A stretch of DNA of 63,967 bases, counting the filler, from Reticulomyxa filosa (Eukaryota > Protista > Foraminifera): the NCBI GenBank assembly GCA_000512085.1. It is 21 parts of 21 records of this genome, joined end to end, with 100 filler letters (N's around TTAATTAATTAA, not from the genome) between each part and the next. Parts side by side here need not be neighbours in the genome. Positions count along the whole stretch, not along the records: positions 37,876 to 38,918 come from ASPP01005032.1; 20 more parts are not named here. One strand, written 5' to 3'. Shown here piece by piece: positions 1 through 63,967 of this stretch. The stretch's first letter is position 1. Each line of letters begins with the position of its first letter. Position numbers and translations under genes: made by a program. The notes beneath the pieces are model-generated. The model was not told where the DNA came from. It searched no databases and was given only the letters and a program-made list of their open reading frames with translations.

Positions 1-479
1 CATTTAGGTATGGCAGTTTTTTTTGCAATCTACTGTATTTGCATTTTTGACATTCAATTTGATCTTCTTTGTTTTTATAGTAATGTTACTATTAGATATT
101 GAGAATACAGTATGATATTCAAATGATAAGAACGTATTGTGCTGAACTTGACTGGATTCAACAATTTGAACATGTACAACACAGATTGGGACACTATTTT
201 TTGATGTAAGTAGTTTTACTATCGTGCATCTGTCTTTTATTTGATAACACAATATTCCAGATTTTAAGAAACAATTTAGAAAAGTAGATTTTGCTATTTT
301 GAATAGTACTATAAAACTTGCAACATGCAATTTATAATGAAACAGAAATTCTTTTCAATGAAAAAAGAACATGAAATTTTGTCTTTGCAAAGATGTTTTT
401 TTTAAAATCAATGAAAAAGACTTTAGTGAAAGATGTGATTTAACAAAACGAAACACAGTTATATCTGCTATTTTTTATT

Positions 480-1677
480 TCACGATCTCCACAGTTGAAT
501 TACCCCATTCATACAACACAATACAATCGTCTGACTAACAGATGAAACATCAACCCCAGTTATGTAATCAGTATATCCTTTAAGTATTTGAATTTCTTTT
601 CCACTTTTCACATCCCATACTCGAATAGTTTTGTCCCATGAACATGATACAACAGTTTGACCATCTGGTAAATATTTCACGTCGCTAATTGAACGAGAAT
701 GTCCTTTCAATATTTTAATTTCTTTTTCTGACGCTACATCCCATATTCGAACTGTCTTATCAGTAGAGCAAGAAACAACCTGACAACCATCTGGAGAAAA
801 CTGTGATTTAATCACTTGATCGGAATGTCCTTTCAATTGCTTCACTCTTTTGCCTGATTTTATTTCCCATATTTCAATTGTCATATTATCTAATGATGCC
901 ACTATAAATTCACCATCGGATGAAAATTGAACATCATTTAACTGCGAAAACCGATCATGCATTCTTTTAATCTCTCGTCCAGAATTCACATCACACAAGC
1001 AAATAGACCCATTCAATGAACCAACTACAAGCATATTCCCATGTGATGAAAATTGTGCGCTGTGGGGAAAACATGAACATATTTCAATTTTTTTAATTAC
1101 ATTTCCTGAATTTACATTCCAAAATCGAATTGTTTTATCACTTGAACATGATACAACTGTATTACCATCTGATAAAAATTGTATATCTTTCACCCAACTT
1201 GAATGTCCTTTCAATATGCGAGTTTTTATAAATTGCATATCCAATATCCCAATTGTGTTGTCTTTGAAAGATACGGCTATTTTAGTCGAGTCTCTTGAAA
1301 ATTTTACAAACATAACACTGATTGGACATGTATATGTTGTCCATTGTTTGCAGAATGTCGTCTATTGATTTTTTTAAAAAAATCATTTGTAGCATAACTT
1401 AAAACACAAATTACATTTATTTAGACACACAAAACATATCGCGTAATGATATCATTAAAATCATTAATCCATCCAAGTCGAATGGATGATGATCGAACCC
1501 AATACTCCAGGATCAAGACAGTATCTTCTTCGGCCTGTTACATTTTTTAAATAAAAATACTGGACATAATATTTTGATATTTTGGGATAAAATATATGCT
1601 GATGGATTGATGTAATTGATTACAATGGATGCACTTGCTTCTGCAGCACTATTTTCAACGTTCGTCCGATTAGACAT
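480..1677 (-). CDS. WD40-repeat protein with lineage-specific N-terminal motif (multi-exon)
   Basis: Multiple GH..WD repeats (LKGHSSWVKDIQF...DKTIRFWN; DKTIRVWD) in ORF 480-1313; upstream exon ILEYWVRSSSIRLGWINDFNDIITRY at ~1435-1515; likely start MSNRTN at 1677. Confidence 0.9.
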
Positions 1678-1972
1678 AATAAATGCAAAAGAGGACAAAT
1701 GATAAGTTAGGATTTTTTTCTGGGTAAATGCAGTCAAAAAACGTTCAACATTTTAAGTAGGTATGAAAAAGTATCAATTTTTTGAAATACCTGTTAAACT
1801 AAATTAGTTATAGTATTGAACAATCAATCTTAAATGATACGGATAACGTACCAGAGTTGCTACTTAAAACAATATAATCTCGGCAAAAATAATTGTAAAC
1901 TGTATACACAAACTTGATGCAAGTTTCGACGCTTATTGAAAACAACAGACTAAGCCAAAAGGGTAAATATAG

Positions 1973-2329
1973 TCATATTTCGTCATCACAAGTCAACAAC
2001 TTTTTCACTACTTGAATATGTTTCAAGTCTTGAGTAAACAGTTGTTTATCATCAGTTACAAAAGATGTTCCAGGAAACATCTTTACCAATCTTTCAATCA
2101 AATCTTTTGCCTTTGCATTACATATGAATACACCATAACGTTCGTAAATATATTGTATACGTTTGCAAAAAAGAGTTATTAACTTGGCTATAGCAAGACT
2201 ATTAAAGAATAAATAGTAAACAAACAGTATATGATTAAACTCACGCTTTGCCTTAGGGTCTTGGAAAGTGATATTATCCTTCACTAATTCCAAATCTCGA
2301 TGATCAGCAAGATAATGACCGATAAGCAT
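1973..2329 (-). CDS. hypothetical protein fragment
   Basis: Protein-like ORF, no recognised motif. Confidence 0.3.
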   Translation of the reverse strand: MLIGHYLADHRDLELVKDNITFQDPKAKREFNHILFVYYLFFNSLAIAKLITLFCKRIQYIYERYGVFICNAKAKDLIERLVKMFPGTSFVTDDKQLFTQDLKHIQVVKKLLTCDDEI

Positions 2330-2989
2330 TTTTTGAATGTTATAACTACGTTCTCATAAAGGACGTTGTTTACAAGTCAAATCTACAAATGTTGAATATT
2401 CTGCCTCAAAGCTATTATAAAAAGTAGATCAATTGCATGGATTCACATAGTTTTGCACAAGTTTGTACTTGCATCATTTGTTGCTTCAGTTCATTATTTG
2501 TAAATTTTTTCGATATTATTTAATAAAACTCTTTCTTCGCGAAAGCCCAGCACTACACCTTTTTTTTGAATAAATAAAATATTTGTTCATCAACGACATA
2601 TCAAATTATTTTACAAGTATTTAGTAATTTATATATGCGTATATATTTGTATATTTGTTACTAGTGTATTCCAACTTTAGAGATATGGTACCTAATTAGG
2701 CATTATTAAATTGTAGAATGTCCCTTAATCAATTATAGCACGATTTCATCAATTATTAATCTTTAGAAAATTCGATGATGATTATGGGTGATCCCTTAGA
2801 AGTTACAGTATGCTCCATAAGGAAATGGAATTATGGTCATTACATACAGCTTCTCGAAATGTGTATAATCAGTAGATTGCAAAAAAAACNNNNNNNNNNN
2901 NNNNNNNNNNNNNNNNNNNNNNNNNNNNNNNNNTTAATTAATTAANNNNNNNNNNNNNNNNNNNNNNNNNNNNNNNNNNNNNNNNNNNN

Positions 2990-4520
2990 GAATGTACATT
3001 ACCAAGTAATTGTGCGAAAAGGCTAAGTGCTATCATGCTTCTCCATATTCCAACGATTGTGTCACCAAAGGGTCATCGCTCCAACAAGACCTGATCAAGT
3101 GGCATGCATCCCTTACTGCGGCTCCTACCTGGATGCAGTGTCAACGCTTCATCGTCACTGTCTTTAACAAGTTTGTTTAAAAGTTTGTTCACATATACCT
3201 TTTTTTAAAAAAAAAAAAAGTAATATATATATACATTTGTATATGCACTTTTAAATGCTTGGATGGGGGAGGAAAGACAGAAGCAACAATCAAAGACTGG
3301 AAGAGTGATTGTAAGTGAATTGCGCATATCTAGAGAGAAGTTGCAAATGGCGCTGGACAATTCCGAGAAAGTTCCATGTTACCAACTGGATAGCACGCGT
3401 ATGTTTTGGAACTGCGTACATCCGAATACATTCGCAACACTTTTGCAAAAAATACAATGGCATCACATCTGCAGATAATGCATAGCAAGTAATCGCCAAA
3501 ACTGCCAATTTGAATATGTTCTTGTTACTAATCTTCACCAATAAGCTTGCTGAACGGTTAAACAAACTCAAAGTTCTTAGTTGACGCTATCACCGATTGT
3601 TCATTTTACGTTAGCGCTGAACACCAGTAATTCCATCTAACTGTTTAATGTTGTCATTACTTCTTCGGATTTTCCAAATGGCCTTTAGTAGCGCTTTGCA
3701 GTGTTATTTAACGTGAAGCACTGGTGCTGTTGGAGCATCTGTTCACAAAAGACTCATATACAAAAATAATTATTGCATATAAATTTGACTTTCTTTGATA
3801 ATATATTTTTAAAAACTTTTTCAAAGCAACTGAGTAATGCATGTAATAACATATACGTATTGAATAACGCAGAAATCAAATGCTGTCCAAGATTGAAATA
3901 TTCATGGAAGACGGCGATGCTGGATGGAGTAGTATGTCTTGAAAAAGACAATAATCTTTCATTCATGTCTTGTAATAAGCACTGTTGGTATTTGTTGCTG
4001 TCATTATCATCAATTCCAGCACGTAGCTGTAGCTGTAGCTGTTGCTGATGTTCCTACTATCGCTATTTTCACCAACGTAAGGCTCGTGCTCGTATTGTAA
4101 TTCCAAAACTTTATCCATTGATGCGTCGCGTTCGGATTGCCGCTCCAATTCGTGTCTCACAGATGTACTATCACCTTCATCGAATTGATCACGTTGTCGT
4201 TTAGTAGGTCTATTTATTCTTATTATTTGTGTCACTCCACTTGAGCCACAATATCTTCTTTCAGATTAACTTTGCCATTGATCGGTAGTCCACACTTACG
4301 CGTCATTGCTCACCGTGCAGCACAGTCCTGTGTTCAGCTCTTTCACATGTCCATTTTCACAGCCGCAAGAGACCAACACGTCTCCGTATATCGTCAAGAG
4401 CAACAAATCTTTTCACCAACATTACTCGTTCACACATGTCGTCCCGTTGCAACACACTACTCCAAATATCGTCGTCTTGTCTTGGCACTCGATCATGTAA
4501 AGCGTCCCTTTCCAAATAAA
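2990..4520 (-). pseudogene. multi-exon hypothetical gene, apparently disrupted
   Basis: Several coding-like segments (QQQLQLQLRAGIDDND..., LLSFSRHTTPSS..., VKISNKNIFKLAVL...) interrupted by stops, frameshifts and a homopolymer intron near 3200-3290. Confidence 0.35.
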
Positions 4521-4929
4521 AATTATATATATGATACTTGCTAATGATGAAGGAAACAAACGAAATGACCATTATAGGTGGAAAAAATTTTAAAAAATTG
4601 TTTCCACCTTTTATTCTTTTTTNNNNNNNNNNNNNNNNNNNNNNNNNNNNNNNNNNNNNNNNNNNNTTAATTAATTAANNNNNNNNNNNNNNNNNNNNNN
4701 NNNNNNNNNNNNNNNNNNNNNNTATGTTAATAAAAGATCATATCAATTAATTGCTTTGAAATTATTTTGTTACAATATTACTTTGGAAGTTGACGGAAGT
4801 GGCAGTATTATTGATTTCTTGTATACATTTAATAATTGTTCAAAACCTTAGACAGAATTTATGCAATTGTTGGGGTCTCTTCATTCGTTTTCTTATTTCT
4901 ATATACTTTTTAGCCCATTTTTGCTTTAA

Positions 4930-6513
4930 CTCAAAAAAATGGGAACACGTACACACAAAAAAAGCATTGGTAGGAAATGAAGACATTGACTACATTGGAA
5001 TGGAATATCTGAATGATGCAAAATCGAAATGGAATGTGTATGGAAACTTTGAATGGAAAGATTTCGGACCGGGCTTGAAAGAGTTGATCCATCCAAAGGA
5101 TGAAAGGAAAACGGACGATGCTCCCCTTGTTATGGATCAAGAAACGAATCAATCACAATCTAATTCCAATTCAAATGAAAAGAAAGATGCAAAAGAAAAA
5201 GAAAAAGAACATTTGACTGAAAATTTAAATGAGACCCAATATGTGGAGAATATGAAACAGGTGATTGAAATGTATGAAAATAAATATCGCCAAATCTCAA
5301 TCGATTTGATCCCCCAATTTGATGTATGTGAACGAGTCTTTCGTCGACATCTTGGTGCGCTCTCAAGTGTCTCGCTACGTTGAATTTCGTGTCGTCGTTC
5401 ATAATTTTGTTTTTTTTTTTTTGATGGTGAAAAGCCTTCCAAAGTTTATAATACTTTTCTTTGTATTGAACTTTTTTTTTTTTTTTTGAAATCCCCCCTT
5501 TTTTTGTTTTGTTTCCGCCCCTCCTCCAATGACCAAAGGTTTCATTGTTCAAAGGAGAAGTATTCGCCAGCAAAGACCTGGACATGCGTGAAAAGAGGCA
5601 GTTGCAACGGTGTTTTGGCAAACGGCCATTGACTTGCATTAGCGAAGCGTGCAACGACAACCTTTCATCGACGTTATGAATCAGCAGCAATTGTCGATCA
5701 AAGTCCAAGATTTCATTAAATATGCTTTAGCTTTTTTAGATAATCCATCAGGCATTTTAAATAATTCAATACACAATACAATATATATATATATATATTA
5801 TATTGTATTGTCTATTTTTATTGAATAAGGAATAATGATAAAAAAGATTGTCCGAAATGCTGAAACGCTCGCAACTGTACTTTCAATAGATGGGCCGCTT
5901 TTGCGAGAGTGCGTTTTTTTGTTTCCACTCTACGGATGTGGGGATCTGGCGCAAGGCTTTTTTGCCGTGCAAGTGAAAAGGGGGGGACGTATTTATATTG
6001 AACTGGACTATCCAAGTGCATGATAGTGAAGAAGCCCAGTATTGCCATTTGCATACGAAAACAGAGCAAGAAGTTGGATGGGCAATAAAGAAAGCAAGCA
6101 AGAGCGAATACTTCCAAAAAAAAAAAAGGATGTGCAAGTGATTCCATCACTTATCTGATCATCAATCCAAAAGTTGCTGGAATGAACACATTGAGAATTT
6201 CCAGCAAACGACAATTAACCAAGGCCAAAACGTGTCTCTCATTACAATGGCGATAAGATCGGATGAATTTGGTATTTTTAGAAATATCAATCTACTTGAA
6301 CAGTTGGAAAAAAATAATCATCGACGAGCAGGATCTTGGCGCTGTCGGACTACGAAGACAAGTTCATCAAAAAAAAAAAAAAACCATGTGATAATATCAC
6401 TCAAAAAACGGAAACGATATCAATATTGCGGCCATTGCAACAGTATTGACTGGATTAGTAGAAAAAAAAAGGAAGACAAACAAGAAGAGGATCGCAGACG
6501 TTATATGAAATAA
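4930..6513 (+). pseudogene. REP1: Rab escort protein (REP/CHM, Rab GDI superfamily), frameshifted
   Basis: RQISIDLIPQ/frameshift/LMYVNESFVDILVRSQVSRYVEFR; KGEVFASKDLDMREKRQLQR; FLFPLYGCGDLAQGF match conserved REP/GDI segments (RFNIDL..LLYS..L.DLL.KS.VSRY.EF; SRADVF.SK.L...EKR.L; FL.PLYG.GEL.Q.F). Confidence 0.85.
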
Positions 6514-7814
6514 ATAAGCACACCATAATGATCGAATGAGCCACTATCACATGAAACTATCCTTCTGATATCGTTGCTCAAATTTGGTGGAAACTCAAGC
6601 CAACATCACCCATCAAACAAGAAGATATGAGAATGAGGAGGATGAATAGAAAGAAGTTTCGAGGATATCGTGTTGGATTTGTTTTTAAAAATAAAAAAAG
6701 GCATGTCAAATTTACTTCAGTTGTTGAATGCTATTCACTCCAAGATTTGATTTGGTGTGCAAGGAAAAGCTAATGTTGTTGCGCATTTGTTGTAAAAAAA
6801 AAAACAACAACATCGTGCCAGTCGATAATTCGACGATTCAAAAGTCGCTCAATTTCTTGACAAATCAAGACAAAATCATGGATATTGGCAATGTGTTGGC
6901 CCTGCTAAGTGGATATACGAACAACATTTTGTCCCCTCCCCAAAGACGTCGTCGATATGGCTATGAAATTGTTACCAAAAATCGAGTCAGTGTAATGTGG
7001 CTCATGATTGATTGAAAGTAAATTGAACAATTGAAAGTGGTGAGCTGATGATTATGATAATTATGTGAGCAACCTATATTCCAAGTTATAATGTGTGATT
7101 AAAATATATATGATCAATACACATGTATATAACATAGGTCTTCAAAGCATACAATACTTGTCTTATCGAGAAATTGGAAAATGGCTGTGGCGGTTGAGGT
7201 ATCAGTAAACAAGGGTGAATCGAAGTGCAAACAACGCCAAATTTGTGGCCATATTTCATCGCAAGCATTTAACATTTGCCTCAATTTTTTTTATTGAAAA
7301 AATTTGCTTTTTGATTTTTCTTTTAATAATAAGTTTAATATCCTCCAGATCACCTGACTTTTTATCAAATTATACTCATCGTAAAAAATTTTTGAATGTT
7401 AATATTTTAAATCTAAAAGAAACCTGCAATTAATTCCACAAAAATCAAATCGAATTTATTTGCACATTTTCTATTGTCTAAACTTTGTTGAAGAAAAAAA
7501 ACGAATAATAAGTGCTCAAAAGAGCCACGCGTAAGACTGCACGAGATAGGAATTGATTCTTACGCAAAAAAGGCTTCTTGCCGTCATGTAGGAGTAGATG
7601 ACAAGAAGAAGAACGTATAACAAAAGAAACAAGAAGATGACAAAAAAAAGAATGGAGGAAGGAGGAGAGTCTGAATCCAATTAAGCCAATGAGAACAAAA
7701 ATGCAGTAATATTGNNNNNNNNNNNNNNNNNNNNNNNNNNNNNNNNNNNNNNNNNNNNTTAATTAATTAANNNNNNNNNNNNNNNNNNNNNNNNNNNNNN
7801 NNNNNNNNNNNNNN

Positions 7815-9640
7815 TTATTATTATTATTATTATTTTATTAAAAGAAAACTTGTTTGGCAATGTCGTTGACTTCTTCGTCCAATCCTTTTTCCTTTTCTTC
7901 CAATTGTCTTTCTTTCTCTTCCAGTTTTTTAATTTTCTCTTCATGGCCGACTTTCATTCGTGCCAACGTGCTGTCTTTTTCTTGCATCAGCTTTTTTGCT
8001 TCTTCCAACTCTCGTTTTAATTGCCCTGCCTCTCTTCCAGAGCCCACTGTTCCACATACATTTTGCACATTGCTTCATCGTCATGGTAGAATTATTTATT
8101 TATTTAAAAATTCACTGAAATGATTTAACTGGCAGAATATGCACTATCAAATACTTCCAAAGAGGAATGCAACCCCGTCATGGCCTCGCTCAAAACTTGA
8201 ATCCTTTTTTTTATCTCTTGATGGCACTTCTCCATTTGTTGCGTGACGAATATACACTCCTCCGACTTTGCGACACTCCATCTCTCGTCTTTTATGTTTC
8301 ATTTCGTATGTGAATATGTGCGCATGTGCGCATGTAGTATATGCATATAATACAAAATCGGCAATCGCGTATGCGTGCAAAGCCACTCAACACAACACAA
8401 AGAACTTGTTGCATGGCTGTTATTTTTCGCATTAGTATTCGATGAATGGTCACTTGTGCCAACAGTGTCTATTCGAGCACAAGTGTCAATCAATGACGTT
8501 ATTATTATTATTGCCAATTGTTATTATTGTTATTATTTTGATGATTCATATATTTGTTTATTTCAATACTTTTTCGAAAAAAAGTGGTTTTCGGAGAAGT
8601 CGCATTAGAAGCTCTTGTGGTCGAAGGGCTCTTGTTTCTTCCTCGCACCTCTTCATCGCCAATCGGCATTGGTTCCACGTTCAGTTTTGTCCCCTTTTCA
8701 TCTTTTTTTTTTTTTTTTTAAGAGAGGAAATAGTCATATAGCAAAGTCATCAATTTTGTATCTTTTTTTTTTTTTTTTTGTGGGAAAGAAAAGAAATATA
8801 TCCAACAGATACCATTATCATAAAGTACCACTCCTTTCATGTCATCGACTAAAGTGCTCAATTTCGACACACTTTTTTTTTTTTTTTTTTTTTTGTAACA
8901 AATCTCTCCCTTCGCAAAAAAAACAGTGTTCTTTTTTTTGAAAAAAAGAACAAAAAGAGAAAATTGGACCTGTGATCCAGTTTCTGCAATTCCAAATAAC
9001 ACTTCCCCAAACCTGACCCGACAGCCAATCCAATTTGAAATTGGACGACGGGCTTTTGGTAGTCTTTGCTGTTGTCATCATCAGCGCCATTAACGGACGT
9101 ATGCTCTTCCGTTTTTTTTGTTGGCTGTTGCGACGCTGCTGCCGGTGGCTGTCATCTTTCGCACACTACCATTGCTATTGCCGCGTGTTGTCGTCTGTGG
9201 ATCGGGTGTGATGGTGTTGTCACTATCCAGACTGGAACCTGTATCCCTCTCTCGGACTGTCGAATTTCCACGAGTACCCTTTTTTTTTCATAAAAAAAAA
9301 TTTTCGAACATTCGCTTCGTTGAAATATTTTTTAAAAAACAGAAATTCGGTTTCGCAATAGTTGAAAAGTACACCTCCAAGTTTCTGAAAATTCGATCAA
9401 TTGATGGCTTGGCAACTGTTGCGTTTGTTCCTCCAATGTCGTGGCTCAAAGCTTTCGAATGCTTTCGATTTCTCATGCTACTCTGCCGTGTACGCTCGTC
9501 ACTGTTCCGTCTGAATTAACTAGGATTGTATTTAATCCTAATGTTGGATTACTTGTGAGGAAAGTGTTGGTATTATTGTTAGACGGTATATTTCCACTAT
9601 TACCGCTTAATGCTTTTGATGACATCATATCAAAACTTAT
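7815..9640 (-). CDS. multi-exon hypothetical protein with coiled-coil C-terminal part (truncated by contig end)
   Basis: Coiled-coil exon 7850-8070 (LKRELEEAKKLMQEK...), low-complexity exons and A-run-AG acceptors at ~8702, ~8762, ~9279. Confidence 0.45.
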
Positions 9641-10209
9641 AATATTTGCAAAGTTCGTCCTTTTTTTGTGAACAACAACTTGAACATTACTTTTTTTGTA
9701 TTTGGATAGAATAACCAACAATGCTGTGTTAATTGCTCTGTTTCGACTTGCTTTGTTACGGTACGACAAAAGATTTGAATGATAGTGCTTTTTGGAAAAA
9801 TATTACGTGCAATGAAAAATCAAATCATAAAAATTTATCAACATGAATTAGATCAAGTTGATCAATGACACCCTTCAAACAATATTTTGTATTGAGTGTT
9901 GGTAGGTTGGCTATTATCACAAAATGTCCATATTTGACGCACATAAATTATTGTAAACACTGCAGTCTAATTGATCGTTATAAAATAATATGAGCAAATC
10001 AGCGTCCAAAAAGCCTTTAACAACAATAGCACTGTCCTTTGAATGATTTCATATTCCAAATCGTCGTACACAGAACTAAGAGCTGCATGTCCGAAACAAC
10101 TCGAAGAGTTTGTGCACGTCTTAACAAAGAATAATAACACAAAAAACTCTTTTAATTTACGGTTTCCATTACTTACCATCCTGGAATTTGACATTCTTTG
10201 GAGATTGAA

Positions 10210-12834
10210 ATGGGTCTTTTTGATGGAGGTGACGGTCTTGATTTGGGTGTGGTGTCGTCACCATTAAATCTAGTGTTGTTGGTGGCTTCTGGATGTGTGT
10301 TGGGAGCGGCTGTGTTTACATGTTTCTTATTTACGCAGCATATGCCTTTGCTTTGCACGCTATGTTACATTGTGTATGAATTGTTGAGCGGGTATCGTGT
10401 GTTTGGATCGACATTGTCAGCGCTGTCAATGTATCTGCTATTGTTCATCGCAACAAAGTATATTTTCGTCCTCATGGTTAATAGAGCTAAAATAAAAAGT
10501 GTCTTTTTTTAAAAAAAAAGTGTCGCAATAAATGAGCGAAAATGTGTAGTAAGCATATGAAAAAAAAAATTTACGTAGGAGATCCAGTGTCATTGTGGAG
10601 TGCACTTTGGATGCGCGACGACGAATGGGGCGACCAAAAAAAGAGCAGCAAACGAGGTGTGGAAGAAGCAAAGAGGAGTCAAATGATGGAATTTCAACAT
10701 TTGTATTGCGTATTGCTATATGTGTCACATTTGCCGACCAAAGAAGAATTGGCAAAAGTGATCGCGCGGATCATGCCGCATTATCCACAGCTAAGAAATA
10801 TTCCCTTAATTGCTCAATCGATGATTCGCTCTTCATTTGTTTCAGGTAATTTTTTTTTCCCCCCCCCCCTTTTTTAATTTGTAAAAAAAAAAAAAAATGT
10901 GGACCATACGACAAATCCATGTTTTGATAAAAATGGACGGACATTAAAGAAAGTTAGTGAAATGAAAGTGGAAGAACACATCTACGAGTGTCGTGTGGAT
11001 AAGAAAATATTAGAAGGGAATTTGGACGAGTTGTGTCTAAAACAAAAGATGGACCCTCGCAAGCCCTGGTGGGACGTGTACTTGCTAACGCCGAACGTGC
11101 CTAATGACGAGGAAGCGTTGAACCCTCTTCAAGCCACTCTGTGCGTGGTAGTATTTCGCTTTCATCAGGCCATTATCGACCTGCCCACGGTCGAGCAATG
11201 GGTCAACGATTTGAGCAATTGCTTTCGTCGTCTCTATCATCACTCTGTGGATGACTTTGGACTCAATGGCAATAATGACAATGATATTGATGACATTTAT
11301 AATAACATTAATGACGACGAAGAAGAAGACGAAAAAATGACCGAATTGATCAATGAAAAGCAAACCCCAAATCCACAACCACAATTCCAACCCAGCAAAA
11401 ACAAATCCAAAAACATTGCCTTGTCAAAACACAAAAGCAAAAGCAAAAGCAAAAGCATTCGGCGATTGATTGACGAAAACACAGAAGATCGAATTGAAGA
11501 AGAGATTGCTGCTATGAATCGAGATTCTACTGCTAGCTTTATGTCACAATCTTTGTTTCGTATTGGATAAATAGTAGGAGGAGTCCCCCTTTTTTTCCTC
11601 ATCTTTTAATTTTTTTAAAAAAATAATAATAATAAATAAAAACATAGAAATAATCGCGTGAAATGGCTCTATGTGCATCTGCGAAATCTCTACATTTGGG
11701 TGCAAGATGGACTGACGATAGCCAAAATATGGCTTAATGCCGACGGCAATGTGTTTTCAAATGACAGCGCAAACAAAGGCAATGACAATGGCAATGACAA
11801 TGGCAATGATCAAGCCAATGCGCTGATCATTGTAAACCAGAGCTTTGAAGACACGCCATTTCATGCCATTGCCAAACAAAGCCGTGCCAAGTTTACGCAT
11901 ATCGCACGGAGTTGTGTGGCCGGTGCCATCGTTCGCTATTGCAATGACGAGAGTAGCCAAGGCCGACCATTGGATTCTCAAATCAAACGCGATAGCAAAG
12001 ATAATAATAATGACGATGGCAACGATGAGGCTACTCTCTCGTCGCGTCTTGGACGCTTGAGCAAAGCTCGCATATTGGAAGATTTCGACTTGTCACAAAA
12101 TGAAACCTTGCCCAAATCACCCAATCTTTTCACTTCCTTGTTTTCTAGATTTTTTAATCACTCGTTCCATACCTTTGTAGGAGTCTGGAAGGGCACTCAT
12201 TGGGTCGAAATGCTACCGTCCCCTTTATTCCAAGAAAAAATTGGTCTGACCAGCATCCCTTTGGCCATTGGCGAACAGTTTGCTCATGCTAGACAGAGAT
12301 TGATGCATGTTGCAAAACCTACTGACGTGTTTCGTTGTTGTTGTTGTTGTTGTTTTTTTTTTTGTTTTAATGATTTTTATTTGTCTTTGTTTGTTTGAGG
12401 ATAGATATGAAGAGTATCGCTGGTGTTGGTGGATAAACAAGTTCCTGGAACTATGCGCAAACGTCTTCCCTGATCGCATGTGCAAGTCGATCATTGCTCG
12501 GTTCTTCCGACATCACACCATCGAACTTTGCTATTTTTCTTGTCCAACGTATTTGGTCATTGGAAACGAACCTGCTGAAGACATGCGAGTTAAATTTTGT
12601 TCTTGTCTTTTTGCTTACTATTTTGCCGTTTACATTTGTTTCGTGGGTGTTCGTGAAAAAAAGGTACTCAAGACCAATTTAAATATCCCTTGTTTATGCA
12701 TTAGCACTTACAATGATCGTATTTGCTTGGATCTAACTTATTATGGAAATTGTATGACAAAGCCAGAGAGGTTTATGCAGGGCTTTTTGGCCGAAATGGA
12801 GGATTTAGAAGCCATGTTTGCTCATTCCTCTTAA
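10210..12834 (+). CDS. Wax ester synthase/diacylglycerol acyltransferase (WS/DGAT)-like protein with N-terminal transmembrane segments, multi-exon
   Basis: IMPHYPQLR; KMDPRKPWWDVYLL; VVVFRFHQAIID (HHxxxDG position); C-terminal LCISTYNDRICLDL...PERFMQGFLAEMEDL resembling WS_DGAT_C. Confidence 0.7.
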
Positions 12835-14815
12835 AACACAAAGCTCACAACTTCAATACAACAAATCTTGTCAATGTCTTCATTTTGACACTTTTTTTAG
12901 ATTTTTTGAACAATGAGCATTTCTTTCGCAGTTCATTCATTTTCAAAAATATTCTGTCAGCTAAAAAAATTCTTGTTTAATTGTAGTTTTTACAATAAGC
13001 TATTATTCCACTAAAACAAAATCATTTAAACTAGCTGAAGATACAAATAAGCTTTGGAAAAAAGTTAAAAATGCTAATTACGTGATTTTACTAGACGTTG
13101 AAAGAGTGTAATGAATCGTAATTTAACAATATGATATCTTTGGATTAGTGATAGCACATATTTTGGCAATTTTACTCAATTTTGTTTACATTTCAGCTAA
13201 AAATCATTTAAGTATGAAAATTTAATTATAGTATACATATTCACCATTTCTCACTGAAACTCTTCAATGCATTTCTTGCATAAATCTTTAGAACTCTTTC
13301 AGTTTCATCATTGAATGTTTAAAAAGTTGTTGTAATTCATATGTTGCACTAATAAGTGCACGCTCCTCGGTTACAAGGACCCCAAGTTTTTTATAAAACA
13401 AAAAAAACAAGAATGAGCAGTTTATATAACAAAGATGGACTTTGGGTAAGCCATTTGTATCGTCAAAAACCTTTGCTCGATGTGGTTGACTCTCAGTGGA
13501 GAAAAGAGCATATTTACTCAGACGGTTAGTTTTATGTTGTAATAGTGTAAGATAAACAAATAAATATTGATGTTTCAAATTGTTTAAATTATATTATATA
13601 GACATATATATTTCACCAAAAGCAGAATCTGGAGCCAACAATGCAATTGGAGGTCATTGATTTGTTTTATAATGAATATAACTATACTTTTTTAATATAA
13701 CAAAACAAAATAAATATACAATAATTAATTAGATCCTAAACAGAAATCAAAAAAGCTATGGGCGTCAACTGGACTTCAAAAATCAACACCATCTAATGGC
13801 ATATTATAATAACAACAAATGAGGAAACATGTTTTTTAAATGATGAACTTTTGTGCTTTTTCCAACACATTGGATCGTGTGTTCCAAATCTTGTTTTTGT
13901 TTTGCTTTTCAATTTATTTTTTCATTGGTACACATTATTTACATTCCGAATGGCAAGGTCTTGCAGACGTGAACTACTTGCGTTTAATAACATTCAAAAA
14001 TCGTTTTATTCAATAAAAAATTAAATAAAGAACAATGTACATTTCATAACCCAGAAAAAAAGCAAACAAAAAATAATTCTTCAAATTCTCGCTTTTGTTC
14101 GTTATTTTTATTTAATTAGCTGTTAACACAACTTTTGTGCTTGTTTTGTTTTATGCTGTGCATTTTTTTGTTTGCCAACGAAGTGAATGTAAACGTCAAC
14201 GCGTTTTCTTTACAATCACTTTTTCTCTTAGTAGAGCAATGCAACGTTATCGTAATTATTGACCAATATTATTGACAAATTTTTTTGCGTTCAGAGAAAA
14301 AATAAACGAAAATATATTGGAAACGAAATCAGTTAAATTTTATTGTATTTTCAACTATTAAATAAAAAACTGTATTTTTTAGCGAGAAATAGACTTATGC
14401 TAGTCAAAGAGTAAGTTATCCTAAAAGAACACAATATTATAAAAGAAAAACAAAAAGCAAAAGATCACAAAACTTGAAAAAACTCACACAAGCTAGACAA
14501 AAAACGAAAAAACATATTTCAATTGTTGATTAAGCATTGAAATATAAAAAACCAAATTGAATATCAAATGTTGTAAGTCGATATCAACAAACAATTGTAA
14601 AACAATTTTTGCTATTTAATGTGGATATCATTGATTACAGTAGTTGATCACTGAATAGTATGATCACTTGTTTCGAATTGTTGAAGTATAAGAGAATATT
14701 GAAATTCAATANNNNNNNNNNNNNNNNNNNNNNNNNNNNNNNNNNNNNNNNNNNNTTAATTAATTAANNNNNNNNNNNNNNNNNNNNNNNNNNNNNNNNN
14801 NNNNNNNNNNNCCCC

Positions 14816-14852
<37 letters not shown>

Positions 14853-14858
<6 letters not shown>

Positions 14859-15280
14859 CAAACTGCACAATTTTTACAAATACTACGTGTGTTGGACTTG
14901 AGACGCTCGTACTTGAAATGCTTATCTGATAGTTTGCTGCAATAGTAAAAAAACTCTTGCCCCTGAATTTGATGGCGACACTTGTCACAAATAAACGTTC
15001 GAGGCGATGTGTTGTTTGGAAATATTTGTGGGATTGTATATTTCATTGTCTCGCCACATGTACAATACATTGGCTGCTCATGGTTTACATCTGCTCGACA
15101 GAAAGACCATCCACAAACGCAAATACTAATTGAGCCTCTCACCAAAAAAAATAATGGAAAAACTTTTTTTTCCAGTTGGGTTTAGCTATTTCAAATGTGG
15201 AAAAAATACATGAAGGATGCAATGGTCTCTTGAGGGTCTTGATATCTTGCTTTTCATCTGCACCATAAGACATGGCGTTC
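14853..15280 (-). CDS. hypothetical Cys-rich zinc-binding protein, 5' part
   Basis: CTCG...CDKC...YYC...ICKNC pattern (ZZ-like). Confidence 0.4.
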
Positions 15281-15833
15281 GCTGAATTTTTTTTCCCAAC
15301 ACCTTTCACTAAACTTTGTAAAAGAACACCGTTCGTCGAAAAACAAGTATAATTTAAAGTTTTCCTGTTTTCAAATAGCACAGAAAACGTAGGAACAATG
15401 ACCAAATTGAATATTTTTGAATGTATGTTATTCATCGTGTCGCTGATGTAGTAAATGCCATATCTAAAAAGTTATTAATGTATGTTTTTGTTAATATATT
15501 TCCCTTAATATCCTCTTGTATTTTAGCTTTTATTACGTAATTTGTCTGTGTGCAATATTCATATGTTTATTACACTTATGTCCATATCTTTTGAGATATT
15601 ATTTTTTAAATTTTCTACCGTTCAATCGGCTCAACTTATAAATACAATCTTACTTATTGCTTCTTTGATTTATATGGTCCGAACACTGGATTGACTCTAT
15701 TAAAACGTTGTATATCTTGCTGTCCGTGATTCTTTGTCCCAACCTTTGTTTTTCGACTCTTTAAAAAAAAAAGAATATTTATTTGTGTCCTGAAAAGGAC
15801 CAAACAGTTAAAAAAAAAAAAAAAAAAAGTATT

Positions 15834-17518
15834 ATGAAGGTCTTGTATCTACATCTCCTTACTTGTATATCGTGTATTTTGTCCGCAACGGCGGTGTCAG
15901 TCGTTAATTGGCAAGATATTGTGAATCGGAAGTCAGACCTAGATTTGTCACAGCCTTTAAAAATTGTGGAAAGTCCAATGAAAAATTGGGCAATATTTGG
16001 AGAGTTGGCGAAGAGGTACGAGCAATATTTTGTGCAACGGTTTACAGTGAGAGGAAACGAGCATATCCAAGTGCAGCACATAGCATGCAATTGTTCCTGC
16101 ATTAGCCAAGTGTTGGAAGGAAAGAAAGACGAGATATCAGAAGAAAGCGAGTACAAATCAAAGTGCGAAGAATACTGTTCACAATTTTTATACGTAGATC
16201 AAAAAAACGATCGCATTCCCTTTTGGACAAGTATGGTGTCAGAAGCGACGAGAGGAATGCAGCAATATGCAACGATAAGAAGAGAGTGTATCCGAGAGCA
16301 CAAAGATGAATGGATATCACCGTATGGATTCGTTCACGACATATTATGGACGCAAAGTGCAGACAAGCGACAGGAGAAGCGACAAGAGGATAAGTACTAT
16401 TTATCGGCCGTGCTGTCAAAAGATGCAAAGTTCCATTCGATTGTGCGCGACATGGACATGACACCATATCTGGAGCAGTTTGGGATTGACGTGTGGCGGG
16501 ACGACATGCAAATGTATCTATGGATGGGAAGTGAAAAAGCCACCGCGATAAGACATTACGATTTCAATCACAATTTGTATTTGGTTTTGTTTGGATGCAA
16601 GACCTTTCATTTGTCCGCGCCACATACCGCCAAGTTTTTTACCATGTATCCATTTTTGCATCCGTCTAAAAGACATCAAATCTTGGCTGAGATTTTCCAT
16701 ACTACAGTTTTGTACATATACATATATACAAATATATACATATATATATATGTATATATATGTATAAGTTATACACAATTGGAAAAAAAAAAAAAAAACC
16801 AAATTATTATATATTAGTATATTATAATATACTAATATATAATAATTTGCCGAAGCATTGGACTGAAGAGTCATTGTCATTGAAACGCGTTCGCGTTTGC
16901 AGTGGAGAGGCCTTGTTTCTGCCGTCGTTTTGGTTTCACCATGTGGTCAACGAAGATGCCAAAACGTTTGCGGTGAACATGTGGTGGGTTTCACCAGTCG
17001 AACGCCAAATCTATGAGATCCAAAACACAGTGTGGAAACTGTCCACAGCTGTTAGGGACAAAGAATGGGGGGAGAGGTTTGTTGGAGTTGTTTATTTCGT
17101 TCGTATGCTTCTTCACAATCACTGCAAACAAGTGGGAATAAACGATGATGCTGCTGCTGCTAATCGACAGCTACAATCGCGGTGCTTGTTGTCTGTGCAA
17201 GAGCCCACGATAATGCTATCCACACCTTACACAATTGTGTATGCGCCTTTGTTAAATGAGAAATGGGATGATATGTCCGATTCACAATTTTTGTATGCTT
17301 TGGACTTAAAAATACCTTCTTGGAAATATTTTTGGGAGAATGACCTTTTCTTCTGTCACAACACAACAACCAAACTTTTTCTTCACTGTTCTTTCGTCGA
17401 CAGTGCTTTCAACCGGATCTCTTGGCTATGCGACTATGGCAAACTTGGCTTACACTTATTCTTCAACAACTCTCGCAACTCTGTTCTTATGACATTGGAG
17501 TGTGTGAAACCACTTTAA
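15834..17518 (+). CDS. JmjC/cupin-8 2-oxoglutarate-Fe(II) oxygenase with signal peptide; one intron ~16707-16856
   Basis: MKVLYLHLLTCISCILSATAVS signal-like N-terminus; LWMG..ATAIRHYDFNHNLYLVLFGCKTFHL and GEALFLPSFWFHHV give the HxD...H facial triad. Confidence 0.88.
16800..16849. repeat. perfect 50-bp palindrome inside the JmjC intron
   Basis: caaattattatatattagtatattataatatactaatatataataatttg is its own reverse complement; both-strand ORFs read NYYILVYYNILIYNNL. Confidence 0.95.
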
Positions 17519-19038
17519 TTGAAATATCTGAAGTTTTAGTTAGCTTTGCTATTCATGGGCAGGACACCACCAATGATAATATTACCCCTCTGGTAATGGT
17601 GTTGGGAAAACTTTAAATGTTTGATATAATAAACGTTCTTTGCACTGATTTTTTTTTTTTTTTGCTTCCAGTCTATTTATGATTAAAAAACAATACTTTA
17701 GGGAAAGTGCACAACTCAATTTTCGTTGTATTTTTTTGCATTAGGAATTGTTTTACAAACTGTTTAGTTTGGGTATGAAAAAAAAGTTCATCAGATAAGA
17801 AGTCCATACGATGGTATTCAATGAATACCACTTTGCAACATAAAACAGTGAAATTTCCGGGCGGGAATAGATTTTATGCATTCTCTATTACAACTACAAA
17901 AATCTAAGGCAAAAGCAAATAAAAATTTTAATACTTTGTTTGTATATCAAAATTTTAATTTTAAAAATTTACAAACTTTATTTTTTGAAAGATCGCTTTA
18001 CCTAAATTAATCACTTCATTTGGACTTAAAAGTCATTTTTTTTTAAAGAGTATCTATTTGCACGACAATTTAAGGATCCTGGAAGAGGACTCCAAATAAT
18101 CGAAAAATCTATTGCCCTACGACCCGATTAACTTGAAGCGGACTTGTTCAACAAAAAGAAAAAAACTCAAGTTGAACCTTTACATTTTAGTTCCTTTTTT
18201 TGTAAAGGAAAAAAGTCATACCATCCCAAAAGATGACCGATCATTTTGTACGTCTTTTTTTTCATTTTTGTCGTTCTTCAAATTATCCATAAACAGACAA
18301 ACAAGGAAAAGAGCTGTGTTTTTGTCTTCACAAGAAAACAACATCAAAAAAACAACACAAAAAAACAACTAATTACTACCGAAGGACAAAAATGTTTACT
18401 ACGACAATCCCGATGAGCAAGAGACTTTTTATGAAGACGCTGGTAAGTAACATAGTTTTTTTCTGGATAAAACTACAAAAAAAAAGGGGGGTACGTTTTC
18501 TTGTAATTTGAATTGACAAAACGAGAAAGAAAAGTAGAGAGGGGGGGGGAGGGGGACATGAGCAGCGGAATGTAAAAATAAAAAAAACAACTCTAATGTA
18601 TATATGTTGACATGTTGCATGTATGGGGGGTATCTGACAAGATGTAAAAAATGGATCAAGTCATGATGATGGGTCTTCTCATGTGATTTCAAGTCACTTT
18701 GACCAAAGCGTGAATGAAGTCGATGATGAAAATCTTCCGACATCGAGACCGGTTAAAAAGCGAAAAGGGGTTAATTATTCCAAGAAAAAGTTTCGAAGGA
18801 GTGCGAGTGATGGAAAGGGGTTGCAAATATCGTGCTTTTTTTTTTTTTTTTAAAAGAAACAAAAAAAAAAGTAAACCGTTTAATAATTTTTTTAAAAAAA
18901 GTAAAAAACAAAAGTTACCATGGACACGCGTTCAATAGNNNNNNNNNNNNNNNNNNNNNNNNNNNNNNNNNNNNNNNNNNNNTTAATTAATTAANNNNNN
19001 NNNNNNNNNNNNNNNNNNNNNNNNNNNNNNNNNNNNNN

Positions 19039-20273
19039 AAAAATTATAAAAAAATATCAACTTTCAGTTTTGTAATTGGTGAAGTTTGATTTTGATTATT
19101 AATTATCTTTTCAGCATTTTTTCGTTCTCTTTTGAGTTCTTCTTTCTCCATTGCTTCTGCTTCTTGCTCTATTGCTACTTCTTCTTCTTCTTCTTCTATA
19201 ATCTTTCTCTCTCTTTTTCTGTTGGTGCTCTCATTAATTCTTTCACATCAATTTTTGTATGCGTTGCGACTTCTTTTATTCCATTATTTCCTCCAATGAC
19301 GTGCACATACTTTGCATCTCCGCTCAGTATTATTAGCAGACAACCACGCAGTGCTTCGGGTAAAATACGATTAAATTTATCCCATTTATTTTCAAACATT
19401 GAGTATTTATGGATGACATCCGAAGCATGTTCCGATCCACCAAAAAAGAATACTACTCCATTAATAGAGATATTTCCATATTTATATTTACGGTCCATCG
19501 TATCCACAGGATTATAGTCACGATTTTTTTTGTAATTTATAAAATTGAAATGCATTTTTATCTTCGTCATATTCAATATCCAAACATACTTCACAAAATA
19601 ATATCATGTCATGTCTTTTTTTGTTGGGTTTCACAGTTGAGGATTCATTCCAAGGCTTCGATAAAAAACAATAACTTAAAGACTTTTTTGTTGGCATTAC
19701 AGCTTGTTTAACAAATTTACAAGTATTCAAATCAAATACATCAATATTATTTGGAGGATAAATAATGAATAATAAATGGTTATTGCTTCCACTGATCACC
19801 GCACGAATTCCTTCATAATTTTCTTGTCTTCTTCCAATGTAAACCGGCTTGTTATTTTTATCCCTCAGTGGGAGCCATTGATTGAGAGGCTTGGCTGGCT
19901 CTGTTTCATTTTTATCTTTTTTTTCATCTTCCGCTTCATCATTATCCCAGACACTTGTATACTTCATCACCAATGTATGTTTGTATGTTCCACCTAGAGA
20001 TAATAATGTGATTTCATTTGGATTGCTTGGGTTCACCCGTTTCACAACGCAATGCTCAAATAATATTGCGTTCTTTGGATACAGACAGATAAATCTGTAT
20101 TGATTTTTGAGTGTATGATAAGAATAACATTGTCTTTTATGCACACCTCCGCAAATAAGAATTTCGTTATTATGCGAAACACCTTGACTTTGATAAAGTG
20201 AAACGGGTAAAGGCGGTAAAGCTTCAAGGTGAGTTGCTGTACTTTGTTCAACTTTAGTATCATTTAAATCCAT
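19039..20273 (-). CDS. Kelch-like beta-propeller protein of an expanded family, frameshift near 19590, Lys/Glu-rich tail
   Basis: LPPLPVSLYQSQGVSHNNEILICGG..CYSYHT; VFFFGG; VHVIGG Kelch GG motifs split over two frames. Confidence 0.8.
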
Positions 20274-20453
20274 CTTCAGTGTTGACGAATGTCGAACGAT
20301 TGTATGTTCAGTTTTTAAGTCGTATGGAATTATTATAAGGTATGTTTTTTTTTNNNNNNNNNNNNNNNNNNNNNNNNNNNNNNNNNNNNNNNNNNNNTTA
20401 ATTAATTAANNNNNNNNNNNNNNNNNNNNNNNNNNNNNNNNNNNNNNNNNNNN

Positions 20454-20800
20454 GAGGATATAACGACTTCATCGATTTTACAAAATTTTCATCATTTTAT
20501 GGAATAATAAAATTATGTGATGTAAATACTATGAATATGATACAAACGTTAACTGATAATTCAGATCGCATAGAAAATATTCAATTTTCGCCATCGTATC
20601 AACGTCTGTGAATATAATCAGTTTTTGGAATGTAAAAACTAAAAGAAATAAAAATAGATGATGTAATACACTCAAGATTTTCTCCAGATAATCAAAAATA
20701 AAAAATAGAAGTTAACGACATAGTGTCGTGTATAGATATTTTATCAGATGGAAGTCAATTTGTCAGGTTCTTCTAACGGTATGATTCAAATTTGATAATG
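20454..20800 (+). pseudogene. decayed WD40-repeat remnant
   Basis: IKLCDVNT, IQFSP, RFSPDNQK, DILSDGSQF..GMIQI fragments with stops and frameshifts. Confidence 0.65.
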
Positions 20801-22237
20801 TGACTAAAATTATTTTTTAAGTTTTTATGCAAGACAACAATGAAAGTATTATTTGTTATTTCACTTATGTGATTGATTAATTATCATTTTTATTTTGTTT
20901 TTTCTTAAACATATATATCTCTGTTTTCAAACATAAAACATTAGTTCTTTAAAACAAAACAAACTATGTTCAGGTAGCTATTTCTTTTTAAAAATCAAGG
21001 TGTTTTTTGCTTTTTTTATAGTCAGTGGTTATATTTTGAAGAATATGCACGTTTGATCATTTTCTTCTGCCAAAATGCATTTCGGTAAAAAGAACATTCA
21101 TTTTTTTTTAATGCATGCAAACACAAGGTAACATAAGTGTAAGCACAAAAAAAATAATTCAAGAAGATCCAAGGAGGTGATAAAAGGGGAAAAGAGAAAA
21201 TACATAATTGTGCATTTGAGTGTCTCTTTTTTTCTTCCTAAAAAAAATTATTTCAATTCATATACATGCATGATAAATAGTTTTTGGAGAAACAACAATG
21301 CCGTCAAAGTTTAAATAAAATTACATTTTTTCTTTGGAGCTTTTTTTTGAACTAAAATATTTTGAAAACTTAACATATAATTGAATTAAACATGTAATGC
21401 AACGAACATGTTAAAGCTGTAGGAGGTATGCAAAGTGATCAGAATCAGGAAAATTCAAAACAGAAATAAAAGCATTGATAAAAATTATGTGATGATGTAA
21501 TGAAAGAAGAAATATCTTGATCAAAACAATTGCTTCAATTAGTTTGTAAAAAAAAATATTTTTGAATAATTTAATATTATATTCCAGTGACTAAATTGTT
21601 TTGTATAAAGTGGTTCAACTTTTATTCTGGCTTGACTTTGTATCAAAATCAGATAATAAACAAGTAAAATAAATCAAAAAATAGTAGTTCAATCAAAGGC
21701 CCAATTTATGTTCGAGATGAAAATATATGAATACAGCTTTTTGATTTATCTTTTTTTCCCTTCATTAAAAATATCATGTTGCCAAAAACGTATAAACGGA
21801 TTCCTAAAATAATACTTTTTCAACATCTTTGTTTTCAGAGTAATGTAATGGATATAGAATATAATATCATTAAGAATAATTCGCTTTGCATACAGCCACA
21901 GCTTAGATAAAGCTATCTTAAGATGAAATATTCCTGAGATTAAAAGAATCTTTTTACCTGATCGCATTCTTTTGAGTTATAGATCATTCATAATTCTTTA
22001 AAAAATATTGAATGCAATTATTTCAATTTTTTAAAACAACAAAGCAAAATAAAACACATCCTTCAATGCTTGCATTCAATCAAATCAAACAATTTTAATC
22101 ACTTTATTTTTCTTTAATCAAACTTTTCAAACAAAAANNNNNNNNNNNNNNNNNNNNNNNNNNNNNNNNNNNNNNNNNNNNTTAATTAATTAANNNNNNN
22201 NNNNNNNNNNNNNNNNNNNNNNNNNNNNNNNNNNNNN

Positions 22238-23537
22238 TGGAAAGAATATTGTAATTGTTCTTCGTTCAATTTCACTGAAATATTTTTAAAAGGTTGAAGG
22301 TCCCATGTATTACATAACCTTCTGCTTAAACGTCTGAGAGCAACATTCAAGTGTTCTTCTTTCAATTTCATGGATATTTTTTCAAGTACTTTTGCACATA
22401 ATTTACTGAAATCTGCAATTGGATTATCTAATCCATTGATCAAATATTGAAAAACATTTTCATTCCGTTCTTCCTCATGCAGTTTTATTAAGAGCATTTC
22501 GAGTTCATTATTAAAAAACATACCATATTTGAATGCATCCTCCAAGTATCTTCCACCCAATCTTAGTGCTATTGATGCAAGTAGCTCTCCACATGAGCGT
22601 TCATTTTTTTCATAATTGAGTCCAATCATCAAAATCAGAAAAACATGTTTCGCTTGCTGTTCATTTAATTTTGATCCTACTTTTAAAAGTAGCGCTGCAG
22701 AATCTTCACGAATGTCTGTTTCAGACAAAGCGCTTATTAAAATTTTGATAGCATCATCCAATTGACCTTCTGTTAATTCCTCTAATATTTGTTTGCAGTC
22801 ATCATAATATCCACGTCGTCGAAGAAGTAGTTCAAAATATTGTACATCAATATTTATTGTTTTTCTGAAGATATGTAGGCATGGAAATGGACTATCTGCG
22901 TATAAATTGTCATATGGTTTGCATTTAAGTTGCTTAAATTGATCAATAACACATGAGTGAATATCCGGATGAACAAGAACATACTGTAAAGTAAGCGAAT
23001 GCATTTCTATCTCATTCACAAAGTCCTCATATACAAATTCGTTTTTGAAAATATAAAATTCGTAATCATAGAATTGGTTTTTGTCAAAATTGATCCAAGC
23101 AATGAGCCACAATTTGAATGAATGAATGAGTGCTTTGTGACAATCTTGAAGTTGTGATGAAAGAAAGGGGCTTTCTGTGTCTGCTTTGCAGGCATCCAAA
23201 CAGCGCAGGAAAAACATCATTTGATAAATGGGAATGAGTTGAGGTGGTGATGAATGTAACAATTTCCAAAAATACAACAAACCAGATCCTAATGGATCTT
23301 TTCCATTTTCAATGTTACTATATAATATTCCGGCCATAAATGGAATCATTACTGCATATTTCGGAGTGAGTTGTTCATTGATCAAAATGGAACATACTTC
23401 TTTGTGTTCTTTTGTTTCATTTGACTGATATAAACAATTGACCAAATAATAAGCAGCAAACCACTCTTGAAATGTCAAATGAGGAAAATACACTGAATCA
23501 ATTGGATGAGATGGATTCATTGATTCTTGTCCTTGTA
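22238..23537 (-). CDS. NACHT-family (NLR-like) protein, winged-helix/HD2 region followed by HEAT-like repeats (internal fragment)
   Basis: YFPHLTFQEWFAAYYL NACHT-associated motif; ...MIPFMAGIL; repeated helical units (LDDAIKILISAL, VFQYLINGL..CAKVLEKISMKL). Confidence 0.85.
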
Positions 23538-23639
23538 NNNNNNNNNNNNNNNNNNNNNNNNNNNNNNNNNNNNNNNNNNNNTTAATTAATTAANNNNNNN
23601 NNNNNNNNNNNNNNNNNNNNNNNNNNNNNNNNNNNNNAA

Positions 23640-23795
23640 AAATTATAAAAAAAAAATTTAATATTTAAAAACTACAAGATTAGTATATACATTTTTTTAA
23701 ATTAGATTTAAATCTTTATTTTTCATTGAGAAAATCAATTCTATTCATATAGTACCATTTAGTTATGGCAGTTTTTTTTGCAATATACTGTATAT
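23640..23795 (+). repeat. copy of dispersed AT-rich repeat family (foldback arm homolog)
   Basis: Matches 1-37 (catttag.tatggcagtttttttttgcaat.tactgta), the reverse complement of 31066-31146, and the right arm 30240-30385. Confidence 0.75.
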
Positions 23796-24677
23796 AAAAG
23801 AAAAAAAAAGTACTAAGTAAAGTGTTGACGAACATAGTATGTGAATTTCATCACCAAAGTTCATGCACCATATCAGCTGTCATATTTTGGAACTTTTTTG
23901 ATTGACATTAGTATTAAATGATCCGTTTTTTGAACTTGTCATCAATATGTTTTTCAAAAATGATAATGAATTTCGTTATATTTTCACAATATTTGCATTG
24001 GACATATCACAATATCAATCAGTGCATTGTGCTTCCGGTCCAATTTACCTTGAATATCTATCGTTATTGTCTGTTGTGATTCCATGTCCTTTTGTTCCTT
24101 TTTAAATTGTTATCGAAAACCATGCAGAGCATGATGAAACGATGACTGTCCAAATTCATCTGTTGATAAATACTTAGGATCAAATTATTTGGCTTGCTAT
24201 AGTCATCAATGCTAACAAGAACCTTCTCTTTCTTGCCCTTCTCACTTGTTTGCAATTTCAAAGCTGATAATTCTGTTGGAAGGACCACCGAGTACTTGAG
24301 CTTGGGAATGTCTAAGGTATGCACATGCTCCAACAATGGAGCCAAAGAAACTGTCATTGCTGTCATTTTTAGCTGACAATGGTATCAATGCTCAGAGACC
24401 AAGGTGTATGTGTATTTTATTAAAAAACTTTTGTTCTTTCGTGAGATTAAAAAAATTTTAACACCAACTTTTCCCCCTGTTAAAGAATCTCATTTGCCAA
24501 TATTTTGGAGTGGTAGTGTCTCCTTGCATTTTTTTTTGTGACATGACGAGAACGGTGAAAGCAAAAAAAAAAAGGAATGATAAGTTCGGATAAAATCCTA
24601 ATAAGTAATATAAATTAAACGATCTAAAAAAAAACACAAAAGAAGGAAAGAGAAGAGAAAAAAAAGAACAAACGCGT

Positions 24678-25950
24678 TTACATAGGACTAACGCAAGTGG
24701 GTTCAGTCAGAAGAGTCCGACTGTAAATACGAACTGTTTCGTATTTGACAGACGGAGAGCAAATTTTGCAAATAAGCCAACAAAAAAAATATACAATAAC
24801 ATTAGCAATACTAAGCGCCAAGCACGCCCAAGGGAAGAAAATGTAACCATACGTGTCGATTCCCCAGCCAATAGCAAAGGAAATGGCTGCTCCTCCAATA
24901 TTGAAGGAAGCCAGATAGAGTGCAGATACAAACCCATTATTTCCGACGATATCGTCAGCAAACTTCAGCGACGTTGCAATCACCGATGCAGCAAACCATC
25001 CGTCCATTGCAAAAGAAGCGTACAAAGCAAGCAAGTGGGAATGAAACAGGGCAAAGACTGCCATCGCAACACCCATCATTCCATTACAGCACAAGAGCAC
25101 ATTAGAGGCCTGAAGTTGTTTGTGCATTACATACATTGTTCCAAAGCGACCAAGTAGTTGTGCACCAAAGTAAGTGGAATTCAAATACCTTTACAAATTT
25201 TTTATTTTTATTTTATTTATTTTTTTTTTTTTTAGATAATAATAACCACAAAAAAAAAAAAATTTTAAAGTTCAAATAGTAAACGTCCCTTAATGGCTCA
25301 CTACAACATTCAAAGAAGTAATAACATATCATATGGCACACAACAGACCTGCCAACCGATTTGGGAAGACCCAAATTGTCGTCGACAAAGCCAGTGATAA
25401 AACTATTCAGTGCAAATTGCAACCCTCCAGCAAAAAAGGACGTAATAGCAGACAAAGCGATGACAACATATTTCCAGCACGTAATCTGTACGAGTCCCGC
25501 ATCGGTGCAAAGAGGGTCCTGATAGGGGAGAAGATGATGGTCGGCTTGCGGAAGATCGTTGGAACGTTTATTATATGGTTCCATGGTGAAGTCATTTTCC
25601 ACTTCAGGCTTGGATGCACTTTCGATGATCGACTGATCGAGATTTAACAAAATTGGCTCGGGCAAATTGATGTAGCTTTCCGTCAATACTGTGGCATTTT
25701 TTGAGTCAGTGTTTTGGAACAAGTATTTATGTTCTGACGTGTCGTTGGTGTTTGTCTTCAAATACGGGCTAACCGTGTTGGGTCCGATCAAATGGTCGGA
25801 TGTGGGAGACAATGATTTCAACAATACCGCGATCACACAAGACATTCCCCCTAGCAAGTATATCGCATATTTGTACGAGTTCCACAAGCTCACACTTAAA
25901 TCAATTATCAACGGTGCACCTGTACTTCCAATTCCAAATACCACCTATTT
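24678..25950 (-). CDS. MFS transporter (MFSD4/sugar transporter-like), 3' portion, multi-exon
   Basis: FGIGSTGAPLI; multiple hydrophobic helices; NSTYFGAQLLGRF; SFNIGGAAISFAIG. Confidence 0.8.
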
Positions 25951-26139
25951 TTTTTTTTTTACGCATCATTCAAATAAAAAAACGTCGCTTGTTGCGTTTT
26001 TGCGTATGTGCGTATGCGTGTGCTATATACNNNNNNNNNNNNNNNNNNNNNNNNNNNNNNNNNNNNNNNNNNNNTTAATTAATTAANNNNNNNNNNNNNN
26101 NNNNNNNNNNNNNNNNNNNNNNNNNNNNNNTAATTATTG

Positions 26140-26491
26140 TTTTTCTTTTTTATTATTTCAATGTTTGCTTGGTGTTACATTTGTTCATTCGATTATCTTT
26201 CAATTCAATTTCTTGTCTCATGGATTGTAATAATTGAGTTACTATATCAAAATGTAATTTCATTATTGAAATGTGATGAGCATTTAAATTATGGTTGAAG
26301 CAGATATGATTGCGATCAATTAAATTCAAATTGCATTCATTGATTAAATAATTATTTAAATATTTTAATTTTCCTTTACAATCACATTTGATGTCACGTG
26401 ATTGAATTGGACAAGAATTGTTATTGTTTTTAAGAAATAATTGTAGACAATGTTCTTCATCTTTTGCGCTTTCTTCCTTTGCTTGCTTCAT
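26140..26491 (-). pseudogene. RING/TRAF-type zinc-finger family remnant
   Basis: HCLQLFLKNNNNSCPIQ..CDCKGKLK.LNNYL..EC..MKLHFDIV, an internally deleted paralog of 36377-37099 and 60835-61490. Confidence 0.7.
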
Positions 26492-27494
26492 TTTTTTTTG
26501 TTTTACTAATAATAGGCACTCGAAACTTCAAACAAAAATTTTTGGACTATTCCTAAACATAAAATCGTCAAGCTTTTTTTTATCCTGGAGATTCAAGCAT
26601 TATCTGTCCTGTTTGATGTATTTCTTCCTTCTAAGAATATTGAAATCAATAGTCAAAACAAATATTAAAAAAAGTCCTTCTGACGTCTGAGTAGTAAAAC
26701 TTGTGCAATACAATTGTTTTTTTTCTTTGTGTGTATTGAAAATTTTACAATAATTGCTTATTCCTGCAATTTTGTTAAAAACAATTAAAAAAGAAAAATT
26801 GAGTTATTTATTTTTAAATCTTCTCTTTGAAGAATATCTGAACCTCCAGATTCGAAAAATAAACAAAGGACCACTTAAAAGAACAAGCAACAGAGTTGAA
26901 CTAACTATTCAAATCTTCGTTTCAACAAATTAATCTATTTGCAAAGTGTCCTTTTAAGAAAATGGAAATAACAAGGAGTTTAAAATATTAGTTTTGTTAT
27001 TTATGTTAAACAAATGTGATACAACAAACATTTGATTTTCGTCTTTATTGTTATTCACAAGGTATTCCCAAAAAAAAACACAAGAGATTAACTTGTTGCT
27101 GTAGTTTTCATTGGCTTTCTTAGAAAATTAAAAATAAATAAAGATGTCCAAAAATAGAGTTTCGTATTGTCCCTTTTTAAACACAACTTTTTTTTTTTTT
27201 TGGAGAAAAAAAAAACTCTTAATCATAATAAAGNNNNNNNNNNNNNNNNNNNNNNNNNNNNNNNNNNNNNNNNNNNNTTAATTAATTAANNNNNNNNNNN
27301 NNNNNNNNNNNNNNNNNNNNNNNNNNNNNNNNNTTTAACTAAGCAAAAAACTCAACGTACCAAATTTCAAACAAAACTAAAATATTTTTGTAATTTGTCA
27401 CTTTTTTTTTTGTTAAGAACATGTTATCAAACTATTATTTTCAACTTATATACTCCCTTGACCGAACACATAATCATCAATAAAAACAAAAAAA

Positions 27495-29167
27495 ATGTCA
27501 GAAGAAAAAAAAAAAAAGAGTTAAAGGTGTGGAAGAAGAAAATCAATTTGAAACAGTGACAAAGCTACTTCGCAAACAGCTGGAAATAAAAGATCGTGAA
27601 TGGTACCCAACAACATACAAAACATGTTTTGTGTGGAGAGGCAGTGTCACTGCCCGTGAGCTCAGGTGTAGCAAAGACACGCGAGCAAGCAGTGGAACTT
27701 ATGAATTTAGTGCTTGTGGCGAACGTCTTTGGCCACGTGATAAAAGACCACAGTGATCTCTCATCAAGATGCTTGTGAACGATTCACGAGAGTGTATGTG
27801 ACGGACGTGTTTTTGGGGCATGGAAAATTCATATCAAAAAATAAGATACGCCGTTGACGATTGTTGCACGAGATATCAGTTCACTCATATGGTTGATGCA
27901 ATGGCCAGAATATTCACGCCAAGTACAGTGATTTTGTTATCCTGTGGCGCACGTACACATTTCCGAAAGTGATACATGTGTGGTTGTACGAATGAGATAT
28001 ACAAATCCGTCGCATCGACTATGAAGTGATCAAAGTAGGCTTGAATCACATGGTAGAACCATTTGCAAAGATGAGACCGGTGGATTTGTCAAAATGTTGA
28101 TCAAAAAAGGATCGGACCAATCTTGTGATAATCCATTGTTAGCGAAAACGCTGGTGATCAAATCAATGAAGTCACTCTAGACATTCAAACTAACACCGGA
28201 CTCAGGTCCTTTGCTGGAGTTATCTATCCTTATCTAACTGTAGGAGAAGCTGTCAAAGTTTCTGGTGATACTTACAATCGCAATCTGTTAACTTCTGTTA
28301 CAAGAGCCTTGTTGCGGTAATGGATCCTTTGGAAAGTTTGTCGTTATTTTTTTACGTGTTTCTGTATGGTACTGTCTTTTTTTAAACAAAGAAAAAAAGT
28401 GTAATGTATTCATATATTGAAAGAGTGAAAGAAGGAAGCAAAAAGTGTCAATAAAAGTGATAAGTAAAGAAGAAATCAAGAAATGCAATCTTATAAGTAC
28501 GAAGGCATTAGAGATGCTACATCATCACAGACACTTGGCTCGTTTGCTAGAAGTGTTGGAGAGCAAATGTTATATATTGTGTTAGAATTGGTCAAATGTG
28601 GAGAGTTGTTCAATAAAATAAGTTGATTTAAAATAAGTAAAACACAACTACGTGTGTTCAATTCCATTTAATGTTTTCTTTTTTTATTGTATGCAAAAAA
28701 AGTGGGTTTTTTTTGACTGATCGGAAAAAAAAAAACAGGACAAAATGGTAAGCTAAATGTAGACGTGTCAAGAATATATTTCCAGCAACTGATAAACGGT
28801 GTTCAATTTATGCATAAGCATAAAATATGTCACAGAGATTTGAAAGTGGATGGTTTGTTAAAAAGTGCAATACATATATCAATTATATGTTATATACAAT
28901 GTGTGTATATATATTTATATGAAACATTGGTCATGTAGAGTTAAAGGCATGTTATAAACTTTGTATTAATTGAATAAATGCCTTGGCGAGGTGGGGTGAT
29001 GGAGAAAAGTTCGAAAACTTGCTGTGAATGCAAATAGAGTATTGAAGATATCCGACTTTGGACTGTCAGGTTTGTATTCGAGAGAAAGAGAAGTGTTCGG
29101 ACCCCAATTACGTGGCCCCTGAGGTATAAATGGAAAAGGATATGGCGGTTTTAAGGCTGATATTTGG
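27495..29167 (+). pseudogene. DEP domain + Ser/Thr kinase (CAMK/SNF1-CIPK-like) gene, disrupted
   Basis: DEP: LEIKDREWYPTTYKTCF/GEAV..SSGVAKTREQAVELMN..FGHVIKDH; kinase: GNGSFGK, VLELVKCGELFNKI, YFQQLINGVQFMHKHKICHRDLK, LKISDFGLS, GPQ/NYVAPEV, KADIW; many stops and frameshifts. Confidence 0.85.
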
Positions 29168-29816
29168 NNNNNNNNNNNNNNNNNNNNNNNNNNNNNNNNN
29201 NNNNNNNNNNNTTAATTAATTAANNNNNNNNNNNNNNNNNNNNNNNNNNNNNNNNNNNNNNNNNNNNATTCCTCTAATCCAGTCAAAGCTTCTTTTTTTT
29301 CGTCACTTTTTCTTTCAACTTCTTCTGACATAGTTTTTTGTTAAGTTATCAATCACAGATTGCAAGGAGTGTTTGCTTTGCACTTTCCCTCTTTTTGAAA
29401 GACAACATAAAGTTTTTGAAGTAACTGACAAATAAGCAATTTCATAGTGCCATTACTCGCATACGATAAAGTGATGGCAAATTATAAGTAGTTTTTAAAA
29501 ACTACTTTAAAGAATAAAAAATAATTTGCAAAATTTTCAAAAGAAGAAGTGTTATGCATATACGATATTCGACTTGCTCGTTTCTGTTATTATAAATTAC
29601 ATTGAATATAAAAAAAAATATAAATAATTTTTTTAATACATGCAAGGCGTCAAAGATCATATCTTGAGAACAAGTTTGACTAACCTTCCAAAACACATCG
29701 TGCGCATAAAAAAACAAAAAGGAGAAAATCAAATTGCGCAAAACTTCATCATACACAAAACATATATTGAAGCAGATGAAAAACTTTGACAATCAAAAAT
29801 AAAAGACATAGTCTCA

Positions 29817-30516
29817 TTATTTAAAAAGTTATTATTTTCTTAGTCTACTTAAGTTACAAGTCTGCAATTTTACATACATATTTAATGCAAAGTAAAGTGA
29901 CACATAAAAAGGCACCTTATATATGTTATTAATTTTCTTCATGAAAAAACAACATTCACACATAATTTTTTTAAAATATATACAAATAATGCAGTTTTTA
30001 AATATCATTTTGGTTTATTACATATTTACTAATTATTAAAAAAAAGTTGGTAAATTTTATGATAAACTTTATATCGAAAATTTTCGAAAGTCAATAAAAT
30101 ATTCAAATTTTTTAAAGCATTTCAGAAAGTGCTAAATGTGTAATCATTTTCAAAAAAAAATAAAAATGATTAAAAAATACAAATATCAAACTATACTGAG
30201 GTAAAAAAAAATAAAGTACAAAATATTGAATAATTGATTTAATAAAAAAAAAAATGATATTCAAAAACTACAAGATTTGTAGATATTTTTTTAAAATTGT
30301 CTGATGTTGTTTTTTCATGAAGAAAATTAATAATCTATATAATGTGCTGTTTTGTGTGTCAGCTTTACTTTGCATTTTATTATATCTTCTAAACTAACAA
30401 AGATATAACTATCAAATTTTATGCAATTGAACAACAGTATAAGTTCAATATATATGTAAAATTACAGGCTTGTAACTTAAGTAGACCAAGAGAAAAAATA
30501 ATAACTTCTTAAATAA
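29817..30516. mobile_element. ~700-bp foldback/MITE-like element with ~200-bp imperfect inverted arms
   Basis: Left arm ttctt.gtctacttaagttacaag.ctg.aattttacata...ttaattttcttcatgaaaaaacaacat; right arm atgttgtttttttcatgaagaaaattaa...tatgtaaaatt.cag.cttgtaacttaagtagac.aaga; no ORF. Confidence 0.75.
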
Positions 30517-31287
30517 CATGATTTTTCAGTTTGTTCAATTTTTTGGACGATACTGTAATAGAAAATGAAATTGAAAAGATTATCATATTAAATTAAAAAC
30601 AACAATTTAATTTTTAAAGTACTAAACATACACGTAAATTTGTTGTATCATCATATTCGGCTATCAATATGAATTTTTTAATGTTTTTTGGTCATTTTTC
30701 GTTTTCCTTTTTCAATATAATTTGTTTTTCCGACATTGTAACTGTTTCTTTCGTTTTCAACTTTGATTGAATAAACTTAGTGAGCTTGATTACTGATCAC
30801 TTGAATCCTTTTTATATATTTTCCTGCCTTAAATAGCGTTTGTTCTTATTTTTTCTGTATTTGCTGCAGTATTCTTTTAATACATACTTCGATATTGACT
30901 TGGCTTAACAGTCCAATAAATGGTTTGTGATTTTATTTACAATCTATTTCAAAATATTCTTCTGTCAGCTAACTAGGCGTATATAGATTATAATGTTTGC
31001 TTGATTTTTTTTAATATCAATGAAACGCAATTGACTTTGTAAATAGCATTTTACAAATCAACAGTACAGTAAATTGCAGAAAAAACTGCAATACATAAAT
31101 GACATTATATGAATAGAATCGATTTTCTCCATGAAAAATAAAGATTNNNNNNNNNNNNNNNNNNNNNNNNNNNNNNNNNNNNNNNNNNNNTTAATTAATT
31201 AANNNNNNNNNNNNNNNNNNNNNNNNNNNNNNNNNNNNNNNNNNNNAAAGACAAAGTATCAACCAAATTTTTTTTTAGGTGCAACGG

Positions 31288-31420
31288 AAAAAATAAAAAA
31301 ATGCCAAAAAGAATAAAAAACCAAAAAGAAATATTTTAATTCAGGCGGCGCCCTTGGCGCCGCCTGTATTAAAATTTTTCTTTTTCGCTTTTTTATTCTT
31401 TTTGGCATTTTTTTATTTTT
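31288..31420. repeat. ~130-bp hairpin with GC-rich core caggcggcgcc-ctt-ggcgccgcctg
   Basis: Arms aaaaataaaaaaatgccaaaaagaataaaaaa / ttttttattctttttggcatttttttattttt flanking an 11-bp GC-rich stem and 3-nt loop. Confidence 0.9.
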
Positions 31421-32279
31421 TTTAATATTTAGTTACTGCTTTTTGCACATTGTGTCGTTTGTTATAGACTAATCGCTTGGGGTTTTTTTTGCAATAATTT
31501 TTTATTTAGCTATATTGATTTGATGATTATTATATGAATTTTTATGAACATATTTGGTAGCGCTTTTTTTATCTAATAGAGTGCGGAAGATTTGTAGCCA
31601 TTTTTATGTATATAATTGTTAGAAATTGTTTTGAATGTTTTTGTTTTTTAGGTAATACTTTAATAGAAATAAAGTTCATGCAATTTTAAATTTTGTTTAT
31701 TATTTTAATTTTTTTTTTTCTTCATTTGATTCAAAAAAGTTTTCATTTATCAATTCATTGCAGTTTTGAATTTTTAATATTATTTACAACTAACGTGTGT
31801 AATGTAACAGATTTCATGTAGCAGCTATAGATTTTTTTTTTTGTAATTTGGTGTTTCGATTTCTGTTCATTTACAGTTATTTAAACTTTTCGTTGTAGTT
31901 GTTTAAACTTTTTAATTTCACTATTTTATTTTTTTTTGCTCATCATCAAAGGTTATTTGGAAAAAATTTGATTTGTTGCCAAATTTGTCATCAACATCAC
32001 AAGATTTTGATGAAATATTATAGAGATAAAAATTCTCACACAAAACAAACTTTATTTATATCTTTTTACATCACAAAGATCAACAAAAAATTGTATTTGC
32101 ATGTGTTCATTCCCAAACAACCATAACGTAAGTTAACACATTATTATTTTTATTCTGTTTTAATGGCGCAAATTCTATCATCTTCTTTCATCAAATACAA
32201 TTTATTCTTATTTCCCACTTTTATCCTTTGATTCAGATAAAATTGTATTTACATAACCAATATTTTCTAATTCATTTGG

Positions 32280-32400
32280 AATAATATCCATGATATTTTG
32301 CTGTTTCAATATCCCATATCCGAATAGTTTTTATCCTTTAAACCAAAACAGATAGCAGATAGCACATCCATTGCCATCAATCACACCATTATCATTTGTT
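32280..32400 (-). pseudogene. WD40 remnant
   Basis: NDNGVIDGNGCAIC...KTIRIWDIETAK on the minus strand. Confidence 0.55.
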
Positions 32401-32768
32401 TGCAATAATTGATGCAATTTATTATATTTATATTTATTATTTGTTTGTGTTTTCAAATACAAACTAAATTAGATTAATTTCCATAAATATTGTTATCAAA
32501 GCTGATTTCCAATTACATATCAAATTCCAATTTTGAACAATTATAGATATTGTTAATTCTATTTTTTTCAAATTTTTTTTTATTTGGCAAACCAAAAAAT
32601 TATTCTAATTGCTTATGAAATGAGAGAGTATTTTTGTAATTAATTGAATCCATTGAATGTTGCAAAAATATTTGATATTTAGAAATAGAAATAACTCAAT
32701 GCAAAATAAACAACAACAAAAGTCTCAAATAGATCACATACTTATTTCTTAAAAAAACAACAACAATT

Positions 32769-33230
32769 TTATGAAAATTTTCTTTGTTGAAAAATAATAT
32801 TATAATCAGTTCTGTCTTGGCTTTCTACACAATACCATTCACCATTTCTATTCTCACGAATATCTTGTCCACATTTGTATTTGGATCTGACAACTTTTGT
32901 CACGCAATTACTCAACAATGAAAATCAGCAACTTGATATCCTTGAGTAGTTGACCAAATGGTTAAAAATCCCTAGTCATTATGTCCATATAACGACGTTC
33001 CTCTCGTTGTTATTTTATGAACAGTTGGTATGCTTTCATCACGATAAACATCAACAATAAATATTTTGGAAAATTTTTGAAAGATTCCATTTAATGGTAA
33101 TTAAATGTTGTGTGTATTTTGTCAATTGATAAAAATTTCTCATCACTTGCCACTAACATATTTCTATTCTCTCCATGTCCACAAATTATTACTGTCAATT
33201 CACATATTTTTTAGTATTTTCGTAAAGAAT
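32769..33230 (-). pseudogene. caspase-like (peptidase C14) pseudogene
   Basis: VIICGHGENRNMLVASD (His-Gly), FPK(I)FIVDVYRD at the position of PKxFIxxACRG, GFLTIWSTTQGYQV, WYCVESQDRTDYNIIF; frameshifts and stops; catalytic Cys replaced by Tyr. Confidence 0.7.
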
Positions 33231-34212
33231 TTTCATTTTCATTCATAAAAATAGAATGTTGCTTTATAATTTAGTTACTATTTCAGAGAGGGACGGAAGA
33301 AATGAAGACTTCTACGTGCCAAAGACAATGAGATAAAAGCTAATTCTTTGTTTAAAAGTTTTTACTTCTCCAAAAAGGGCTCAAAAATAAACATTTTGCA
33401 ACCAAAAAAAAAGTAAAAACTGCTACATTATACGCTTATTTTCAATATTCAAAACATCTTCTTGATTATTCAATTGAACAATACTTCCAATTGGTCAAAC
33501 ACAAAAGGAAATTTTTAAACAAAAATGATTCAAATTTCAAAATATTTCATGCGTTCGCACATTCTCCTAAAAATAACCACAAACCAAAATATCACTAAAA
33601 CTCTCATATCAGAAAAAAGACTATAAAATAATAAACTAAATAATGGTTACTATCTATTCATCATAGAATCTTTCTGATTTCAGATTTGGATTTAGTACGT
33701 CTTGTTCTATAAGAAATGAAAGATATTAATTTAACTATTACAATTTTTTGTCATTGTTGATCATTCATATAGCACAGTAACACTAGAATAAAAATCATCA
33801 ACATAATGGAACGCATTTTTCTATATGTACAGAAGTTTAAAATTTTTAAAATTTGTTTAGCGAAAAGAATATGCCAAAAGACAAAATTAAAAAGAAAAAC
33901 TTAGATTGTGCGGCGCCGCTTAAATCTAATAATTGCAATAATCTTTTTTTTATGCACCTTTGTTTCTGCGACGAACATAAATTTTTTCAATAAACCAAAC
34001 AATTGCAAAAAGAGTATTAGAGTAAAAGCATAACAAATTTTAAATATTTTATATATTTCCAATTGAAACGAAATTTCAAAAGTTGGAACGGTCTTGAAGA
34101 AACACAACTTTGGTGCTTATATAGAAAAGTCGAAGTAACTTAAAAAAGTAAAGTCTCGAAAAATTTGCTAACTACTAAAAAAAACAGAAATTTAAGCAAA
34201 ATTCGAAAGTTA

Positions 34213-36239
34213 TTAATTTTCAACGTTAATAGATTCTGTGTTTGAGCAATTCGGCAACGCGGCCACGTTGGGAAATGACTGATATATTAAAAAAACCAAC
34301 AAACAAAGTAATTTCAGAAACAAATAAATAAACAAAAAACATACAATCTTCAATCCGCGTAATTGGAATGCAAGCCCGAGCAAAGGTGTAATTGGTGTAT
34401 CTTGTTGAAGCATAGCAGTCTTGGCATGCAATGCAGCTACTTTCTGTTGGGCAGTGTACGAATGGTCATTGAAACAGCAGTGATAAAGTAACTGCTCATA
34501 GTTACAAACGTCGATCACATCTTTAGTATTCTCATCTAAAACTTGATGAGAAAATAACCCTGGTGTGCACGAACAAACAAAATAATACATGAATGTCCAA
34601 GGGAAACAAAAAAAAAAAGTCAAGATATCAAAGCATAGATTGTGCAAAAAAATAATTTCATTTTATTTTTAACCAAATAAAAATTCCTTCCAAGGATTAC
34701 TTTTTTCATTGTCATTTGTTTGTTGCACAATGTCATCAATCCAAAGATGAACTATATTGAAAGACGCCCTGGTAACGCAATTATCGATTCGTGTGCAATT
34801 TGGACTTTCAAAAATTTGTTGGTATTCTAGCAATGCATGAATGGAAGGTATGCACGATTGTGTTGAGATCAGTTCTAATATCTGCAACAATTGAGCAACA
34901 AGCCACAATTTCCAATTGACAAATTCGTTATTTTCATCAAAATCCGGGACTCGAAATGGAGCCAGTTTTTTGGTTGAAATCCTCTCTCGATAATACCTTC
35001 CATGTTTGAGGTAGCCATCGTTCATTTCTGACATTTTCCGTGTCTGTCGCAAGAAAAGAGAAGAAGAGAGAGAAATTGATAGTGAAATTTTTTTATTTTT
35101 TTTTTTTTAAGACTCTGTTTTTCTGTTCAATGAAAGAGATGGAGGGAGAGGAAAAAAAAACCTTGTAAATTTGTCAAAAATCCAAGCATATCAACTAGCA
35201 TAATGACACCAGAAGGTGCTTGATTTTGCAAAGATGATTGAATTTTTCGGAGTTGAGAAATTTTAAAAGCACCTCTATTTTTTAATTTTCGTTATACGTT
35301 GTTTTTTTTTTTTTGATATAAATTTTGCTTTGTTTGTGGGTACGTCTTATTTTGCATTATTTGCAAGTAACTCAAGTTCTTGTTCCATTTGCACCGATTG
35401 TTTGATGGGTGCAGGTAAGGGATGAAGCAGAAGGTCATTGTCAATAAGTACATTGTCACTGTTTAGCAACAAGCGGTGATACAATGGGCTTTCTTGTTCA
35501 ATATTGTCTTGCACGTACAAAATCAAAGATTGAATGGCTTCGTCTTCAGACGCAATCCTTAGGCGAATCCATTCGTCCAATTTTGACATGGTGTTGTTAT
35601 GTTGACTGAAGATGTGGCTCCAGATTTTTTCAGTCACCGACAACAGCCGTTGTAGCCTCATCTCCAATCGAATTTTTCATTGTTGTAAATTCTTATTTTC
35701 TCTTCCTAAATGAACCAAAGGCAGGTCATACACAAAGTAAATTTTTTAACCTAAAAAAAAAAAAAAAGTACTTTTAAGCAAATAATGATTTTTAAACTTT
35801 CAATGCCAAGTTCTGATCAGCATTTTTCTCGTCACTGGTGCGCATGCTATTATCAACTCCTTTGTTGTTCTTGCTCGCAGTTTTGGACACGCGTGCATCC
35901 GTTTCTTCTGCTGCAGCCAAGTTGATTGTCTCGCTTATTTTTGTCAGACATGTCGCAATTGCATTTTGCAAATATTTCAATGAACCTTCATTTGTTGTCT
36001 CTTCCGCTGCCAATTGGGGCTTTTGTGGAGCCTTGGCTTTCACTTTTTTATCGGTCTTCGTTTGGGTGGCTGCATTCACGACCTCGCTTATTTTGACCAA
36101 CTTCAGAGGCTCTTCGCTCTATGATTTGGATAATTGCCAACACACACACACACATAAATTTTGCGCATATAATTATATACATATACATATATACATATAT
36201 ATTTTTTAATTGTTAAAAAGTTACTTTTTTGGAGTCACC

Positions 36240-36240
<1 letters not shown>
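34213..36240 (-). CDS. SPEF2: SPEF2/KPL2 (axonemal central-pair protein), C-terminal part, multi-exon, with apparent frameshifts
   Basis: DEWIRLRIASEDEAIQSL..IEQE..LLL..DNVLID..LLHPLP; FKISQL..LQNQAPSGVI; LPQTW; NNEFVNWKLWLV; KEFLFGLF..NYEQLLYHCC follow the SPEF2 C-terminal motif order as I recall it. Confidence 0.72.
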
Positions 36241-36271
<31 letters not shown>

Positions 36272-36376
36272 GGGGGNNNNNNNNNNNNNNNNNNNNNNNN
36301 NNNNNNNNNNNNNNNNNNNNTTAATTAATTAANNNNNNNNNNNNNNNNNNNNNNNNNNNNNNNNNNNNNNNNNNNN

Positions 36377-37099
36377 ACTTGTAATCTTAATTGTGTTATC
36401 TCATCCTGTTTTATTTTTTTGTTATGTTTATTTTTAAATAACTCTTAAAAAATAGTTAACTTGATGAAATTGGATAGTTTGTTTTAACGAATCAACAAAC
36501 TTGACAACTAAATCAAAATGGAATTTTAATTTCAAAATCAAATGCTGTTTTAATTTTTGTTTAGGACATGCATGGACACATCCAAATGGTTTATACCAAC
36601 AATCAAATAATTTCAAAGGACAGGAATTATCCAAATGATCATTTAACTCTTTGATCTTTCCTTTAAAATTGCATGTTATTTTTTCATTTCCTTCTTCTTC
36701 TGGTTGTTGTCATTGAGTAGTTGTTTGTGAATCTTGTCCAAATTGTCGTGGACATGTAATCCGTAAGTCATCGATATGTAGTCAAACTGGTCTACTCGGA
36801 GAATACAAGCAACCATTATGAGGTTGAACAGGACAAGAATCAGGATTAGCATTTAAGAATTGCTTCAAGCAATTGGCTCCAACAATAAGCGATTCATTCA
36901 ATTTTTGGTGTTGTGCACAGATCATTTCAATAGGATTTCTGGCAACTTGTTTGCAAATCAAACAAATAAAGTGGTTAATTTGCTCTTGCTGGTTTAGTTG
37001 CAAAATCCACTCTTTACTGAAACAAGAAGTCTCCAGAGAAACTGGAGACACTCCAAGTTCTACTTCTTTTGAAGTTTTTTCATCTTCTATGTTGCTCAT
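36377..37099 (-). pseudogene. RING + TRAF-type zinc-finger protein, in-frame stops
   Basis: CFSKEWILQLNQQEQINHFICLICKQVARNP..C..H; IVGANCLKQFL..CP; TGA at 36782; CPLKLFDCWYKPFGC.H.C..L..H. Confidence 0.82.
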
Positions 37100-38249
37100 T
37101 GTTTTTCCCTTGAAGGTAGATTTTGTTATAATGATTGCTCAGAGATTATTGATTTCGTCCAAGGTTTTTTTTATGAATTAGGGAAAACAACGAATACGAA
37201 ATTAAAACAGAAATTTCGTAAGAAAACGGAAGAATTTATTATATTATGGATATTGAAATGATTTATGCAAAAATTTCATTATTTAGACAATCTTACTTGT
37301 AAAAAATTGAATACAATAGAAAAGATATTTATCACAATGGAAAATATTATAAAATTCTTTGTTTTTCATCCAACTGCATAAAAAAATGCAACACCAGCTG
37401 GGACGTGATTTCTATATGTGACTGCAGAGTTTTGATTTAAAGTAGAATGAAGTACGTGTATATTTATTTCTTTATTTAAACTCAAATTAACCTTTTTACG
37501 TTCTGTCTTTAATCAAATTTAACTTTTTTTTGGTGTGCTCAAACATTATTACATCAATAAAAGTGATTGTCCAAATATAATTATTTAATAATAAGAAGCA
37601 ACAAATATTTTTTGCCTTAAATGCAGAAATAAGCAGGAAGTTATCTAGAAAAAACAAAAATCTATATTATTATGTCAAAGAAACAATGGTGCATCATAAT
37701 ATCATATGCTCACTGAAGCAAAAACTAATAAATTCATACGTTTGAAATTTGATAAATAGACAATATTCTTAATGANNNNNNNNNNNNNNNNNNNNNNNNN
37801 NNNNNNNNNNNNNNNNNNNTTAATTAATTAANNNNNNNNNNNNNNNNNNNNNNNNNNNNNNNNNNNNNNNNNNNNTCTCAACGGTAAGTTGCAACATCAA
37901 ATTTCATCCGTAAATAAAATGTATGGGAATACCTTCGAAAGGTAACCTTAATAGTACTCACATTCATCACAAGAGCTAACCAAAAAAAAAAGTGAATAAA
38001 CGAGTTTAAGAAAGAGACAGAATTAACCTTTCCAAGTATGAAGTGTTTTAAGTATAAAAACATTCGCTCTCCAACAATAAGATGTGCTAAATCAACGGAC
38101 AAACCTTTCAAAAGGTTCAACCGACAACAGAAAAGGTCGGTTCGGTTAGGCCGCGCATGATGTCAGCATCAGATTATACTTCAGCTTCTTCAAAAGATAA
38201 AGAGCAGGTTAAATATATTTGGCCTGTTAAAATGGACAATTGACAAAAG

Positions 38250-38918
38250 AAGCCTTTTGGTACTGAAAAAGAAAAAGTTTGGGGGGATGCGTGAAAAAAA
38301 AATAGACACCTGTGTCACTCTTGAAAATGGGAAAAAATCAAAATCAATTAGTAGAAGCGAGCAAATCAAAAAAACAAGCAACCAATCAGCAAGAGAAAAG
38401 AGACTCTCGCCCAATCAAAAACGAGATGAGTCCAATGGGAGCAACCCCATTGAACGGGTCAACTCAACTGCAATTACTAGCCCACCAACTCGGTAAAAAC
38501 AAGCAAAAACCTTTTCCAAAAAAAATTTCAAACCAACAATTTTTTTTTTTTTTTTAATTAAAAAAAAAAAAAAAAGACGAATCAAAAAAAGAAAATGAAA
38601 AAAAAGAAGATAAAATAACGAGACTGGAAGAAGAGATATCAAAAATGAGAGAAACGCATGATAAAGAGGTGAAAGATTTGCAAAAAGAGCTTGAGGAAAC
38701 ACGTAAAGAGAAGAAGCAAATGGAAATGACCCAACAACAGTTGTTAGAAGAAATGCAGCAATTGCAAAAGCATCTACAAGATAACACCAGACACGTTGAT
38801 GAGTCCATTACCACCGACAACAATGACGATTATAATCGACTCCTACCAGCTGATTATCTCAAAACACAAGTTGTATTATTATTATTTCTGTTGCTACAAT
38901 TGTTTCGTTTTTTTTTTT
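38250..38918 (+). CDS. coiled-coil hypothetical protein fragment, intron ~38493-38576
   Basis: EEEISKMRETHDKEVKDLQKELEETRKEKKQMEMTQQQLLEEMQQLQKHLQ. Confidence 0.5.
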
Positions 38919-39029
38919 NNNNNNNNNNNNNNNNNNNNNNNNNNNNNNNNNNNNNNNNNNNNTTAATTAATTAANNNNNNNNNNNNNNNNNNNNNNNNNN
39001 NNNNNNNNNNNNNNNNNNAAACACTAAAA

Positions 39030-40182
39030 AAAGTGGACACTAAAGAATGGACAGTGGTGGGAGATGCAATAACCTATAAACAAGCCGACTACTGTTTGGT
39101 TGTGAAATACGACTCCACACAACCTCCCATTGCCGAGCTCTGTCTCATCACAAGTGACGAAACATGTCCTGACAAGTTTACGTCGTTATCATTGTCGGTC
39201 AATGGTCTCACGCTTTGTTATCGACCAGGTATGTTTTTTTTTTTTTTTTTCCTCCCCTCCCCCCCCCCCCCCCTCGCTCCCATTTGCATTACGCATTAGC
39301 ATTTGTGCTCACTTTTCCTACATATGTGCATAAACATATTATATGTATATGTATAACAGTGCCAACGAGCCCACTTGCTTTGAGGTATCAAACGTGTGTG
39401 TTGGATCGATATCCATTGCAAGATTATCAAGATAATCCACTTAGCAACACTGTGGCCGTGGTATGGATTTCTTACATATATGTATACATAATTGATGCTA
39501 TTTTCGACACTTTATACGAATGTGAGTGACACAAAGACCCTACCCCCCCCCTTTTTTTTTTTTTTTGGTAATTGCCTTGTTTTGTTGTTGTTGTTGTTGT
39601 TGTGATTGGGTGGACATGGAACATCGTCATGGTAGTTTTGCCAGCCCGAAGGGGCCCAAATATTGATCGACAACAATCCCATGCCGACCTTTTTGTCCTT
39701 TGTGTTGACTGACGCTGAAGGTTTGCAACTTGTGTCTTTCTCTTCTTCTCTCTCTCTCTCTTTCTCTTTCTCCTCAAGTGCAAACACATGTATACTTATG
39801 AATGTCACTGGGATGACGGAGGATCATAGTCTTTTAGCATATACTTGAACAGACCCCCCCCCCCTCCCCTCGCTCCCCCAATCAATCACATTTTATTGTT
39901 ATTATTATTACTGTTGTTTGTGAAATAGGCGAGAAGATGTATGCAGTGACAGTGACATTTTACGAAGAAATGGACGAGTTGACAGTGGAATCAGTAAAGC
40001 AAGCTGTGAACGATACAAACAGCGATGGAATGTGGAAATTGGAATGGCCACAAAAAGCAAAGAAATTCTTTTGTTCCAAGTCCGTGTGTATATTGTCGTA
40101 CTATCCTTTTTTCCGACGCTTCCGAGAATGCTTAAAGGAAATTTATCGCGTGGCTTGTTCTCCTGGAAACACGCCCATTGAA
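39030..40182 (+). CDS. MABP + uDENN/DENN domain protein (DENND4-like Rab GEF), internal fragment, multi-exon
   Basis: PPIAELCLITSDETCPDKF..VNG.TLCYR (MABP); YQTCVLDRYPLQDYQDNPL..VAVFCQPEG; FVLTDAEG..YAVTVTFYE; KSVCILSYYPFFRRFRECLKEIYR. Confidence 0.88.
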
Positions 40183-40431
40183 GTTTAGAAAAAAAAAAAA
40201 AAAAAAGGGGGAATGTTAAAAAAAAAAAAAAAAATAAACCATAACATATACAATACATATACATTATTTCATATATATGATATGTGTGTATGTTATGGTT
40301 TAATCAAAAAAAAAAAAATTATGTTAAATTTNNNNNNNNNNNNNNNNNNNNNNNNNNNNNNNNNNNNNNNNNNNNTTAATTAATTAANNNNNNNNNNNNN
40401 NNNNNNNNNNNNNNNNNNNNNNNNNNNNNNN

Positions 40432-41490
40432 TCTTGATGCTGTTAGTGCGGAAGCAATGAATGCGGCGCCAGCGTATGGAAGAGCTGTCTTTAAGCCGAG
40501 GCCACCTTGACGGATCGGGAGCTGACACTGAGTCCACTGTTGGTCGGTGATAGGGTGTGCGGTGATAGTCTCCATTGTTTGCTTCATCTTGTCGTCGAAT
40601 TTTTTAATCCAACTAGAGCCATAACATGCAAAGTTCGATCGGATGAAGTAATTAACCTTTGATAACTGCATCGAATTACGTAGCATGAGGAGCATTGTTT
40701 GTGAATGCCTGAGTGCCATGATCTTGTCGAACTGCGATGACCACTCCTTTTGTCCGTCCTCCATTTCATGGTGAACATGAGAGACTTTCCCAATAGGGAC
40801 GTTAACCAATGTTGTATCGTATGTGGTGTTATGTGTGATGCCGATGAATTGACTTGGTGGAGGAGTAGCCCAATTTGATAACCATTCCGTCTTGGAAAAG
40901 TTGATTTCGATCCCATGCGAGTCTTTGAGGGCTTCTAATGATGTCAAGGCCAATGTTAATGAAGCTGATGATGGTGACGCCATTGTGAAGTCGTCATGAT
41001 AAGCCGCGTGGTATACATTGTCTAACCCGGAAAGTGCCGATTTTAATGCATCTGCAAGGACTATGGCGAACAATGCGCCACCTAAGGGGTCACCTTGGTG
41101 TATCCCTGCACAAGATTGGATTGTTGAACGGTTAGGCAGGAATAACGGAACATGTGATGCGTAGCATCCCTTAACATAACCATATAATTCCGGAATTTGA
41201 TTTCTGATTAATTGTAGTACTTTTGCGCGTTTGCACGAATTGAACGCGTTCTTGAAATCCACCTTTATAGCCACTGCATCTTGCATTGGCCGGATGTGTT
41301 GTAAAATTGCTTTAAAATCATGCACGAAAATTCAATTCCCGCTTTCACATTGATTCCAAATTGGTTATGTCCGACTATCGTCTTGATTCTGTCAGCGTGT
41401 CGTTTCATTAGTCCCTGTGGACCTCCTCAATAGTGACCCGATTGCAATGGGCCTGGGGCTGCCATCTGGTTTTGAGATACCGATCAGTCT
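40432..41490 (-). pseudogene. reverse transcriptase domain of the retrotransposon
   Basis: RT motifs 1-7 plus thumb; YHDD; frameshifts near 41415 and 41325. Confidence 0.92.
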
Positions 41491-44400
41491 GGCTCCGTAC
41501 ACCACAGGGGTATCCTATGTGATCTCTCATCTCTATCAATCACTTGTAATATGGAAGCGGGCAATGGCTCGTATGGATGTTTCTCTCGTAGTTGCTTGAT
41601 TGTATCGTCGTCGTATGATATCGTTTGGCTAGGCGTTAAGCTTTGAATGCTTTTGATAACTCCCCCAATGCTGCCAGTTTAATTGCCTGGCATGAGTAAT
41701 GTTTGTTCTTGCGATAGATAATAATTTTGTTGATCTTGATTTGCTCGGTGTTGGTAATGCGAGTGAATGCTCGCAAAAATCATCACATAATTTTTTAATA
41801 TTGCCTTCTCTCCATAACTTGGTTCTATTTATAACGATGTTAGCAATCGAGTTGGCGTGCTTGGTTCCCCCCCTGCCTGGGTCCCATAAAATAAGACGAG
41901 TTAGCGATACCCATTTGGTCCATGCCGAGATATCGTTGTTATCCGCGATATCACGGAGTGCCCATGAGAGAAGAATCGCACATTGTTATAATGAATCTGA
42001 TGTTCGTCGGGGTCTTGGTCTCCGCCGATCAGCTCACCATGCTGGAACATCGTGTCCTGTGAAGATTGGATGGAGTCTTCTTTGATATCGAGGTTGCCGG
42101 TGTTGCCCTGCAACCTTTGAGGTGTTGTTATGACTTGCGGTATCATAATATCTGATGTGAGCCGACAATATTGATTTGTTTCCGGTGCTTGCTGGGGCGC
42201 ATGTATGGTAACATGGTCCGATGAATGCGCTTGGATCGGCTGATGAGTTTTTTGTGGTAGCTCACTTCCATGCTTAGGCATATTTGCATTCGGTGCATTG
42301 AGTGCGGGGGTTGATAATGCTCCTGATGGTGATGAGTTGCATGCTATAATGGATGGCTCTTTGTGCGGGATGACGACGTATGAAATATCAGCTGCGAACT
42401 GGAGGGTATCATTGGCATGGGATGCTGCATTAATGGCCTGATTAATGGCAAATAAAATGGAAAAATTTGATGTTTTTGTCAAACATGATAACAATGCCTT
42501 CCTCCATTCACTACAACCACGTTGTTGACAATAATTAACCTTGAATTTGCTATAATTCTTTAATATATCTCTGAATTGCTTTAACATTAATGCGTTACAA
42601 GATGATTCCAAACTAAAGAGATTTTCCACACGAGTATGTATTTGGTTTTTTGAATTTAAAAAGGGGAATGGTACATTACTTGAAGACTCACACACTAAAT
42701 CAAAAAGAAAAATATTGCTTTTCATTTGAAGCATTTGCACGCCATTCTTGATATGATTTTGACAAATTGCGATATCGTATATTGTATGTCCGTGAATGAT
42801 TGGTATCCATATGTTTGGTTTTGCTCTGGGTTTTGTGGATGGAGATGGAATGAATTTTTAAGTGCATTTGCCACAATTGGCCCCACAAATTCCGGTACGA
42901 TCTGGATAATCCCGATTGATGCATTGAATACTTTGTCAAACACGTAATAGTTACCCCCCTTCGCAGTAATTCCTAATTTCGTCAAAACTACATTATTGGA
43001 GACATTGATATAATAATCCTTTTTACTACTCAAATCATCATCTGTTATTAATGCATACGTCTTGGCTACCTTTTCGTTTCCCCTCTCCATGTGAATTTGC
43101 ACTGCCACCTTGCTATCCGAATTGACTGCTATGTTTGTGAGATTCGCGTTTGATAAATGATGATGATTCTGATCATGGTGTGTGGTGTGGATGAAAGGTA
43201 TTAATTATTTGATTCAATTTGCGTTTTCGATGTAGGAGGTTGGGAGGGTCGCTGTCAGCATCTGCTGTATATGTCATACAGGATACCCGCGGGTCCGCCA
43301 ACTCCTCGGTGAAATGAAGCTTGTCATCTGGCCTCGAGGTTGGATGTGAGCATCCCCTCGATGTCGCTTGTGAAGGATAGTTGCGCCGCTGTTGTTCGCA
43401 GGATGCTTGCTCTAATATAATATAATATTGTATTGCCGACTGTATGGTAGTGTCCGTGGAACGTTCGGTTGCCTATAATTGAACTGGTAAATAACTCGGG
43501 GGCCGCAATTGGATTGGACTCAGATTTTCGCATAATGGACTTGGTGTCTTGATCGACCACAACAATGGGGCCTGCTGATGATTCTCTTCACGACGGAGTT
43601 CAATGCTTACCGGGTTGGGAGCATTAATAACCGGGGTGGAATGTTCGATGACAAGAGGCAGGCTACGCTGAAAGTCAATATTACGCTGCGTTGCATAGAA
43701 TGGTTCGGCTTGGCCGATGTCAACTTTCGGGCACAGCCCTGCGATAGCATTTGATCGATTCGGTCCCTACGACTACGCATTTGGGGGCTTTGCGCTTTTG
43801 AGTCCTTGTCACGATTGGTGATATTCATATAACGATAATTTGTGTTTCTGGAGGGGAGCTTTCTAGTGGCCGGATTTGAAACCCCAGCCAGGTCCGTGTC
43901 TGAGCCAACGGGACTTGTCTCGAAGTGAATGTGCTCAGTAGGATCCCACTTCTCATTCTCGACACACTCATTGTCCTTGCCTCTAGGGCCCTCCGGGCTC
44001 GGCAGTACAACTTGCTGGTTCGATTGCGACGAATAGCACGGCTGTTGGTTTCCGGTGAATGGCTGTACTGGTTGTGGATCATTACTTTCCGACATTGACT
44101 GAAGATTTTTCTTGGCGGCCCCAGAGTGCGATTGTTCCACGACAGTGACACAACTTGTAACGATCAAACCATCTGTGACATTGCTGCGATTCTCAACAGG
44201 TACGGCCAATTGGATTGAATGGTTAGCATTGGTATCACTACGATTGGAATTTGACTCTTCGATTTCACTTTTTTCGAATTGATGTTGTTGCTGCTGCTGG
44301 GGGCTCCCGCAAAACGAAGTGTCAATGGGGGATCCGTCCTCGTCGAACACGTAATTTGTACATGAATATCGGATTGAGTGCGTTTTTCCATTGGTTTCGA

Positions 44401-44853
44401 AATTGGCCTGGCACAAAATGCTTTTGGTGATTCCGTCGTACATGCGTTTCCACGTGGATCATGCTCACTACAAATTGAATTCGGTTCGCACATTGATGGA
44501 GATGACAATTTGGTTGCGTGTGAACTGCTACGGATACTTCCCCCGGTTATTCGCGTGACTGATTCGTCGTTTGCTGTTTTTGCTGCATCGATTGTGTATG
44601 AGTTACTACGTATACTGTTTCCGGATGGTCGCATATTTAATTCACCGATTGATGATTTTGGAACTTCGATTATGGATGTATTACTACGTATAACATTTTC
44701 CGGCAATCGCGTGTTTGATTCTCCATTTGGTGTTTTTGGCGTTTCCAATACGTATGTATTACTACTATGTATATGATTTTGCCCTGGTCTGGCTTGCGGA
44801 CCTTCTATAATCTCGGACGCTTTCTTTACTGTTCATGGGTCGGACTTGTTGTT
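40432..44853 (-). mobile_element. decayed non-LTR retrotransposon, CRE-like clade (fills the whole contig)
   Basis: LIGISKPDGSPRPIAIG, NQFGINVKAGIE, VDFKNAFNS, GIHQGDPLG, AYHDD, GIEINFSKT, QLPIRQGGLGL; pre-RT RGG..I..R..LWREG..A.KLAA.G.LSKA; higher GC, no homopolymer introns, many frameshifts. Confidence 0.9.
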
Positions 44854-45089
44854 NNNNNNNNNNNNNNNNNNNNNNNNNNNNNNNNNNNNNNNNNNNNTTA
44901 ATTAATTAANNNNNNNNNNNNNNNNNNNNNNNNNNNNNNNNNNNNNNNNNNNNTCTCTCTCTCTCTCTTATCTTTTCATCAAACAAATGAACAATTTTTT
45001 TTTATTAAAAAACAAAATTATGGTCGATACGTATAACTAAATGTATTGAGTATGATGCACACATGCACACATACCCTATATATAAACAA

Positions 45090-48000
45090 ACTACCAACAG
45101 CAACAACACCGACAAATCATGAAGAAGCCGATGATAAGAAGACCAATGCAACAGAGTTGCCTACTCAAAGTACAAGTGAAAATATATTGTGTGAAGACAC
45201 TGGCGACTCATCAGCCTCTTCCAAAAGGCGAGCCGTTCGGCGTCCATTAACACGTCCTGGCAATGGTGTATTTAATAACTTGTCACCAACATCTTCTGAT
45301 CCGACCTTGACATTAGGTTTGTTTGCATTACATAAAAGTGTTTATATATATGTATATAGACATATGTATATATGTGTATAAATAAAGATTTTACTAAAAA
45401 CACACACTCTTTTTTTTAAAAAAAAAAGAAACAGACAGCAAAAAGCGACTACTCAATGAAACGTATGATGGTGATGACGACAATGAACAAACTTATGTCC
45501 CAAGTCCTAAACGGCAAAGAAGAAATAGCACCGGGACAAATAGTCCGAACAAAAGAGACTTGGAAAGTACCAATGACCCAACTTCAGATGCTATGTTTTG
45601 TTCCACGGCAGTTCCGCCCGCTATTTCGCCCACATTGATGGTCGAGGATCAAGGAACGTCCTCCGTGTCCTCCTCAACTTCAGCGCTTGTGACAAGTGGT
45701 GAATCCGGTTCCACCGTCCCGCAGGTCCCACCATCGTCGCCTTCCAAAGCAAAAGAAAAAAAGCCCAGCGACAAGGAAGCACAACAGCAAAAAGAAGACG
45801 CAGAGAAAAAAATGTGCGAAAAAGCACGTAAGACTGTTCGAGAGACCTTCGGACATTACTTTAATCAAGAGCGTTGCCTTACCTTGGAAAATTATTTGTA
45901 TTCAACTTATGGAGTGGGCTCGTCCAGAAATTGGAATAAAGGAATTTTGGAAAGAATCGACGATTTTCTTCCTAGCAGCGACAAAGGCCAAAGTTCTGAC
46001 CAATCAAAATATATACAAATAAACGGATCATAAATTCATTGTAACAACAACAATCACTGTCATATAATTTGCATTTATGTTACAAACATTTATTGATGTG
46101 GATATTAAAAAAAAAAAAAAAAAAAAGGGGTAGTTGAATAATCTCTATGTGAACAAGTATTTCGAAGTAATGGAGAGACTAAATGAGTTCCCTTCTTTAG
46201 CAAAACTCGTGCAAATGGGTGAGTTGGATATAACTAAAATTTTATACGTGAGCGAGAATGAAATCGTTGATGCCGCACGTAAAACTCATGCAGATGCAAA
46301 ATTGCTGCAACAATTATCCTCTTTGGTCGGCGAAGTTTTGGCACAAGACATAATCAAGCTGGCCAAACAATACAGCAAGAAAGACAAAACCAAGTACCGC
46401 GATAAAATGAGAGACTTAATGTTCAACTTGCACAAGAACACCAAACTCATTAATCGTCTACAAAGCGGAAATATGACCGCAGAGCAGTTGGTTTTTGCTA
46501 CCAATGAAGAATTAGCTTCGGAGGAAATTTCCGAATATCGCAATAAAGTGCGAAAAGAAATAGCTCAAGCACAGGTTTGTACTACGTATAAACATGTATA
46601 CGTATTCCACGGATTTTTTTATTTCGGTTTTTTTATTTTTATTTTTTTAAAAAAAACAGATCATTCATGAAAAGTTGACGGACTTAAAACGAGAAGGATT
46701 AATCAAAAAACAAGTCGAAGTAAAGCCCGATGATATTCCGTTGTCCGAGTCGATTGTTAAAGAAATGGCAACCACAATTGGATCAGCTATAAATGCCGCG
46801 AGCAACAATGGCAGTGCTGTTAGCAATCAGAACGGCAATGATTCTGCTTTGCAAATTCAACAAGTGACGCAGCCCCAACGCCTAATAACCAAATTGGAAA
46901 GTGATTCGTCGGAAGGTGATGACCAAAGCCTTTTAAAAAATGTTACAAAATCCAAACTCAATGACAACACAGGTACAAAGCCGATTAATAATTTTTGCTT
47001 TCATAGCGAAAAATAATTTTTTTTTTTTTTTGTATGTACGGCACATATCCCAGAAACAATAACGCTTACGCACAATGAAGGAAATGAGGATAAGGAGATT
47101 ACAAGTGAAAAAGAAGTGATTAATGGAATATCATCGCCAAAAGAAAAAAATACAATAGACACAGCAACAGACAAAGTGATAGTAAAACTTGATGAAAAGG
47201 AAGACTTGCCCAACAAAGTGAATGAATTGGTGTTTGAAAGCAGACAAAGTGATAGTGAAAGTGAAGTGGAAGAAATTGTTTCGAATCAAACACCCACCAA
47301 AATTGAAGTTAATCTGGGCGCGGAAGAAGATGATGGCAATGTCACTTTTGTGGGATTATTCAATGATCCCAATCCTCATTCTCAACAAGATAGTTCAACA
47401 AAGAAATCAAGTGATTCCACGGGAACAACGAAAAAAGTCGTGGAAGATGCAAAACGACTTTTGACAGTATCACCATCACAAGACGCAACCTCACCCGAAG
47501 GAAGCGAGCAAGACACCGAAAGCGAAGAAAACAAGAAAAAAGAAAAAAAAGGAAAATCCACGTTTTTGAGTGCTGGAAAAACGCACCTCTCATCCAAAAA
47601 AAAACGTTTTCAAAAAACAAAAGAGAAACACTCAAATGATGACGAAGGCGATAATAAAAAATCAAAACTCCGCAAGAAAAATCAACCTGGACAAAATGGA
47701 AAAACGGCGGATAAACATTCGTACTTGTGGAAAGGGTCTCTGGAATATCGTGATGGGGACGGAAAAGATGCCGTTTTCAAGTGTAAGCTATTTCAAATTG
47801 GTGGGGATCCTGTTCAGCGGTTACCCGCCTCATCAAAAATTTCCATGACGGGGCGAATTGCTCCGAAGGAGTTAGAGGCACATGTGATCAAAGTTTGGTT
47901 TAATAATAATAAACAATAAGGGAGGAGAAAAAAATGCAAGACTTGTTGTCGCAACCATTTAAAAAAAAAAACGCAACAGTCGTTAAATCACGCTCGTCGA

Positions 48001-48908
48001 AAAGTGATTTGCGTAGGGTTATCTGTGGCGACGGAGCACGAAAAAGTCGCAAGTGAATGTGAAAGATATTTGAGAAACGCGGAGAGGTGTGCCAGATTTA
48101 AGTCAGGTGATAAAGACGACAATACTTCGTTTGATTTGTATGTAATGTCTTACGGAGTCCCACATCTCAACGCAGATTTTGTAAAACAACGTTTCAAATG
48201 TTCCTTACCACGACATACAGTTGAGTTTACTTTAGTGTACGTGTGTGTGTGGTGTCGATCTTTGAATTGCAATATAATGCTATTGTATTTGATCGTATTT
48301 ACAGCTATGGGGTTTAGTGGTGTTTCCTATGGAAACATACGCAAAGATTGCTCAGTCACAGAGTGGAAAACGACATTCAACACCTACAAAAAGTTAAGAA
48401 ATTAGTTTTAAATATTTAATTTGTTATCAGAAAGGAATGAAAACTGTAAAATGTTGCTACACTTACAATTTGTTGTTGTTGTTGTTATTCAAAAAAGATC
48501 GAGATATAGACAGTTTGTACAGTCCTGAAATTGAAGTAAGTTTAAGTGAAGATGATAAAGACAGTGCGATCCGCAATAATGGATCTGCCGAAACAAAAAA
48601 ATGATAGTCAAATCACAGAAGGCTTAATGCGAGAAGAAAACAGTGAGATTTGGAGCGCTTTGAATCTACTCAGCACTGCCATTCAAAATGATCAGCCCAC
48701 TTTTACTCAAGTCCAACCCCAAAACCAATCTTATCATTATCCCCCCCCGTGGCAAATGGCAAACCCTCATCAGCCTCAGCATCCTTTTCCTAACACATAT
48801 CCGCCAAATGTTTATCCTCCTCACTTATTCCAACAACCACCACTGCCACCCCCTCCTCAAATTTATATTCAACCAACGGATCCGAGGACCAGAAGAAAAA
48901 GAATGTAA
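45090..48908 (+). CDS. TFIIS central domain + SPOC domain protein (PHF3/DIDO/Bye1-like), multi-exon, 5' truncated
   Basis: KYRDKMRDLMFNLHKNTKLINRLQSGNMTAEQLVFATNEELASEE (TFIIS_M); LWKGSL..FKCKLFQIGG..LP..ISMTGRI (SPOC); Pro/Gln-rich tail ending TDPRTRRKRM. Confidence 0.85.
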
Positions 48909-49441
48909 AGAGTCTCGCTTTTCCTCAAATGCAAAAAACAAAAATGAAATGTATCCTTTGTTTCATGAACTGGGTGAAAAGCATTGAAAGAAAACCTGTT
49001 TGTTTGTGGGAAAGGGAATTATATATTGTTTGTTCAACCCTTGTCTTTTTATACCATCACTAAATTTCAAACCAATACTTTTTTTGGAAACTAGACCTTT
49101 TCCCTTTCTCCTTTGTTACACTTACACGTTTATGTGTTTTTACTACTCCTTGCAAATTGAGTAAAGTTTAATTGGTCAAACGCTTTAAAATGTTACTTTT
49201 GTGTCATCTCAGTTTATTTTAGAAACCATTTTCATTGCCAACCTTTACATTCACTACTTTTCAGAGACTAAACCAAAAATTTTTGCGGCAAAGCAATTTA
49301 GCTGTTTGGTCCATTCATTTTTGGAACATGCTACCTTTTCTGAAAAGATTTATTGCAATTTCTAACGTTTTTTCACTTTTTGTTTCAAGGAGACAAGAAA
49401 AAACTAGTTGTTTTTTAAAAGTAATATTTCTCTGATTAGTG

Positions 49442-49838
49442 ATGCCAGAAGGCGAAGAAAATGATGAATTAAACGTTGCTGAGCAACATCCAAAAGGAGA
49501 TCAAGGATTGGATATAAATTCCGACACTACTTCTCTTCCAGACAGCGACGCCAAACGGTATGCGTGTTGTGTTTCTGGTTTGATTCAAACAAGCACCGTG
49601 TGTTATCCACGACAGTCGTGAAAGCAACAAACATGCCGCAAGACGTTATAGGCTTCGACAACAACAGTTGTTACAAGATATGGAAAGAAAATTTCGGATA
49701 TTATCAGAAGAGTGGAAAATGATACAATTGCAATCTGTTGATGACATGAACTTCATGCAGCTCATGGAACTGTGTCGTCATAAGGGCATGAGTGAAGAAT
49801 TGATCCAACAGATTTTACAATTGACCTCCTCTAGGTAG
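49442..49838 (+). CDS. small bZIP transcription factor, intron 49558-49615
   Basis: Splicing GT..AG gives DAKRRESNKHAARRYRLRQQQLLQDMERKFRILSEEW (N-x7-R basic region plus short zipper); open to TAG at 49838. Confidence 0.8.
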
Positions 49839-50661
49839 AAAAAACAATGTTATGGATTGATCATTTTTTGTTCGTTATGATACATTTTTTTCAAGTAAAA
49901 ATTAATATAAACATCAATCCTCTCTTATAAAGTGAAATGTCAATTTTAAAATGTTTAATTTGAAATTGAGTTCCATTTGTTATTAACTTTTCATACTTCA
50001 TTGTTTAAATTGTGATTTTTAGATGTAATAGCAATGATTGAATTGCATAACAGATTTGTATTAAAAACTTTCAAAAAGGTAATGTCTGTATTTTGGAAAG
50101 AATTCGAAAGAACATCAATATCTTTACATATGCAATAATTTCCGGCTCATTAAAAAAACTTGTTAAATAGATATTTAACAAAATTCATATCTTTCTAGCG
50201 TGAAGTTATTCGATACGTATAAAATCTTTGTGTCATTAAAAGCTAATAAAAAAACATGTAAGAAAAACATTTTAAGTTGACATTCATATTAAAAAAAAAG
50301 TCTTTTTGTTAAAATACAACTTTTGTCAGCAAATTGGATATATTCAAGTGGTTTGGAATGAGATTTACGCTATTCTTTTAACTTACAAAACATTACGTTA
50401 CATATACTGTCTGTTATTGAATTAAGCAGGAAGATTACAGATAAAAAAATAAAAAAATTTGAACTACCTTACCTGGTTCGCCCCTTTCATATGTTTAAAA
50501 TGTTTTAAGGCTACAAAAACTTTTTTCTGTAATTTTAATTAACAAATATTATAACAGCAGACTATTTTCTTTTAAAATCTGTTGATTTAGAATCTGGTCA
50601 CCAATGAAGATAAATGAGGAAAAAACAACTATCAACTATCCATTTGACAACTGTTCACTGA

Positions 50662-52607
50662 CTATAAGGCAAGTTCTACAGCAACTGCAATAGAAGGTTC
50701 AACATTGATAACAGCATGGGCCCATTCATGAGGGACAAAGACAATATCACCAACATTTTGTTCAAGTAATAAGTACTCATTGGTTTTCCTCCATTTTTGC
50801 GATTTTGCAAAATTTTTTTCTTGAACAAGATGACAAAACAGGTCATGGGCATTAAGCAAAGAATGAAATGCAAATTTTGGAGGTAGCAATAGCCACAATT
50901 TTTTGCCGTGCATTAAAATATTTAAAGCGGGACCATGAAAATGCATATTGGCACCAGTGCCTTTATTTCCCATTGCAAATTGCAGCAAGTTGATATGATA
51001 CTCCTTCAAGAATAATGTTTGTTCGATCAAAGCAGAAACGTTTAGTGCTTGTTGCAGCTGCTGATTAATTTGCAACAACTGAGCGTCAAAAATATAATCT
51101 AGTGACTGGTGATTATTGTGAGATGTTCCTAAGCATTGTATGCTTTTAATTCCATTGCTAACATTGTATTGCAACTGAAATTTTGTCGGTGACTGAAACT
51201 TTTGCTTTATAAACTCTTCCATTGTCAACTTTTCACTTCGCTTGTGATTTTGATTTGGCTCTGTTTTTTGAGGATTGGTGCTAACGTATAATGAATGGTA
51301 TGGAATTGTATTTACTTCAAACTTGTACGTTGTTCCACACAACATACTCAATTCTTGCAAAGAATAGTTCCAAACGTGCTGGAGTTGTTGTGAAAATATG
51401 AATGGTTTTTGCGTTTGCCAAACATTTTGCACTGCTTTGATGCCATTACCGGCATAGACATCTCTGTTTATTGAAGGGATTGACAATGGACCAGAAGAAG
51501 ATGATAGGTCAAAAAATCTATGGTTTGTCGGAAACAATAATTTTAAATGTTCTTTCAGATACCACTCCACATTACAACAATAATCACTGTCGCTATCTGC
51601 TTTTGGAGCTGCAAAGCCTTCCATGAACACCACATGGCTTCGACAAATCCAGTCCCAAAGTCGTATATGCTGCCGCATTGATACAAGCCTCATCCAATAA
51701 AAATCAATGGCTGTGTGCCCATATGTATCTGGTTGAATATACCATTCTGATGGCATATTCACTTGGATCAGCGCATTAATAAATAGTCTCAAATCAACAA
51801 TATCTGTCCATTTTTTAATGTCCACCTGCCTCCAGTTCATAGTAGAAGCGACTTCGCTTTTAGAGGCTGTAGGTACGTCGGCATGAATTTGCAAATGTCT
51901 TAACAAGGCTGCGGATTGAGGTAAATGCGTGAGCACTCGAGTAAAACCAGAAGCACGAGATTTTGCAACTATGTGAAAAAAAGTTTGATTCAATGGTTTC
52001 ATTCGAAACGAATACAAACAATCAAAGAGTTGCGAATTAGTCCAATAATCTTCCGTCAGTATTGCATGCATGCAAGGGATAATTCGATATTCTATACAAA
52101 GATAGAGCCCGTTGCATATTAGATCATCACCGGAAGGATAGTAATACCATGGATAAGTCTTTATGTGCCATAAAAACTTTTTTACCATTTCATTTTGTGA
52201 TTTCGTAATGATTCATATTTTCTATTGCATTATTTTTTTTTTTGGCAAATTTTGCTATTTGCTTGCTTTTTACTATTGCAAATGGTCAAGAATGGTGTTA
52301 AATTTTTTCGCTTCCTCTCTGCTGCCTCCATCTTTTTTTGTGAGGTATTAACTCTTGTGACGGCGTGTACCGCAGAAATATTTCATCAACTTCGTGAATA
52401 TTTTGCAGTAATCGTATAAATGTCTCAGACAGTGATCGGTTCTGGTCGTTCTGCACTTCCGCAAATTCTTTTGAAAGGAGCCAAGAAACTGTCGGATAGT
52501 CCCCGTCACGGACGGCCTTCAGTAATTTTTGTGGAGCCTCCAAACTCCTACAAAATGCGCAAAGACCAAGTAAAATGTAACATATATCTTACAAAGTGAC
52601 CGCAACA
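50662..52607 (-). CDS. JmjC oxygenase (JMJD8/JMJD6-like) with N-terminal signal-like and ankyrin-like region; 5' part frameshifted
   Basis: FAMGNKGTGANMHFHGPALNILMHGKKLWLLLPP; EQNVGDIVFVPHEWAHAVIN; upstream LLKAVRDGDYPTVSWLL, LTPFLTIC, QTFFHIVA, DTYGHTAID. Confidence 0.85.
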
Positions 52608-53286
52608 TTATTCACGCTCCAAAGGTTTTCCTTTTTGGTGAAATCCCACGAGGGCTTTTTTAAAGTTTTAAAAGGCGAGAAAAAACTCAGTTCAACACTT
52701 GTTAAAGAAAACTTGACTTATGTACAACAAAAAAAAAGAGAAAATAATATCAAAGCCAAACATTGTTTGCTAAATGAAATACAAAGTTCGTTTTATCAAA
52801 GGAAGTTACAACTAATTGAGACTTCAACTCCAATAAAATTACATTCAGCTTTCGCATTATTTGTTGTTTTTCCATTTTCCATTTGATTTTCAACATTTGA
52901 TAGTGGTAAATCTTTATGATTGCATTTTCTATGGTTAGTTTTACTTTTATTATTCTTAGCAGTTAACATAGTTATTTTTTTGGTTATGCATTATACAAAG
53001 TTTCATACAATAATTTTTTTATTTTAATTATTTATTTAAGTGATAATTTACACTAAATTCTCTCATAATATCCAGATCCTCACAAATTCTCCTTTTCAAA
53101 GTACCTTTTTTTGTATAATATTTTATTTTTCTTTCCTTCTTTGTCATAGCAACATAAAAATTTTCATTGATATAGCACACATGCTATTATTTACCCAGTA
53201 ACATTTTTTTCATTCATCAAAACGTCAAAAAAAATACCGGAAAGAGGGAAACCGAAACCACAATTGAGTTTTCTAAAATTGGGGCG

Positions 53287-54429
53287 ATGCTTCGACGAAG
53301 TTTACGTTCTTCATTATTCATCACCACTCCAAAAAAATGTTCTTTCAATATTTTAGTTGTCATCATTTGCCTATGGATAGTAGTTGGTTTTATGTGTTGG
53401 CTCATTCTTTTGAACAATAATGACGTCTCCTCTGCAAAGGCTGGATTAACTTTTTTGACAACTGGAAATAGTGGATGTGGTCACTCGTGCCAAATACTGC
53501 GAGTGCATGGACCAGATCCATACGCCGGATTTGGGACATTAATATTTTTGTATCCGATCAATTTTCTATTGTATGCAGAAAAGCACAATATGTATTTGTG
53601 GATTGATTACATGCCTTCTTTCAATGACAAGTATTACGATCCCGCCCATGGTAATAACATGTGGGAATATTGGATGGAGCCAATGATACCTCCGTTGGAT
53701 TGCAATTTTTGGATCTCAAAAATTGAAGTGTTAACAAAAGAGCAAATATTTCCAGGGATACATTATCGGTTCAAGGAAGGTGTACGTGCATGGTACTACG
53801 GAGATATCGAAAGAGAGAGATTTAAGGGCAAATATGAGATATATGATGAACAGTGGTATTATCAAAATCGTGTCAAAGCTTCGAATATTGTTACCAAGTA
53901 TTCGTTTCAAAATAAAATAAAATCACATATAATGCACGAGATTGACATCTTTTTTAATGAGCATCTGCGTGGCTACAAGCACATTTTGGGTGTGCACATG
54001 CGCGGAACGGACAAAGCTGCACACCGCCGAGCTATTTTGCCAGATGAATATATTCCTTATATCACTAATTTTATTGACTTTTTTGGCACCCAGCATACCA
54101 TGGTTTTTGTCGCCACTGACGATCTACTTTATGTTGAAATGCTGTTTCACAATTTGCAAACTCCATATAAAGATAAAATTGTTATGCAATCGAATATTAC
54201 AAGAGGCACTAAAGGAAGTGCTATCTTTGATTTAAAAGATATCAGCAAATATGAAATTGGAAAACAAGTTTTAACTGATATTATTTTATTGAGTCGATGC
54301 ACTTGGCTCGTCCATAGTGCCAGTGCAGTTTCAGAGGCTGCCATTTACAACAATATACACTTGCATAATCATAGTGTTCATTTGGAATATACCAAAAACA
54401 GACAAACCCCTTTTTGGTTCAAAAGTTGA
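53287..54429 (+). CDS. NodZ/GT23-like GDP-fucose-dependent fucosyltransferase, type II membrane, intronless
   Basis: N-terminal TM; AGFGT; NMWEYWMEP; LGVHMRGTDK; VFVATDD; DIILLSRC.WLVHSASAVS. Confidence 0.85.
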   Translation: MLRRSLRSSLFITTPKKCSFNILVVIICLWIVVGFMCWLILLNNNDVSSAKAGLTFLTTGNSGCGHSCQILRVHGPDPYAGFGTLIFLYPINFLLYAEKHNMYLWIDYMPSFNDKYYDPAHGNNMWEYWMEPMIPPLDCNFWISKIEVLTKEQIFPGIHYRFKEGVRAWYYGDIERERFKGKYEIYDEQWYYQNRVKASNIVTKYSFQNKIKSHIMHEIDIFFNEHLRGYKHILGVHMRGTDKAAHRRAILPDEYIPYITNFIDFFGTQHTMVFVATDDLLYVEMLFHNLQTPYKDKIVMQSNITRGTKGSAIFDLKDISKYEIGKQVLTDIILLSRCTWLVHSASAVSEAAIYNNIHLHNHSVHLEYTKNRQTPFWFKS

Positions 54430-55781
54430 ACTGTTCCTATTGTTTTTTCTTGCTGCTCATTTTTCTCTTTTTTTTTTTTGACAAGTAATGTCTCATTAAA
54501 AAAACATGAGNNNNNNNNNNNNNNNNNNNNNNNNNNNNNNNNNNNNNNNNNNNNTTAATTAATTAANNNNNNNNNNNNNNNNNNNNNNNNNNNNNNNNNN
54601 NNNNNNNNNNTGCTGTTAATTGCCATGTTTTTTTAGTTGTTGACCCCTTTTTCTCTTCTATCTATGTTTCTAAGTCAAAAGTGAGTAAAGAAAGTTGAGA
54701 CTTATTACGTGAAAACTCAATCTTCCAAAAAAAACAAAAATTAAATGTGTATTCACAATGTTGGCAGAAATTACAACAATACGTCAATCCTTTTCACTAC
54801 GCTATCACATCTCCACTAAATCACAGTTTGCCAAACTTTACTGCATTTATTTCGTCCTTTCGTCCCCATTTTTGTTTTTTTTGACACCTTGTGTTGCGTG
54901 GTAAAAACGAGTCGCTAAAGTGTGCTCATTTGTTGTTTTTGTTATTGCTGCTGTTGGAAACATGTTGTGGTCGTATATAAAGAATCAACGTTTCCTACTT
55001 CGTTGTATGAAAGCTAGTTCATGACGCGAAAACCCTTCCAAAAAAGTAAACGCCTTACCCTACGTAACGCTTGGTGTTCAAGTATATGAAGGGGATTGGT
55101 TTTTTTTTTTGTAAGTACAAATAAATTGACTGGAAAACTGAAGTATCAAGTATAATGTGCTTGTATCGTATGTGCATATTGATGTCTTTCAACAGCAATA
55201 TATTACTTGCAATTTAAAAAAAAAAGACTACTGATTTACAAAAATCTTTGTTGGATATGATTGGACAATCATGTTTACAGGTATAATGTAAGAATAAGAT
55301 GTCATCACTTCTGGATTTCATACATTATATTTTCAGATTATTATGTTGTATGTATTAACGATAATTTTACTGATTCTTCTATTATCAAAACTAAAAAAAT
55401 AAGCGTTTGAATCATTGCTACTCCAAAACTACAATATAGTTCAATTGTTATACCGTAGAAGTAATCATCACTTTTGTGCAAAAGCATTTCGTTATAGCTT
55501 CAATGGAAGCAAGACCATTTTTGGGGTGGCATAATGATTTTGGCAGGTGCGTCCAATTTCAAATTGAAATAAATCGAAGCCTATCACTTATTGAAGTGAA
55601 AACATTGTATATTATTTTAGTTTTTTTGTTCTTATTCAACAAGAAAAAATACAATTCTTTTTTTATTTTTTTTAATNNNNNNNNNNNNNNNNNNNNNNNN
55701 NNNNNNNNNNNNNNNNNNNNTTAATTAATTAANNNNNNNNNNNNNNNNNNNNNNNNNNNNNNNNNNNNNNNNNNNNTTTTT

Positions 55782-55820
<39 letters not shown>

Positions 55821-55892
55821 GATTTTACAAATTTTTTTAAATTAAAAAAAAAAAAAAAAAAAAATTTGAATGCGCTCGCATTTTCGCAAAAC

Positions 55893-56321
55893 TCGGAAAT
55901 TGCCAAGATTTGGCTTCAGCTTGCCTGCCAATATTTTGAGAGCGGTGGATTTGCCAATACCATTGGTTCCTACCAATCCCAACACTTGGCTTGCGCGGGG
56001 AATTGGCAGACGATGCAGTTTAAATGAGTTTGGACCGAAACGGTGGGTCGTACATGCCTCGAGGTTTTTTGGTAAGTTGATAATGGTTATGGCTTCGAAT
56101 GGACACTTCTTCGTGCAAATGTTACAACCAATGCACAATATTTCCGAAATCAGTGCAATTTTACTTGAGGGCTTCACGTCGATACACATTTTCCCTTGTC
56201 GGTTCACTGGACAGTTCTTTTTGCATTCTTGCTTACATTTTTTCGGCTTGCAACGATCCGCATTCACCACGGCTATCCTTGTTGTTGCTTCTTCTTCTTT
56301 TCGTTTGGTACCTTTCGACAT
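55893..56321 (-). CDS. ABCE1: ABCE1/RLI1 ribosome recycling ATPase, first exon
   Basis: [39 protein letters not shown] (4Fe-4S), [37 protein letters not shown]. Confidence 0.97.
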
Positions 56322-57369
56322 TTTCTTACTCCTTTTTTTTCAAGCACTTTTTTTGCTCTCCAAGATTTAAAATTTCTCCAAATTTTTTTTAAAGAAAGGG
56401 TCGGCACGGAGTTTTGGAAAACGTTTTTTACAAAAAAAAAAAGTCGAAAGCATGTGGGTCTTTTTTACACAAGCTGGATGGAAAAGGAATTTAAGCCTAT
56501 CTTTCCATGTAAAGGACACACTGTGCAATAGTAAAAGCTTTGCTCTTTTTGAATATGTCAAATCATCTACATTGCTATGTTAGTGTGGGAAGAGTGAGCG
56601 ACAAAGGCAATACGAAAGAAATTTTGTTCCGGAAATAAGTTCTCAGTAAAACAAAGTAAATTAAATAGAAACAATTCTCAAACAAGTGAAAGTGAAAAAG
56701 AAAATGTTTTAAGAGCCAAAATATTTATATCTTCCTAGTTGTGATAGTTGTAGTGTGTTATTATACATTAGATATTTTGAAAAGTAAATGTAGCAACTAT
56801 ACATTCGTTGATAAACCGCTTGCATAAATCTTCGTAAGTGAGATTTCCTTAATGCAATTTTGCATATTCTCTCGTATCATCCATAGTATTATGATAATAG
56901 CTACTTTAAATTTTGACAAATATAATATTTAATATATTATATAAACATATAAAAGCAATTTAAACAAATACACTGAAATAGTTACTGTGAAAATAATCGT
57001 AATTACATGACACTAAATGGTATATTTTATTTTGTCATTGTTTTGCTTTTATATTTTCTCTTTTCTTTGAGTTGTTTTATGGCGGATGAAAAAATCATTT
57101 TGTGAACCGGTTAAATATTTGACTGGAACAAAAAACGGGAAAGGATTTGCACAAAAAAAAGAAAAAAAAAGGGGGAGTATTTTTAAAAAGTCGGACATAG
57201 ATGATTTCACAAGTTCAATTGCAACCCCATCAAAGTTCATTTACTTTTTTGTCACACAATCACACTGAAACGGGAAAGACTAAAAAACAGACAAAAAAAA
57301 CAAACAAAAAAAGAAAAAAAAAAGCGAGTTAGCAAAGCAAAACCTGAGCGCGACAACGAATACAAAAGT

Positions 57370-58400
57370 ACGGAGCAGTGTGCCCCCAAGTAATTACGTA
57401 TGTTTCAAGTGCAACACACAAGGTCATTGGATCAAACATTGTCCCGCCAATGTCAATCCCAACCTTCAGCATGCAATCGACAAAATATATGTCCGAGCCA
57501 TCAATCAATCTTTCCCAAATCCATGCCGTAATAATAATAATAATAATAATATCAATGATTGTAATCCCTCTTTTTTTTTTTTTTTGTACATATATATATG
57601 TATACGTATACATATACACACATGTATAATGTATATAGCACAGTGAGTTATGTGTTTAGCAAAAATAATTTTTGCTTTTCACTTTTTTCCCCTCCTTTTT
57701 TTTTTAGTATTCTGATTCTTGCACTCAAATTAATATTACAGGTCGAGATGATGACGGCGAACTGGTAGATAACAGTCAATATATTTTGAGCGAAACTTGA
57801 ACAATATGCCTTTGTGGAGAAATGAAGAAATTTAGGACAATTGTTTTTTTTTAAAAAAAAAACAAAAACTTATTTGTGCTCATGACTGTGCAAATTTTCT
57901 TTTTTTTGTGAATTAAGAATAAGGTAAAATAAACTCTTGTTTTGTGTTATTGTTTGTTTTGTTGTTACTTCTCTTTTTCTTTTATTTTGTATAAGCCTTT
58001 TAACTACTTTTTTTTTTTTGGTGTTGCTCCTTTTCCAAAAAATAAAAAATAATGTGCACCCTCTCATACATAAGAAAAAATATTCCTGTCAGTTCCCAAA
58101 AAAAAAATAAAAATCAAAGCTCATCACAAGTTTTAATTCTTACCAATGCAAATTTTCAAATGTTGCAAAAACGTCACTCCATTCTGCTACCCTCTACCTT
58201 TTTTGAGGGCAGGAACATATATGTCCTCAGACAGACGTGCTATTTTACTCGTTTTTCTCAGTGTTTTTTTTTTGTTATAAGATATGATATTATTTAAAAC
58301 GTAGTGATGCCCAAGATGCCGAAATGTAAAAGTGTTCCAATAGTTTGGTGCCACAGCTTCACAAAAAAAATGGAGAGTGGGCGACAATTAAAATAAGCCA
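57370..58400 (+). pseudogene. zinc-knuckle protein (RBBP6/Mpe1-type CCHC), probably disrupted
   Basis: VPPSNYVCFKCNTQGHWIKHCPAN; flanking frames broken. Confidence 0.5.
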
Positions 58401-59439
58401 AAAGAATCCAAAAAGACAAAAAAAAAAGCAAACAAGTAAAACACATTAGAGGAAACAAAACAAGTCCTTTTGCTTGCCCTTTCTTTTTCTTTGATCTTTC
58501 TTTCAATCAAACGTTTTCACGTGACGAAGGTCCTTTTTTTAAAAAAAAACAGAAGCGTAGTACCTTGAGTTTATCTTGACTATAATATCTTGCTTTTTTT
58601 ATTTTATTGATTATGTCATACTTTCCTCACACCCACTCAGGTTAGACTTTATTGTAAATCTCTCAAAAGAAAAAAAATTACCAAAAAGAAATGGCTTTGC
58701 TAAGACAAAACCCGTGGCCATGAAATTGTGACTCAAGACAAAGACGTTGGACAGTTGAAAAGAGCACAAGAGAGTGGTCTAGCAAGCAGGGACAGTCACC
58801 ACCAAACAATAATAAATGGTGAGTCACTCTGCTTGTGGTATACGTGTGTTTCTGAAAGCAACGAACAAAAAAAAAGTTTGCACCGTACTGGAACAGCAAT
58901 TGCGACGAGACCATTAAAAAACAATGAGTATTGTATTTCTGGTGAAGAAAAGGAAATGTTGAACCATGTTTGTTTTTGATAAGACATACTACTGTGTGTT
59001 TACACAGTGAAAGAAACAACCCAACACAACAACTTTTGAATAGATGATGCAAAGTAGAGTGGATTGCAATTTTATTTTCCTACTTGAAAACGACGACCGA
59101 TTACATTTGCTCATTGGTTATAATACATATCCGTCCTTCTGTACATTTTTTTTTTTAAAGTTTGCACTTTCGATCATTTTTTATTGTTCTCACTTAAGTA
59201 TAAGAAAAAAAGAAGCGCAAAAAAAAAAACTTTTTTAAATAGATAAGGCCAGACTTAATGGGGGAATGCATTTGCAAGAAACAATAAAATGTCACATTGA
59301 AACGAATGATACTGCATTCAACTTAAAAAATTTGGTGAAAAGATAAAAACATTTTGTTTCAAAAGCTTGGCAAAAAAAAAAATAAATAATAATAAGTGAC
59401 TTTTTTTAAAAAAATAAAAATAGACTGAAAAAGAAATAA

Positions 59440-60485
59440 AGATAATAATTGAAAATTGGCTCCGATGTTCATTTGTTAATCGAGGATGGATTGATGATTT
59501 CAACAAGATTGTTGCCCGCTATGTTAAGTGGTTTGAAAGAGTGTTTAAATTTGTATTAAAAGACACTAGTCATTTATCATTTGTCATAAAAAAAAAAATA
59601 GGCGAGATTTTTTAGACAGTTGAAAGTTTTTATTGGACATAACGATAGTATAACAAGTACAAAATTTTCTCCAGACAGACAGAAAATTGCATCCTCTTCA
59701 TTTGAGGAACAGTTCGAATATGGGACACAGTGTCTGGAGATACAATTCAAAAATTGGAAGGACATTCACATTGGGTGTACAATGTGCAATTTTCTTACAA
59801 CGGCAGTTCCGTTTTGTCCTGTTCAAATGATAAAACAATTCGAATATGGGATGTGTCCTCTGGACAAGAGTTAAAAAAGTTAGATGGACACGAAGGCTGC
59901 GTGTTTGCAGCTCAATTTTCACCAGATGGCACAGTTGTTGCATCATGCTCTTATGACAGAACAATTCGATTATGGAATGTAACATCCGGACAAGAACTAA
60001 AAAGATTAAATGGACATTCCGATTTTGTTACTGATGTAAAATTCTCGTCTGATGGCAAACAGATTTTATCATCGTCTTTTGACAAAACTATTCGAATATG
60101 GGATGTAGAATCAGGCAACGTCTTACTCGAATTTCAAGGGCACGCCGATGGTGTAATTGGGGTTCAATTTTCACCTGATGGAAGCATTATCGCATCTTGT
60201 TCGAGAGACAAAACAATCCGGTTATGGAACACGAAATCAGGAAAAGAAATTCGGACAATTACAGGACATGCGGACTGGGTAAGAGAAGTACAGTTTTCTC
60301 CAGATGGACAAACAATTGTTTCGTGTTCTGATGATAAAACAGTTAGACTGTGGGACACTAAGTCTGGAAAGCTAATACAAAGATTAGATGGACATTCAAA
60401 TTTGGTGACAGGAATATGCTTTTCATCAGATGGCAATACGATGATTTCATCTTCTTATGATAAAAGCATTCGGTTGTGGGGATAA
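59440..60485 (+). CDS. WD40-repeat protein (7 repeats), one frameshift near 59706
   Basis: N-terminal IIENWLRCSFVNRGWIDDFNKIVARY; regular GH..V.FSPDG..S.S.DKTIR.W repeats. Confidence 0.92.
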
Positions 60486-60834
60486 AAAGGTGATATAACA
60501 AAAAAAAAAAGCTCACTTGTAAACAAAATTGAAAGGTTTGGTTGGAAACTTTCAGGTTAGTTTTAGGTAAAATTTGAACAAAAGTGACACATCTAAACCA
60601 AAAGATGGTTTAATTGTCAAAAACAGTTTCATTTTGCATATCACTTTCATGGACAATATTGGGAAATTTTCTTTAAGAAGAAAAACTGTGTGATAATGAA
60701 TATTACAGTTTAATTTGTTATGAGCAAACTAATTTTTTTTGAAGAATAAAAGATTAATAAATAAAGTTTGATTAACAGTGTTACCCGTTAAAAAAAAAAA
60801 ACTTGGTATAAAATTGAAATAAAGGCATAATAAC

Positions 60835-61490
60835 ATGCAAAAGATGCCCGATAAAAAAAAGACCGAAGAGATGATAAGTGACGTAACGTCCTGTTCGCAT
60901 AGATTGTCATGTTTGAATAAAGATTGGGTATTACAACTGAACCAAGAAAAGCAGGTCGAGCACTTGCTTTGTTCGGTTTGTGGACAAATTGCGAATACTC
61001 CTATGAGGTTGGATTGTCCGCAGCATGAACAGTCGAACAAAGTATTGATTGTTGGAAAAAATTGTCTAAAACAATATCTGAAGACCAACGATAATTGTTG
61101 TCCAATTGAGCATCACAGTAGTTGTCAATTTTCCAAATGCAAAGACGAACATAGCAAATTGGAGACTTGGTGGTGCTATGTCCACGTCAATGCCAACAAC
61201 AATTACAAGAATCTGGGATGAACGTGTGCAACTTCAAAGGTAAAATAAAAGACTTGAACGATCACTTGGAGAAGGCATGTCCTTTGAGATTAATGAATTG
61301 CTGGTTCAAACCATTTGGATGCAATCACACGTGTGCCAAAGATGATCTAAGCGATCACCTGACAGCACATATGCGCTCTCACTTTGATTTGGTGATGAAA
61401 TCCTTTCAATCAATGCAGCAAACTGTCCAAATTTGTCAAGTTCTATCGTTTGTGTTAACACATTGCTCGGAGAGACTTTTAATAAATTGA
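60835..61490 (+). pseudogene. RING + TRAF-type zinc-finger protein, frameshifted near 61150
   Basis: CLNKDWVLQLNQ..HLLCSVCGQIANTP..CPQH; IVGKNCLKQYL..CP; CPRQ..CNFKGKIKDLNDHLEKACPL..CWFKPFGC. Confidence 0.82.
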
Positions 61491-62846
61491 ANNNNNNNNN
61501 NNNNNNNNNNNNNNNNNNNNNNNNNNNNNNNNNNNTTAATTAATTAANNNNNNNNNNNNNNNNNNNNNNNNNNNNNNNNNNNNNNNNNNNNTTTGTTCAC
61601 GAAATTACAAAGTAAATAATAATAACAAATAGGTCCACACTGTTCGAACAAACAGCGAATTTTTTGCACAACAAATATCTGTGAAATCGTATCGTGCGAA
61701 TATAGACAATGACGCAAATAACAAGGATCACTTTGCTTTTTAGTTATTTAGCGTCAATTTCTCAAATCGCAGTCAACAAAACTATTCTCAAACACTAAAT
61801 ATGTTGGCTTATACTTTCCAAATGTTGTTTACATTTTGCATTTTGGAGTATTTAAAGTTTTTGGAAAATAGGATGAGTGTTAAAAGTCTCATTCTCAAAA
61901 TATTTTAAATTTTTTTTAAATGAAATGTTTGTATGAGCACCTGTAAACCAAGTGAATGAATTTGGAATACAAACGCAATTGTTGACTGTGCTGTAATAAA
62001 AGCAAAATGTCCAGAATTGTAGTACGATTGTGTTGTGTTCCAAAGTGCAAACAATTTGACTTAGGAGAACAAAAAAATATAGAAATAAGGCAAAAATAAT
62101 TGAAGCATTTTTTGCTTTTATAATAAAGCACAAATCATTGGAAATGTAAAATAAATGATTAAACACTTGGACATTATTTTTGAGAAAATAGAAAAATTTA
62201 AAATATAAAAAAAACTCTTGAAGCATTTGGCCAAAATAAAACATTAGCGTTCAAAAACTAATAATTCAACATTAACTTTGCACAGTAGAAAAATTCTTCA
62301 CCTTCTAACGCGAACGAAGAAAATAATAAAAATCTTTTTCATTTACAATATTTTCGCACAAAAGTAAAACAAAATCAGTCCAACAAGGAACAACAAGAGA
62401 ATTCTTCATAACGATCAATGTTTATGATTGCGACGTAAATGCATACATACATAATGTTTGAATTGTTTGTTTTAGTTTGAATAAGTATGAGCCATAATAA
62501 TCACTTTGAGAGAAAAGGATTAATATTGGGATTGAGAAAAAAATCCAAAAATAAATACAACAACAAGTTTTGTGCAACTCACTTTAATCAATTGTCAAAG
62601 AGTTGCTGCGTTTGTGTTCTAAGGCTCGTCCAGCACAATAATAAAATAAAATTTATTCATATCATTGGACATTTGAATGCACAAAGCCATCATTTGTTGT
62701 GGACGCTCAAAGCACGGCCGGCACTTTAACGAGTCAAGCTTCACCAGGCTCCAACAATGGCACTGGCCATACATTTCATCAGCAACACGATTATTATTAT
62801 CATTACTAGTCGCGATTGAAAGGAGGACAATGACTCACAAATGATG

Positions 62847-63131
62847 CTACTGTTCGATCAGGTCGTTAGCAATAGATATGACAAAGGCAAGCGTCTTGCT
62901 CGGTTCCATCTCTGCGCCAAACACAAATACACGGCCTTGGTGGTTACAACCGTGATCGACGGACAAGTCAGCGCCTTTTTCTTTTAATCTATTCTCCAAC
63001 AGATCGCTCACACCAATGTCGCCAAATGTGTATTGCGGCTTCGTTGCGTCAAACGCAAATCCTGGGTCTTCTATTCGCTTCCATGTCACTTGTGTGCAAT
63101 CCTTCTTCTTCATCTTTTTGTATGATGCCAT
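62847..63131 (-). pseudogene. possible AAA+ ATPase (CDC48/NVL-like) remnant
   Basis: PQYTFGDIG; removing one base from gga acc gag caa gac gct restores GTGKTLA, followed by SIANDL. Confidence 0.4.
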
Positions 63132-63967
63132 TTTGAGAATAATGTTTTTTGTTTATCTTTGCTAAAAAAAAGAAAAGGAAATTTCAAGACTACCTTTAGT
63201 CTCCACTTGCGGCCTCCAAGTGCTGCTGCAAGGTCAAAAAAGTTAATATTGACGAATGTCGAAACGAAAATGTTCGACAATATCTTAGTCCAGGCAGTCC
63301 ATACATTTTTGAAGATGCTTCAAAAGTTTACCATGTTTCTAATTATTTAGAAAAGGGGGTCGTCCCTTTAGTTGACGAATTTTAAATAAAATGCAAAAAA
63401 ACAACTATTTGCTTGTTTTCGTATTCTATTTGAAAAAATATTAATTCCTCCCAAAAAAATTGAGTTTGTTGCGTGTCTATTTTGATCAAAAGATAAAAAT
63501 GTGATATCATTTGTATTTTTATCATTATTTATCAATTTTATAACACAATGTCCACGTAATTGAATAGTACTTGGATAACAATTAATGTATTTATATTTGA
63601 TCTTTAAGAGTATGATAATGAATAACACTGTTCTTCTCTATAGCCTATACAAATGAGTGAATCATGCATTGACATTGAACAAGTGCATTAGATAAAGAAC
63701 ACAAAGTTACAAAGTCTTGCATTTGTTGTCTCAATTGATTTAATATTAAATTCAGCTATTTGGCTGTCAATGAAAATTTTTTTTAAAATAAATGCGATAA
63801 GAAGAAAAGTTGAACTGCAAGTGAAAAGGATTGCAGTCAACGCAATTTTAACAATATTAAAAAAAACTTTTTCAAATCAATTTTAGAAAACTCAGTCAAA
63901 ACTACTTTCTTTTTCTCTTTGAGCCATTCGTCTGTATAATTCGCCTCTTTGCTTCGAATATTTCCCA

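What the first reader, a model, noticed from the sequence alone, without database searches (positions are those of the whole stretch)
38493..38576. Introns ending in A-runs or T-run/A-run hairpins instead of a polypyrimidine tract: candidate structure-assisted splicing system
Seen: in unrelated genes on both strands the predicted acceptor AG is preceded by adenines, often pairing with an upstream T-run. Plus-strand examples: T16-AATT-A16-G (38540-38576, a perfect palindrome ending in the acceptor), T-run..A11CAG (28707-28738), T7A8CAG (~46643-46659), T8A-run-GAAACAG (~45410-45434), A-run-CGCAACAG (47961-47979), A-run-TAG (59588-59601), T7A7..AAAAACATAG (11610-11647). Minus-strand examples: C5-T14-A18-G (36239-36276), T9-ATG-A9-G (9279-9300), A-run-G (~8702, ~8762), A12-TAG (~25946). 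Established: U2AF65 normally binds a U-rich tract at this position, and in fish complementary (AC)n/(GT)n repeats are reported to let RNA structure replace U2AF2. Inference: this lineage may define 3' splice sites by homopolymer hairpins and/or an A-tract-binding factor. Some introns (e.g. SPEF2 ~35750) keep a normal T-tract, implying two classes.
Basis: partly seen in the sequence, partly recalled or inferred. Interest (0 to 1): 0.8.

Follow-up and report, generated by a model that had tools for sequence, protein, structure and literature searches.

The report
A-tract-ended intron in a foraminifer
This is most likely an ordinary short intron of the foraminifer Reticulomyxa filosa whose 3' end is a run of sixteen A's after sixteen T's; A-rich intron ends are the majority pattern in this genome's annotation, but nothing here shows that the T/A hairpin helps splicing.

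Summary
The piece is the whole 1,043-bp contig ASPP01005032.1 of Reticulomyxa filosa. T16-AATT-A16-G is at 38540-38576 exactly as described. It closes an 84-nt, phase-1 GT..AG intron (38493-38576), and the GenBank gene model splices at that AG. The gene is an orphan coiled-coil protein with no homologues, so the intron rests on one prediction plus sequence logic: an in-frame stop inside, the first AG after any plausible branch site, and a length close to the genome mean of 87.

A published table supports the "A-rich acceptor" half genome-wide. 31,807 of 60,647 annotated R. filosa 3' splice sites (52.4%) are purine-rich, mostly A. That is the highest I saw among intron-rich species in the parts of the table I read.

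The same table argues against the hairpin half. In that class T falls steadily towards the acceptor, with no upstream T-tract.

The U16:A16 helix is predicted to form, but it would bury the -2 A and the only branch-site-like motif.

The fish AC/GT system bridges the two intron ends, and this hairpin does not.

Verdict: a real, ordinary intron of a documented purine-rich class. The lineage-level lack of a pyrimidine tract deserves an RNA-seq test. Structure-assisted splicing is unsupported.

The parts
38306..38492 (+). Exon 1 of GenBank model P0001. The CDS is 5'-partial and starts right after A9-TAG; an in-frame ATG gives MGKNQNQ...
   Evidence: gene at locus 431-997, which is window 38306-38872. 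Translation. T-poor (16%) like exon 2.
38493..38576 (+). Predicted 84-nt phase-1 GT..AG intron. It is 54% A, 31% T and 16% G+C, with an in-frame TAA at 38555-38557.
   Evidence: Its length is close to the genome mean of 87 bp (PMC13746701).
38493..38500 (+). Donor site, G|GTAAAAAC
   Evidence: The junction is implied by the P0001 sequence.
38540..38555 (+). T16 run, the 5' arm of the palindrome. It may serve as a U-rich tract upstream of the branch site.
38553..38558 (+). TTAAT-containing palindrome centre: the only yUnAy branch-site-like motif in the intron. Candidate branch A at 38557, 19 nt before G38576.
   Evidence: motif scan. Use as a branch point is inferred, not shown.
38560..38575 (+). 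A16 run, the 3' arm of the palindrome. It is a G-free spacer whose last A is the A of the acceptor AG.
   Evidence: P(paired with U16) is about 0.9 and the -2 A is paired with probability 0.56-0.87.
38575..38576 (+). Predicted acceptor AG, the first AG downstream of 38506
38577..38872 (+). Exon 2 of P0001, a K/E/Q-rich coiled coil. The model ends at a donor-like GTATTA; the frame stays open to the contig end.
   Evidence: Pfam gives only generic coiled-coil noise. Atlas structure neighbours are long-helix proteins.
37884..37992 (+). Second candidate intron, unannotated. GTAAGT donor, CTAAC with branch A at 37979, then C-A10-G acceptor, followed by stops in all frames and AATAAA.
   Evidence: Suggestive only, because just 8 nt of the upstream exon lie in the contig.

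Best explanation
Positions 38493-38576 are an ordinary short U2-type GT..AG intron of an orphan coiled-coil gene of Reticulomyxa filosa, a genome whose annotated introns mostly lack a polypyrimidine tract and end A-rich.

Likely mechanism, with each step marked as shown or inferred:

1. The donor is G|GUAAAA. This is shown as sequence and is the junction used by the gene model.
2. The branch point lies in UUAAU at the palindrome centre (A38557). This is inferred; it is the only yUnAy motif in the intron and sits at the canonical -19.
3. The acceptor is simply the first AG downstream. A16 contains no G, so the first G after it makes the first AG (inferred, scanning model).
4. The A-run is therefore a tolerated AG-free spacer, drawn from an A-rich sense strand and probably lengthened by replication slippage. 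It is not a dedicated signal.
5. U16 just upstream may supply the U-richness that marks introns in AT-rich eukaryotes. It would act like the tracts that sit upstream of the branch site in fungi (inferred).
6. The U16:A16 hairpin is a by-product of two adjacent complementary runs. If it forms in vivo it has to be melted for branch-site and AG recognition, so it is neutral or mildly inhibitory rather than assisting.
For: Contig and organism identity.

The GenBank model splices exactly 38492|38577.

The intron contains an in-frame TAA, and the reading frame is restored across the junction.

Its length is 84 nt against a genome mean of 87.

A published table gives 52.45% purine-rich 3' splice sites out of 60,647. 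In that class A rises towards the AG and G is depleted, as expected from AG exclusion. T falls, with no displaced pyrimidine tract.

An independent-position expectation for an intron interior that is 52% purine is already 41% purine-rich sites. So 52% means absence of a pyrimidine tract plus a modest A excess.

The local + strand is 43% A, and A-run-G sites also occur in exon and intergenic sequence.

TTAAT is the only yUnAy motif, 19 nt from the AG. The second candidate intron has CTAAC 13 nt before an A10-G acceptor.

The hairpin would pair the -2 A with probability 0.56-0.87 and hold the branch motif in its loop and upper stem.
Against: The gene has no homologues at all, so the model is unsupported from outside.

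Exon 1's open frame is not statistically compelling in T-poor sequence.

The genome-wide figures rest on a computational annotation of a highly fragmented assembly.

The two longest runs of the piece being adjacent, complementary and of equal length (16/16) is unusual: 3.4% of run-preserving shuffles of the piece reach a stem of 16 bp or more.

The hairpin is predicted to be stable, about -14 kcal/mol at 20 C.
Confidence: 0.6

Rival explanations
1. Structure-assisted 3' splice-site definition. The U16:A16 hairpin is functional. It could bring a distant upstream branch point (for example CCAAC, A38536, 40 nt away) close to the AG, or it could replace U2AF65 binding, in a class of R. filosa introns.
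For: The helix is predicted with probability about 0.9, at -8.5 kcal/mol at 37 C and about -14 at 20 C. As DNA the z-score is -2.85. [quoted passage not shown] The arms are perfect and of equal length.
Against: The published purine-rich matrix shows no T enrichment upstream of the A-rich zone. Closing the helix leaves only about 5 nt between A38536 and the AG, and it pairs the -2 A. The only consensus branch motif lies inside the hairpin. The RNA z-score is -0.93. Given both runs in one intron, adjacency occurs in about half of shuffles. The second candidate acceptor, A10-G at 37992, has no T-run.
Confidence: 0.12
2. A-tracts are a positive 3' splice-site signal in Foraminifera, read by a diverged U2AF65, Mud2 or other RNA-binding protein. 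No hairpin role is implied.
For: R. filosa is an extreme outlier at 52.45% purine-rich 3' splice sites. This is well above much more AT-rich genomes such as P. falciparum at 6.5-14%. Within the class, A rises position by position to 73% at -4.
Against: 52% is only modestly above the 41% expected from neutral intron composition. The gradient can come from AG exclusion and from autocorrelation within runs. Equally A-rich AG sites in exon 2 are not used by the model. No factor was examined.
Confidence: 0.12
3. It is not an intron. The gene model is wrong, translation of the coiled-coil protein starts at ATG 38645, and T16-AATT-A16 lies in a promoter or 5' UTR (poly(dA:dT) tracts).
For: The gene has no homologues or family. 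Two + strand frames are open over exon 1, which shows low stop-codon density in T-poor sequence. An in-frame ATG exists at 38645.
Against: GT..AG with the frame restored, a length typical for the genome, exon 1 composition matching exon 2 (T 16-17%) rather than intergenic DNA (24%), and the deposited model.
Confidence: 0.14
4. Assembly artefact: the exact 16/16 run lengths, or the palindrome itself, come from homopolymer sequencing or assembly error.
For: The contig itself ends in a T11 run. Later authors note that repeats fragmented this assembly (PMC13746701).
Against: The flanks are unique and are not inverted copies of each other, so this is not a fold-back chimera. Only the run lengths, not the existence of the runs, would be affected.
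Confidence: 0.05

Closest known systems
Purine-rich 3' splice sites (REPA class) surveyed in more than 1,000 species (Nguyen & Xie 2019, PMC6339879)
   Same: At least 5 purines in -10 to -3 (here 8 of 8, all A). A pyrimidine run displaced upstream (T16 at -37 to -22). R. filosa itself is in their tables, with 31,807 such sites.
   Different: Their functional work concerns G-tracts bound by hnRNP H/F as repressors in vertebrates. Here the element is an A homopolymer. In R. filosa as a whole the class shows no displaced pyrimidine tract.
Fish (AC)m-(GT)n bridged introns that do not need U2AF2 (Lin et al. 2016, PMC4691745)
   Same: Complementary simple repeats within one intron that can base-pair. 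The pyrimidine tract is dispensable.
   Different: The fish repeats sit at opposite intron boundaries and pair the 5' and 3' splice sites. Here both arms lie at the 3' end, 4 nt apart, nothing pairs with the 5' end, and the repeats are homopolymers giving weak A-U pairs only.
[quoted passage not shown]
   Same: A local hairpin in the 3' part of the intron that could shorten the effective distance from branch point to AG.
   Different: Yeast stems lie between a fixed UACUAAC and an accessible 3' splice site in long spacers. Here the AG's A is the closing pair and the only branch-like motif is inside the hairpin.
Introns without a 3' polypyrimidine tract in fungi and some protists (Irimia & Roy 2008, PMC2483917)
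   Same: No pyrimidine tract between branch site and AG. The acceptor is defined by the branch site plus a nearby AG.
   Different: Those extreme cases (Yarrowia, Trichomonas, Giardia) have a branch site anchored 2-4 nt from the AG. The R. filosa matrix shows no anchored motif, and the spacers here are 13 and 19 nt.

Membership tests
U2-type GT-AG spliceosomal intron | GT donor and AG acceptor that restore the reading frame, with a stop codon in the retained sequence | tested here: met
   GT at 38493-94, AG at 38575-76, phase 1, TAA at 38555-57. The junction reads AHQL-D-ESKK in P0001.
U2-type GT-AG spliceosomal intron | Branch-site-like motif 10-40 nt upstream of the AG | tested here: met
   TTAAT with its A at 38557, 19 nt from G38576, is the only yUnAy motif. 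Actual use as a branch point is not shown.
U2-type GT-AG spliceosomal intron | Polypyrimidine tract between branch site and AG | tested here: not met
   Positions -17 to -2 are all A. T16 lies upstream of the candidate branch site.
U2-type GT-AG spliceosomal intron | Spliced junction seen in RNA | not testable with these tools
No transcript-derived protein is in the collection.
Purine-rich 3' splice-site class (Nguyen & Xie) | At least 5 purines between -10 and -3 | tested here: met
   8 of 8 at 38576. Also 8 of 8 at 37992 and 7 of 8 at 38305.
Fish (AC)m-(GT)n bridged, U2AF2-independent introns | Complementary repeats at opposite intron boundaries that bridge the 5' and 3' splice sites | tested here: not met
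   Both arms are at 38540-38575. The 5' 47 nt of the intron has no partner in the predicted fold.
Fish (AC)m-(GT)n bridged, U2AF2-independent introns | Splicing independent of U2AF2 | not testable with these tools
   This needs depletion or in vitro splicing experiments.
Yeast-type downstream stem (branch point to 3' splice site) | Stem of at least 6 bp lying wholly between the branch point and an accessible 3' splice site | tested here: inconclusive
   A 16-bp stem is predicted. It contains the only consensus branch motif and pairs the -2 A with probability 0.56-0.87. It would lie between branch point and AG only if a non-consensus branch at 38536 is used.
   In the published matrix of 31,807 purine-rich 3' splice sites, T falls from 0.35 at -50 to 0.27 at -11.

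The most novel reading that the evidence does not exclude
Foraminifera, or at least Reticulomyxa, may have largely abandoned the polypyrimidine tract and use A-tracts next to the AG as a positive 3' splice-site signal. A diverged U2AF65/Mud2-like or other RNA-binding factor would read it. A subset of introns would pair the A-tract with an upstream U-run to tune acceptor use, for example with temperature.
Probability: 0.12. Interest if true: 0.7.

Novelty: new member of a known kind. Interest (0 to 1): 0.33.

Why it matters
As a single locus it is a curiosity: a perfect U16-AAUU-A16 palindrome whose last A is the acceptor's A.

The wider point is that R. filosa has the highest share of purine-rich acceptors I saw among intron-rich genomes in the parts of the published 1,000-species table that I read. 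The figure is 52% of about 60,000 sites, and that paper's main text names R. filosa in none of the passages I searched. If transcript data confirm it, Foraminifera would be a natural system for asking how a complete-looking spliceosome chooses 3' splice sites without a pyrimidine tract. If they do not, the number flags a systematic fault in the only foraminiferal genome annotation.

Tried and rejected

Homologues that might validate the junction: two word-index searches, with exon 2 and with P0001, returned only the model itself. Exon 1 was not searched separately. Pfam gave nothing. The protein atlas gave only generic long-helix neighbours.

Rfam and the bacterial promoter/terminator scan gave nothing relevant.

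The R. filosa genome paper (Glöckner et al. 2014) and Nguyen et al. 2018 (Gene) are not held. No held paper that I found discusses R. filosa splice-site composition.

I could not fetch further R. filosa contigs. No tool gives access to them without a protein identifier, and I did not type sequences from memory. So I did not compute my own genome-wide logo, the T-then-A versus A-then-T order test, or an inspection of U2AF/SF1.

A fold-back chimera was rejected because the flanks are not inverted copies of each other.

I made no joined exon 1 + exon 2 query of my own. Only the database protein P0001 was used for the spliced form.

Full report
**What the piece is.** The 1,043 bases at 37876-38918 are the entire contig ASPP01005032.1 of the Reticulomyxa filosa assembly GCA_000512085.1, a naked freshwater foraminifer (Rhizaria). 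A protein search with the downstream open frame returned a single 161-aa GenBank protein at 100% identity. Its encoding contig is this piece, with the gene at locus 431-997, which is window 38306-38872. Later literature describes this assembly as 101.9 Mb in 50,809 scaffolds, N50 3.6 kb and 35% GC. It has about 2 introns per gene, a mean intron length of 87 bp and 30.5% repeats.

**Checking the observation.**
This is a perfect 36-nt palindrome.
- GT at 38493-38494 and AG at 38575-38576 delimit 84 nt.
- Exon 1 ends with one base of a codon. The deposited protein reads ...LLAHQL-D-ESKKENEKK..., which is precisely 38492 joined to 38577.
- Read-through would give ...NQQFFFFF and stop at TAA 38555-38557.
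- The segment is 54% A, 31% T and 16% G+C, against 35-43% G+C in the flanking exons.
- AG 38575-76 is the first AG downstream of 38506. Any branch point in the 3' two-thirds of the intron would therefore select it under a first-AG rule.
- Three further A-run-AG sites, ending at 38591, 38606 and 38609, lie 15, 30 and 33 nt downstream and are all in frame. Frame alone therefore cannot settle which AG is used.

**What could not be checked.**
I neither retried nor trimmed the query, so there is no RNA evidence.
- The protein has no relatives among 5.8 billion clustered sequences and no Pfam family.
- Its atlas neighbours are generic long-helix proteins. Its GenBank name, "RNA polymerase omega subunit family", is unsupported.
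- The intron therefore rests on one computational model plus sequence logic. I put about 0.75-0.8 on it being a real intron.

**Is it more than chance?**
- Locally, A before AG is not specific to acceptors. The + strand is 43% A and 23% T. Of 76 AGs, 13 have at least 7 A in the ten preceding bases, including sites in exon 2 and in intergenic DNA.
- Shuffling the piece while keeping every homopolymer run intact gives a perfect stem of 16 bp or more in 17 of 500 trials. If both runs are confined to the 84-nt intron, that rises to 959 of 2000.
- What is unusual is having two 16-nt complementary runs in one short intron. Their forming a hairpin follows from that.
- The RNA fold is -8.8 kcal/mol with z = -0.93 against dinucleotide shuffles. 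As DNA it is -12.2 kcal/mol with z = -2.85.

**Genome-wide evidence from the literature.** Nguyen & Xie 2019 (PMC6339879) tabulated purine-rich 3' splice sites, defined as at least 5 purines in -10 to -3, for 1,175 Ensembl genomes.
- For R. filosa, Table S3 lists 31,807 of 60,647 sites, or 52.45%.
- The paper gives a protist mean of 14% and a maximum of 61%. That maximum is Edhazardia aedis with 11 of 18 introns.
- In the parts of the table I read, the only other value as high is Nosema apis, at 1,097 of 2,102. Other values:

| Genome | Purine-rich 3' splice sites |
|---|---|
| Bigelowiella | 11.6% |
| Plasmodiophora | 10.6% |
| Plasmodium falciparum | 6.5-14% |
| Paramecium | 19% |
| Dictyostelium lacteum | 27% |
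| Naegleria | 30% |
| Tetrahymena | 33% |
| Entamoeba invadens | 45% |

- So A-rich acceptors are a real, lineage-level property of the R. filosa annotation, and AT-richness alone does not explain them.
- Table S1 gives the matrix for the purine-rich class. A is 0.35 at -50, 0.37 at -20 and 0.44 at -11. It then rises from 0.53 at -10 to 0.73 at -4. G falls to 0.11, as expected if upstream AGs are excluded.
- T falls steadily: 0.35, then 0.33 at -20, 0.27 at -11 and 0.10 at -4. In Brassica, wheat, soybean and Tetrahymena the same class shows T rising to 0.42-0.56 at -20 to -11, a displaced pyrimidine tract. R. filosa shows none.
- This argues directly against a T-run sitting upstream of the A-run as a common architecture.
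- With an intron interior that is 52% purine, independent positions already predict 41% purine-rich sites. So 52% means no pyrimidine tract plus a moderate A excess, not a sharply defined A-tract signal.
- Multiplying the published columns gives roughly a thousand introns with A at every position from -10 to -4. This locus is an extreme member of a large class.
- Caveat: all these numbers rest on a computational annotation of a fragmented assembly.

**Anatomy and likely mechanism.**
- The only yUnAy motif in the intron is TTAAT at the palindrome centre, with its A at 38557, 19 nt before the acceptor G.
- In a second, unannotated candidate intron at the start of the contig (37884-37992), a GTAAGT donor is followed by a perfect CTAAC 13 nt before a C-A10-G acceptor. 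After that acceptor come stops in all three frames and AATAAA.
- Both candidates fit one scheme: a branch site, then a short G-free and A-rich spacer, then the first AG. In the main intron the U-run lies upstream of the branch site rather than downstream.
- I therefore read the A-run as a tolerated AG-free spacer, drawn from an A-rich sense strand and lengthened by slippage. I read U16 as, at most, a U-rich intron mark. All of this is inference.
- Naked RNA is predicted to form the U16:A16 helix with probability about 0.9. The energy is -8.5 kcal/mol at 37 C and about -14 at 20 C.
- That helix pairs the acceptor's -2 A with probability 0.56-0.87 and holds the candidate branch motif in its loop and upper stem.
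- If a non-consensus branch at A38536 were used instead, closing the helix would leave only about 5 nt to the AG.
- The structure therefore looks neutral or inhibitory rather than enabling.

**Comparison with known systems.**
- The fish precedent is real, but its architecture is different. There, AC and GT repeats at opposite intron boundaries bridge the two splice sites (PMC4691745).
[quoted passage not shown] The present hairpin meets that definition only under an unfavoured choice of branch point.
- The best fit is the purine-rich 3' splice-site class, which already counts R. filosa. It also fits the general finding that many fungi and some other eukaryotes lack a 3' pyrimidine tract (PMC2483917).

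**Verdict.**
A-rich acceptors are genome-wide and R. filosa is an outlier. The hairpin or structure-assisted part finds no support in the bulk data and is mechanistically awkward at this locus.
- The locus is a new member of a known kind.
- The species-level absence of a pyrimidine tract is the part worth following up, first with transcript-validated junctions.

Noticed in passing
window 37884-38001: Unannotated candidate terminal intron of an upstream + strand gene. It has a GTAAGT donor at 37884, CTAAC with branch A at 37979, and a C-A10-G acceptor at 37992. After the acceptor come stop codons in all three frames within 7 codons and AATAAA at 37996-38001.
   Followed up: partly
window 38294-38306: The GenBank CDS begins at 38306, immediately after A9-TAG. 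This is either just the in-frame stop that bounds the ORF, or a third A-run acceptor chosen by the gene predictor for a 5'-partial model. An in-frame ATG (MGKNQ...) follows 7 codons later.
   Followed up: partly
window 38873-38918: The model ends at a donor-like GTATTA. Read-through in frame instead encodes a hydrophobic tail, VLLLFLLLQLFRFFF, up to the contig end. The protein may therefore be a tail-anchored coiled coil rather than having a further exon.
   Followed up: no
P0001 (window 38306-38872): The GenBank product name 'DNA-directed RNA polymerase, omega subunit family protein' has no support. There is no Pfam hit at E<=0.01 and no homologue in two word-index searches. It looks like an orphan K/E/Q-rich coiled coil.
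   Followed up: yes
window 38908-38918: The contig ends in a T11 run, which suggests the assembly breaks at long homopolymers. The exact 16/16 run lengths in the palindrome may therefore be uncertain.
   Followed up: no
window 38119-38165: The putative promoter region holds a 7-bp inverted repeat, AACCGAC-N10-GTCGGTT (38119-38142), and a CRE/AP-1-like TGATGTCA (38158-38165). Their function is unknown.
   Followed up: no
window 38584-38609: Three further A-run-AG sites, with AGs ending at 38591, 38606 and 38609, lie 15, 30 and 33 nt downstream of the predicted acceptor. All are in frame, so alternative acceptor use would delete 5, 10 or 11 residues of a low-complexity K/E stretch without breaking the frame.
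   Followed up: partly
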